DNA of 64,000 nt from contig OZ316895.1 in the NCBI GenBank assembly GCA_973895155.1, forward strand, positions 22,456,558 through 22,520,557, read 5' to 3'. Below are positions 1 to 64,000 of this stretch, one piece after another (within the stretch, counting starts at the first letter, position 1; each line of letters opens with the position of its first letter). This stretch comes from Marsupella aquatica (taxonomy: Eukaryota > Plantae > Marchantiophyta). The translations under genes were made by a program, and so were the position numbers. Below the pieces are notes generated by a model. The model saw nothing but the letters and a program-made list of their open reading frames with translations. It had not been told where the DNA came from and ran no database searches.

Positions 1-3000
1 GACAAGAACACATCGTAAACCACCGGTGACCAAACAATCAAGTAGACACAATGCAAACCACGTGATCAATGATAAAAATGTACACAATGAAATGATATAA
101 ATCTCCAAGGATCACTACATGGAGAGCCATACATCATGTGCGAGGTCTGGATCATTTGTGACCCACCTAAGTCACTTTATATAAAATCCTAGGGCATCAA
201 AGATGACACGTATGCATTTGCGATAAAATAACCTTATGTTTCCATTCACAACTTAATAAGTCTTCCATCAAAACCATTTAGAAGACACTATACTTTGTTG
301 CACGTGATATACCACTTCCATAGAAGTGACCCCCCATATACATATTGGTGTAGACCTCTATATATAAAAGGCATAATAGAAACAAGGTTATTTAAATCAA
401 AATGTGAACCAGTGAGATGCCAAGATCGGTCTGGATCATCTAATAAATCATTTGACGTCTAACTTTGTGTGGGGAATGATGATGTATGGCTGAAGTGCTC
501 TGCCTCAACAATGATTCAATAAAAAGTAAGTGAACAATGAGCAGACCAAACCTAAATAGTGAGCCAAAGGTGCCCCTAACAAATGGGGTGTGCATGCTTG
601 AAGAACACCCCACGAGAACATTAACCCTAACTTGGGCAAATGAAACCCAAACAGGGAGCAACAAAATGCATGATGAACCCTACAACTTGGCGGTCATGCC
701 AGGGACATGGAGTGAGGCACTGATGGCCATGTACCAAGGCATGACATCGGAGACAAGACCTGCAATTTGGGGGGCATTTAGATTTATTGATGGAAATTAT
801 ATGGACTTGAAGGTGAACTCCAGGCTGGTGTTAGCTTGACAGGCTTCTATCTGATTTTGGAGAAGCTTGCACCCTTACAAACAGCAAGGATTATAAGCTA
901 GTGAATGAACCACCAACTATCATAAGGTGAGAACTAGGATTGCCCATTACTAGTCTACAAGTGTTAACTTCATGTGTTTTCTAGGAAACTATGTAAGATT
1001 GTCCCAAATATTCCAATTTTTTTATGTTGTATATTATTGAAGGATCGTGCATTTCTTGCATTTATTTGGGAATCATTCATGCAAAATCACAATTGAATTT
1101 TAAGGTATTAACAACAAGTTTGGGCTCTTTAGAACTGTTTTGTGGAGGAGCCAGTGCTTTGCAAATACATGATGACAATACTGGAATTTTAAAATCAAAG
1201 ACCTTTGAAGCAATATGCCCCATTCCATTTCCTTTGTAGCTGGTGTGTTGGTGGGCAGTAGACATAACCATTACATACATTGAAGCCCCGCTCCATATTT
1301 AGGTGCATGGAGCTAGTGTGAAGAGGGGGTCTGTAGTGGAGAAGGCATGTTGGAGGCTCAAAGCTATGCTCAATATCTTGGCATTACCTCTGTCCACTCT
1401 AGACTCTCTTTTGATACAACAACATGAGATGGGCATTCTTGCTCCATTTGTATATAGTTTTGTTCTGGTAACAGGCCATTATGGGTCAGCATGCCCCAAG
1501 TATGAGGGTTGTAGTTCAGGTTTTTAGGGTCAATTGTTGCCCATAATGCTCTTGTGTTACACTTCAAGGGCTAAGAGATTTTCAGTATAGTATTGACGGA
1601 CCCCCATGGGAAGTGCCTTCTGACTTCCCTCACACCACGTGTGGCCACATTGGTGCTTTAGGTCACACACAAAAACATCAATGTTTGCAACCAAACAAAC
1701 AGCACCATTAATGTTTGATGCAGTGGTAGCAAAAACAGTTTGGCGTGGGAACCACAAAAAGATTGATAAATTGAAGTTTAAAGTGAAGTTCAAAATAACA
1801 AACATGGGGGGGAGGGAGAAATTAACCAGTTGGATGCTTGTGATTGATACATTAATGTTTCGCATCAAAATGCTAGATACAACATTAAATGTACATTGTA
1901 TTTTTTTTGCAAGTTTTACAAATAGCCAACCAGTACAATTCTATGTCAAAGCAAACCAAACAATTAGGGCAATGGATTTTGAATTCGGTTCATGTTGCAT
2001 AAGAGGGTGAGTCTTCCTTTGACACAATCATAGGTGCTCAGTTTAGTACATAAGTGATTGAGTTTGACCTCATGGAGTTTATGTATCAAGTAGCATCCAA
2101 CAAAGTTCTAGGCATCCCCAAATAATTTTAAGGGGAGGATGTTTGTAAGGTTTTGGGACTTGTATGTTTGTGTCTACATACCTATTCTTTGTTGTTCTGA
2201 AAACTTCATGATCAATTTGTTTCATTGATTTTGTGTCTCATTTATATTTGTGAAGGATTTCATGTAGCATAGGACAAAGAGACGTTTGCAACGGTATGTT
2301 TTACTTATTCAAATTGATCAATTTGTTACATGAGTATAATTACCTCATCAGTTATCAGTCATTTTCATCAATTAACTTAATATCAGTTACCATGTCATCT
2401 AGGCCACCAAGTTGCGGCAGGGAAACATTGGCCATTACGAATTTTATTTGCAATTATTTTTGCCAATATGAGTTGTACGTATTGAAAGGATGCCCCATCT
2501 TGTTGAGGTTAGCTGAGATGGGCCACATCCGTACGATATGGACATAAAATTTCTTAAAGAAAATAAACTGGGGTCTTTTTGTGGCAAAAATTTAGAATTT
2601 TGGGGGCGGATTGTTTCCGTCAATACACCTATCTTGGCAAGGTCAGCCAAGATTGGGCCAATCTCAACTACTCAGCTAAGATTCACAAAAATGAAGGGTG
2701 AAAAGATATGATACTGCTGAAGTAGTAGACCTCCTGTTACATCTTATTCAACCTGCATTCATAATTTTTTTCTTTTTGATAGTTTTGATATGTGAAGGAG
2801 TTTATATAGACTTGCAATTTAGGATAGAAATGAAATACATCGGAGCACAGCTGCAATGCTTTACCAGTTTAGCAGGACCATCTATAGCATGGTTTTCAAT
2901 TCCCCTTCTAATCTCCAGACCAACGCCCAAGCTGTCATTTTGGAAATTCATATGGTGCCTCATTCAAAGATTGAATCCAATATCATTTGTTGTGATTTCT

Positions 3001-6000
3001 CTTCTGGACACTTGCTTCTCTTGGGGCTACTGTGCTATTATATGGGGTTTCCATTTCCTCAGTTCTTTCTGATTTCTGGTTTTGCCTTGATTTATCAAAG
3101 CTGTCAATTTGTTCATTTTGTCTTCACTTAGAATGATAGAGTGAATAGTTAGAGTGGAGAGGAGTGTTAAGTGCTGAGTGATGACTTGAGACTATCGCAT
3201 AGTTGGCCCGTTCTAAGACACACCTATTTTAACTTATTCATAATAAAGTCTAGTCTATATGGAACTAGTTTATGAAATACAAGCTATCATATCCATTCAA
3301 GAATATTGAAACAATAATTATAAAAAAGTAAAGGGGAAAATGCATATCATGCATTAAAAGTGAAGAGATGTATGGTACTCTGGGGTGCACATTGTACAAG
3401 TCATTGTATTTTGTAGGTACAGTATTTTGTGTCTGAAAACCAAGTAAACCAGTTTTGTACCTTTCTAAAATTTGGGGGGCTTATTTAGGTAGGGCTTCTC
3501 TGTTTAGGTGACACCTATTGCCCTATAAACCATAAGCATTGCAATTGTTTTAAACAATAGACATATAAGCTACAAGGCATCTATGAATTGTGTCTAGTTG
3601 CCTGGTTGAATTTGGAGAGTTATACTAATGAATTCTCATGAAAAGGGAGGAGTGCCCTACAGCATAAATAAATAATAAAACTAGAGGAATACTAGAAGGT
3701 CCATAATAAAATGATTAATACAAGTGTAAGCATGTCTAGTTAAACTAAGGATTGAAAAAAGTTAAGGGGATTGGAAGAAATACTAAACTCAGACAAATAC
3801 AAAGTAAAAGCATAGAATAGACTAAATTGACATAAAAATATGTAACAAACAACTTTAATAAGACAAGATAACCAAAGGCCCTGCCATATAGCAGCAACAA
3901 AATAATCATACGGCACTAGCACTTTGCAACTACATCAGTCTTGGTTTGCTCTTGGATTGAGTTGAGCCCGGGTCTGCGACCTACAGCTTCAGGAGCTATT
4001 GATGTCTTGGTTTGCTCCTGGGTTCAAGCCTGGATCTGCAACCTACCATAGAAGGGCTCCTATATATATAAATATATTATGAAATTATGTTCAAATCACA
4101 GAGCAAATCAAAGGGACCCCTATCCACAAAAACAGTGAAGTTCAGTTCAATAATCTATTTCTGTCTAACAAAGATTTTCATTCTGAACACAGTGCAAAGT
4201 CATTCTACTACAAAAAAAATGTTGTTATTCCATGAGATTTCCAAGTGCAGTTGTGGCATGCAGATGACAATTGTTGTGGAGCAACAAAATTTTGGGTGTT
4301 AAAATGACATAGTGAAGGGCACAAAACTTGATTTGCAAGAGAATGGATCATCCTCCGTCTGATGGGAGCCACTAATTATTCTCACAGGAGAGATCATGAG
4401 TTGAAGGTCAACTGAAAAGATTTCTTGACACTCCAAAGATTTCAAATAATGGAGAACTATTGAGAATATTGATAGGTCCTACACCAATCTTGCTTGGCAC
4501 TCTGAGGTATGATGGGGAGTGTCTATTAGTCGCAGAACTTGACTACCTTAACACTTAGCTCTGGCGTCGTTGAGCTCACCTATGGTCCAAGCCTAGAACG
4601 ACCATCCGGGGAGGACTTAACATGGGGGGACTTGTGGGCAATGGGGTGTGGCACTGACAAAGGCAAGGCGCTAAGCTGGTGACACACACTAAGGACTTAG
4701 ACTAGCTGAGGGCTGGTCGGGTTCTGGGAAAGGGCTGGACTCAAGGTCAACCGTCCAGACCCCAAGACAAACTTTGAGTTCTAAGGGCTTGAGTGAGAGC
4801 TCCTTTTGGGCCAAAGGCTAATGGAGTTTACTTCATACGCAAACGGACGTTTGGGGCACGAGTCACAACCCAACCTAGGTTTGGCCGCTTGGGGCCCGGG
4901 TTCTGAGGGCCTAGGCATAAACACTAGGTCAGCCCGATCACAACGGGTTAAGGCACTCCATTTACGTACGCCTAACTAGAAAGTTATGGGCATAGTCAGT
5001 TGGTGGCGCGCCCAAACATATGAGTTGGGGTCCAGGTGGGGAGCCAAAATTTGGGGACCAAAGTAGGTCCGGAGGTGGCAGGTCTCCAGAAGCATATATG
5101 AAGGGAGTGGTGTCTCCTTGGGGGCTAAAGGCGAGCCGGAGTCGTGAGCCGCGGCGGTCACGACACTAAGAGAAAACCCCAAACGGAAACGACGATAACT
5201 TCCCAACGGGAAGTCCGTTGAAGGACTTCTTGGGTGCGTTGAAAATCTCTCAAGGAGGACTACATCCTCCTGAGCTCAACTGGGTCTAGAGGTGCCATGA
5301 GTTCTTGGGTTTACAGGGGCTATCTCGCTCGCTTGCCAAATCCTACCAAAACAATAGCCAAGCCGCGTTCAATCTCCCAATGGAGCTTGCATTGGGGAGG
5401 CAAGGCCAAGTAAGCATGGAGGTTGAGTTCTAAGGGCAATTGGACCCTAGGCCATCAGTGGGGTGAGAACTGCAACAATGAAGCTTTGACACATCCTACT
5501 GACAATGCTGGATTTTCCCCCTGGGCCCTCACTCCTTGTATATTATACAGTCATACCTGTGAGCCTCCCCTACACACGTACCCCTTCTTATTAATTTTTC
5601 TCCTATAGAGATTATCCTTGTTTTTTTATAAAAAAAACAAACATTTACTCTTATTAAAATATCTTCAGTGTATTACAAAAGTGAGTTTTGAGCAATAATA
5701 ATTATTCTTCATATATTACAATTTGTATTGAGCGATAATGCTTAACGCTGCCGGGTATGCTGCAATCTTTATATATGTAATCGAGTATGTAACTGGAGAG
5801 TTTTTTTGAAGACCAAGTTACCACTGGTCATGTATGTATATAACAGCTCTATAAAAGAGATGAAAATGGTAAGTCTTTATAAATCTAAAGACTGATATTG
5901 AATCAACTATTGAATCAGCTAACCCCGCAGCTAACCTAAGACAATACAAACCTAAGACTCCTGCCCACTGTCATGCCTTCCAATGCTGGTCTGCTTCATA

Positions 6001-6617
6001 AGTGAATAGTCACTTATGTGTACAGGCCATTCTGCTTGCCAAAAAATATGATTGTAAAAATGGGAAGGGACAATTGCAGGCAAATCATATGATTTTCGAA
6101 CAGAGATCACACTCCATAGCCCCTCCACACTTGCCTCTACTTCAGGAATCACAACATCTATGATTCCTAAACCACAACCTCCAAAACTCTCTTTAGCTAT
6201 CTCCTTGTTGCTCCACTCTTCTTTGCTGTAATCAGGGCTGCCTTTTCCCCTGTGCCTTCCTTGACTTTGGAACTCTGGAATAAACCACAACAACTGCTGC
6301 AGTTGTCAGACCTCCAGTACCGGGTCTGCTTCTCCTCCTGCTCAGTCTAGAGCGTTTCTTCATCACTGTTGTCCCCACCTTAGTCATCTCGAAGTCTCCA
6401 ATACACCTGATCCACAAATGGACCAACACCATGAATGAGTATTATATTGAATACAACCAGATCTACAAGGTTTACAGATAACATATCAGAATACGCTTAG
6501 GATGTTTTCAAATCTTAACTTGCTACCTTCGCTCCTCTGGAGAATGTGTTACCCCGGTGTGTAACTGATGAATGATAAACATCAGGCATGGAGTGTACCT
6601 ACCCCAAATACAGGTCA

Positions 6618-9600
6618 TCATTCTATGTTGTTCTTTACAAAATTGTCGAGGGCAGTCACATCATCTGGAGGCAACTTAAAAATAGTTGGATAGAGAGGAT
6701 CCACTGTAAAACTCACAGTTGATATGACACAGTCCAGGTTGTCTCTGGATCACACATATTATAAGCAAATTTGTTCCTACTAGACCCAACCGGTGTAAAC
6801 CAATTGAACACTACTTGACATGCAGCTTCGGAACCAGGTCTATCAAGTAGATCCAAAGGTTCTCTAGATCTGCAAACACTATTACCATACTTTCGGTGGA
6901 TGCTTTGCACCCTGCCAATCCACCAAACATACTTTGGCCCAGATGCAGAACACACTGCTACTGGATCTCCTCTTGGCTTCTTTGGATTGGTCACATTTTT
7001 TTTTGATTTCCTTCCACCTGCTTTCCCTTTGGATGCTTTTGCTACGGCCTCTGAGTTTCGAGTTGCCCTGACCTCATGTTGTGTTTCATCAAGGAAGAAA
7101 ACACCACAGTCAGTGCCCACTGTCATGAACATAGTTGGTACACCCTCTCTACAGTTGGGTTTGTCCACTAAATTATTGAAGTACACACTCTGTTTCACAC
7201 GAGTCAATCGGTCCTTACTCAAGTGGGGGTTTCCAATCAGCTGGCTAACCAATGTACTTTTGTAGATCTGTCGCTCTTGAAAACACACAATTGGCTTCAC
7301 TTGCTTAATTGGTGCACCATACAACAAGTCTGAATGCATGATATTCATTGTTGCAGACAATTCGGAGGCAGCTTCCTCTACATGAGCGTCTACGTAACGG
7401 ACAGACATCCCAGGGAAGGAACTCTCAATCTCAGTCTCAGCGCCAGCTACAATCCCCAGGGTGGTAACAATAGGTGAAGCTTCCAAAATCATTGTATCAA
7501 TCTCAGTGACAGTTTGAGGTTGGGCTTCACCATTCAAAGCAGGTCGTACATCTCGAATGTCCAAAGTATCTCGTACATCTACAAGTGTATCCACATTGAT
7601 GTCACACCATCCACCAGACTTCACCCCTTTTGACTCAACTTTCCACGGTGAGTTCCACCATAGCTTATCCTTGCAAGATGTTGAAGGATTCATTTCCAGC
7701 TCAGTTGCAACACATTGTGCCAAACTTAATCCCTCCTGCAATGCAACCACGATTGCTGCATTTGTCTCTATCCCTGTATAATCTGTCTGATCTGGACAGA
7801 CATGAACTGCCTCTGAATCTAATTGAAGATCCATCCAAATGTTTGAATGCTTTTTGTGGCTCTTTCCAGCACCCATCAATCCCTCTGATACATCCATTGC
7901 AGCCAATCTGTTAAGATTAGTGGCACACTCCACTAATTCTGACAAGTCATAGCTTCGCTCACGACCGTTCATGCCCCCTACTTTTGAGAAGAATTGCTCA
8001 CACGCATCTGAGCCAGTCAACTCTAGAGGCACTGGAAGATGCTTGAAGTGGTCTCGGAATTGGATTATCAACAGAACTATAAAATGGACTGACATTTGAA
8101 CATCAAGAAAGGTTTGCATAGGGATACAGTTCCGCATGAAAGTAATTGGTTGTGTATTCCCCCCTACAGTATGGTTCCCATGGAAGCACCATAGGCGCCA
8201 CAGTCTGAAGAAGAAACCCACCTTCCCACAAAGTACAACCCTCTCCCGTAGAGTGAGCCGAGGGTTCATGAATATATCCAGATAATCTCCACATATACGA
8301 ACAAACACCTCAGTTCCAAGTGCGAGCTCCACCCTTGCATCCTTCTGCAGACGCAACATCCTCAGCGTAGAACCCGCCTTACGACTACAAATCCTTTGTG
8401 CACTAGCCCAATTTTGCCTATCATTTTGTGGTACATCATCATGGTTCAGCCCATGAAGGTCATGGTCATATAAACCTAACAGGAGTCTCAGATGACTCAG
8501 GTTGGCCACTTGAGTCCCCAGTTTCAATATCCGAGCTGAAGAATCCAATGGGTTCACTAACTTCTTCCCATTGTGGATATAGTCTTGGTCATGTAGCCCA
8601 ACAGCGTGGGTCAATGGCCCATCACCTGTCATAGAGTGGCTCAATTTCCAGCCTTCCCACCCAAGGCTAAATCTTGGCCCTGCCTTCTGACAGCCAGTAT
8701 AGTCCTCCAACATTAACTTCCTCCTGCGTGCATCACCGTCACTTGCATGGCCGAGTAAAGGCCCCACACTCTCCAGACAATGAGTGTTCCACAATGACTC
8801 CAGGATATCCCACTGCTCTCTAACCCAAGGAGCTTTAAATCTATTACATGTACCTGTAGCTAGTATAAGCAACCGTGGGAATCCCTCTGCAAGGGGATTG
8901 ACTACTATACAACGAGCCATCTGCCCTACCACATTGTTGTCAAAAGCATCAACGATGATGTGGAAGCCAAGTTCTCCTTCGCCCACTTCTATCTCCCACC
9001 CAACAAGGCATACATGCTCTGTTTGGGTGCCGCAAAACCCAATCATGGTGTCATGTTTTGGCAGCCACCTACAAGAAACCAAAACTGAGTTCATCACCCT
9101 ATTCATTAAAAGTGTATTTTATTTTGTTCACTTTTAGGCCTCTAAATGTTCACTTTTTGGTCTCTAAATGTACACTTTTTAAACCCAAAAGGTACACTAT
9201 AGTCCAATACTCTACACCTAAATGGTGAATTATAAACTTGAGGACACAAAAATGATCTTTACTGGAAGGAGTCTCATCCTAGTTCATGTACAAAGGATGA
9301 ACATGGTGGTATATTTGATGGTCATCACCTTTATTTCTTGCCCAATTGTACACTTTTTGAAAGCCAAATGTACACTTTCTATCACCCAAATGTTCAGATT
9401 TTGAATAATAATTCACTTTTAATGAATAGATTGATGTTCTTGGTTTCCAGATGGAGCCTACATAATAGTTGAAACAGAGATAAAGGTGAAACTAAGATCC
9501 AACACCATGACATGACTAACATCATGCGTGAGGGCCTGAAGTACAACATCATGCATGAGGGCCTGAAGAAAGTACCTTACTGTTTTTTTGACAGTGGTCT

Positions 9601-11703
9601 CATCTTCTGCCAAATAACAGGGAACTGGCCCTTTGATGTTGAGTCTCTCTTTCAGTTTGGAGTACACTTGAGAGACAAACATAAATTGTTCAGCATGGAT
9701 TCTTGCTCGGAATACTGCCATCCCTCTTCTGTCCCGTTGAAGGGTGTTTATGCTTGGCCCTATCCCATTACTTGCAAGGCAGTCAACAACACGTCGACCA
9801 CCATGCAAGAAGAGTGTTTGGCAGAGAAGCTTTGTTCCAGCCTTGAACCTATATCCCTCCTTTGTCGTATTCAAGTTTGAAGCTATATCAGATAACATAT
9901 CCCACAATGCACCTCTCCCACCAAATGCACCCTTCCTGTGCGCAAGGACTATGGACTGACAAAACTTAAGGATAGATTCCTTATTGGGGCCTTGATAGTC
10001 AAGACAAACTTCCTTTATACTAGGGATCCGAGACTTCAGCATCAACAGTTTGTGACTTAGATATTTCTGCAACTTCCTCTCTCTCAAAATTCGGTTTCTG
10101 TATACTTTAGCTTGGTTTTGGACCTCAGGAATTGTGAGGCAACCTAGCCGCCTGCCCTTGCCAGTCCCTCTCTCTCCTCTTTTCTCATAGGCCTTGACCT
10201 CTCTTGCTACCCGAAGTCTGAAGTCCTTCATGTTCTTAATGGAATAACACTTGGAACACGTCAAATCATCAAACCCGCCCCCCAACTGTGACATTCGACT
10301 ACATTCTTTATGCCTGAAAAGGCCCTTGATCTCACAAGCTTCTTCACTATACATACAGAACACCTCTGCCATTACTAGGGGCTCTGCATACCATGCACCA
10401 CCCACTTTCACCTGGTCGTGTAGGTGACTTTTGATAGGCCTAAGTTCTGACCCTACTTCTATCTCATCCCGCCATAGACCCCAACACAACAATGACAAAT
10501 TATCGAAAGTACCTCTATCATCATCTCATGCTGACATCCTTGACGAGCTGCTTGATGCACCTGCAGTCGAGGTGCGAGTCAAGAACCCCTGAATTTTTCT
10601 CTGTTTCTTATCCCTCCCGTCTACAGTACGGGGTCTGCCAGGGCGCCCTGACAAAACTGGCTCGTTTCTTGTAGGCCTCTGACTTTTGGCCACATAATCA
10701 AGATGGATCAAGCCAGTACAATGGCTTGTCAGATTAGCCTCCAAGTTTCATTGTTTGGGTACCAAAGTCAAATGGTGAAGACAAAAATTGTAGAACAGTT
10801 TCAAAGTCTGGAACTCCACTGGTTCCTTATGGACATCCCCCTCGACTATAAACGTCTCGCGACCAACTGTCTGCAACTCGTTGACCTTTGCTACAATCTT
10901 CAAATGCTCGTCAAGCATGGCTCTATCAGTCAAAGTATTTGACTGTGCCCTCCTTGCAATCTCCACATGCCCAACTTCTCACCCCTGTTCCTAGCCACCC
11001 GAGCTGCATGCTTTGATGATCGCAAATGCGAATTTTTGAAGTTGGTAAATGCATTATTGATGGATGATTTATCCATCAATGTACCTTTTTGCTAGCCCTT
11101 CCACCCGCTTGTCACACTCACAACACTCGATATGCCCCCAGGGCATGTTGTCTTTGTCCCAAGTTCTCACTTTCCACTTGTGGTCAGCACATTTAATGGA
11201 TTCCATGTGAGTCTTCAACTTATCCGCAGATGCTTCCCATACTGCCTTTAAAGTATTGCTCATAAGAGTGGACATGAATGTGACTTGTTGTTCAGGCTCT
11301 GGCAAGGGGCAACCAGAGTGTGGATCAGCTTCCACTGGAGGCTCCTCATTCATGGGAAAATTGGCATCATCACTCTCTGGCAATGAAAGGCCATTGGAAG
11401 CATTGCTACTTCTTGCCCTGCGCCTCCAGGGTCTATGTGCACCAATGGGGTTGGAGGCTCCAAGGCATTTTTGGGAATGATAACAATCTTTCCCCCACAA
11501 TCCTCCAAAAGATTGCAGATCTCCCATTTCTCCGGCATCCGAGTGGCGAGATTGACATCAATAAAGTGGAAGTCAAAATCGAGTAGTGCCTCCAACTTCA
11601 GTCGGGCATCAGCATACGATTCCCCTGCTTTGTAACTATATGATGATATAGGTTTCCTTTCCCCACCTTCTTTGTCTACTTGAAACAAAGTGGCAGGCGG
11701 CAT
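6618..11703 (-). pseudogene. Large DDE transposase (P-element/THAP9-like core, N-terminal zinc fingers), disrupted by frameshifts and a stop
   Basis: Consecutive minus-strand ORF pieces from ATG 11703. GT-AG intron 9575-9069 joins 'AEDETTVKKTVR' to 'WLPKHDTMIGFCG'. Motifs GPSINTLQR, LAEDETTVK, ASDGDARRR, QDYIHNGKK, DRQNWASAQRICS and GSDACEQFFSKVG parallel P-transposase LPSxxTL, DE, SD, HxxK, DxQxVxxA and QDxxExFF. Two CxxC...HxxxxxH fingers near the N-terminus (the second degenerate). Frameshifts near ~11400, ~11075, ~10970, ~10750 and ~6745; in-frame TGA at 10526. Reconstructed C-terminus ...LDNFVKNNIE* ends at 6618. Confidence 0.8.
9092..9436. mobile_element. MITE nested in the transposase intron
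   Basis: Imperfect TIRs CATCACCCTATTCATTAAAAGTG (9092-) vs reverse-complement CATCAATCTATTCATTAAAAGTG (-9436). Internal repeats of TG(T/A)CACTTTT. TT on both flanks (possible 2-bp TSD). Confidence 0.7.
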
Positions 11704-11979
11704 TCTCTCACCCTTTACTGACAACCTATCCACCTCTCATGGGCCTGCGCACAGTCCACATGACAAAGGGAGCATCAACATAGGGATTGCTCAAAATAGG
11801 ATAGGTTCATTTCATTCTAACCACATATTCACCCAAAATGCAACTTTCTTGGGTGGCATGGCGCAACACCACACAATGTGGACATCATGTGCACCAATTC
11901 TTCTACTAGAGACAGGTTACAAAGATGTTAGGCAGATTGATGATTGTTGGCCAATGCGGGAAACAAGCAACCTGGCCTA

Positions 11980-12363
11980 TTAGAATGGGCCAACATCCAA
12001 AGGAAGTCTATGGAGGGCCTGCGTGCGACAGGTATTAATCTGATAGTTTAAACAAACCGCCCCAATTCTCATTTCAACTCGATCAGTGGCAAGTGGATCC
12101 CTGAGCTCATTGATAACATCTTGGATGTCATCAAGAAGGAAGTGGTACTCATTCAAGCCACACGGAAATATGAATATGGCTTTCGCCCGAGCAACAATGA
12201 GACTGTAGAATGTGATCCAGCCTTTTGACCTCTGCCGAAAGGCCTCCAAAGCCATGCCAATTGCATTCTGCTGACTACGTATAAGACAGGCTGGATCTTT
12301 ACCGTTGCTTGTTGAAGGCAATGGAATTGTGTGAGAGAGATAGAAAGGAGGACAGAAATTCAT
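11980..12363 (-). CDS. Unknown 127-aa ORF inside the transposon
   Basis: ATG-initiated uninterrupted ORF with ordinary protein-like composition, same orientation as the transposase. No recognisable motif. Confidence 0.4.
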   Translation of the reverse strand: MNFCPPFYLSHTIPLPSTSNGKDPACLIRSQQNAIGMALEAFRQRSKGWITFYSLIVARAKAIFIFPCGLNEYHFLLDDIQDVINELRDPLATDRVEMRIGAVCLNYQINTCRTQALHRLPLDVGPF

Positions 12364-12752
12364 GATATCAAAGCAAAGTAGGCTACCAAGATTGGTTATA
12401 AGGCAATATTAAGCAACCCACACGTGGAGACCGCATCCACTGGACCAATCCCACGAGAGCCTTGCCCCATCCTGACCATTTCTCGTTAGGATTGGCTGGT
12501 TACAGATCCATTGCTGCTTTCTCCGACATGTGTCGGGTGGGAAGGGCGTACCCTTTGCATGCAAGGACTCCAGATTCAGCGTAAGCACAAGAGGGACAGG
12601 GATCTGCACATGGCCATTTCAGCTTGCCCAAGTTTAGCTTGTCCCAATTCAGCTTGTCCCATATGTGCTTGGTCCATATACAGTCGGGGCCAGGCCCACA
12701 CTCCAATCCTTCTCCTCCACAGTTGTGAGGGCCACAACAGACTATACATGAC

Positions 12753-14499
12753 TTAAGGGGCTGACAACAATGACAAGTGACAACCATGGACACAATAATG
12801 ACAGGCTCTAATCACACACTCCCCCAGGCAACCTGCTTCAAAATTACAAGGAGCACTGGACTGCCAGCGGCTAAATCCAGCAGTCGCCAATGGGGGCATG
12901 ACTTCCCCATGGTCTCCTTGAACTCGATGGGCCCTGCAAATTAAACGAGTCCTACATGTACAAAAAATGACAAAACTGAAATGACATCTTACCTGAGCAA
13001 GATACAAAGCCCCGTGCATTAGCAGCTTAAAACATATGAACTATATAAGAAGCGGTAAATAATGGAGCACAATTGAAAGAACCACAAAGTCCAGAATATG
13101 TACATACCTTGGACTAGAGTTTTTGGACCTCTGATAGAATGGTCCGCCAAGTAATGCAGCTTGAGGGGGCCGGGCCGGTAGCAGCTGCGTTGGGCACAAG
13201 CTGGTATGTTGCATGATAATGTTCAAACGTTAGCTCAGACGTTTCAAAAAACCAATGATGCAGGGGTCACAACACACAGCAACATTTGTTTTGAACACGA
13301 TGGCAAAAAGGAAATGACTACCTTCCTAGTTGGGGGATAGCAGTTGCCTTGTACCACACCTCCGTCAATACCCCTCCTTCAATACCAAACTCTCGTCCAC
13401 TGGACTCACCGCTACCACAAGATCCATTTCCAAAAAGAGCGTTAGTTGACAATCTTTGAAAGGCCACCAGCATATGTATGTGTTCGTGCCATGCCTTTGG
13501 GTCATATGGCAGAATAGTCATCATCGAATCCCTTAAAAGAAACTCAGACTGCCAGGGCCGAGGCTGACATACAAATACATAATATACTGATGATAGGTGA
13601 TACAAAAATTAGTGTTGGCATCCGCTCATACACTCTTACAAAATGACCATTCAAGAGGTCATGTGAACTGCTAACTTGGCTATCATCCCTGCACAAACTA
13701 ATCTCCTGCGTAGACTAACAATCTACGCAATTTAACCTCCCTATGCATGTACCTACTCGCCATCTTGAAGCTCTACAAGGCCTAACACAAAAGGGTCCGT
13801 GTTCCAGAGTTGACACACTTTCCAGGCCCTCTTTTTTGCAAAAACCTCATTGTACTTAACGTCCGCATCTGGATCTACATCACATGCTGGACATCGAGCA
13901 TCCAAAGCATGTACACACCCTGCACCAACAGTGATCTGAACACCATTCATCGTCTGAGTGAACATAATGGACTGTGGATCGACATACTTTTCCCACATGG
14001 TCTGGCGGGTCATACGGGATGGACGATTAGAACCAAACATAATGCCAATAGGCCAAGTCCCTCTCAACATGCCTAATGCCTTTAGCTTACGCCGCAACCT
14101 CACTGCTTTCTCATAGAGAAGGCCTACAGATTGGCTTCGGGTGGTTACCATGGTGTCTTTTGCACCGTTACCTCCGTAGAAGGCAAAGACAGAGGGTCTG
14201 AAAATCAAGCCTACCAAAGCTGGCCCACACGACAAATCCTCCTGCAACAACATCGTCCGGTGTGTCACTCACTGTACTATAAAAAGGGACAAACTGAGCA
14301 TCACAAATTGCAAACAGAGCGAATGTTTCAGGGATTTGGTTAACTTACTTGGCCTCTAGAAATCGACAAAACTTCCCGCTCCCACAACTTCGTGTGGAGC
14401 TTTGGATTTGTTACATCAAAGCTCCTTGAGATCCACCTCTCCCCAACCTTGATGATTCACCTAAAGTTTGCTGCAGAATTTTGGGCAATGGTAGCCATC
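12753..14499 (-). pseudogene. Multi-exon accessory gene of unknown function inside the transposon, partly decayed
   Basis: Minus-strand exon-like blocks (~14499-14350, 14268-13753, ~13564-13321, ~13201-13108, ~12952-12753) bounded by GT/AG sites. The last three join in phase 2. Contains CVHALDARCPAC and CHYCVHGCH; in-frame TGA/TAG stops in the 5' exons. Confidence 0.45.
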
Positions 14500-15879
14500 C
14501 CAGATTAAAATTTGTTTATCAAACTCAACTGCACAAACTGCAAATGAATACCTTGTGGCCTTAACCCTTGACGCAATACAAGTGACCAAGGAAGTTCATT
14601 CCTGATTGGTGCGTACCTCAGTCTCCTTTGTCCACTGATCCTCTGGTCGTGACCCGGGTCCTCAAAGCTGAATCTTCCTCAAAGCTGAATCTTCCAACCT
14701 CCACTCTGCTCAACTAAGCCCGATGGATGATCACTGCAGCTGCTTACAAATGTCTGCGACCAAACCAGGAAAAGCGTTACTTACAGACCAACACCCTAGC
14801 CAGTGAAGGAGCTGCAAATGGAGTCCAAAAAGTGGTGGAAGATTAAGTATGAGAGCAGACCTAAGGCAATAGCAGAAGGCAAGTCAGAGCAGAATAAAAT
14901 AAGACATAGGAAGCCGGGGAGGAATCAGAAGTGCGATGGCAAGCGCTTCAACCTAAGCGCAGAAATTAAGAGCTTAAGAAGTCCTAGAGACGGTTGCTAA
15001 AGGAACTCAAGAGCAATTGCAACATCCGAGGCAATGCCATTTGGCGATATATAGTGAATGCAATATCGTCAACCAAGAAATGCAGTTCACTTGAGGGACT
15101 GTCACTACATTCAGGACTACATCGCGTGGGTTTTGTTCAGTCTAATGCAGGGAGAGGGTTACCTTGTTGCACCAAACCGGAAGGTGATCGCTCCTTAGCC
15201 TTCCAGGGGGTATCCTTTGATGATATCTGAAAAGGCCCACAGGCATCAGCTAAAAGCACGTAAACTCTACATCCATCCTTCCATTGAGAAACTCTCTCAA
15301 CATTGAAAACCAGATGGCTTACCGTGCTCAATTGATGTGTCCACTCCCAGAAGAGTCAACACGCAACACTGAAGCTTTCACTATCTCCTTCGATCACTGG
15401 GTTTCTCAAAAATGATCTGCAAGCAAAACATCTCCACAATGAAGCACTCAAGCTGGCAGCGTTTGCAAATCCAATGAAATGTCACTCATGTCGATCGCAT
15501 CAAGATCTTAAGGATAGTCACAATGACTTAGAACAATCCATTGAAATCCAGCCAAATGCATTCGCAGTCAAAGGCATGTAAATCCTACAAATCACAATGC
15601 AGTGGCGTGCAAATCCGCAAGTTGGCACAGTTACAGCCAAATCCAGGAAACATTGAGGCAACACATAGAACATTGAAGACATAACCGGGGAGATAACAAT
15701 GCATGCCAAAAATGTGGAAGGTTCACAGAGCATTTGAGTGGGTGAGATTGAGACGACCTTGACAATCGCAATGTCGGGGAAGATCTTCCAAACTAAGGAC
15801 CTTCAAAGCCAGCACTCAGCGATGCTGGGCAAGAGCAAGAACAGGCAAACGAGGGCCAACAATGCCGGATGCGGATCGA

Positions 15880-16040
15880 CAATGGTGGACAAGGCCAAAG
15901 CAGCAATGGCGGACGAGGAGCAGCAATGGCGGACAAGGAGCAGCGATGGCAGAGGATCGATGATGGTGGACGAGCAGTGATGGCGGTCGAGCAACGATGG
16001 CGGCCGAGCAGCGATGGCGGACGAGCCAGGAGCAAGCAGA
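15880..16040. repeat. GC-rich degenerate tandem repeat (GACGAGCAGCGATGGCG-like, ~18-21 bp) in the transposon's right-end region
   Basis: Repeated gcagcaatggcggac / gcagcgatggcgg units. A telo-box-like AAACCCTAAA lies at ~16150. Confidence 0.65.
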
Positions 16041-17598
16041 AGGCATCAGGGAGCGCGAGCGCGAGGTGAGGTGAGACCGAGCGCAAAGGAAGAATGAGGA
16101 GCAGGGGTACGAGGGGGGGCTGACCCCGGGCGGTGACGGTCTCACGACTAAACCCTAAACCTTAGGGTTCATAACGTAGGTGAGGCCATGGATCGCCGAT
16201 TCAATGGCTTCGATTCGCTCTCCCTCTAATCCAACGGTTTTAGTCATCCCCGATGTGTTTTCTTAAATTCCCCGCCAAAACCCCCACCACTCCACACACC
16301 CGGTCCATCCCCATTGCCCCGGGATCGCCCCCAATCCTCCCTTCAAAACTTTTCTAGCTTAGCATAGCCAGTATTAACATTTTAATTTATGAAGGAGATA
16401 TGGATACTGTAAGGATAATACACGTGTACCAATTATAATTTGACACGTGTACCAATAATATGATGTCGCGTGTCGCTACCTATTGATTTACCCTTCCGCA
16501 AAAGTAAGCAGGATGACATTTCAAGGGGTCTTACGAAATTACAAAGTGGTTTCGGTATATATGCGGTGGTTGCGGAATTGTAAGCAAATTATAAAAATTA
16601 CCGCCGAAGGGATAAAAATGACCCTTGAACGGTTCTCACGTCCTCCCCGTATTAGAAAGGAGTGGGGGCCCAGGGGATTTTCCCTTGAGTTCAAAATGCA
16701 GGTGAAAAACCATGGTCTGTGAGGACATCCCACGCACCATTATCTTCCCAACATCCATCTCTAGTATGCCATGTTCTCTCCTTAGAGCATGTCCAACATG
16801 AATCATATTTTGTCTTGTAGTGATGTGTAAGTGTCTATTGCATATTCTTTGATAGAATTGAGTGGGAGAAGTAAAGCAAACACATGCCAAATAAAAGTAC
16901 ATTTCACATAATGACCAGGAAAAGTTCAAATGCACAAGTCTTGAAAAGTTGTGCACATAAGATAGAGATTCTCACTTGCCCTTTTGATACTGAAATTATT
17001 AAAAAGTTGTGCACATAACTTAGAGAAGATACTCCCTTGCCTTAGGTAATGACAATAAAAACCATAAGCATAGCAAATAGAAGTATGAGGAGGACTTAAA
17101 GGAGGATTGTCCATATCTCAAAGTATCAATTTTCTCTCTCATTCACTAGAATTGGCAGAAATTTCCATACAAATTGCTATGCTATTGTAGTGGGAAAGGA
17201 CAGCTCTAGGGTGGCAAGATTAAAAATGTTTAGACGTGTGCCAAAACAATTTAAAATCTAAATCATACAAGTGATGCGCATTGTGATGCACATTGAAAAT
17301 AAAATACATAACAAAAAATCTTAGTAGGACAAAATAATGAAACGTGGATTGGCCAAAGAGGTGTAAAAAAAAACACTCTTCCCAGTTGTCATCTCTGGTG
17401 TGCCATCTTCAGTCCTTACACTTTCTCATCACCACCCCTCCCAAGGATGTCCAAGCGGAGACGCAGCCCGTCCTTACTGAAAAAATAAAATGATAAATAA
17501 AATGATGTAGTAGTGATAGGTCTTGCAGAAGCAGCATACGCGTAGTTTCGGCTGGGTTACAGATGCTTGTTGAAATTTCACAGAAAACAAAACCACTT

Positions 17599-17672
17599 TG
17601 TCTTCGTCCAGGTTTGAACTGGAGACCTTCAGTGTGTTAGACTGACGTGATGACCAACTACACCACGAAGAC
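17599..17672 (-). tRNA. tRNA-Val (anticodon AAC)
   Basis: Reverse complement GTCTTCGTGGTGTAGTTGGTCATCACGTCAGTCTAACACACTGAAGGTCTCCAGTTCAAACCTGGACGAAGACA. Acceptor stem GTCTTCG/CGAAGAC, anticodon loop CTAACAC, T-loop TTCAAAC. Upstream CAA and AT-rich TATA-like tract, downstream TTTT terminators, as in plant Pol III tRNA genes. Confidence 0.96.
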
Positions 17673-17765
17673 TTGCTGCTCAAACACAAAAACAGTTTGG
17701 TATTTATTTAATATTCTTTAAAAGAGAATGAAAGGATGTACAGAAAACTAATGAGGGATGGGCAA

Positions 17766-17879
17766 ATGAGACTCGAACATGAAGCTTGGACCACATATGT
17801 TTCAGCTCTTGAGATTGCAAGTATGAGACTCGAACATGAAGCTTGGACCACATATGTTTCAGCTCTTGAGATTGCAAGT
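17766..17879. repeat. Perfect tandem duplication, 2 x 57 bp
   Basis: ATGAGACTCGAACATGAAGC...GAGATTGCAAGT repeated exactly at 17766 and 17823. Confidence 0.9.
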
Positions 17880-18224
17880 CAGGATTGGGGAATGCAATAC
17901 TGAATCATTAGAAGAAGCTCATTGGCACGGTTTGCTACCGTAGGCTTCCTTGAACTCCTCGGTTTCAAGATTTTATACCCACAGCCCTCCTAAGAATACA
18001 AATTCAATGGTACGACGGGACTTGACCATGGAATGCTATTTGCAGGCCAAGATTTGTGTTCTGGATACTGAACTGAACCTGGTTTGATGTCCGCTTGAGC
18101 ACTAAGAAGTTGCACTTCAATGACGAACACTGAGACGGGACTTACCTGCCTTTTTCTTCGGGCGGTTTTGAATAATTCACTGTCAAGAATCGAAAGGAAG
18201 AGTTACATAAATCGAGGTAAAGTA

Positions 18225-18338
18225 TGCAGAAAGCAAACAGGTTGAGACACGTTTGGGCTAATGTAATTCTGGAGTCGGAGGAAAATCCTGCAGAAAGCAA
18301 ACAGGATGGGACACATTTGGGCTAGTGTAATTTTGGAA
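18225..18338. repeat. Imperfect direct repeat, 2 x ~50 bp
   Basis: TGCAGAAAGCAAACAGG.TG.GACAC.TTTGGGCTA.TGTAATT.TGGA at ~18225 and ~18289. Confidence 0.75.
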
Positions 18339-19545
18339 TACAAAGTCGACCTTCATAAGCTTATTCAGCCGTACGATGATTCAGGTCAGACTCGATCGTT
18401 TCCATGTGGTCTTGGAGGCGTTACTTGAGTGATTAGGTGATCATGAAGTTTTTCACCCGTGGGAAGGCATTCCGAATTGAAATAATAGCGTCAGAAAGAC
18501 ACTCCATTAGAGAGACGATCCCCAACATGACAGAGCAAGACCTCCCATTGAAAAGCATCCGAACAAAGCTGTCGTCCATTTGTCTCCATGATAGGCATTC
18601 ATTGATCGGCCAGGCAGTTTGGGTGCCATGGAATGCAATCAAATGGCTTGTGGACCAGGTTGTCAGGCGAGCCGCCTATATTTAAAATTTCTCGTCACTT
18701 CTGATGACAGTGCCACTTTCAAGATATGGACACCAGCCAAACTCAGAAGATTCTGAAAGGGATCAAGGACAAGCCACAGAAAATTGATTCAAAACGACCA
18801 GGGTAGGGGACAAATTCCTCATGGAATCACACCGAGCAGCTAAAGACGTCTTCCACATGGATAGGTCCCAGCTGTTAAGCTGGAGTTTAAGTCAGCAGCC
18901 ACACATCCGACACAGACTGTCCACCTAAGTCCAGAGATTCACCACATTCTCTCCTCTATTGGAGCATTTATTTATTAATGATATCAATCTCATCCCCTAA
19001 TTCGGGATCATGAGAATGCTGCCTCAATTCATGACTTTTAACAACCTCAGCGAGTAAAGGTATGGGTAGTTATTACCTAGAGTCAAACAGATTTCTAAAA
19101 GACCAGTCACATAGGTGAATAATGTTCCATTCCCTGTTCATTTACATGAAGTCAGAAGAGAATTGATGATAGCGAGCAAGATCTTGAATCTTCCTCAACT
19201 CTCTGCAGTCTGAATATATTGGTCGTCCGACGCTCCTTTACTTGTCCGAGGGTTCCTGAAGGCCTAGGTTTCAAACCCTGCAGATCTTCACTCCTCTATG
19301 GCCCGCCCTATCTTAGCCGATTGCGTGCAAATGAGCAAGCACCAGAGATCGAACGTGCAGTAGCCGATCTCAAGCAAAGTTCTCCTCCCATGCTCGTCCG
19401 CGGTGACGACTCATCAGAATCTACAAGCCCTGCATTCCTGAAATTTTGCTCCGGATTACTCACGCTTACGACCCACCCACGTTGTTCAAAATCCAGCCAC
19501 ATCCAAATGAATGCAAGGCCGTAATCTCCCGACCAACTGATATGG

Positions 19546-21069
19546 TCATGTGCTTGATTGCATCATAAATGTCGCTGCTTTGATTGCAATACGAACACGA
19601 TCGAATGTAAAGAAAAAAACGCGCGCGGCACAAGATAAACCTACAAGGTAGAGCAATGCTATCAGTATCCTTGGATACTCTGAGGTCCTTTCCTTCTGCA
19701 CTGCTCCAGATGACAGATATCCAAGTTTCCAGTATCTGTACATTGCAAAACCTATGAAAGAAAGGAGGACGGGATATCTAATAATTGGTTCGGCAACTGC
19801 TGCAAAAACGGCTGCTGCAGGTGTGAATCCTGCCACAGGATTGACTTTTCTCAGGAAAAGCAAAAAGACGGTGATAGCTGCTATGCCAAGAAGCGTAATC
19901 TCAACTGGGAGCACACCCACAAATCCACCCAGCCCTAAAATTCCAGCGGTGTCCAAAATCCTGCGGCTGGGAAATTGCTTTTCAGAGGAGCTGTAAGTAT
20001 CTGAGACACTCTCCCCGACCAAAAGTACAATTGACGCCAGAGTCATTGCGTATAGGATAGGTAATGGTGGAACGGTGTCTGCGATGAATCTGAACACGTT
20101 GTTAATTGTCAGCCCCACGTAGGCAACGCCAACAATAACTTTTGCGAGGGGGTCTCCTCCCCATACTATCAGCTGCTTGAACAACAGTATCGCTGCATTC
20201 CACGCCAAATGACCTGAAGCAAGCAGTAGCTTTCCCCAGAGTTTGAACTCCCTCCATATTGATTTCCGTGCTAGGAACACCACCGTAAAACCTGTGAAAA
20301 CATTCGGCCAGACGAACAAGGAGTGAATAAATTGGGTATAAGGGTTCAGGGTTTAGGGTCCAAATGGCCAACAATGCACAGAACGCGAAAAGAGCCCAAA
20401 CAAGATGCCAGAAGACGTTACAATGCAACAAGCTTAGCGTTGCGGAATTAATGCGTACGTGGACAAGCACCTGTATAAAACCTTCCTCTCTCTCGCGATT
20501 TCTTCATTGAACGTCCTACGAAGTATTATATTTGTATAAAATGCAGCCTCAATAATTGGAGAGAGGATAGCGAGAAGCAGGCAGGTACCGAATCCAACGA
20601 GCCAGTAGTTCGGAGGAGGTCCCTCATCCTTCATCAGCTCGAGAAACTCCGGGGGCAGGGCCGCCGTGAGGTTCCCATCCTCGTCAATTCCAAAGTCCTC
20701 CTCATCCGACATTGCAACCTCATTCCGTTCACCACCCTCCTCGGCCTCCTCAGGTTTTGGGACCTCCTCGTCCACAACCTCCACCTCTGCTGACACCTGC
20801 GCTCCCTGAGCCCGAAATCGAAACAAGGGTCCACGACGCCGCAAAAGAGCTCCATTGGTAGCCAAGAGTGGTGAGCAGCAGCAGCAGATTGCTCCGTTGC
20901 GAAATGCCCCGCCATTTCTCCACAAAACAACTCCGGAGCGACGATGGCTAGGGCCGCGGGCGCTGCTGCGGTTCACCACTGTCGTCGTCGGCTGCGAGGT
21001 GCTGGGCTGCCATGCCGACGGGCTGCTCCATCGAGCCCTTGTTGCCTCGAGTGCAGAGGCAAGCTCCAT
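19546..21069 (-). CDS. Multi-pass membrane protein, probably plastid-targeted, ~408 aa, 2 exons (possibly EMB1923-like; tentative)
   Basis: ATG 21069 with S/R/A-rich transit-peptide-like N-terminus and acidic linker. Best phase-compatible intron 20588-20292 (G|GTACCT...CACAG) joins to the hydrophobic ORF ending 19546. Donor choice is uncertain. Confidence 0.75.
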
Positions 21070-24000
21070 AGCTACTTACTGTTTCTCCTTCGCCCTGTTA
21101 CTCAGATTCATGTTTAGGGTCTCTCTGTTGGAAGCTCTCCGAGACTCAACAAACCACAGCTCTTGTTTCCATCTTCTGCCGTCTTCTTCGAGCACTGCCT
21201 TCTTCGACTCCAGACTGTATTCATATTGGACCTCGAGCTCTACCCCTGCCTAGCGACGTCGAAATAATATTATTAGCCCCGACTATTCTTTGAAGGTGAG
21301 CCACGAGTAAATAAAATGTAACAAAATACATTCACCTTTCTCATTTTAAAAATATTAATGAGATGATAACAAAGTAATCATTCATGTCATAGATAATATT
21401 ATATCATCTCTCTCTCTATATATATCTTCTTTACATGCACATATATTTTCATTCTTTTAACACAAAATATATCATCGTGTGTATGCACATCTTCTTCTTT
21501 ACATATGCACATTTTCATTACATACACATATACTTTGGTGGGGCCCTAAAGTCACTGTTTAAACCCTAAATCCTAAACTCTAGCTCTAGCTTCCCCTTGG
21601 CGCTTTACAAGTAAAATTTTGTGACAAACTCTTCGTGTAAAATATATATATATATATTTTTTTTAGGAAATCTGTGAAAACCCCACAAAAAGGGAAGAGT
21701 CAGCCACAATAGATTTTGTGACAAACTCTTGAAAACAAATGCTGAGGATAGAGTGGAAGTGTTGGAGGCTGGAGGTGAGACACTGGAGAGGACAAACCAG
21801 TTCAACTTAAATGGCAAATGGCAAACCAGATGAGTCTATCAACATTTGTATGAGTCCTCCTAATAGAGCATCAAAATGTGACAACATACCATGTACTATG
21901 ACACTCCATACCATGATAAACCCAAATATTATGTTTAAATTAAATCATGGAGTGTTGTTCTAAGTATGTATTATGTAATTGGCTGTGGGTTTTTGATGTG
22001 CTATTACCAGGATGCAATTTCTATTCAAGCTAAGGGTAATGTAGTGTTTACTGCAGTGGGTGTTGGGTACCTGGGTGGAGCTGTGTTTAGGCTTCCCCAA
22101 GGTGCTTTCCCCTAATTCAACTAGAGTTCAGAAGAGGACAAATATAGCTCTGGAGGACTAGAGCCCAGCTTTGTCCAGCACAAGGGAAGGAAATAACTCA
22201 CTTGTATTTCCAGGTTGAGCAACTTGTGAGCAGATTTTATGGTTACTCATTTTAGCTTGTGATGGAGTGGTCACCATGTCTATCATCCTCTCCACATACA
22301 ACTCTTAGAAAGTCACCCCACTTTGGAGATTCTTGCTTTCAATAAGGCTTTAATTCTTTTGCCTATATTTGGGGGAATTGTGGGCTTCTTGGCTATTTGG
22401 TCTTCCTGGGGTTCTTATATTGTTTACCCCCTCTTAACTGGATCTCTTGCCTTTGGGATCCTGTCTGCTGATTGGGGACTTTTTGTTCAATATCCATATT
22501 TGTTGGAGAAATTCACATGCTCATTTTATTTTGGATTTATTTATAGTGTGCTTTAATACTGCAAATCATCTAACATGGGTTACAAGCATTTCATAACACA
22601 CTAGGTTATTCATATGCTTTTGGCATTGTAAGAAACCTGACTGGTCGGACTAGGCAGCATATAAGCGGAACATGAGAGTGCACTTGAGCATATGCTAACC
22701 CGTCAAGATATCACAATGAAGAAACTCCTAAAGGATCCATAGCATGACACATGCAAAGAATGAGGGCAAAAATGTGTTTCCACGAGACTATATCCTCCAA
22801 GGGGACTAAGATGTTAAATAAGTGGATTTTGTCCTTAACTAAAGTACCCATAGTAATACCAAACCGACTACAGTTACAAGCACCCAGTCCTCTTGTACTG
22901 GGGTTGGCTAGCTTCTTGCAGTTCTCTCTAAAACACCAACAGTAGATAGGAACCAAACTGTCTCGAGATGTACTAAACCCAACTCTCGACCACTTTCATG
23001 GGCGAACAACCAGAGTCAAATCCTAACAGGAATGAGATAAGTAAAATGGCTTCAATGGGAAGCAAAGCAAGAGCAAGTTGGAAGGAAGAAATGTTTCTAT
23101 GTGGCTCTTGGTTAATGGGAAGTAAAGTAGCTTAACTCATTGTGGATGTATTTGGTCTGCAACCTATACCCTGCCAACCATGTCATTCTGTTGTCCATGG
23201 TTAAAATGGCTTCAAGATCATTCTCAGCTCTTCATTTTTGGCCTGTCTGACCTTTCTTTGTCCTTTCATGTTTCTTCAAAATAGTAGATTATCTGTTTTG
23301 AGCATTCCATAACATACAGACATTGTGTGATGATGAGTCCTGCTAAATTAAAAAGGAGAAATGTCATGTCACCAGGAAGCTACCATTCTTTTTGTCGTAA
23401 TTTATTGTAAACAGTTTTTTACTAACCTTTCCCCCAAACTACCCAATATTACTAACTACCCAATTAATTAATAGCCTTTCCCTCATTTTGTATTTGAGTT
23501 AGTATTAACTCATATACAGGTTCCCATTGCCATGTGGCAAGCGCTATTGGGTAACCTGAACCCACCACAACCCCCCTCGCCCCCCCCCCCACCCCCCCTT
23601 CCTTGGCCCCACATGATTCTTGCATTTGGGATCCTGTCTAGCGGTAAGGTGACTTTTGTTCTTTGCACTATCAAAGAGTCTCAAAGCTTCAAAGTTGAGG
23701 ATGATGGCTTTTGGCCATAACTTTCTCACATGGTTGTGTAAATTTTTTTATTGTTTTTTTCCTCTGTTGGATAGCCCCTACAGTGACTTATGGTAGCACA
23801 TGACCAATCTTTGTTGGAAGAAAGTTATGAATTATGAATGTGGACTCCCAGTATTTATGGCAAAAAGTTATGGGTTATGAATGTAGTAGTAGTGTGTAAC
23901 TTTTTATTTCACTAACCTTGACTACTAAGTTACAGTCCATCAAATTGTGAGATTTGAGACCCCTTATTATATATGCCCCTAGAATTAGCGTAAAACTATA

Positions 24001-24106
24001 TTGTGCAGAGTACCTTGTTGTTTTTGGGAGGTCTCGTGACCTGGAAATGAACGAAAGATGCCATGAATATACGGAGAACTACAGACCGCGCGTCAGCAAA
24101 GTGTAG

Positions 24107-24341
24107 ACGTGGCGAGAGGAGAGGGAGAGGAGCCCTCGTGCGCGAAGGACAGGGGGTCGGGCCCCCCACTTCCAGTGGGAAGAGAGCGACTCCATGCTAC
24201 CCCCGGATCCATCGTGCCCACCCCCATCGCAAAATCCTCCCCTTCGTTGGATCGCAACGAGTTTCAGGTTTCTGTGTTGGAGCCGTCGTCTCCCAAAAGG
24301 CTGTGGTACTGGCCTCTCACTCTAGATTACGAAAAGATAAG
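24107..24341 (+). promoter_or_regulatory. Candidate light-responsive elements upstream of PGK (ACGTGGC G-box/ABRE-like; GATAAG I-box core)
   Basis: ACGTGGC at 24107-24113 and GATAAG at 24336-24341, just before a pyrimidine-rich 5' region. Short motifs that could occur by chance. Confidence 0.3.
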
Positions 24342-24706
24342 CGGCCATATCTTTCTCTCGCCAAAGCTCCGTTGCTGCCCTCTCCGTTCCCCCGATCGTT
24401 CTGTCCTCCTCTCCGCATTTCTCTCCGCCATTCTCTCCCCCGCTCGACACCCCTCACACCACACGAGACCGACAAAGATCAGGCCCAGACGTGCAATTTA
24501 GTTGAGTGGAGGTTCAATTGGCTCGGGCTTCCATTCCCCCCACTTTTTTTGGTTGATTGATTGATTGATTGATCGACTGCTCGCCCAATTCCGTCCCGGG
24601 CTGAGAGATCGAGGGTTCGAGGTCGAGCTTTGTTGAGCCTCATCGAGAGCTTGAGCTCGGACGTGAGGGTGGCTACAGAGCCGATTGATTGAAGTGAGGA
24701 GAGGAC

Positions 24707-27700
24707 ATGGCGGCCTCAAGTGTGACTCTGGCCTCGAAGGCTGCGGTCTTCAACCTGCAGCAGAGCAGTCGCGTGACGTCCTCCTCTGCGTCCTCTGGAC
24801 TGAGATGCAAGGTGAGTGTGACATTTTTTTTCTTGACTCGTCGGTGAATTGAGTCGGTGGGTGCACTGATTCGATTCACGCATGTCATGCATGCAGTGGT
24901 GGATGAAGTGCTTGTAGCCAAGCCTTCTCTTCTTTGTCTTCCTCTCACTTGTGTTGTTGTCGTGGTTGGTTTCTGAGTTAGGGATGCAATTGGAGGCGTT
25001 ATGGAGAATTGAGGTGGACAGAGGAGCTGATTTCATTATTTTTGTTGAGTTTATGCAGGCCAGTGGATCGCGGTTGTCGCTTAAGGCGTCGCCTTTGAGC
25101 GGATTCGCGAAGAGCAGCCAGAGCGCCAAGAAGACCGAGAAGTTCTACGTGGTGCGTATCGTTGCAGAGGCACAGAAGACCGAGACGCTGAGTCCGACCT
25201 CTCTGTTGGGAGAGGAGGGAAAGAGTGACGTTAGCACCCACGCGTCCAAGGCCAGCGACAGGAAATTGTCTATTGGTGATGTCCCAAAGGATGAGTTCAA
25301 GGGCAAGACCGTGTTCATCCGTGCCGATCTGAACGTACCTCTTGATGACAAGCAGAACATTGGTGATGACACCAGAATCAGGGCGTCTGTCCCCACCATT
25401 GAGTACTTGCTAGCCGCCGGAGCCCGAGTTGTTCTCGCCAGCCATCTCGGTCGTCCCAAGAAGGGCCCAGAGGCTAAGTTCAGCCTCAAGCCCGTCGGAG
25501 GTTCGTTTGCTCGGCTTGTCTTATTCACTACCCTTGTGTATCGAATATAATGCTAATCCTGAGCTGGCTTCGTCGGTCTAGAGTAAGACAAGCATGGACA
25601 ATAAATTTTCTTCACCCGACGGAACATTTTGGAAGCGGGGAGAGACATCAATGAGTACGCGGCCTCTCTTGCAGCCTTCTTGCCAAAATATTCAGGGTTT
25701 AAGGCGGAGCTATGTTGTTCCGAGTCGTATGTGACCCTCTGGGCTGTGCTATCGGTAAATATCATATGCGTGGGCACCTGTGACTGGCATTTTAGTTTCT
25801 GTGGAAAGAGAAAACTGCCAGGTGGTCAGTGGGTGAGGAGGCAAAGTAGTCTATTGAAGGAATTGTCCGACTAGATTAATGTGATGCCTCCTTTGCGTTG
25901 GCCAAATGCGCAGCTGCGGACGAGGACTTGGATTGTTATCTCGTACTCCTGCTAGTTCATGACCTCTATGGACAAAGCCCCGGTACTGACTTGGTCTCGG
26001 TATCTTTGTGGGGAATGCTTTGCAGTGAGATTGTCGGAATTGTTGAAGAAAGAAGTCCCAGTTGCCCCAGATTGCATTGGCCCCGAAGTTGAGAAGTTGA
26101 TTAGCGAGTTGAAGGTAACCCTGCTGTGCCTTCTGCATTCAGGCGCAGAGAATTTGTTTGGAAGGTTTCTGATTTTTGAGGTTGTCAATGCTTTGCGTGA
26201 GTTGTATCAGGCAGTAAAGTTCCGTGATTGCGCGGCGGAGCTTTAGTTTTCTCATGCTAACTGCAACTTGGGTGAATGATCATGATTATTTGACTGTAGG
26301 ATGGTGACATTCTCTTGCTCGAGAATGTCAGGTTTTATAAGGAAGAAGAGAAGAACGATGTCGAGTTCTCCAAGAAGTTGGCGAACAAAATCGACTACTT
26401 CGTGAACGATGCTTTTGGCACAGCCCACCGAGCTCATTCATCAACAGCCGGCATTGCCTCCTACGTATCTAAGAGGTTTGCCGGATTCCTTCTGCAAAAG
26501 GAGTTGGACTACCTGGCTGGTGCCATCCAGAAGCCCGCAAGACCATTTGTCGCCATTGTAAGTCATGATTCACAATTCAGAGCTTGCTTTCAAATTTGAT
26601 TGAATTACTAGTGTTTTTCTACGTTCACTATGCCTGCTGGGATGAGTAGTTTGAGGATTTGGAAAGTGATTATGTCACAATGTGTCACAATGTACATGTG
26701 TCCCTTTTCATGACGGAAGGGAAGGGTACCTTTCTTTTGACAGGTCGGTGGAAGCAAGGTTTCCTCCAAGATTGCCGTCATCGAGTCTCTGTTGAGCAAG
26801 TCCGATAAGGTCATTCTGGGAGGTGGTATGGTGTTCACATTCTTCAAGTCGCAGGGGTTCTCGGTTGGTGGTTCCCTTGTAGAAGAGGACAAGCTTGAAC
26901 TCGCTGTTCATCTTAGCGCTTTGGCAAAGGAGAAGGGTGTTGAGCTCATTCTTCCAGTGGATGTGCTTGCTGCGGACAAGTTTTCTCCTGATGCCAATGT
27001 CCAAGTAGCGGACTCCGAAAAGATTCCCGATGGTGATCATCTTGTGACTCAGTATCCCAATCTGTTGTGTCACGGAAAATGCTTGGGTGATGCATATGAA
27101 TATATTAACCTTTAGATTGCGTAGTGCCAGATGCTGAAACTGAAAGCATTCTCAGGTCCTTCGCTGAGAGTTGGTGCTCAGCCTTGCTTTAACTGCAGAA
27201 TCTAATAAAATTCCTCGAATGGATACAGGATGGATGGGTTTGGACATTGGCCCAAAAGCTATCGAGCAATTCAAGGATGCACTTAAGGGTGCCAAGGTAC
27301 GACATCTGCCTATTTTTGGTGTTCATGTGGACAGTCTCATGTTTGGCCCTCATACGGAGTTAGTGAACAATCATACTGATGTATTATTCCGCGCTAAATG
27401 GCTGTGGAGATAACTGCCATTCATATTAATGGTAATGAATGTTTTGGCGTCTAAAACAGAGATCGAATATGGCAGTTCGGCAGGGTTAAAGTTGTGAGAC
27501 ATGTGCTCTGTAGTAATGTTCTGTGTCATTTGTCTGCAGACTGTGTTATGGAATGGACCCATGGGAGTGTTTGAATTCGATGCTTTCGCTAAGGGTACGA
27601 ACGCAATTGCCCACACTATTGCTGACCTGACAACGGAAGGATGTATCTCCATTATTGGTGGTGGAGATTCCGTTGCTGCCATTGAGAAGGCAGGTTTGGC

Positions 27701-27809
27701 CGACAAAGTGAGCCACGTCTCTACTGGAGGAGGTGCCAGTTTGGAACTTTTGGAAGGCAAGACCCTCCCAGGTGTTGCTGTGTTGGACGAGCCAGAAATT
27801 GTTGCATAA
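24707..27809 (+). CDS. PGK: Phosphoglycerate kinase, chloroplastic (~506 aa, 7 exons)
   Basis: Exons 24707-24811, 25059-25500, 26026-26114, 26300-26557, 26744-27032, 27229-27296, 27540-27809, all GT-AG and in phase. Motifs [60 protein letters not shown]. Ser/Ala-rich transit peptide. Confidence 0.97.
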
Positions 27810-29759
27810 GCATCTTCTCTGGATGGTTGTTGACGACAGCTGAATAAGTGCTGTAATTTGTAGGATTAGCTCCCTTCCCGAGGACCGGTACCCTTCACTT
27901 CCTCGTCCTGTCAAAGCAGGATGCCCATGAGCTCACAAAGTAAGGCTCTGTTTTTGGGGGTTGCCCCTGGCCTCTTTTTGTAAAGGGCTTTTCTAGCCAA
28001 AGTTGTGGAGGAGTCTCATAGTGAAGAGAATGACTGAGAGACGTCTATCACGATCATCAGAACTCGATTGGGTACTGGGTACCCTCTTTTCGGTTGAAGA
28101 TGTCCAAATGTACTTTACTACTTGGCTGTTTAAAACTTCAGTCAAGTTCTAACAGCTGCCAGTAATCACATAATTTTTCGAGGAAGCGCTTATTCAATCT
28201 TTTGTCAGAGCTAAGCGAGGTGTAGTTGGTAGAACAAAGTACTTTTTGTGTTGGACATCGTGGTCTGGACACTCGAGTGGCTTATGTTTGGTCTCTCTGG
28301 GAATGAGGTCAAGCGAAGGAGTTGCAACAGTCACTTACTTCCCTGCTAATGTTCCACTTGGGTCTACCTCCCCAACGTAACTCCCTCACCTGATGACTGA
28401 AATTTGACAGTGGTGGATCGTATCACTTCTAGACTCGTGCGTCATTCCTGCAGCAGAAAAGCTTTTAGTGGCAAATTAATCTGACTACTTGTGAGCTTGT
28501 TCTGTGAAGATTTGGTAATGGTGGCCTTGAGCATATACTTCGAGTGGAGTTGACTGTACTCCTAAGCTGAGAAGTCTTGCGTGAATGGACTCTCTTGGAA
28601 AGCAATACACTGGGGATCTGCTCAAAATGGCCTTTCAAGGCTGTTTGCCGCAAAACCAACCATATCAACTCTACAGTAGAGACCAGAATTAGTCCTACAG
28701 ACGGAGAGGTCAAAGTGAAAAACTCTAAAGCACAGAATAATTTGGGCCTGTATGCACCACCCGTGGCCCATATCCGAGGTCCATCCCCAGACGCCAGATT
28801 TCATCCCTTTCCACTTTAGAGAAAGCAAATGTTTGGGGAAATAGCCCTATCCAAAGAACCACCACCTTATTAGTCTAGAAAACTTACAGGATTCAGCCCC
28901 ATCCAAAATACCACCTGGAGAGATGGTACTTCTGGGGTTCAAGCCCATCTAACCTCTCTAACTTTAGACTTTAGAAAAGCAAACACAACCTTCTGAGGCC
29001 TTGGAAAGTACCTCAATAGAATGGGCCCAAGCCATACAAAGTGATCATCTTTCACTGTTGCCCTTTTGAATATATGGTCCAAATTAGATCTCCGACAAGT
29101 TTATGGGGTGGAGGTGTGGTCAAAGGTTATGAAAAGTGGCCCTTAGTCACACTAAACTAATGGCCAATTCTAGTGAGTCGCTAGGAAGAAAAAAGAACCT
29201 GGCATAATCCATGGGTGCTAGGTACCATTATGGTGAGTAGCCAGGAAAATCTGTGCTCTAAATTAGTATTACTCCTGCTCTCTGCTCTCTGAGAGTATTT
29301 GGCCCGGGAAGGAAACAAACCTGGTACAAATTATGGGTGCTAGATAGTGATTTCCCCTTACTCTATTCCTTTAATTCCATCCCTAGAGTCATCTCATAGA
29401 TTGGATGTTATTTCACTAGGACAGTATGGGAAGTTCCTATTTGATGTCAGACCAGCATAAACAAAATAGACTTAAGAACCAAAAAATTCAAGTAAGTGTT
29501 GATATAACATACCACGGGGGATAACAACATCAGATGGTGCACAGCAGTCACAAGAAAAGGTGCATCCCATTGGATTTCTTTTATAGACGGATGCAATCAG
29601 ATGTTGATAATTAACATTGGGAGTGAGCACTTTAAAGTGATGGTACTTTAAGCTAGTCACTTATTCTAGTTGAATCTTTGTAATGTTGTTTATGTGTTAC
29701 TGGGGTATGTAAGTATACTGAGATGCATCAAAATATTTTTAACCTAAACTGGAGTTGCC

Positions 29760-30230
29760 ACTGGACCTAGGCACTGGAGGGGTGGACAGCAATGACTTGT
29801 TGAAGCATTTTGAATGGACAACAAGCGAGTATATCAGCTGACCAGGCCACAAGGATCTGACTTTGTTAGTTTCAATCCGGGGTAGTTCTTGATCAGAAAG
29901 GGAGTGGAGTAAGCTATGGTTGAATTTGTGGACTTTGGATCTCTCTACCAAGGCTAAAACCTTTGTTTGGCATATCTTTGCACAGGGTCTATTCTCAGGA
30001 GCGAAAGCACTGAAGATTGGCAAGGGGACTGGGAAGCGCCAGCTTTGCCCCGGCCTACTTGAAACTATCCTGCATATTTTCTTTGAGTGTGTACACGCCA
30101 GACTTTGTTGGAGAATTTTTCCTGGCCATGCGTGGCAATGCTACCCTTGCTTGACTCGACAGTAGAGAACAACTGCACGAATATTGTAAAGGCCTTTATC
30201 CTCTTTCAAGTATTATGGTCTACTAGCTAG
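29760..30230 (+). mobile_element. Degenerate L1-type LINE ORF2 C-terminal fragment (zf-RVT)
   Basis: 'LWTLDLSTKAKTFVWHIFAQGL...LCPGLLETILHIFFECVHARLCWR' matches the plant L1 zf-RVT pattern (W..K.K.F.W...C..C...ET..H.F..C..A...W). Flanking frames are broken by stops. Confidence 0.8.
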
Positions 30231-30257
30231 CTCAAATACCTGTGCATTGCACAAAAA

Positions 30258-30380
30258 ATATTGTTAAGTAAAAGCTATTGTCGCATAAAAGATGTTGTCA
30301 TGGAAAAGATGATGTTGCATACAAGATGTCATCCCGCAAAAAAAATTGTTGTGTAAAAGACAGCTTTTACTTAACAATAT
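30258..30380. repeat. 19-bp perfect inverted repeat (MITE or fold-back relic) next to the LINE fragment
   Basis: ATATTGTTAAGTAAAAGCT (30258-30276) and AGCTTTTACTTAACAATAT (30362-30380). Confidence 0.75.
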
Positions 30381-32576
30381 CTGTTATGAAGCAATATCTT
30401 TGTTGCATACATATAATGATCACTTCACTAAGCAACGGGTTCCATGGGTGAAGCATCACTATGAACATTTTCTCAGGTCAAAGAAGGATATGGACAGGAG
30501 ATCGAACAACATAGATGCTATCCTTCCGTCTGCAGATCCATAATTCGATGGCAATGATGGGACAAGGAAATAGATCTTTGCTTGTAGATAATAAGTTTTT
30601 GCACGGAGAAGAAGTCCTGACATGCGGCTAACTGTTCACGTCTACCATATACTTGCCAGGGCAAGATTTTGGAAGCACCTGTTCATAACAATCAGGGATT
30701 GACCTTAATTTGGTTCTTCTTTGGTCATAATAACCCTGTTAAACTATACTTTGGTCATTTGCCAATCTCCATGACTCCTTATGGATTGCAATTAAAGGCA
30801 ACAAGCCCACAACCATTAGATTATATGTACAAATTGATTTATTATTTTCCTCATTTTGATTGATGTTTGTATGTTACAACAGTTTGGGCTTCTGAGTGAT
30901 TTTAATTAATAAGCACTGGAGCCCAAAGAACAAATGTTAATATTCTTTGATTCCAAGGAGGAGGTTGTGATAGACTTAAGCAAGGGGCTGGGAAGCAATC
31001 ACAAACAAGGTCAGTGGCCGGCTTAAACAAGTTTACCTTCCCCTACTTGGTTGAACTAACTCTACCCATTCCTCAAATCAAGGGAACTTAATATAGTTTT
31101 CCACTTGTTTGCTGAAGTCCTGAAATGAAAATGATGCTGAAAATCTCTATTGTTGTGTTGTCTGAGAGTGTAAAATCATTAGGGTCCACAGCATAAGTGG
31201 AACAAAATTAAGTCAAGAACTGAGCTATGACCTCAGATGGGAGCTCCACTCCAAACCTTTTGATCAGATAAGATTACTAGTTTGCAAGGAATCGATGAAA
31301 ATACACATTTTTACTAGGATGACATGGATATAGATTAAAATACTATGTACTCTCACACATGCAACATTTTTGGTCTGTTTGTAGAGCCATAAGCTTGGGT
31401 GCCTCCATCCAAACCTTTGAGCTCAGATGAAATCTCTATCCAACACTTTAATGCTGTCCCTTTTTCTCAATCGGATCTAAGGAAACCTTCCTAAATTTGC
31501 CCTAAATAAAAAAGACATGGACGATACAATGGCGGCCAAGCCAAGCTGTCAGGGACAGCAAAGTCAAGCTATCAATCCATGGGCCACAAGTAGACCACTG
31601 GTGACCATGTCTTGGGTGCCCATGGTTTCTTTTAGTTATTGGGCTGTGCTACAGTGTTGTATCTGTTTCCTTGGGGCCCCTTCTATTGCATGTTTTTTTG
31701 CCATCAGTTTTAGGGGTTGTGTCACTTTTATGGTGTAAACCAGGATTGTCACTCCTCAAATCCACGGATAATAAGTACAAACTCTACTTAAGGAAGTGAA
31801 ACAGTGTGGGAAAAGACATTATTTTTCTCCTCTGGTACTTTGGGTGGGAAAGTGATGCTCCCAGCAACTGAGCCGGTGAATCCCGCAAAGCCATGGACTG
31901 TGACACCTTTTACACCTTCACTCATCAACACCCTTCTCGTGTGCAATTTCAAGAGCAAGTTTGATTTCCATATCTCCCTTGCTATCCAATGTAATCAACT
32001 TTTCTTGGGCTCATGAGTAGCAGCTTGGAAAAGTCTTTACAACATATGAGCCTACTATTTCTATTTGTGGTGAAGAACTGAGAGTTACAAATATCTAAAG
32101 ATGATTCTTTCTGCACTTTGTGCTTCCAAAAGTTTGCGAGCAGCTTTGAAAGTCAGTATCTCCCTTGATATCCAATGGAATCTCTTTTCTCATATGTTCC
32201 CTAGAAAGTCTTGGAAAGATCTTTCCAATGAGCCAAATGTGGTTATATTTCACTGAGAATTAGGAGACTTTCAAATCTCCAAAACTCTCATGCCACATTT
32301 CACTTATCTGTGTAATATGTGCTACATGAGCAGAAAATAAGGTTTTGGGGAGGTCTATCCGGGTTGCAAAAATCTATCTGAGCATTTTTTGCAAACTTGG
32401 CAATCCATCTGGGAGTCAAGGTCCTTGAAAAGGAAAGAATAGGCCATGGGTGGGGCTACTGGGTACAACCATGCTTTCAATTGGGTAGGGGCACAAGTAG
32501 AGCCAAGGGAGGGGCCAAGCCAGGCTATTGGGCACAACCAAGCTGTCTATCAGGTAGGGCAACTAGTGGAGCCAAG

Positions 32577-33037
32577 CCCGGTTTCACTGTCGGACAAGAT
32601 GTCTACTTGTCGGACACAACAAACGACAACTAGTCCACTCAAAAGCGGCCTATTTGCCCAATATTCCCTTATATTCCCCAGCCGGGACCAAAAATTCCCA
32701 AACCATCCCCGGCCCGGTCCCAAACTCTCCCGAGCCCTCCTGGCCGGGTCCCAGACTTTCCCGAACCCTCCCGACCCGGTCCCGACCCGGTCCCGACCCC
32801 TTCCCAGCCTGGCTGCCTCTTCCCGGTCCGACTCGCTCTCTTCCGGCCTGGCTTGTTGCCCGCCTGCCCAACTCGTCCCAGCCCAGCTCTCGAAGGCAGC
32901 AGCCCCCCCGATCCCCCGGCCCAACCCGGCTCCACACCCTCCCGGCCTCACTGTGTCACCCGGCCGGGATCGACCGGGGCGACATATGTCATTTGACGCC
33001 CCAAATGGCCCTATTTGTCTGACAAGTCCAAACTGGG
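32577..33037. mobile_element. 461-bp non-autonomous TIR element with CCC termini and 8-bp TSD
   Basis: TSD GAGCCAAG at 32569-32576 and 33038-33045. TIRs CCCGGTTTCACTGTCGGACAA vs reverse-complement CCCAGTTTGGACTTGTCAGACAA. GC-rich interior with CCCGACCCGGT repeats. Confidence 0.88.
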
Positions 33038-33693
33038 GAGCCAAGGGAGAGGCCAGCAACAATGACAAAGTTTAGGGGAAGGAGAGGAGAGCCAAGGTGT
33101 CAGTTGGGTCAGGCCACTAGTATAGCCAAGAGAAGGGCCCATCAACTACGATATTCAGAGAAAGGAGAGGAGAGCCAAGCTGTCAATGGGGCGGTTCCTA
33201 GTAGAGCCAAGTGAGGGGGCTAACACAACATCACTTGGGTAGGGCTGTTAGTAGAGCCAAGGGAAAGGCCATGCCAGGCTATTGGGTACAACCAAGCTGT
33301 CAATCACGAGGGGCCACTATTGGAGCCAAGGGAGGGGCCAGCACAAATGACAAAGTTGAGAGGAAGGAGTGGAGAGCCAAGATTTCACTCGCGGAGGGCC
33401 ACTAGTATAGCCAAGGGAGGGGCCAAAGTGGAGAGCCAAGGTTTCACTCGAGTAGGGCCACTAGTACAGCCAAGGGAGGGGCCAAAGTGGAGAGCCAAGG
33501 TTTCACTTGACTAGGGCCACTATTATAGCCAAGGGAGGGGCCAAAGCAACTACAATATCAAGAGGAAGGAGAGGAAAGCCAAGCTATCAATCGGGTTGGG
33601 CCACTAGTATAGCCACAGGAGGGGCCAAAGCAACTACCACATTGAGAGGAAGGAGAGGAAAGCCAAGCTGTCAATTGGGTAGAGCCACTAGTA

Positions 33694-33858
33694 GGACGTC
33701 TCAAACTTCGCGTTGCTGCTTCCAGTTGCGGTCAGAGACGGAATCCCGGGTAAAAAGTGACAGGACACAAAAATCCGTGTCCGCACACTCCTGAATCATG
33801 ACCCAAACTGCTAGTTCCGGGCCTCTTATTTTTCCCCGCGACTCCAAGGATTGAGACC
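33694..33858. mobile_element. 165-bp MITE-like insertion, GG...CC ends, 8(-9)-bp TSD
   Basis: CACTAGTA at 33686-33693 and 33859-33866. Ends GGACGTCTCAA and TTGAGACC. It interrupts an array unit at its core. Confidence 0.75.
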
Positions 33859-35471
33859 CACTAGTATGGTCAAGGGAGGGGTCAGGGGCCAATGCAACTA
33901 GGACATTGAGAGGAAGGAGAGGAAGGTGTCAAATGGGTAGGGCCCACCAGTAGAGCCAAAGGGAGGGGCCAACACCCCGGGGCCAGCACAACGCGAGAGG
34001 GGCGGAGGACCAATCGAGCACGAGAATGATGTCCGAAGAGAGCGTCCGTTTCCTCGGTTGAGGAAGTCCGACATTTCGAGGCCCCGAACTTTTTGTTATT
34101 AGGAAGTTGAATCCCAGTGGATGGGCATCGTGTGGACTGCGGATGCCCTCGCCTTCTTCATCCTGACAAAAGCTTCTTCAATCCATGGTGGCTATGGCTT
34201 CTCCCCACCTTTTTGTCTCGACGAAATTCATGCTCCCTTCCAAAAGTAGAGCGGTACAGACTACAGATTTTTAGAGTCTAGAGCGGCAGTGGCTGATAAC
34301 TGGCTATGGCTTCCCTTGCATGCAAGCACGTCTGTCAATCCGCCATTCATTCATTCAGTCAGTCAGTCAGTCAGCGGGTCCTACATGAGCAGTCATCTTG
34401 TTTGATTAATTTATTAGTGTTTTTCTGGTGAAGACTTGAAGTTCTGCTCTGCTCTGCTCTGCTCCTGCGGAGAAGAATCATGATAACGGAGCAGAGGAGC
34501 AGGAGAAGCAGCAGCGGGGCCTAACAACAACAAGTGGCGAGATAATAATGAGAGGATTTGGAATGAGCGAATGTAGACCGCAAAACGGAATCCCGTTGTG
34601 TTGATTGGCGGTGAATGTAAAGGTCCAGGGATCATGAATTCCTCTCCCGCTTTCGTCCTCTCCTCTCTCCTCCTCTATCACTTGATTTCGTAGGATTGTC
34701 CCTGCCCTTGAAATCCTCCCTTCCTAGCTCTCAAGGCCTGCCTGTGCTCCTTCTCCTAATCCTCTGCCTCCTCCTTCGATCGATTTACCTCCGCTGCCCG
34801 CTTTGTTGAGAAGGTAGAAGAGGCGTGCGGCATGTGCAATTTCAGCAGGTCTCTCATTTCCATACGGGACTGGTGGATCATTCCGTGAGTGGCAGGCGGG
34901 ATTCAGCACTAGAGCGACGGAGGATCTCGAATCACTCGAGAAGACCAACGAGGCCGAGCGAGCCAGAGCGCTCGAGGGAGGGAAGGAGCCTTTCAGAACG
35001 AGAGACCATTTATCTACCATAGAGGAAGAGGAGGAAGGAAATACGGGTAGGTAATTAGCTCCCCAAGCATTCTACGCCCAGGGTTGCGCCAGCCAGGAAA
35101 TAAACCTCGAGATTTTGGAGGAGGGATAGAGAGAGATCTGTCTCGAGCTGCACTGCAACGAATGTGAAGTGCCGTGCTTCACGTCTGAAGGTTAATTGCT
35201 GACGAATGTGACGCAGCGCAGCTCGGAAAAAGGATTTGATTCTTGAGGAATTAGTGGCCCTGTTGCCCTGAGTGAGAGATTGATTGCCTTCCACTCCAAA
35301 CGCACCGGCTTTCGGTGTGAGGGCCCCGAAGCAATGAGAATCCTGTGAATGTGAATTATCTCCCGGCTTGTGAGGGTATATTAGAGAGGGGCTGGGAGGA
35401 GAAGGGTGGTAGGAAAGAAGTCGAGCGAAAGTGATCTTTCTCAACTAGAGTGGTGTGAGAAGCACATCGCC

Positions 35472-36497
35472 ATGGAAGGCATAGAAGGCGTGGAGGAGAG
35501 CTTGGAAGGAAATGCAGCAATGGAGGTGGCGAAAGACTTAGGCGCAGGGACGGTAGCCGGAGTGGCGCAGCTTCTCGTCGGGCACCCATTCGACACCATC
35601 AAAGTAAAACTGCAGAGCCAGCCAAAGCCTCCTCCCGGGCAACCGCCCCATTTTACCGGAGCCGTCGATGCTGTCAAGAAAACGGTCGCCTCCGAGGGGT
35701 TCAAGGGTTTGTACAAAGGGATGGGAGCTCCTCTCGCCACTGTGGCGGTCTTCAATGCCGTCCTCTTCACTTCGAGAGGTCTAATGGAGAAAGCCCTTCG
35801 AGAAAGTCCCGGGACTGCTCTCACAGTTGGGCAGCAAACACTCGCTGGCATGGGAGCCGGTGTGGCAGTCTCTTTTGTTGCCTGCCCTACCGAGCTTGTC
35901 AAATGCCGCTTGCAAGCGCAGAGTGCTCTCGCTGCAGCAACAGCAGGAGTTTCTGTGGAAGCATCTCCTGCTCTCGCTATGGCAGGATCTCGTGCAGCTG
36001 CAAATCCAGGAGCAGGGGGAGCAGCAACAGCCGCATCTGGGATGATCAAGTACACTGGCCCAATGGATGTGGCCAGACATGTGTTGAGATCAGAAGGTGG
36101 GGCTCTTGGGTTGTACAAGGGGATGGTGCCAACGATGCTGAGAGAGGTGCCAGGCAATGCTGCCCTGTTTGGGTCATATGAGGCAACGAAGCAGATCATT
36201 GCTGGAGGAAAGGACACTTCTTCTCTCGGAAGAGGATCTCTGTTGACTGCCGGAGGTGTTGCTGGAGCTGTGTTTTGGATGTCCGTGTACCCTGCCGATG
36301 TGATCAAGAGCGTCATTCAGGTGGATGACCACCGGAACCCCAAGTACAAGGGCACTGTGGATGCTTTCAAGAAGGTTTTTGCTTCTGAGGGAGTAAAGGG
36401 ATTGTACAGAGGTTTTGGCCCTGCCATGGCTCGGAGTGTGCCTGCCAATGCTGCCTGCTTCTTAGCTTACGAGATTGTGAAAGAAAAGCTCGGGTAA
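35472..36497 (+). CDS. BOU: Mitochondrial carrier, A BOUT DE SOUFFLE (BOU; carnitine/acylcarnitine-carrier-like), intronless CDS, ~341 aa
   Basis: Three carrier signatures PFDTIKVK, PTELVKCR, PADVIKS. Close match to plant BOU (GLYKGMGAPLATVA, REVPGNA, GFGPAMARSVPANAACFLAYE). Start is ATG 35472 or the next in-frame Met (MEVAKDL). Confidence 0.95.
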   Translation: MEGIEGVEESLEGNAAMEVAKDLGAGTVAGVAQLLVGHPFDTIKVKLQSQPKPPPGQPPHFTGAVDAVKKTVASEGFKGLYKGMGAPLATVAVFNAVLFTSRGLMEKALRESPGTALTVGQQTLAGMGAGVAVSFVACPTELVKCRLQAQSALAAATAGVSVEASPALAMAGSRAAANPGAGGAATAASGMIKYTGPMDVARHVLRSEGGALGLYKGMVPTMLREVPGNAALFGSYEATKQIIAGGKDTSSLGRGSLLTAGGVAGAVFWMSVYPADVIKSVIQVDDHRNPKYKGTVDAFKKVFASEGVKGLYRGFGPAMARSVPANAACFLAYEIVKEKLG

Positions 36498-38158
36498 TCA
36501 CAGTCATCCTCCTCGTTATAGTTGGGGTGGGCATCGTCAACTCGTTTCAGATAAAGGTTCTGGTCTAGATTCTCGCACTCAGGTCGTCCATGCAAAATTA
36601 ATGTCCTTGGGTTCACGATTGAGCTAGACAGGCAGAAATCTGCAATTACAATTGTTCAGGTAGCTCCTCGCCTCTTCCTCTAGCAGGTGATATCTCACAA
36701 TTTCCGAGGAGGTCTAGAATCTATTTTTCTTTCGATTGCTTTGTGTTTGCAGTAGGAACAGTACGTCTGCCCGAGTGTCCGTAAAATGGGGCCCTTTGTA
36801 GTTTTATCTGCAATTTTGTTTTCGACCTCCTGTATTTCCTCGGGAAAGGTCCATTGAAGTCTTGTACAATTAGGGGTTAAGTTTGAAAAAACTATGCCAT
36901 TGTCAGCTAGATCGACGTCGCTCTCTGCTTAATTTATCTTCTTGTCCGCTTTTCTGTAAAATAATTCTACAATCAATGCGGGCTTTCTATATCAACTGTA
37001 GCTCATGATCAACCTCTATTAAACCGAGTTGCCTCGTCTTGATACTCATAATGCCATATCTTGCAACAGCGTTTACGTCGAGCAAAGAACAAGCTCAAGT
37101 GCGAAGAAGTAAAGACTTATTGGAACCTCAACTTGTGGAAGTGATCTTCTACCGTGCTGGTGAATAAAATTGTGATCCTCTGGGAGAAGAATCCAAAGCC
37201 ATGCAGTCTTCAACATCCTCTCTAGAGCCAGGACCAGTGCCCGATTGACCTCGTACAACAATCATTTGGCTCTCAAGAAAAACCCCTTAACCCTGGACAC
37301 TCCAATCATGACGTGGACTGAATACAAATTTAAAAGGGCAATTGCTGATTAACTACGCACGTTGGATTGATAAGAGAGTAACCTGGTAGCCTTACGAGTG
37401 AAAGGGATCCATTACTTTTAAACAAGGGACAATGATAGAACGTGGAAATAAGGCAGCCATCTCACCAATTGGGTGATACGATGACAAAATGAAAATACCT
37501 TGCGGAAGGGAGTATCCACAGTTGCCTAAAACAGGATCACGAGCACATTTGGTTGTGGATTGGTGATTCTAATTCAAAGCAAAGAACCAAGATCGCGAGC
37601 ACATTTGAGCAAATTGGAATGCTACAAATGGCAATAGATCGAACCTTTATAATCCAGTAATCAAATGCAATTCCACGGAATGGAGTTTTATCAGAGCAAA
37701 CCATTCGACCCAAGTGGCAACTATTTAAGCCCAAAACGGCTAATTGTCGCACATCGAAAGTGGAAAAGTACCAAATGAAATTCTTAAAGTTCTCTGCACT
37801 CAAAGGATAATAAACTTGTGAGTCTGATACGAAGTATCCATTTCTGTAGCTCCCCTTCCAGTGCCATCATGCACTTAAAGGATGATAAACTTGTGCAATC
37901 TTTGATGCTGACGAAGTGTCCGATTCTATAGGTCCCCTTCCAGTGCCATCATCCGCCTTCGGCCCGTCTATCAAAAGAAACTCACGACGCGTATGGAAGG
38001 GGAAACTAATCTCGACCTCAGACAAGTAGGCCAATCGGGGACCAGTCCTACTAATGAGGATCAAAACAACTGAGTTACTCTAAACCTAATCCGGCACTCC
38101 ACATTGAAGCAATGATTTCTTGTAAATGGAGAGTGACAGTCTTAACCGCTGGTATATG

Positions 38159-38292
38159 GGTCTCCACAACCTTTCTCGTGATCGTGGCAATCAAGCTTAA
38201 CCCGAACCCAGCTCAGAATCCCACTAGTACATAGGTCTCCACAACCTTTCTCGTGACCATGGGAAGCAAGTCTAACCCACACCTAGCCCAGA
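38159..38292. repeat. Imperfect tandem duplication (~75-bp period) downstream of the UBP gene
   Basis: GGTCTCCACAACCTTTCTCGTGA at 38159 and 38234, each followed by a similar AAC-CC-AGC-CAGA segment. Confidence 0.75.
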
Positions 38293-38818
38293 CTCCAGTG
38301 ACAATTGTGATACTGAGACTTAAGACTCTGGAAATCACACGCACATGCACGAGATAATTCAGTACATCGAGGAAAGCATAGGGAGAGGTACATAGGTACA
38401 CGAAGCTGTGAATTGTAAGAAGACCTGAAGACAGCTGCTCAGACTGTCTCTTCCATTGGCAAACTCAGGAAACTGAAAGCACAAATCACTTGTGTTTATT
38501 CCAGTACAAGGAATCCTCCACAGATCTACTGTGAAAGGTCGAATTTCTCTTTCATGACCGATGTAGCTACAAATCTCGTTACAAGGATTTGCAATTCCTA
38601 ATGTTTAGAGCTGTGATGACCTGTTTGCACTAAGTTGCAAGTTAAACCATCACAAATAAGTTTCCATACTGCACACTACAGAAGAATTCGACAGTATCCT
38701 CTATTAAACTGGTTGGGGATTTCAATTAGAAATGGCAGGTGTTGAATAAGGTTGATGAATGGTGCAAAATTGCAATAAAACACACATTTCCAGCTGTGTA
38801 CAGTTTTGACTATACGGG

Positions 38819-41800
38819 CTACTTAGAATGGGACACTCCAGTGGTATCAACCCTCTCGTAGAAAATCAGATATGCCTCACTTTGCAGCACTGCGTCCAAG
38901 TTGGTCTGATGCACATGTGAATCACTGATATAGTACCATGATGATGCTTCACCAGACGTACTTTGTGTGTCATTCCTTGGGTTCTGTGCTGGGGGACCTC
39001 TAACGAACGCAACGTAGTGACCACTCTTGAGTGTACCTGAATGCTCCACAGTTCCAATCAGGCGGTACTTGCAATCGTCATTAACATACCTGCATTGATC
39101 CACAGTTATCGTGTCAACATCCTTGTAAGGCATGCCATTGTTGGACGCTTCATTTGAAATGCAGTATCACCTGGCCACCTTTAATCTTAACATACACCTA
39201 GTAGTGACTAGAGAACACATTCCCTGAATGCCTCAATTATTGAGGTTAAACGTCTAGTAGTAAGCTTGGTGAACGATTGGCAGATACTAACGTTAGTACA
39301 GACGGCAATCAAAAGGAAGGTTGGAATGATCTTACCAACTCAATCACGAAACAAGAAACAAAACTAGTAGAAGAAAGAAAAGTACCTGTGATCCAAGAAG
39401 GGGTGCAGGTCGAGCAACTCTTGAAAAGCAACATGTCCACTGAGTTTACTCAACCGCCCTCGCATGTCTTGGGCAAATCGCTTCAGCTGTATGGTCAACA
39501 CCGGTGGAGCCCTGCTTATCAAAAAACGCTTTGTCGCATCCTGTTTAATGACCTTCTTTTGCTCCTCTTGAACCTTCCTACTCTTAGACTTCTTCAGTTT
39601 TGAAATCTTAGCAGAATTCCGAGTACTAACTTGGCTCGATTTCTTTCCAGTCTGAGAGACATTCATCTCTACCTCTGGCTTCTCATTACCAATCTCCTCG
39701 CCTCCTACTCCACCACTGTAGGTCACGACCTCAGGACCTAAAAGCGACCTTGATTCACCACTAGAACTAACTTCATCATCGGGCTCACTTCTAATTACTG
39801 CCCCCCGTAGAGGGACTGGCTCAAATGAGCTTAGGCTGGAATTAGTACCAACTATTTCAGCGTTATCCGACAGCCCATCTTGACAAGCGTCAAGGACCTT
39901 GTCAGATGGAGCAGCATAATCTTCTCCCCCGTCCACATTACCATTCAATTCAACTGATACAGAAGCCTCCAACTCAGCAATCTCCAAATTACTGGACGAA
40001 GTTATCTCTCCCGATTGGTCAAAATCGGAACCTTTCCTGGACGAGCAAACATTGCTGCTTCGTTCCCTGTCTTCATAGCCATCACGTAACATTGAATCCC
40101 CTATGGAAGGAACTTTGCTAGACCCATTGCTACAGTAGTTACCACTCCCATCCTTCGTGACACTACTTTTCGTCGATGGTTTCTCTGGCACTGCGGTCGA
40201 CTTCTCCTCGTTTGCGAGCCACTCATGATACTTCTTGGTGCAATTCTCACAAGCCCAAGCATTTTCACCAGAAAGAAGCTCTGACCTGGTGAACGTCTGG
40301 AGACATCCTTCAAGAGACATTGAAGTCTCAGCATTCTCTTCACCTTGCCCCTCTTCATGGGAGACAAGCCAATCTCCCCTTGCTTCACTACTAATTTTGC
40401 TCAGATCAAGTACATCATCGAAAATAATCCCGTCATACGCACATTCTTGGAAATCTGGTCCACTCTGATTGAAAGGTAATGGGCCGTATACCCTGTCTTC
40501 GTTGCTGTCTTCTTCCTCGAAGAGTGAACTTACACCATCGTATTCCCCTTCTAATTCCACGTTTACGAAATCACTGGCCGAAACACTGTCAACTGGAGGG
40601 CCCAGTAGGATAACCGTACTTCCATTCGGCCCACTGATGATATCCGACTGTGTACTTGTGTCATCATTCCAGTCTCCAGACTGCTCAACACAAATATTGC
40701 TACCATTCAGGGACTCTGACACCGGGGTGGAATCCAATTCAGCTTCTTGAGTCGCATCAGAGGCATGGGTTTCACTGCCTCCCCTCATCTGCACCGGCAT
40801 GTCCATTTCCTGGACTCTAAGTGCCCTTAACCCGGACCCACACCCCACAGTCGAAGGATTCTTGGACTCAGCAATTGCTTCCTTGGCTGCCTCCAGAAGC
40901 ACAATACTTTCACCGAAGGTAGCATCTAACCTTTGGTTGATTATGTTTCCGTTTGGGAGAGAAAATGAATCTGCCCCTTCACCATAACCGCGCTCCTCAA
41001 ACTCCATAGAACAGGGAATTCCATCGGCTGGTGGACTCAAAATGCCTTTGCCCTCCGATGCGACCGAAATCGCTGACGTTTGCTGCATCAAATCCGGATT
41101 AGGAGCACAGCCAAATACTATTTCAGACTCAAGATTAGGTGCACTCTCTTGCACGGTTTGTGATTCCGGATTTGGAGCGCACCCAATAATTACTCCAGAG
41201 TCCACTTCCCCGTCGTCAGATAAAAAATCCAACCAATCAGCCTCACCCGATCCAGTGCCTGCATCTATGTAATCCATCCAATCAAGGTTTGAATCATTGG
41301 CGGTATTTCCAGAATCACAATTGTTATCCTTTGGATGTGGCGCTGGTAGTAGCAGTAGAGGAGTTCCAAGACCAGCAGGTATCGGTCTGAAAGATTCTAA
41401 GTCTGAATCCGCCTTGGCTTTAGCCTTTGAACTCTTAAAACCCTGAGCCTTTTGAGTCTTACTCTGCGCAACTGAAGAACCGTTTGCCAAAGCTGAAGCC
41501 TTCTTTGGACGCTGCTTATTTGAGGGAATAGGCAAGGATAGATCCAGAAATGATTCATACACAACAGACGAATGCCCACATTCACAACAACTGACAGTGC
41601 TCGAAAGCTGACCACCGAAAGCCCTTTCCACAAAAGTTTCTGGTCGTGCCCCGGTCTTCTGCTCACCGACACCCCTCTCCGTCGTGCTTTCTGTGTCCTG
41701 CCGAAGAGAACCTAAATCCTCCACGTCGTCGACCTCGGTATTGGTGCCATTTTCACGTGCATCAGTTTCGGAGAGTGCACGGAGGGCGTCCTCTCCCCCA

Positions 41801-43092
41801 CCAGTTTTTGATTTCAAAGATCCTTTCAGTGCGTTCTCCTCCTCTGTGTGTAGACCATCCAGTAAGCACCTCAAAAGCTCATGGCTATCCTGCTGTTGAA
41901 AACCTTTAAAACGAGGGGCTTTAGAACATATTGCACCAAAAAGGCTCTTAGGGTTGTAAGTGCCATCAATAGAACTCCAGCCTCCACGAATCCCTTTTGC
42001 GTTCTTTTTCAATCCAGCTTCCGGGAGTTGACTATTCGCTTCAGAAGGGGATTGCAAGCTGGCTTCAAGGAAAAACTTCCTCAGGGAAGATGTCAAGGCA
42101 CCTTCAGGTAAAGATGAACCTGGACCAAACTGACTACGCAACAATTCCACACTGAGCAAATTCTGCATCACAGAATTAAAGAAACAGGTGTTGCCAAGGT
42201 TAACCAGTCCTTTCATCACTCTTTGGTTTGGGGTATTGGGTGCTTCGGATTTTTCAAGCACAACACCATTTTCAAACCCCCTTGGAGAATGAGGCTTCTC
42301 TGCCTCGTCAGATCCATTAGTATGGTCTGTGGAGTCCTCCTTAATAACCGCAGATTGCTCTGCGAGTTTCTCTTGTATCAACGATGCCGCCTGCTGCAGC
42401 AACATATCTCTGGATGGGGATGGTGAAGCCTCTTCCTCTCCTTCTCTCGAAATGGGATTCTCAGGTTCCGGAGGTACATCCTGATCAAGCTTCACTTCCC
42501 TTACCTCATGGGCAACCTCACATGAAAAACACCAGAATGAGAATTCCTCTCCACACAGCATCACCAACGGATGCTTCAATTGCAGCCAATGCTGCCAAGC
42601 ATGCCCCCGACCTACTACACCCTGTTTCACCTCATGTTTACTACGCTCTCCTCCGATCCTTACACTCCCTTCCCCGCATCCGACTTGGCCACAAAAAAGA
42701 CAAATCCACAGCTTGTAATTGGATTTTTTCTCATCCCCCAATCCCGAAGGCGGTGGAAGTTGTTTCTTCCTCACTACCTTACTACCTTTGCCACCTTTCC
42801 GTTGTTCCTTACCAGCGGAAACCGCTGACCGAAGCTTGGTACAATCCTGGCAATGTATCACCGTCGATTTTGCCAGCTGATTCCGGAGTTTTTCAAGGCT
42901 CGGCCCGTGGGGACACACTGTGCGACCGTTGTCCACTGCGGCACCACCGTTCTCCGCACAGCGCAAGTTTTCGGGTGGGGCCACAGTTGAGAAAGAGGCG
43001 GCAGTGTTGCTGGACGACGATGGTGAAGACCTAGATGCCTTACTGGCCGGGCTTCCACCTTGCACTATTTTCTTCTTCGCCCTCTTCCCCAT
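38819..43092 (-). CDS. UBP2: Ubiquitin-specific protease, UBP1/UBP2 (USP16/45) type with ZnF-UBP domain, ~1325 aa, 2 exons
   Basis: ATG 43092 (MGKRAKKK); exons 43092-39386 and 39089-38819 joined in phase 2. ZnF-UBP (LWICLFCGQVGCG, HAWQH, WCFSC), Cys box GLVNLGNTCFFNSVMQ, QQDSHELLR, FLDLSL, LTIQLKRF, His box HSGTLKSGHYVAFVR, WYYISDSHV, AYLIFYER. Confidence 0.95.
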
Positions 43093-43320
43093 GATGACCC
43101 GCTGCCAATGCCGGCCTCCGCCGCCACCGCAGAGATCAACCGCAGGAATGCAGTGCGCACCGTCGTGTGCGCTCGCCGATGCCCTCAAATTCTTGCATCC
43201 CGTGCAGAACTGCTCTCTCGTTTTCAAGATATCTGTAAAAGTGGAAATTATACCACAAGTGTTGAAAATGTGCTCCTTAAACGTACTCTGACCAATCCGC
43301 AAAAACTTCCTCTCAATTCT

Positions 43321-43416
43321 ACCCGTCTATCGTCAGTTTTCTCTCTTCCCTGGGTGCTGTTGACGCCCACCCGTCTATCGTCAGTTTTCACTCTTCCCTG
43401 GGTGCTGTTGACGCCC
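43321..43416. repeat. Near-perfect tandem duplication, 2 x 48 bp, in the UBP 5' region
   Basis: ACCCGTCTATCGTCAGTTTTC(T/A)CTCTTCCCTGGGTGCTGTTGACGCCC twice. Confidence 0.9.
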
Positions 43417-43940
43417 CTTCACGACTATACAGACGCTAATCTTTGGATCCGCCACGATGATGATGATGAGCTTTCCCGTCTCCTGGTACTGCTAACTTTG
43501 GCATCCAGTCGCAGCAGAAAGCAGCAGGAGCAGCCAGGTCTGGCCACGGCGACGTTCGGTCGCCGCAATTCCCTATCCTTTCACACATGGGAGGAAAAAA
43601 AAACATTCGTCACTCCCACCGCCAAGGACTCCTGTGTGTATGTCTCTTTCCGTAAGCGTCTCTCTTCTGTGATTTACCATCCACGCCGTGCTTTCTATTT
43701 TCGCCGCCTCTCCTCTACTCCTAAACGTATCTTGCTCTATACCCGCTTCCTCCACCTTCTCATGATCTCTATTTACAATTCCCTCTCCTTCTCCTTCACT
43801 TCTTCCTGGTCTCTATTTACAACTCTGATCCTTCCCCCTCCACCACTTATCAATCTCTATCTCTCTCCGCGTCCTCCTCGTTCAACTCTTCCTGGTATTT
43901 ACAACTCCTCTCCTTCTCGTTTACCACTTCCTATTCTCTA

Positions 43941-44025
43941 TCTCCTCCTCCTCCTCCTCCTCCTCCTCCTCTGCCTCCGATTCTCATCCTACCTCCTCCG
44001 ATTTCTCCTCCGATTTCTCCTCCGT
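43941..44025. repeat. (CTC)n microsatellite and CTCCTCCGATTT repeats
   Basis: About ten CCT units followed by 12-bp repeats, in a pyrimidine-rich region upstream of UBP. Confidence 0.8.
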
Positions 44026-44808
44026 CTTCTCGATGTCGAGAATATTTCTCTCCTACCTGCTCCTGCTCTTGCGGCCGCCTCGCCGTCCACCCCCGCCTCT
44101 CTCGCTCTCAATCTCTCAGATGTTTCTATCTGATTCCTCAACACGGCTGCAGCCAGCAGCAGCAGCCAACCAGCCGCAAAGCTTCTTTCTTCTCTCTGTC
44201 TCCCCTCTCCTCTCTCCGTTGGAAATCCAATTTAATAAGCATTAAGAAGAACAGTAAACGGAAGAGCATGGAAAACAGGGCAGAACCAAAAACACGGAAA
44301 AAAACCTAGAAGCCGAGGGCCGAACCAAACCTCGTGATGAGAGATCAGATCTCTTCTCTCCTGTTTCTCTCGTCGTCTCCCCTCTTCCCCTCTCGTCACT
44401 GTGTTTTCGCCTATGCACCACGCTCTACTCTCTCCTACGACTCCACCGCTGCTGTCACCTGATTATTTGGTTCGCTTCTCCGGTCGCGCTTTTTCCCGTG
44501 CAAAAGCGCAGCGGCTTCTCTGGCGGCGGACCGCTCCTCGCCCTCGCCGGTGGCATGCAACTCGAGACGACTCGCGCGCCCTCATCTGCCGCCCTCGGCA
44601 AGGTCACCCGGGCCACGCAGCGCGGGTGGGCGAGCTCAGCCCGGGCTGGGCCTTTCGAGAACCCCAGGTGGCGGTTGATTTATTTATTATAAAAAACAAA
44701 TAAGTTTCTTTCAAAATAGGGTGAGCCCCAAGAAATTCACTGGCAAGGACCAGCTATGGGTAGGGAGCAAAACCTAGGAGCATGGCAAAAGAAAACGGGT
44801 GGTGACTC

Positions 44809-45083
44809 TTTTTTTGCCTTTTGCCTTGAATACCAAAAGTTGACCCATCCAACAGAGGGTAGCCCACAAGGGGGGTCATACCTGGTACAAAGAGGGAGAG
44901 AGGGTTGGACCAGAGCCCCAAAGCGGACTAGCTAGGGGCTGAAGAGAAACCAATACTCTTCCCACTACACCCCACCCGCACAAACACTCACCCACCACAA
45001 CCCTTGCATGTGGAAGGGGGATTGAACCTGGGACCTCTTGGTTCTAGGCTCATCCCTGGCCAACTGACCGGTGCTAGTTGGTT
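44809..45083 (-). mobile_element. tRNA-derived SINE (copy 1)
   Basis: Reverse complement has an A-box-like head (TAGCACCGGTCAGTTGG), B-box GGTTCAATCC, a GT-rich body and tail TTGGATGGGTC...TTCAAGGC-A7. Homologous to 63263-63620. Degenerate TSD acgggtggtgactctt / acaggtggtctctt. Confidence 0.85.
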
Positions 45084-45142
45084 ACAGGTGGTCTCTTAAA
45101 CGAGCACTCCCACCAGTCCTCTACCGGGCCTGGTTTGGAGAG

Positions 45143-45645
45143 AGTATAGCAAGACCAGGGTGCTGGTCCAGTTTTGGAACCCAAGGACACAACGAGGGTG
45201 GGCAAGTTCAACGCAAGCTCGGCCTGTTCGGAACCCCAGGTGGCAGCTGTTAATGCTCCCACCTGTCCTCTACCAGGTTTGTTTAGGTATAGGGTAATGA
45301 TGATTTGGTCTGGGTTTACTAGCCTATAACCCTATGATCAAAAAATGAGAAAATGCTGACCAACAACAACTGGAAGTTTTTTTGAGTTTTGTGGAAACAA
45401 GTTTCAGACTAGAACCCCAGCCCAAAAAATCATTCATTATCATACATAAAACCTGTTCAGAAAACAATATTGGGTAAGACTTTTTGGGCACAGGGTTATG
45501 AAAATGGTAGCACGTAGTAGAAAAGGTTACTCATCGGTAACCTTTCTTCCTGACAGAACTTACAAGAGTATAGCAAGACCAACGTGACATGAATCACAAG
45601 ACAGTATAGCAAGACCAACATGCTACTCGAGTTTGGAACCCCAAA
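45143..45645. repeat. Three dispersed copies of AGTATAGCAAGACCA, two followed by a similar ...TTTGGAACCC
   Basis: Copies at ~45143, ~45567 and ~45603. Confidence 0.6.
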
Positions 45646-48600
45646 GAGTGTGCACACCCCAACTAGTTGCCTGGTTATTTTTCAATCTGACACCAGTAAT
45701 CCAGCGCTCCAGGATACAACTAGGAAGAGTGGAAGATGCATGCAACCAGCCTTCTCAGTTTTGATCAAATGTCTCTGCAATGTTAGAGCAAAGATTTCCT
45801 TAGCTCAGAAAGGCTGCATGGGTGGGGACATGCAGGTGCAAAATTGACGTGCTAAACTCCCTGATGGCAGGACTGTTTGGTGGGAGTGCTCTAGTCAGCT
45901 GGGCATACAAAGAAATGACAAAACAGGACAAGCATGCATTCCAATTTGTGAAAAGTATTTGCACATTATTTATAGAGAATATGGCTTTCCAATATGTGAA
46001 AAGTATTTGCATATTTATTTACAGAGATAATGTATAATTCATTTGTTTGTTTGATTGTTAGGTTTAATTGATTTGATAGTTATTGTTTTTGTGACCACGT
46101 TATTTTTACATCCATGCAATCGTTGCCACCATGGGGTCATTGTGGCTATGTTATCGAGTGTATGAAATCAATGTGCGAGTTTTTTTTTCAAGAAATAGAA
46201 ATCAATCATCTCAATGAAAACAATGCATAAGATCCTTAAATACAATTGTTTAGAGAGTCTGATTATGCAATGCCTGTCCATTACACAATTGCCGTTGCAA
46301 CCATGTTGTTATTAGTCCATGCAGGCACAAAAAGAAGGAGGCACAAAAATAAGGAGGCAGTCCCTACTCGCGATGAGTTACATAGGGGGCCAAAAAGTGA
46401 GTGTTTTGCCCCCAACACTCCAAGGTGCAGGATAGTTGAACTACTGAATTTTCCTCAACTTGATTGAGAAGTAGTTTGGTTTTGACTTTCTCAATGGGTC
46501 CTGTGACATACACAGGTTTGCATTTGAGGTCTATAAGTTGTTGGAAGGAACTTGTCAAGCTGCCAGTACATTCATCGTAGAGGCCAGCCATAGGTATGGA
46601 TTCCGGCCAAGACAGCAAGTGTTCTTTGGCCTCACACAACCTGTCAATGCATACCAGATTTCTCATCAAAAAAGTTTCAAGGCACAAAGGAAGACAGCTG
46701 TTTTTATATTTAGGCCATCGCAGTTGAGAAAGAAGTCCCGGAGTTTTTATCTGAATTCAACCATCGACAAGAACGTCTCCTGCCTAGTAAATGCCTCTAT
46801 TTTCTTAGAGGTAATACAGTCACACTAAAAACTGGGTGTCATACATTTACTAGCATAAGAATTAAACTTCACTCGACCATTCTTTCACCTCATCGTATAC
46901 CCTTTTCAACACCATTTCTTTCAACACCATTTCTAAGTTGTGCCACTCCTCTCAAATGACCTCCCTCTCGACGCCACATTTGGAAAGGCCTGAAACTACC
47001 GTGAAATACAAGGCAGCCTTTATGAAGACGAAAAGCTTGCAAATTGGGGGTTTCCTTATCATCGGAACTGGAAACAAAACTGACGAAAAAGCAAATAGCA
47101 TGTTCCCCCAAAACGTCCATGGAGAGATTTCTGCAGCATTTGCCCATTCACCCAGGTAGTACATACACGTAGACCAACAAACCACTGCAATCAAGCCCTA
47201 TATTCTGTCTCGCTGAGATCAACTGATTGTAAGAAAATCGCCTCCAAACACACCGCAAACAGCCTTCACCTCTCACCCAACACCTGAATACACTCACAGG
47301 GTAGCATTACCATATTAACAATAATTGAACTCTGGATTCCCAGGAATACATCTTTAACTGTAGAAGTCCATAGAGCCTTGGAAACGGTTGGGTTCGCGAG
47401 TTATGCACCGATTCTACTGAAAACTAAACTAACGATCCCGAACATCCTTCTAGACAAAAGGTGTAAACCAAGTGGTCTCGAGGAATGTCCCCTAAAGTAC
47501 GTTCAATTCTTTGTTGTCTAGGAAAAGTTGGAAGTAGAGTTACCGCATCAACCCAGACGGCAGATCCACTAAGCAAGGGAGGTAAATCTTCCGGACAGCT
47601 TTTCTGAACCTAAGGCATATCTTGCAATGGGTCTGCAGTTCAAAGGAAATCTGTGTTGTATTGGGAATCTTGCATGCAGGTCGCTACGACCTGGCGCTGG
47701 GAGGCAATCTAGTTGCCTCAAGGATATCTGCTAAAGCCGACGGCTGGTTGAGAAACTTAGTCGCACTGGCTACTGAGGTTTGAGAGACCATCCCAGACAG
47801 GAATGATTTAACAGGCGCAGACACTTCTCCAGCAGGCAACTCTGGCCTGGGTGCCTAGCCTACCTGGGTTTCCTAGCCTACCTAACGTAAGTGTCGTACC
47901 AGGTCGTCCCCGAAGGGCATGGGAGGCTTGAATTTCTTACACAGATTACTTCCACCTGGCATGAGAATTTTCAAGTAGGATCTCACGGGGACCTGGGAGA
48001 CATTCCAGAGAGCAGCGAGTAGTTCTGCTTTAGGATAGAAGACCTTCAGTCGACGTCGCCCAGACATGAGAGGTCAATTACTAGTCAAATAAAGCTGGAC
48101 GAATTGCCCAAGAGAAACCAGAGGGAAGACCTAGAGGAAACATGACTCGCCAGTTAACTACCCACTTCCTCAACTCAAAGCACCTGCAAACAACGAACAG
48201 GTTGCAAACCGTTGTAATCATACCAATCCTCTTTCAATGAAATCAAACTGAAACGGTCTTCGAAGATTTTAACAGCACGCCCAGATAATGTGTCAGATAG
48301 GTAATGATGCGTGTCATATCTTGGCTCCCCTCTGATACAATCAAGTAAAGATCACTCTGCTGCCTCCTGTACCCAACAGATCTGAGTCTTTACAATCAAA
48401 TGGCAACGCAGTTGTGCAAGTTCAGACGTAGGTTATGAGAATCTGGTAACGACGACATATCTTCAAGATGTTCCACCTCTTAACTGGAGTCTCAAGCTCA
48501 CGTCCACACTGCTAGCTCATGTCCTTTGCCTGCACAGGAAAGCAAACTGAAAAACTCTGCAGGTGACTACCAACCCATCCACCATACACATTTTTGCTAT

Positions 48601-51102
48601 GAAGAGCACCCTCAACAACCCAGGTAGCGCACACTCTGGGAAGCGTTTCTTTTCTTAGAACTCCAACTACGAAACCCAGAATGCATGAAGCTTTATTTTG
48701 CAATGTACAGAATCAGGATGCCTCAACCACAGCAACGTGATAACATGCTGGACGTTGCTCTCTCAAGTCTGCAACTCAAGGACATTCTGACCAATGTCAT
48801 TGACCAAAGTCTACAACAACTGTTCTGGCTGAAAGCAGAGACAAGTCCTCGAAGTAAGTTTTAATAGATTCAATCAATCCCAAAATCCGCATTTGAAGGG
48901 CTTTGCAATCAGGCTCCACTTTAGTTTCGAAGAGACCTAGAAGCTTTGAAATGTCTCAACAACCTAATTTTCCAAATAAGACGCACTAAAATATGACAAA
49001 TGAAAGTATGAAAACTTCTGCGGCAAAGCTAAAATGGAACGTGCTCACGCTGGACAATTACAATGCACAAAAGAAACTGGACAAAAGAGCACTCAAGCAT
49101 CCCTTTCGAAATAACGATAGCAAACACATCCTAAATCATGGACCCGTCCAAGTGAGGCAACAATACAATGTTGTAACGTAGCAAAACAAATAAAGAATTC
49201 CACCCAAATGATGTTGAATCTTGCACTAAATGGTCAGTAGTCAAATGCGCCTACCTCACATCAATCAGAGATTACCAGACCAGAAGTCATCCTCCAACGT
49301 TTCTCCACGAGGGAAACCCTTCCAGAGACTCTGGAGAGCACTTCCCACCAGCTGCTCACATGGGCACCGACACATGGCAGATAAGTCAATGGAAGCCTCT
49401 ACTAGATAAAACCATGGTCAACCAGATTCAGAACCTCTCGATTGCTTCACACACGAGCTAGCCAACTGGACCACTTGATATGTTGTCACAAGGAACAGGA
49501 AGACACGAGAACTACACCGACAAAGGCAGGTAACGTTACGATCTTCAATAATTGTTCGAGTTAAAACATTTCATCAATGCGTGTTAGACGACACATCTTA
49601 GCTCCATCCCACTTGGGAAATTGATTCAAAGATTCCTGGTATTTTTTAATTCTTAAAAAAGAGACCCCTAGCCGAGATATCCATGGCCGTATGTATGTAC
49701 GGTGGTTTTTTTTGTCTAAGCTCCAGATCCAATGTGATTCAAACACATGCTGACATCCAGTACACAATATTACAACCAGGAAAGTGTAAGGAAAGGGATG
49801 CCATTCTTGATTGAGCATACAAATCGGATCAACACAAGCCAACATAATGTAATTTCACAGAAAAAGTTTCATTCTCAAATAGAAACCAATAGTCTTCCCA
49901 GTTCCTTGCTTTTCTCAAGTAATCACTTATCCCACAATCTTTTTCTAACCATCTTCAATCTGGTCATTGCACTCATCAAACCCACCCATGGCTTTCATTA
50001 AGCCCGATGATTCGACATTTCCATTCAAACAGGAGAATGAGCACAACCCGTAGGACAGAGTGAAGAACCCGTTGTTCAATAAGGTTAATGCTCCCGATCA
50101 ACCGTTCCTCCTCAAATAGCCCCAACCTCCTGTTCATGATATAGAAGTTTCTCCATGCAAGCCACAAAAAGAGGCATTGGTGGTTGGAATAGGAGCCCAC
50201 TTATAATCATCTACTTCTCTCCGTCTCTCCTCTACTCTCACACCTGCAAGGCAATCCATCTCTAGCACTTTTCTTTATCCTCTATAGCTAAACACAGTTT
50301 TACGGTTTCAAGATAACCCGAGAACCATCACTTTGTCCTTGGGCAAATTTTCCAAACTAATGTCGATCATTTGATCATTTTTCCTACTTGCGAAAGATCG
50401 AATAAAAAATGGAATATTTTAATACAGAGATGCCTTTCACTCCCCGTCCCACCTCGCTTCCAAACACACTCTGAATCCTTGTTCTTGCCCTGGAAAGCAA
50501 ACCCCTTGACCCAGACTAGACGTGCCTTTGAAAGATTATTCCACGTTCAGAACCCGAACATTTGCAGGGACAGGAGGTGACCACAAGACTTCCAACTTAA
50601 AAGCAACCTGGTTCCCCCTATTAAGGCTTCCACAAACTTACAAAACTGCGTAAAACCTATGGTTTAAACTCACTTCTTTCCAGACCAACGCTAGATGATT
50701 CAACTTACTGACTTCCTTACCTGACCAACATAGCTTAGTACAATCTCACACCCTCACCCCCCCGTCCCCCCTCCCATACGTTTTCTTTGAAGAGATATTT
50801 GACTGCAGCCATTCCTGCATCGATAGCCTGGATAGTATCCGAGACAACAGACAGCACATGTGACATTTCTCTTCCCAGTTTCTGGCAGATCTTGCACTCC
50901 TTTCAGTAGTACCAGATCCGTCTGGGAGGATGGATAAGCGTAGGGAGCAACAGCCTCCTCATACCGGCTCAGTTGGTCTGAATTGCTTTCTCGTCGAGTC
51001 CATTTGAGGCGTCGGGTCCTCAGTACGTCGCGCCAATTGGTACTAATCCATTTTAATCGAACAGGTTGATTGCTGAACCACATAACTTGAAGAATCATGC
51101 CT

Positions 51103-54100
51103 TCAGTATCTTGGTCTTTTGCTGTAGTCGTAGCCCGCTGTTTGAACTGCTGCCTGACTGGGTTGACCATAGGTTGACACTATTGCTGCTGATGGCTGTT
51201 GATATCCCGCCACTAAAGAACCTGATTGCTGATAACCAGAGGTAGGTGCTGCAGCCACCTGTTGATAAGCACCTGCAACAGCTGGTGCATACCCAGAGGT
51301 AGCAGATGCCTGCTGTGGATAGGTCGGAATTGCAGCTGCAGATTGTTGAGGATAGCCTACTGCTGATTGCTGGTAGCTAGTCACTGCTGCTGAAGGCTGC
51401 TGCTGCACACTGCTTGTAGTACCTGCCTGCTGCTGATAAGCAGTTGTACCACTAATCATTTGCTGTTGGGTGAAGCCTGCACTTGCTGTTACTGGCTGCT
51501 GCTGATAATTGTAGCTTTCCTGCAGAATGAATGCCATTTTGGATAACTTGAGACAACACTATTATGAAAGTAGAAAACATAGGTTGACTCTAATTTGAGA
51601 CTTAGGCAAAAGCCTAGAAGGTTCAAAGACTCTTTGGCAGATAAGCATCACACAAATGAATCGGGAATGTAGTTCAAAAAGCAAACACATCTGGTAACAG
51701 CGTGGAACGAGATGAGCTTTTGCCCATGGCTTTGCTTACTCAACATTCATTGCTAAGGCCGCCTTTCATTCTGGGTTAGTTCCACCAGACTTCATCTTTA
51801 ATCCATACAACTTTTTCAGAAAATGCTGCACAGCAATTCTCACCTGGGCTTGAGTTGTGTAATCTATCTGATCTGCTGTCCGCTTTTGGCCAAGATCCAC
51901 TGATGAAGGTTGCTGCAGGTAGATGAACCAAACATAGTTCTTTGGTAAGAACTTGACAAACTCTCATATGATGTAGAACTAAATATAACTTTCTAGGCAG
52001 TAAGCCCCACATTCCACTACTGCATCATCGACTGAGGACAATTCATGAGGAATTTAACAGTCCTACCCACCACTCCATGTATGACATAAATATTTGCGTG
52101 TACAAGACCTGTAATGGAAATCTCAGCAAAACGCTCCGAGGTAGCAGTCACTGACGCCTATCAAAAGCATCTAAATCTGCACAGACTATATCGAAGCTTC
52201 CTCGTGAATCCTTGACTGACAGCTTCATTGATTGAAGTAGAAAAGGTGCCCATGTCTTTCACAAAAACAAAAGCAACGAAGACCATTTTGAAAGAGACCT
52301 GGTAGTAAGCAGCAGTCCCTGCATAGGATTGCTGTTGGTCATAGTTGATTTGCTGTTGGTCATAAGCAGCGGTACTTCCACTCTGTCAAGACAAACAAGA
52401 CCAATCAGGGACAGAACGGATGACTGGATGGAAACAAGACCAGACGACGGGACGGAGAAACCATATCCACATGGTAAAATAATACTAATGTAGTGATGAT
52501 AAATGATAATCACTAAGTATGAAATATTTTCGGTAAATGTCATCCTTCACATTCTAGAAATCACTATAAAAGGAAACTTACCGCTTGCTGATGAGCAGCC
52601 TGCGCGGCATAGTAGGCAGCCCACTGAGCTTCGAGACTGGTGCTCGAGCCTACTGTTGACGCTGTAGTTGTCTGTGAGGTGGTTGTTCCAGCTTGTGAAA
52701 CAGCCTCCTGGGCCTATATCAATTACGCAAGCTCATGTACATTCAAACCCAGACAAGCTACACTACCATAAACCGATGAAAAACCAAAAACAACAAAATT
52801 GAAGAAACTATAAACCCATAAAGGCCGTTGTTTTCTTACTATGTGGTGTATTGACTTTTGGTATTCCCCCAAAAGTCAATTCACCACATAGTAAGAAAAC
52901 AAAAACAAACACTAAAACAAATCAAAACAAAAAAAATCCAAAAGAAACTTAACTATCACAAATCCAGCAGCTGGAACTCAAAAGATTCATACCCGTTGCT
53001 GGTAGTACGCAGCATAAGCTTGCTGCTGTTGAGAGGCGTCTAATGTTTGGGCTGGGGTACCTACTGCAGTAGCCGCAGCTACAGCCACCGGAGTCTGACT
53101 CTGTTGAGTTTGAGTTTGAGTTTGAGGCTGTTGCTGTTGGGCGTAATAGTTTGCATAGTCCTGTTGGGTATACTCAGCTGAAGCTTGCTGCTGAGGTGTT
53201 TCCATATACTGCTGAGCAGTTGGTTGCTGACCATACTGTTGGACTTGTTGGACCTGCTGTTGTTGCTGTTGTTGCTGCTGCTGCTGCTGATAATGTTGGG
53301 AATACTGTTGCCCATACTGCTGGGCATATTGTGCATATTGTGGCTGTGTACTTACTGCAGCCTGAAATTTTGAGAACCATGAGAACTACTAAAGGTGCCC
53401 AAATATGTTACAATAGCCTCGATTTATTCCTCGCTTTGACACTGGTGGGAAAATTCGGAACTTAAGGTTTGCATATGTTCAAAACAAACCTATATATTTC
53501 TTACAAATATATAAAATTATAAGATGTTGTTTGTATTGTCTTACAGAAGTCTTACAGCACTTTGACACTTGTTCACAAAAGTTTACACTTGTTTAGGAAG
53601 GGTTTCCAAGACACGCGACCCACAAACGGTTGATATTTCTTTCACCAGCTTTCACCAGCTTGACCTTTTGCCAAATAGAGGTGACCTATGGGTCGAAATG
53701 AGGAAGTGCGGACCAAATTCATGCGGGCTTAGGTGAGAGATTCCTGTAGAGCACTCCCAAAAACTTAACCACTGCACCTAAGCATCCAAGGATTTTATAA
53801 ATGAACGATATCGATACTCTTACTACGGCATTTTCTCCAGTCAGTGTGAAACACGTGGACTGCGTAGAAATTGGTACCTGTGCTGATGGTTGAGCAGGTT
53901 GTTGATAGTATGCCTGCTGTTGAGAGTACTGCCCAAAATCAGGTACAGCGATCTAACAAGATATGTAGCCAGCGTTAGCGGAAATCGTTCTGTTACTTAT
54001 TCCCATTCCACGATAAGAGCTATCAATGATTTAGTTTCGACTAGGACATGAGATCCATAGGAAAGACCTGCCCTGTTGCTTGCTGCTGCTGCTGCTGTTG

Positions 54101-57100
54101 TGGTTGTGGAGGTGATTGTGGCTGAGCTTGAAGTTGCTGCTGGGCATACTGTTGTGTGGGGAGTGAATAGTACTGCGAGCTGTAAGACTGTTGAGACTGC
54201 TGTGAAGCTGGTGCTTGCTGTACAGATTGCGGCTGCTGATAAGGAAATAGAGAAAGCCCCAAAAAAATGAGAAGCAGTCGAGAAGAACTAATTGTATGAG
54301 ATAAATGCGAAAGAACAAGACCAAACTCACAAGTTCAAACGAACCTGGCCCACAGACATTACAACAAAACAGCGCTTCCCATCCAATTTGAGATCAATAT
54401 AAGTCTTTACTGGAAAAGAAAACTTGACCGGACAACAGGGTACACAGTTGACTAGCTGCAGTGCCACACCTAGGGCTCCAGTGAATTGTCTAAGTGTCAT
54501 CCACCTTGAAGGTAAACAAGCGAGGCGCGTTGTAGAATTTAAAACGTTGGACATGATCATTCGGTTTCCTTTTGACGTATTTGTTAGGTAGCCAGGCCTA
54601 TCCCTCCTAGAAGACATCCTCGCTAGATAAACCAACCCACGAGAGATGACCACGCATTTACAAAACTAAAAGAACTTAGGTGAAATACTTTCCGCCAAAA
54701 TTCTAGCTTTGGGAAATAACAAAGATGCTACACACCTGGTATTGTGCATGTGACGCACTTTGAAGTTGCGCAGCTTGCTGGTAAGGTTGTTGATAAGAAT
54801 ACTGCGAGCCACCCTGCTTGTATAGCTGATCTAGCCCACTTGACTGTGACTGTTGTTGATAATAGTTGTGTTGCTGCAAGATGTGCAACATTTGAACTGG
54901 ATGTGAAAACTCCAAAGCAGCTGCTGACTTTCCTGACGACAAATAAAACTGTATGCGAGAGCAACAATACTCACAAATACCACAGAAGGGATGCTTTAAA
55001 AGGATATAACCGCAAATTCCAGAGAAAGAAACTTACTGGCGTGAGCTGAGCTTGCTGGGCAGCCATTTTCCGGAATTGCTCTAACCGTTCTTGCTCTGCA
55101 GCGCTCTGTTTTGGATCTGGCTGCGACTGCTTTGCTTGTGCCTGTCCAGTCCAGTCCAGGGGGATTTGTTCTGGTTACCACCAGCCAAAACCTTGGGAAT
55201 AGATCTTCAAAAAACATTACTGTAATGCAATCATCTAACCATCACTCACCGCTGCTCTTGCTTTTGCTTCCTCCTCACGGGCCTTCGCCTGAGCTGTAGC
55301 AACCTATATACCCACAGTTCTTAACTTAGATAGATTGCGAATCGTATTCAAGAGAAGTATGGAAAATTTCTAGGGTTCCCAGCTATGATGCTTTCCAACA
55401 GTCCCCAAATATACTGTCTAATATGTCTAGGAATACACCTAAAATGTCCAAGATAATCTAAGGTAAGAGAATGGCTGACCTGTGCAATCGCAACAGAGCT
55501 GATTGGAACCGGACCTGGCAAAAGAAATCAATATTTAACACTTAAATCCACTCAAGCAACGCCAACAACCCTCTACAGTTTTGTCAACCAACGACCGTCA
55601 ATGAAAGCAAGCGGCCAGCTCCAGTTGTGGAGACAACCAGATTATATTAAATTAGGTCAATGCTCAAGTAATTTGACATCACCTCTTGCTGATGGAAGTC
55701 GAAACCCTTGCTGCCCATAGCCTCCAGTCACCAGTGCACGTTGTCCAGTGTGACCGAGAATCAATCCCGGACCCCTGCCAATCATGCCTGCAGCAACTGA
55801 ACCGGGTCCAAGCATACCAGCACCAGCCCCTATTAGAGGAGACACTAGGTTTCGACCAATCATCCCGGGTCCAACTGGAGCTCCTCTCCCAAATTGCTGC
55901 AAATCAAAACTGTTAGCATCAGGAAACACCATTCCATATCTGACATAACGCAGAAATATGCCACTAGCATATGATGCTACCAACCGAAAATTCCTTTCTA
56001 TTTTAAAAACTTAAATGCATTCACAAAATACATTTACAAAAGATCTTGCAACGAATATATTGACTAGATTTGCAACCTAGACAAAGGCTTTGCTGTAAAA
56101 CACCCCGATTCAAACACGGATGTCCTCACCATTCCAATGCTCATTCCAAGAATATTACTTCGGCCATGCGCTATAAAACGATTCCCAACTACAGGCATGC
56201 CCATTGGACCCCTCATGGCTGCGCCAACCACAGGCCCACCGGGCCGTATCGCTTGATCTGGAAAGGCAAAAGTAACGTTCGTTGAGTATTTTGCTTTCAA
56301 CGACAAGACGTATGCTATCAGTTCAATTTATGAAATACTAAGGCATGTGACGAAGTGATACGAAAGTCCAGCCTGCAGTATTCCGTACCTGGATATGTTC
56401 CTCTCCCATGGTTGACCGCACTTTGGACTGCACCTTGGGTCCCAAACCGGGACTTGTATGACTGGATTCAAGTAAAAAGAAACCCAAACAACGATCAATT
56501 ACACCACACCTTCCCACTTCCAATAATCTATCAAAGGTTCAGTCCTGGAGGGAAGTCTCACAGAAACTTCACGTGTACCCTGTTTCGTCCCGAATTGAAC
56601 GGAAAACATATACTACCAGCCAGGAGTTGTAAGAATCGTTTCTTACTCATTAAATACAGTCAGCATAACTAACTTTGCACAAGCTTGTGTATTGCTTCGT
56701 GCATCTATTGCTTTCAGGTCTTGGCAAGTTTTTCTGGAAATCCTTAGAAAGCTTCGATTCAGGATAAGGGGGCTCTAAAGTAAGAGAATTGCTCGATCTG
56801 AGACTGTACCTGTGCTGACTTTGATGGATTTGCAAAGCTAACTCGAATATTTGATCCCTCCACCTCCTTTCCATCTAAAGCTTCATGTGCTGTATATGAA
56901 GACGGGATGACAACAGTCAATTGCGAGAAAGATGTTTATGACTCGCACGACAAAAGTTATTGCAATTAGTGATTTTACAGGTCTATAAGAAGGTTGCGGT
57001 ACATGTGTTACAGGACAATCAAGGAGACCATGTGCGACTGAGCCTCTCAAATTCATTGAGCAGAAGATAAACATATGTACCCTTGTCAGCAAAGATTGAT

Positions 57101-59147
57101 TGATAGAAGTCTATAAATCCAAAGCCCCGAAGCTGTTGATTAATGCCAATTGCCAAGTGGCAATCTCTTACTCTTCCAAACTTCCCAAAAATATTTCTGA
57201 GTATCTGCTCAATCTGAGATACAAGGATCAAACATAGTAAATTAAGCTGAATGTCCAATACGAGAATGTACAAATCTTCGAATTCAATTAATTGCGAGGT
57301 GAAAAGGTGAAAAAGTCCATGCATGCCCATGAGATATAGAACTGAAGCAGTCTTTAGATAAATACGAATAGTACAATAATCTTACATTAGCGTTATCTTT
57401 GGCTATGCGATCAATAAACAGAACCGTGGAGAACATGTCAGAAATCTTTCGACAGTCCGACCACTCTACTCTGAGTACACGCCCATCCATGTTGATGTTT
57501 CCCATCGCTACTTTTGCTGCACTTGCCTGAAAATCAGATGAATATCACTTAGTTTATACTCAAACACGGCAATCAAACAAGTGCACCTCAATTAAGAAAA
57601 ATGGATTATAGATAATTGTACAGAGAAGCACGTCGGTATAAAATACAAAACATCAGAACAAGGTACAGCTTTAGCTTACAACAACGCTGCTCTATGTATT
57701 CCACTGATAAAAAAATTCACTCCTTACTAGTAGCGCAAGTCGTACCTGAGACTTTAGGCTGTACTCTACAAATCCATAGCCTTTGCTTCGACCAGTAACA
57801 TTTCTCAAAACCTGTCACAATATGCTTTGTATCACATTACAAAGTTACCATACTCATGTACGAAAGTCCCGGGAGAGATTGAACGACAGAAGTGCATTTC
57901 AAAACCGATCACCACTGATGCTTTCTTCCTCGTAATTGAATCCAATAATACATGGAACGATGCACAAGCCAAGGAAACTTACGAAAGCTCGCTCCACGGT
58001 CCCGTGCGACTCAAACATTTGTCGCAGCACCTCATCGTTAATTTCAGGTGTAAGGTTCCCAATGAAGAGAAGAGAGTCAGGACGAAAGGGTTCCACCGCG
58101 AGAGTTCTGTCCTTTATTTGCTTGTTGTTGATGCTTTCACGCACTTTGGCAACAACATCATCGCTTTCGGCACCAGATGGCTCATACCGCACAATAGCAG
58201 AGTCTCTCCTATCATTTTCAAAGACGATACTTACAATCTTACCATGTGGACTTAGGAACGGGAAAAGATCCTGCAAGTACGACCGAGGAACCCGATGACA
58301 AATACACTGGTTAGACTCGACAATCACACTCACAATCTCCATAAATTGCGGGGAGCTTCGAAATCCTTCTAGCTCGGTAAGGCCTACGTCATAGAGACAT
58401 CTCACTTCAATGCGATGGAAATGAACCTCAGGATGCAAAACTACAAGGAGCGCGGCTAAGAATTTCAGCTTGCTTTCACTGCCACCAATCCTACATTCAT
58501 TTTGAACGATAGTCCGTTTCAATACTACCAGGCCCAAGTCTGTCCATGCCCGCATCTTAGTTTGCCAGAACCGTTTTGCCAAACGAAATTGCTATGCCAA
58601 TCCTTTCTCAGTTGGAACAAGGGTTCCCCACCTCTTCTGTCACGACTCCTCCGAGACCAGTGATATGCACACATGGTTTCGCGTGCCAATGCGGCAGGAT
58701 GGTAATGCCATCACTCTCCACAGCCGAATCGTCTCCATTTTCCTCCCTTTTAGATCCTGAGTTCCCATTAGCAACCACTTTCGACTCGCCTCCGTTTCTC
58801 TCCTCGTCCTTAAGCCCGTTCACGGCGTCAACCTTAAGATCTACCGGTGCGGCAGGCTCAACCTCTACCGTAGAATTATTTGATTTTTCAGCAACCGTTG
58901 TCGCTTTCACGGACTCCCCTTCCTCATTCATAGATTCTCCTTCCGCTTTCACGGATTCCCCTTCGGACTTCACTGTCAGAGGTGCACCTGACTCATCCGC
59001 GGGTTCCACTTCGGGCTTCAATGCGAGAGGTGCGGGCGACCCCTCCTCAGCCTTCGAGACTTCTTCGTCCGTTTGACCCGCTGTGCCGTTGGTGAGGACC
59101 TCAGCATTCTGAGTAGCCTCCAATGCTGCCCCTTCTTCCGTTGTCAT
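51103..59147 (-). CDS. Triple-RRM RNA-binding protein resembling Raver1/2, with G/M-rich and Q/Y/A-rich C-terminus (~1071 aa, 19 exons)
   Basis: Phase-consistent GT-AG exons: 59147-58632, 58270-57983, 57811-57746, 57526-57386, 57213-57081, 56889-56810, 56461-56389, 56257-56130, 55896-55683, 55514-55480, 55303-55250, 55141-55037, 54873-54736, 54235-54068, 53952-53878, 53361-52993, 52713-52582, 52382-52299, 51519-51103 (3216 nt). RNP motifs LFIGNL, KGYGFVEY, RGFGFIDF. Ends in KRPRY. Confidence 0.92.
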
Positions 59148-62100
59148 TCTTGCTCTTCCTTACCGGAACCAAAAAACGAAGAATTCCAAGTGTAAATTTG
59201 AACGAGAGCGGCTAAAGAAATTTCTTCACTTCCAGCGCCAACTTTAACGTTCACGATCAAGTCCTTGTATTCTTCGTGGCGATAGAATTTCCGACCCGAA
59301 GAAAGGCCACAATCGGAAGAATTGTTTGTAAGGCTGTCTAGACTGACCGGTTTTCTTTGAAAACGCTTCTTGATATTCGTTTGGACATCTTGTGAGATGA
59401 AGCCGCAACCATAAAGTTTGTTCTTGAAGAGTTCTCGAAGCCTATCAACAGCAAGTTTCACAAAAAACGTTCACAAGAATTCGTTGGCTGACGCAAGATT
59501 TTTAAAATCAGCCAAAGTAACCGTTGCCCACCGTTATCCGCGTCTCTACGAACTCTCAATTATGCCCGCAAGGTCCTCCACGAGACAACATTCAAAGGAA
59601 ATTCATAAACCTGATAATGTTGCCAGAGAAATGCTTAAAGGAAAAGGGACTCGGAATCTATCTGTGCCTGATGTAGCGCGAGCACACTGTGGAGAGACTA
59701 CTCGTCCTCTAATTTTCATAAGCGTCCACTCCCAAGTCGGACCATACGGAATAAATTAGGTCAAGATTGTCTAAAATTTCAGAGGAGGTCAGGTCAATGC
59801 ATCGCGAACCCATCCGCACCAAATCACGTGAATGAGCATGAAACGTGAGGAATCCAAAACAAGGATGTGAAAAACATTGCCAAAACCCTCCAAAATCCTC
59901 TCAGCTGCCAAATTAAAGAACTCCGTAGAACGAAGGGAATCCGTCAAAAAGATTCAACAATCAGAGACCTCAAATCAATTGCCACCAGTTAACGGCACGC
60001 TCCATCCGATGGAAGGCATTATTTTCTCCCCCGAAGCAAGCGTAGAACCTCCACAGCTGCCGTTTCCGTCTGAACGACAAAGTGCCGAGCGACCACGACG
60101 CGGAGGAGGAGCAGGAGGAGGCATTGCTGCGAGCAAGAAAGAATAAGAAGAAGAATAATAAGAACGGAACGACAGCGAGCGCACGAAAGCAGAGGAATCG
60201 GAAATCAATCGATTTTCGCACCACGGGATGCGGCAAACCGCTTGGTTTCAACGTTTCAACGTGGGATTGGAGGAACAGCTCTGATCCTATGGAATCTCGT
60301 GGGGAGACTGTCAATTCCTTCCGAGAAAATCGTGTCCACGAAGCTTTGGCAATGGCAGCAGTCAAGGCTGTAGCAGCCCTAACGGCTGGGGGCTGCTCCT
60401 TGCCAGTGGACTTCCTCGAGAAAACCGGGAGTACGGAATTTCGGTAACGCAGCGAAAACCCACATTCTCGCAATTTCTAATATGCCCATGTTCAGAAAAC
60501 TTGGGAGTACGAAACTCCCGTAACAAGAAGGAGAAAAACGGAGTGGATGAAATCGTGTATTTAAAATAAATATATTGCTTGCCATGGACAAGCTTGAAAA
60601 TAAATAAAGCCAGATTGACTTGGGGATTTGCTTGAAGCCACGATGGACTTACACCTGGCACATTGTCTACACATGCTAGGACAATATGTTTTTGGGTTTT
60701 GAGTAAAATTTGACCTGTAAATGGCTCCTTATGTGTTGCACAACCTGTTTTTGGCTGACCTTTGTGGTGGGACCCCAAAATGCCCCCAAATCTTTTTTCT
60801 GCATATACTATTTTGTAAGTATGATTCTCCAAAATATAGTGTACAATACTAAAGAGAAGATATTTGTAACAATTCAGCTTTTGTGACCAACCCTCTTTGG
60901 TCATGGGCCTGGTGATTAGTTCACCCAATGGTGTGTTGCTCCCCATGCCCAAACTATTCCGGGCATCTTTTCCAAAAATGAAGCATTCTTTCCAAAGCGA
61001 GTTTATAGTTGGTCTAGGTGCGTGGGAAAAACTACTTAAACATATTGCATTGGAATACCACCTTAGCTAGTTATAGTGGCATTAAACTGAGTACAAGTTT
61101 GAAGAGCTCTACAGTAATGTTCTAAGCAAAAGTGAAGCATCTTTCTAAAGTAAAATCTGTCACTTTTTTCCAATATAAATTGATTGATAATTTTACTCAG
61201 TCGATGGAGATGGGCTGAACAATCCCCTTGGTCCATCCAAGCTTAAAGCACACTTACGGGCAAAACTGCCTCCGGAGTGCTTAATCAAACACTTCTCCCC
61301 TGTCACTTGTCAGACAAGCAATGCTCCCTGCACCTCCCAGCAGCCTTTGGATTCCCACTTGCCCTTGTGCGATCAAGGGCTCGAAAGAAAGGTCTTGCCT
61401 AGATCTACTGTTGGTAAAACTTTTAGCCAAGCTATGGAGTAATCCATTCAAATTCAAATTCTTGCTATCTTGGAAATTAATATTTTGGGCATCTAGCCAT
61501 TGCATCAGCCCATTTCAGAAGGCATTATAGTGTTTACAAGAAGATCTCAACAAGATCTATGCCTAGTTTTTTCTGTTTAGGAAATGAATAAATCAAAAGC
61601 TATAATAACAGGTTCCCCCAGAAAATACAGTGGTTGTCATTTGAATTTACAGGCCCCAAAAGAACTAATGTAACTAAAGAGAAGGAATAAAATAAGAAGA
61701 GAATTTAATATAGTGTGACGGAAATAGAAATGCACAATTCACAAGCAACACGAGATCCAATAGGACAAAGAAAAAGGGGAGGGCCTCTAACAATGGAGGG
61801 GGATCAAGGAGACCTTTCTTGAGATAGGTCAATACGTTGTGGTCCCCTTTAGCCTGCCCCCACCTGCCCAAGATTAAAAACTTAATTAAAAATTATAAGT
61901 AAATTATTTAAATTAAAAATTTAGATTAAGAATTTGTAAGGAAAACTTTGAATTTTTTTAAAACATTTGAATAATAAATAAATATATAATATATATTTCT
62001 GTGAACATTTAAAACTTAAATTTTTTTCCTATTACTTGCTTGTGCTTGGATTCTATGATGTGATGGTTGCTCCCATGGTTGCTATCTCGTGTTTCCAATT

Positions 62101-62209
62101 TTTATGTGTAACACACAGGTTACTAAACACGACCACAACAATTATATGGCCGATAGCACGCTGACTTAACATGCCTTAACAACTACATCGCAAAGCTGAT
62201 ATATTGTAA

Positions 62210-62660
62210 CCTCGCCTTGACATCTTTTTCTAATTTTTACATATTTATCTCTACTTAACATCTTTACCTTCCCTTGACATCTTTTTCTCACATTGACGTC
62301 TTTATCTCAACAAAAAAAAATTCTCACCCTCAACGTATTTCTCTCTTATCAAGATCTTTTCACACCTGACTTGATATATTTTGTTCACCTCAATATCTTT
62401 TCTCATCTTGACATCTTCTCTTTTTCTTTGGCTATTTCTCATCTCACAATCTTTTTATGACCTTGATATCTTTTCCTCACTCTCAACAACTTTTCTCTCT
62501 TTGACACCTTTTCCTCATCTTTACATCTTTTCTCACCTTGCTATATTTTCTCTCCTCAACATCTTTTTCTCAAATTGACTTCTTTTCCTCAACTCAACAT
62601 TTGTTTCTCTCATCTACATTTCTATTCCCCTTTATGTTCCTCCTCTTTTTCCTTTGCCTC
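62210..62660. repeat. Pyrimidine-rich degenerate repeat tract (TTGACATCTTTTCTC-like), probable TE relic
   Basis: Many imperfect ACATCTTTT(T/C)CTC units. Confidence 0.55.
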
Positions 62661-63262
62661 TTCCCTGTGAGAGTGACCTTGCCGCTCCTTGAACAACCAT
62701 GTCCTCCTCTCTTTGCAATTCCTCCCAACACAATCCCCATCCCGGCACCCATCCCCACAGAGATGTGTCTACACAAGGGAGTTGTTGGAAGGGAGGGTTG
62801 ACCAAGTAGGGTGACTGTCAGAGTGAGCTGGGCTGGCAAGGAATGGTGTCCCAGAACTGGAAAGGTTCGGACACAATGAGGGCAAGTCGGTGCTGGGAGG
62901 TTGCTGTGCATTAGTGTGGGCTCGGCAAGGGAAGGCTATGCTGTGGGGTGAAAGGTCTCGTAATCTCACGGCCGGGAAAAAGAGGCAGCATATCTAGATA
63001 ATTCCGGGTATTTGAATTAATTAGGTCAGGTTTGGTATTATAAAAACTATGCAAGCTAACCCCAAAGATCAAACATTGTCAAATTTTATTTAAGGAAAAA
63101 GAAGACCATAATCTCTTCAGGTAGTGCCTTTTGTTTCAAAGACTGGGCACCATTGAACATTACTACCTTGACGATGTTCTAATGGTGGAGACAACACTAG
63201 ATCAAGTACAATTTGGTGTCACCCGAGAAGAACATTAATCGACACTCAATGTGACTATTGCC

Positions 63263-63620
63263 AACCAACTGGCTTTGGTCAGTTGGCCAGAGAATGAGCC
63301 TAGAACCGAGAGGTCCCACGTTCAATCCTCCCTCCACACGCAAGGGGTGTGGAGACTATGTGTGTGTGGGTGGGGTGTAGTGGTGGGAGTATTGGTTATC
63401 CCCTTAGCCTCTAGCTGGCCACTTTGGGGTTCTGATTCAATACTTTCTCCCTCCTGGTCTGGTCCTGTTGGATCCTTGGGGATAGTCCCCTTGTGGCTGC
63501 CTTACATAGAACTGTTACTCGCCTTGTGGCTGCCCTGCATAGAAGTCTCCTAGTGGGCCTTACATAGACGTCTATGCTCTCTTGGATGGGTCTGCTTTAG
63601 TTTTCAAGGCAAAAAAAAAA
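63263..63620 (+). mobile_element. tRNA-derived SINE (copy 2)
   Basis: AACCAACTGGCTTTGGTCAGTTGGCCAG...GAGCCTAGAACCGAGAGGTCCCACGTTCAATCC head, same GT-rich body, tail TTGGATGGGTC...TTCAAGGC-A10. Internal duplication of CCTTGTGGCTGCC. Confidence 0.85.
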
Positions 63621-64000
63621 TACTTACGTTGATCTGATTGGCTGTTGGATAGTGTGCAATCTGTGAAGAAGGCACACGAATTCGTTGCATCAACAGTTTG
63701 CTTGAATGGTAAGATTTACAGTCTTTGATCAGATATGTACCTACAGTAGGTAGCTACCATTACGGAAGTAGATTCTATACTAGTACTGCAGCGGTTGTCA
63801 AATATAAGTTTCTAGACGAGTAGAGACTCTGAGCAGTACTTTGGAATAGTAAACATTGAACGACACAACTCCTCCCGTTGCCATCAGCAACGAAGTGGGA
63901 GGAGCGGCTTCAGGATAGTTCCTACTAAGGTACACAGAGTCCTCTGTTGCGAACCCAACGTACTCATGAGTGAGCGAGGCGTTTTCGAAAGAGCAGAACA

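Follow-up and report, generated by a model that had tools for sequence, protein, structure and literature searches.

A decayed DNA transposon with a predicted P-element fold and no THAP motif in the liverwort Marsupella aquatica

A P-like element in a liverwort

The 64,000-nucleotide stretch of Marsupella aquatica DNA analysed here (the window) carries a decayed cut-and-paste DNA transposon whose transposase has a predicted P-element fold, and which likely represents a branch of the P superfamily that is divergent and lacks THAP (a probability of roughly 85%). Membership is supported by a D-D-E triad, a D(2)H motif, a helix-turn-helix (HTH), a modelled P-type fold, terminal inverted repeats (TIRs) and an 8-bp target site duplication (TSD). 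The wider family is likewise likely, on modelled structure, to be a divergent lineage of this superfamily that occurs in land plants.

Element ends and insertion

The element occupies positions 5519-16675 (about 11 kb) between 19-bp TIRs that are identical at 18 of 19 positions. One TIR, beginning with CCC, lies on the forward strand at the 3′ end of the transposase gene (5519-5537), and it pairs with a reverse-strand copy at the gene's 5′ end (16657-16675). Directly outside are the two direct copies of the TSD, GATTTTCC, at 5511-5518 and 16676-16683. TIRs, TSD and termini thus lie where the sequence-only reading had placed them, and their ends are now fixed by read contigs: other flanks, with T, A or G as their last letter, stop before 5519, and two read contigs have 5519 as their exact first position. 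Because the flanks break exactly at this position, the element must end in CCC and have an 8-bp TSD. Two other readings that the window alone would allow, a 6-bp TSD next to CCCC ends and a 9-bp direct repeat, are ruled out by the same flanks.

The possibility that a stationary host gene or pseudogene happens to lie between chance repeats is refuted. An 18/19 inverted repeat by itself is expected about 0.3 times in the window, which would leave room for coincidence, but the TIR pair together with the 8-bp repeat is expected only about 5e-6 times. Chance is further contradicted by an empty site in read contigs of run X3, where a single, slightly diverged copy of the TSD is present, by the multiple flanks, by a short internally deleted copy of 594 bp, and by two relatives, L002 and L041, that share the architecture. 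Reads of run X5 cover the element evenly at about 200-300, with zero cover on the far flanks.

The transposase gene and its decay

The transposase is encoded on the reverse strand by a coding span of 11703-6618 with one intron; its roughly 1,525 codons agree with the enzyme of about 1,500 aa proposed earlier. Exon 1 (9576-11703) encodes, in order, an N-terminal domain of about 80 aa, two C2H2-like fingers, a CWG/FRHxxC..CxxC module, a coiled coil, the HTH and the first catalytic Asp. Exon 2 (6618-9068) contributes the remaining RNase H core, an insertion domain, an acidic linker and a C-terminal domain. The proposed GT..AG intron (9069-9575, 507 nt) was borne out: splicing out 9575-9069 fuses EDETTVKKTVR to WLPKHDT, the same junction as in homologs. 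Three frameshifts (about 11411, 11075 and 10960) and two in-frame TGA stops (10748-10750 and 10526-10528) fall in exon 1 and a fourth frameshift near 6740 in exon 2; the window copy is therefore an inactive pseudogene. Its second finger has also lost the first Cys.

The intron of the window copy is enlarged by a nested 347-bp MITE of another family (9089-9439), with inverted arms and a 4-bp direct repeat. This insertion is missing in other copies, as reads of runs X2, X3 and X5 join 9088 to 9436; minus the MITE, the intron measures 160 nt.

Upstream of the gene, a 5′ region of about 5 kb (11704-16656, reverse strand) contains GC-rich repeats, a nested repeat near 12425-12900 and exon-like ORFs at 13756-14268 and 11983-12408. 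The extra ORFs previously noted remain candidates: coding-like codon bias is present in two, but Pfam, protein and locus searches found no homolog, one of the protein searches covering longer proteins only. The region possibly includes a second, decayed gene. A reading of the upstream ORFs as a Ulp1 protease, judged by eye, was unsupported.

Catalytic core and relation to P

All five motifs that had been proposed are found in the window copy, in the order AEDE / ASDGD / HNGKK / DRQNW / SDACEQFF. The first catalytic Asp (AEDET; 9602-9604, reverse strand, as are the residues that follow) aligns with FDEM of the Drosophila P transposase structure 6p5a. The second (SDGD; 8738-8740) is Asp in 63/63 aligned rows, and the His of the D(2)H or HxxK motif (8573-8575) is equally invariant (63/63), with Asp at -3 from it in 60/63. 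The catalytic Glu (SDACEQFF; 7997-7999) is kept in all 59 rows having a residue at this position. D(2)H is a signature of P transposases (PMC3698922).

The fold was examined on a structural model of a homolog, P0005, which is 44% identical to exon 2 and stands in for the window protein. Its best Foldseek match is the Drosophila P transposase 6p5a (E 4.1e-11, TM 0.73 of target). Structural alignment to 6p5a gives Z 22.8 and an rmsd of 4.4 over 413 aligned residues (chain range 129-569), at a sequence identity of 14-15%; 6p5a is the sole chain with Z of at least 8 among 48,161 chains. The window's own core was placed in the ESM Atlas, where the top clusters are P transposases (0.94); clusters of PF21787, PF21788, PF21789 and PF12017, comprising THAP9, Galileo, 1360/ProtoP and protist or fungal P-like proteins, score 0.93-0.94. 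A family profile run against the PDB also ranks 6p5a first (E 0.0021), aligning the HTH and the first Asp with residues 96-247. Single-sequence searches of Pfam and the PDB gave no P match; P was reached only by the broader profile and by folding. Pfam matched neither the window ORFs nor 10 full-length plant-type members, Tnp_P_element (PF12017) rose above cut-off in one of 48 members, and weak matches to PF12017 and PF21787 occur in a few. In contrast to THAP9, Galileo, 1360/ProtoP and the protist and fungal P-like proteins, nearly all members of the family are missed by the Pfam models.

An aberrant hAT or MuDR element, with a TSD of 8-9 bp, was weighed against this reading and is very improbable. 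The 8-bp TSD and short TIR would suit hAT, C2H2-like fingers resemble BED fingers, and a 9-bp repeat can be read in the window alone. Hermes (hAT), Transib/RAG1 and ISCth4/Mutator-like transposases also have in common with the model an RNase H fold with a helical insertion domain. However, these lower matches score only 7.7-9.6 overall (Transib/RAG 9.6, ISCth4 8.1, Hermes 7.9) against 22.8 for P. A best fit to a known plant superfamily, which had been named in advance as counting against a P relationship, was therefore not obtained. The boundaries are fixed as CCC plus 8 bp, and scans of 28, 48 and 23 members (overlapping sets) gave no hAT or MULE Pfam match, nor any other match specific to these three transposase groups. 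hAT elements carry a BED finger and a hAT dimerisation domain, while MuDR/Mutator elements combine a MULE domain with a 9-bp TSD and long TIRs, in contrast to the 8-bp TSD and 19-26-bp TIRs of this family. Kolobok, Novosib and KDZ have no Pfam models; Kolobok targets TTAA, and that target is not seen in the family.

Departures from the Drosophila element

The P reading places the family beside the Drosophila melanogaster P element (6p5a, 6pe2), with which it shares the predicted order of coiled coil, HTH and split RNase H with a helical insertion domain, the D-D-E and D(2)H motifs, a short TIR, an 8-bp TSD, a 3′-terminal G and non-autonomous copies with internal deletions. Galileo and 1360, by contrast, have a 7-bp TSD. 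A 17-nt 3′ overhang on excision is a criterion of the superfamily, and 5′-CA termini are typical of it; termini here are CCC in the window, L003 and L041 and CTC in L002. Compared with Drosophila P, the family transposase is longer (about 1,500 versus 751 aa), as is the element (6-11 versus 2.9 kb), and the spacing between the first and second Asp has a median of 121 residues in 95 members versus 73, about 48 aa more.

The N-terminal region differs as well. The proposal that other fingers replace THAP agrees with the data: unlike Drosophila P, the family has two C2H2-like fingers, a Cys/His module and the N-terminal domain of about 80 aa. No THAP-like pattern occurs in 83 long members, drawn from the best 150 of 5,246 profile matches, and Pfam THAP matched neither window ORFs nor scanned members. 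An N-terminal THAP domain is a feature of animal P elements and does not define P members outside animals. It has been reported as absent in plants (PMC7776569). For the 520 aa at the N terminus, neither a usable ESM Atlas match nor a PDB profile match was obtained; a ubiquitin-like fold for the first 80 or so residues is an impression only.

P transposase has been described as unique in requiring GTP. The insertion domain that had been called GTP-binding is present as a modelled fold; most of the GTP contacts, on the other hand, appear not to be conserved. Eight P contacts were examined: K385, K400, V401, S409, F443, D444, N447 and D528. In 63 rows their equivalents are G (49) or K (6), N (30) or D (27), W (34) or V (14), S (28 of 62), V/L/I, E (20), S (12) or D (9), L/M/F, and D (55 of 61), respectively. 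Only one of the eight is well conserved, on a mapping from a weak local alignment (i-E 78) in which K385 was placed by a one-residue extension and D528 by its spacing to the catalytic Glu. The equivalents of K385, K400, F443 and N447 appear not to be kept, and judging from these substitutions it is somewhat more likely than not that the domain lacks GTP binding of the P kind.

The long C-terminal extension that had been noticed is present and ends in a predicted BAH-like β-barrel (6630-7135, reverse strand), modelled on the relative L002, which sets the family apart from Drosophila P. The six best structural matches of this model are all BAH domains (Z 6.8-7.2, rmsd 2.5-3.2, 77-87 residues, identity 9-20%), including those of Arabidopsis EBS, AIPP3 and ORC1b, DNMT1 BAH1 and ZMET2. 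These scores are not decisive: they fall in the tool's 'common' range, chromo-barrels tie with them and Tudor folds come nearly as high. Foldseek returned no match for the model, and Pfam BAH appeared in one member, below cut-off (E 3e-5). BAH domains are characterised by their fold and by an aromatic cage for methyl-lysine; several aromatic columns are conserved in the family, and the modelled domain is likely BAH-like and histone-reader-like. Among the titles listed by a literature search, none concerned a BAH-bearing DNA transposase.

Could these departures mark a separate superfamily, the sister group of P, which has the same fold but differs in its ends (C(C/T)C where P has CA), in how it binds DNA, in its use of the cofactor and in its C-terminal domain? 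The missing THAP motif, the longer Asp spacing, the poorly conserved GTP contacts and a TIR motif common to plant-type and coral-type members all point that way. The domain order, D(2)H, 8-bp TSD and terminal 3′ G agree with P, however; the Z gap of 13 above the next family and the direct reach of the profile and Atlas searches to P argue in the same direction, and rank is partly convention. Separate status is thus quite unlikely.

Relatives and distribution

As a P-like lineage the family is large, with 860 clusters at E<1e-30, yet Pfam detects almost none of it. The hosts identified by name comprise liverworts, one moss, one fern and one coral. The suggested land-plant lineage is therefore upheld by liverworts, moss and fern but is not plant-specific; land-plant hosts nonetheless distinguish it from THAP9, Galileo, 1360 and the protist and fungal P-like group. 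In a quick IQ-TREE tree of the family, the named land-plant rows all fall in one 25-row clade, where the window adjoins Calypogeia. Viral protein models yielded no relative, and none of 37 pattern matches in viral contigs was confirmed as one. Coral CMITEs were also considered as relatives and set aside, being piggyBac/TTAA elements, which are unrelated (PMC2872659).

Consistent ends recur in two independent relatives. L002 is a 6,096-bp element with a perfect 26-bp TIR, an 8-bp TSD and an intact, intronless ORF of 1,493 aa, and L041, located by motif, measures 7,503 bp with CCC ends and an 8-bp TSD. Both have ends of the type C(C/T)C...ACTCC, unlike those of Drosophila P. At 6.1 and 7.5 kb, they show that a size of about 11 kb describes the window copy but is not typical. 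Among 35 loci the end motif faces inward seven times and outward twice. An automatic search of 34 long loci found a clean TIR and TSD pair in L002 only; no such pair was obtained for several long plant-type loci, L009, L010, L020, L021, L024, L036, L037 and L069.

No description of the family was found in the papers searched, and the claim of an undescribed lineage holds for those papers, Repbase and Dfam lying outside this scope. Prior cataloguing there, as P or as an unclassified element with an 8-bp TSD, would mean that the reviews lack only the connection to land plants; it bears on novelty, is compatible with the P reading and is rather unlikely. The family is abundant and also present in corals, and Repbase holds P entries beyond animals, 17 of them fungal (PMC5751038). 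Against this, all named members listed in NCBI and UniRef are entered as 'hypothetical', 'unnamed' or 'uncharacterized', the sole exceptions being two domain labels assigned automatically. No title in the literature search describes the family, and P is absent from two recent plant reviews, which recognise six and seven TIR superfamilies.

Proposed mechanism and significance

If the element works as P does, the enzyme of about 1,500 aa would come from an intact copy, and its HTH and zinc fingers would take over from THAP the binding of the element ends. The D-D-E triad would then cut the element out and join it to DNA elsewhere, with a stagger of 8 bp, and internally deleted copies such as that of 594 bp could be mobilised in trans. 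The BAH-like barrel might contact chromatin and bias target choice, a suggestion that is tentative. The lineage is probably old in seed-free land plants and is present in animals too. A broader picture, of a large ancient group that branches beside P or deep inside it, with GTP-free transposition and BAH-steered insertion in liverworts, mosses, ferns and corals, is speculative and unlikely as a whole.

Because the two reviews do not list P, this family would add one superfamily to the TIR elements of land plants, in seed-free plants, where it displays recent mobility and MITE-like derivatives. It also brings to light a large class of proteins that are labelled 'hypothetical' and missed by Pfam-based annotation. 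With a P-fold enzyme that appears to lack most of the GTP contacts, one can test whether the cofactor was there from the start or was acquired later. If confirmed, the pairing of a BAH-like domain with a cut-and-paste transposase would represent a new route of chromatin-guided targeting. L002, an intact relative of 6.1 kb with a single ORF, can be used for experiments, and intact, intronless copies of this type may offer direct test material and a tool for plant gene delivery.

Termini and Enzyme Identity

The evidence supports a real DNA transposon belonging to a divergent lineage of the P superfamily that occurs in land plants. The element spans 5519-16675 (11,157 bp), as delimited by its ends and target duplication. 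Its terminal inverted repeats (TIRs) are 19 bp each, matching at 18 of 19 positions, and an 8-bp target site duplication (TSD), GATTTTCC, adjoins the left end (5511-5518) and recurs beside the right end (16676-16683). No further copy was found within the window. The chance expectation is ~0.3 for the inverted repeat by itself and ~5e-6 once the 8-bp repeat is added. Taken by itself, the window sequence fits CCCC termini with a 6-bp TSD as well; this reading is ruled out by flank joints in contigs of public sequencing runs which match the element. Foreign flanks before 5519 end in T (run X2), A (X3) and G (X4), and in C in two others, while X1 and X3 contigs begin exactly at 5519. Because foreign flanks and contig starts meet at this position, the CCC terminus and 8-bp TSD are settled, and the TIRs and ends proposed by the sequence-only reading hold.

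Pfam and single-sequence PDB searches of the transposase returned zero matches. An AlphaFold2 model of P0005, a homolog modelled in place of the window's protein (pLDDT 73, core mostly >85), matched Drosophila P transposase with a Foldseek E of 4.1e-11, followed by RAG1 at 3.7e-4. VIA-align superposed 413 residues on P transposase (Z 22.8, rmsd 4.4), as against Z of 9.6 for Transib, 8.1 for ISCth4 and 7.9 for Hermes; P, and not a known plant superfamily, is thus the best structural match, and it was the sole chain at Z>=8 in a scan of 48,161. The window's own core was assigned by Atlas to P-transposase clusters (0.94), with agreement in 10/10 of the best family-bearing matches. A 63-row family profile ranked 6p5a, the Drosophila P transposase structure, first in the PDB (E 0.0021), with an alignment that includes the HTH, the first catalytic D and some of the insertion domain. 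The catalytic DDE is conserved, the second D, D(2)H motif and final E being near invariant in the family alignment. Together these bear out the P-related identity first suggested from sequence.

Departures From P

Unlike P, the family lacks THAP: there were zero Pfam THAP matches, and the pattern occurs in 0/83 long members. PMC7776569 describes THAP as absent from plants. The two fingers and Cys/His region noticed in the window recur across 12 full-length plant-type members: a CxxC..H-x5-H finger in 12/12, a second finger read by eye as CxxC in 8 and CxxD in 4, and a CWG/FRHxxC..CxxC module in 11, the remaining one being cut off. The median D1-D2 spacing is 121 across 95 members, compared with 73 in P. 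Eight GTP contacts of P transposase are listed in PMC7776569. As mapped through a weak alignment, the D528 equivalent alone is well kept (55/61), S409 is matched by S in 28/62, and both contact lysines are replaced, by G in 49/63 and by N or D in 57/63. Loss of these contacts is only a lead because of that alignment, and we lean modestly toward a GTP-independent enzyme. The last ~150 residues form a predicted beta-barrel (pLDDT 79.5; 52 rows) in a model from the metagenome locus L002. BAH domains take the top six places among its matches (Z 6.8-7.2), with chromo-barrels close behind, and the whole-protein model gives the same picture. Foldseek with the barrel model returned zero matches, and a Pfam BAH match fell below threshold in 1 member. 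That the barrel reads chromatin is a tentative idea, held at rather less than even odds.

The Window Copy and Its Mobility

The transposase gene, on the minus strand from 11703 to 6618 (~1,525 codons), is interrupted by a single GT..AG intron (9575-9069) and aligns end to end with an unnamed 1,529-aa Calypogeia fissa protein at 47-58% identity. Judged by its reading frame, this copy is dead, because it carries four frameshifts (near 11411, 11075, 10960 and 6740) and two TGA stops (10748-10750, 10526-10528). Contigs of X2, X3 and X5 show size-matched indels, 7 nt at 11411 and 2, 8 and 4 gap letters across the other sites; intact copies therefore probably exist. Inside the intron lies a nested 347-bp MITE (9089-9439), absent from the X2, X3 and X5 copies. 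It has ~22-bp TIRs beginning ATCA and a 4-bp direct repeat, its depth is very high in X2, X3 and X8, and it represents a separate, abundant MITE family.

The element has inserted repeatedly, and a joint from 5724 to 16288 (X2, X3) marks an internally deleted derivative of 594 bp. An empty site occurs in X3, where one contig links left to right flank with a single, slightly diverged target copy; this may be a related organism's allele, or else a paralogue of the repeat into which the element inserted. Read depth, which does not equal copy number, is several-fold higher at the element ends than over the body, and in X5 is even (~200-300) over the body and zero over far flanks. The longest listed X3 and X5 contigs diverge from the window by ~0.5-2.6%. 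An X1 contig has a junction identical to the window's, with zero differences, and X1 may be the window's own source sample. The sequence around the insertion point (4100-5500 and 16700-17400) is a high-copy repeat in its own right, with depth reaching about 96,000. Among nine 8-bp sequences from targets or flanks, too small a set for testing, G comes first in 5 and C last in 5, a weak hint of palindromic target bias. The P element shows such a bias.

Some 5 kb lies 5' of the transposase, compared with ~0.7 kb ahead of the L002 ATG, and X5 depth there equals that over the rest of the element. Of four candidate ORFs, two (13756-14268 and 11983-12408) resemble the transposase controls in their in-frame codon bias and the other two do not; Pfam, protein and locus searches gave zero homologs for these candidates. 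A decayed second gene is possible. In each of the four runs a nested repeat (12425-12900) shows elevated depth and loose ends; a Cys-rich frame and tandem units of 15 bp overlap it. Near the element's 5' end, a GC-rich array of ~17-bp units (15838-16025) is followed, near 16150, by a AAACCCTAAA box; the region resembles a promoter or 5'-UTR. Elsewhere, an unbroken ORF of 1,319 codons, encoding zf-UBP and UCH domains, occupies 39370-43326 (minus strand), and nearby host genes include AtTam38 (19.5 kb), PGK (24.9 kb), a mitochondrial carrier (35.4 kb) and RRM (57.9 kb).

Family and Hosts

Among 7,997 candidates scored, one query sequence recovered 45 homologs and a profile 197; a profile search of 1.84 billion gave 5,246 representatives at E<=1e-3 and 860 at E<=1e-30. 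Named hosts are three liverworts (Riccia sorocarpa, R. fluitans and Calypogeia fissa), one moss (Ceratodon purpureus), one fern (Adiantum nelumboides) and one coral (Desmophyllum pertusum). No seed plants appear among named hosts in the homolog lists, in which most rows are nameless. A quick tree built from 61 core sequences groups the land-plant-named rows into a single supported 25-row clade; the window transposase falls in a six-row clade with Calypogeia, and its host is likely a liverwort. Distant members P0056, P0079, P0081 and P0096 carry extra domains: Tudor (PF21743), C1_2, SAP and a weak UCH.

The 34 long loci among 76 metagenome loci were scanned for TIRs and TSDs. At L002 the pair is clean (perfect 26-bp TIR beginning CTC, 8-bp TSD) and bounds 6,096 bp with an intact, intronless 1,493-aa ORF; the non-plant-type L041, located by motif, spans 7,503 bp with CCC ends and an 8-bp TSD; pairs were absent or doubtful in the remaining long loci. 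GTGA lies 37-41 nt from the terminus in 4/7 ends examined (window 5559 and 16639, both L002 ends), a candidate internal transposase-binding site. Across 35 loci, a C(C/T)C-G-run-ACTC end motif faces inward seven times and outward twice (L031 and L024). Coral-type L034, L041, L050 and L052 also share a G-run-ACTCC end motif, so abundant short elements ending in this motif may be mobilised by coral-type transposases. In AT-rich plant-type L009, L010, L020, L021, L024, L036 and L037 the transposase is recognisable and family-type ends were not found within 10 kb; these are old copies, or possibly domesticated genes.

No description of the family was found in literature titles and abstract starts; members may be recorded in Repbase or Dfam, in subscription papers or in supplements to genome papers. 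Passages of PMC9033089 (with its Table 1) and of PMC10741241 list six and seven plant TIR superfamilies respectively, P not among them; passages of PMC3698922 and PMC5751038 place P in insects, Trichomonas, Ciona, vertebrates and a small number of fungi. The family is not covered in passages of PMC2872659 or two bioRxiv preprints.

We propose that the element moves by cut-and-paste. Intact copies would supply a P-fold transposase whose zinc fingers would serve in place of THAP. By analogy with P, as described in PMC7776569, this enzyme would bind the element ends, pair them, excise the element and integrate it at a new site with an 8-bp stagger.
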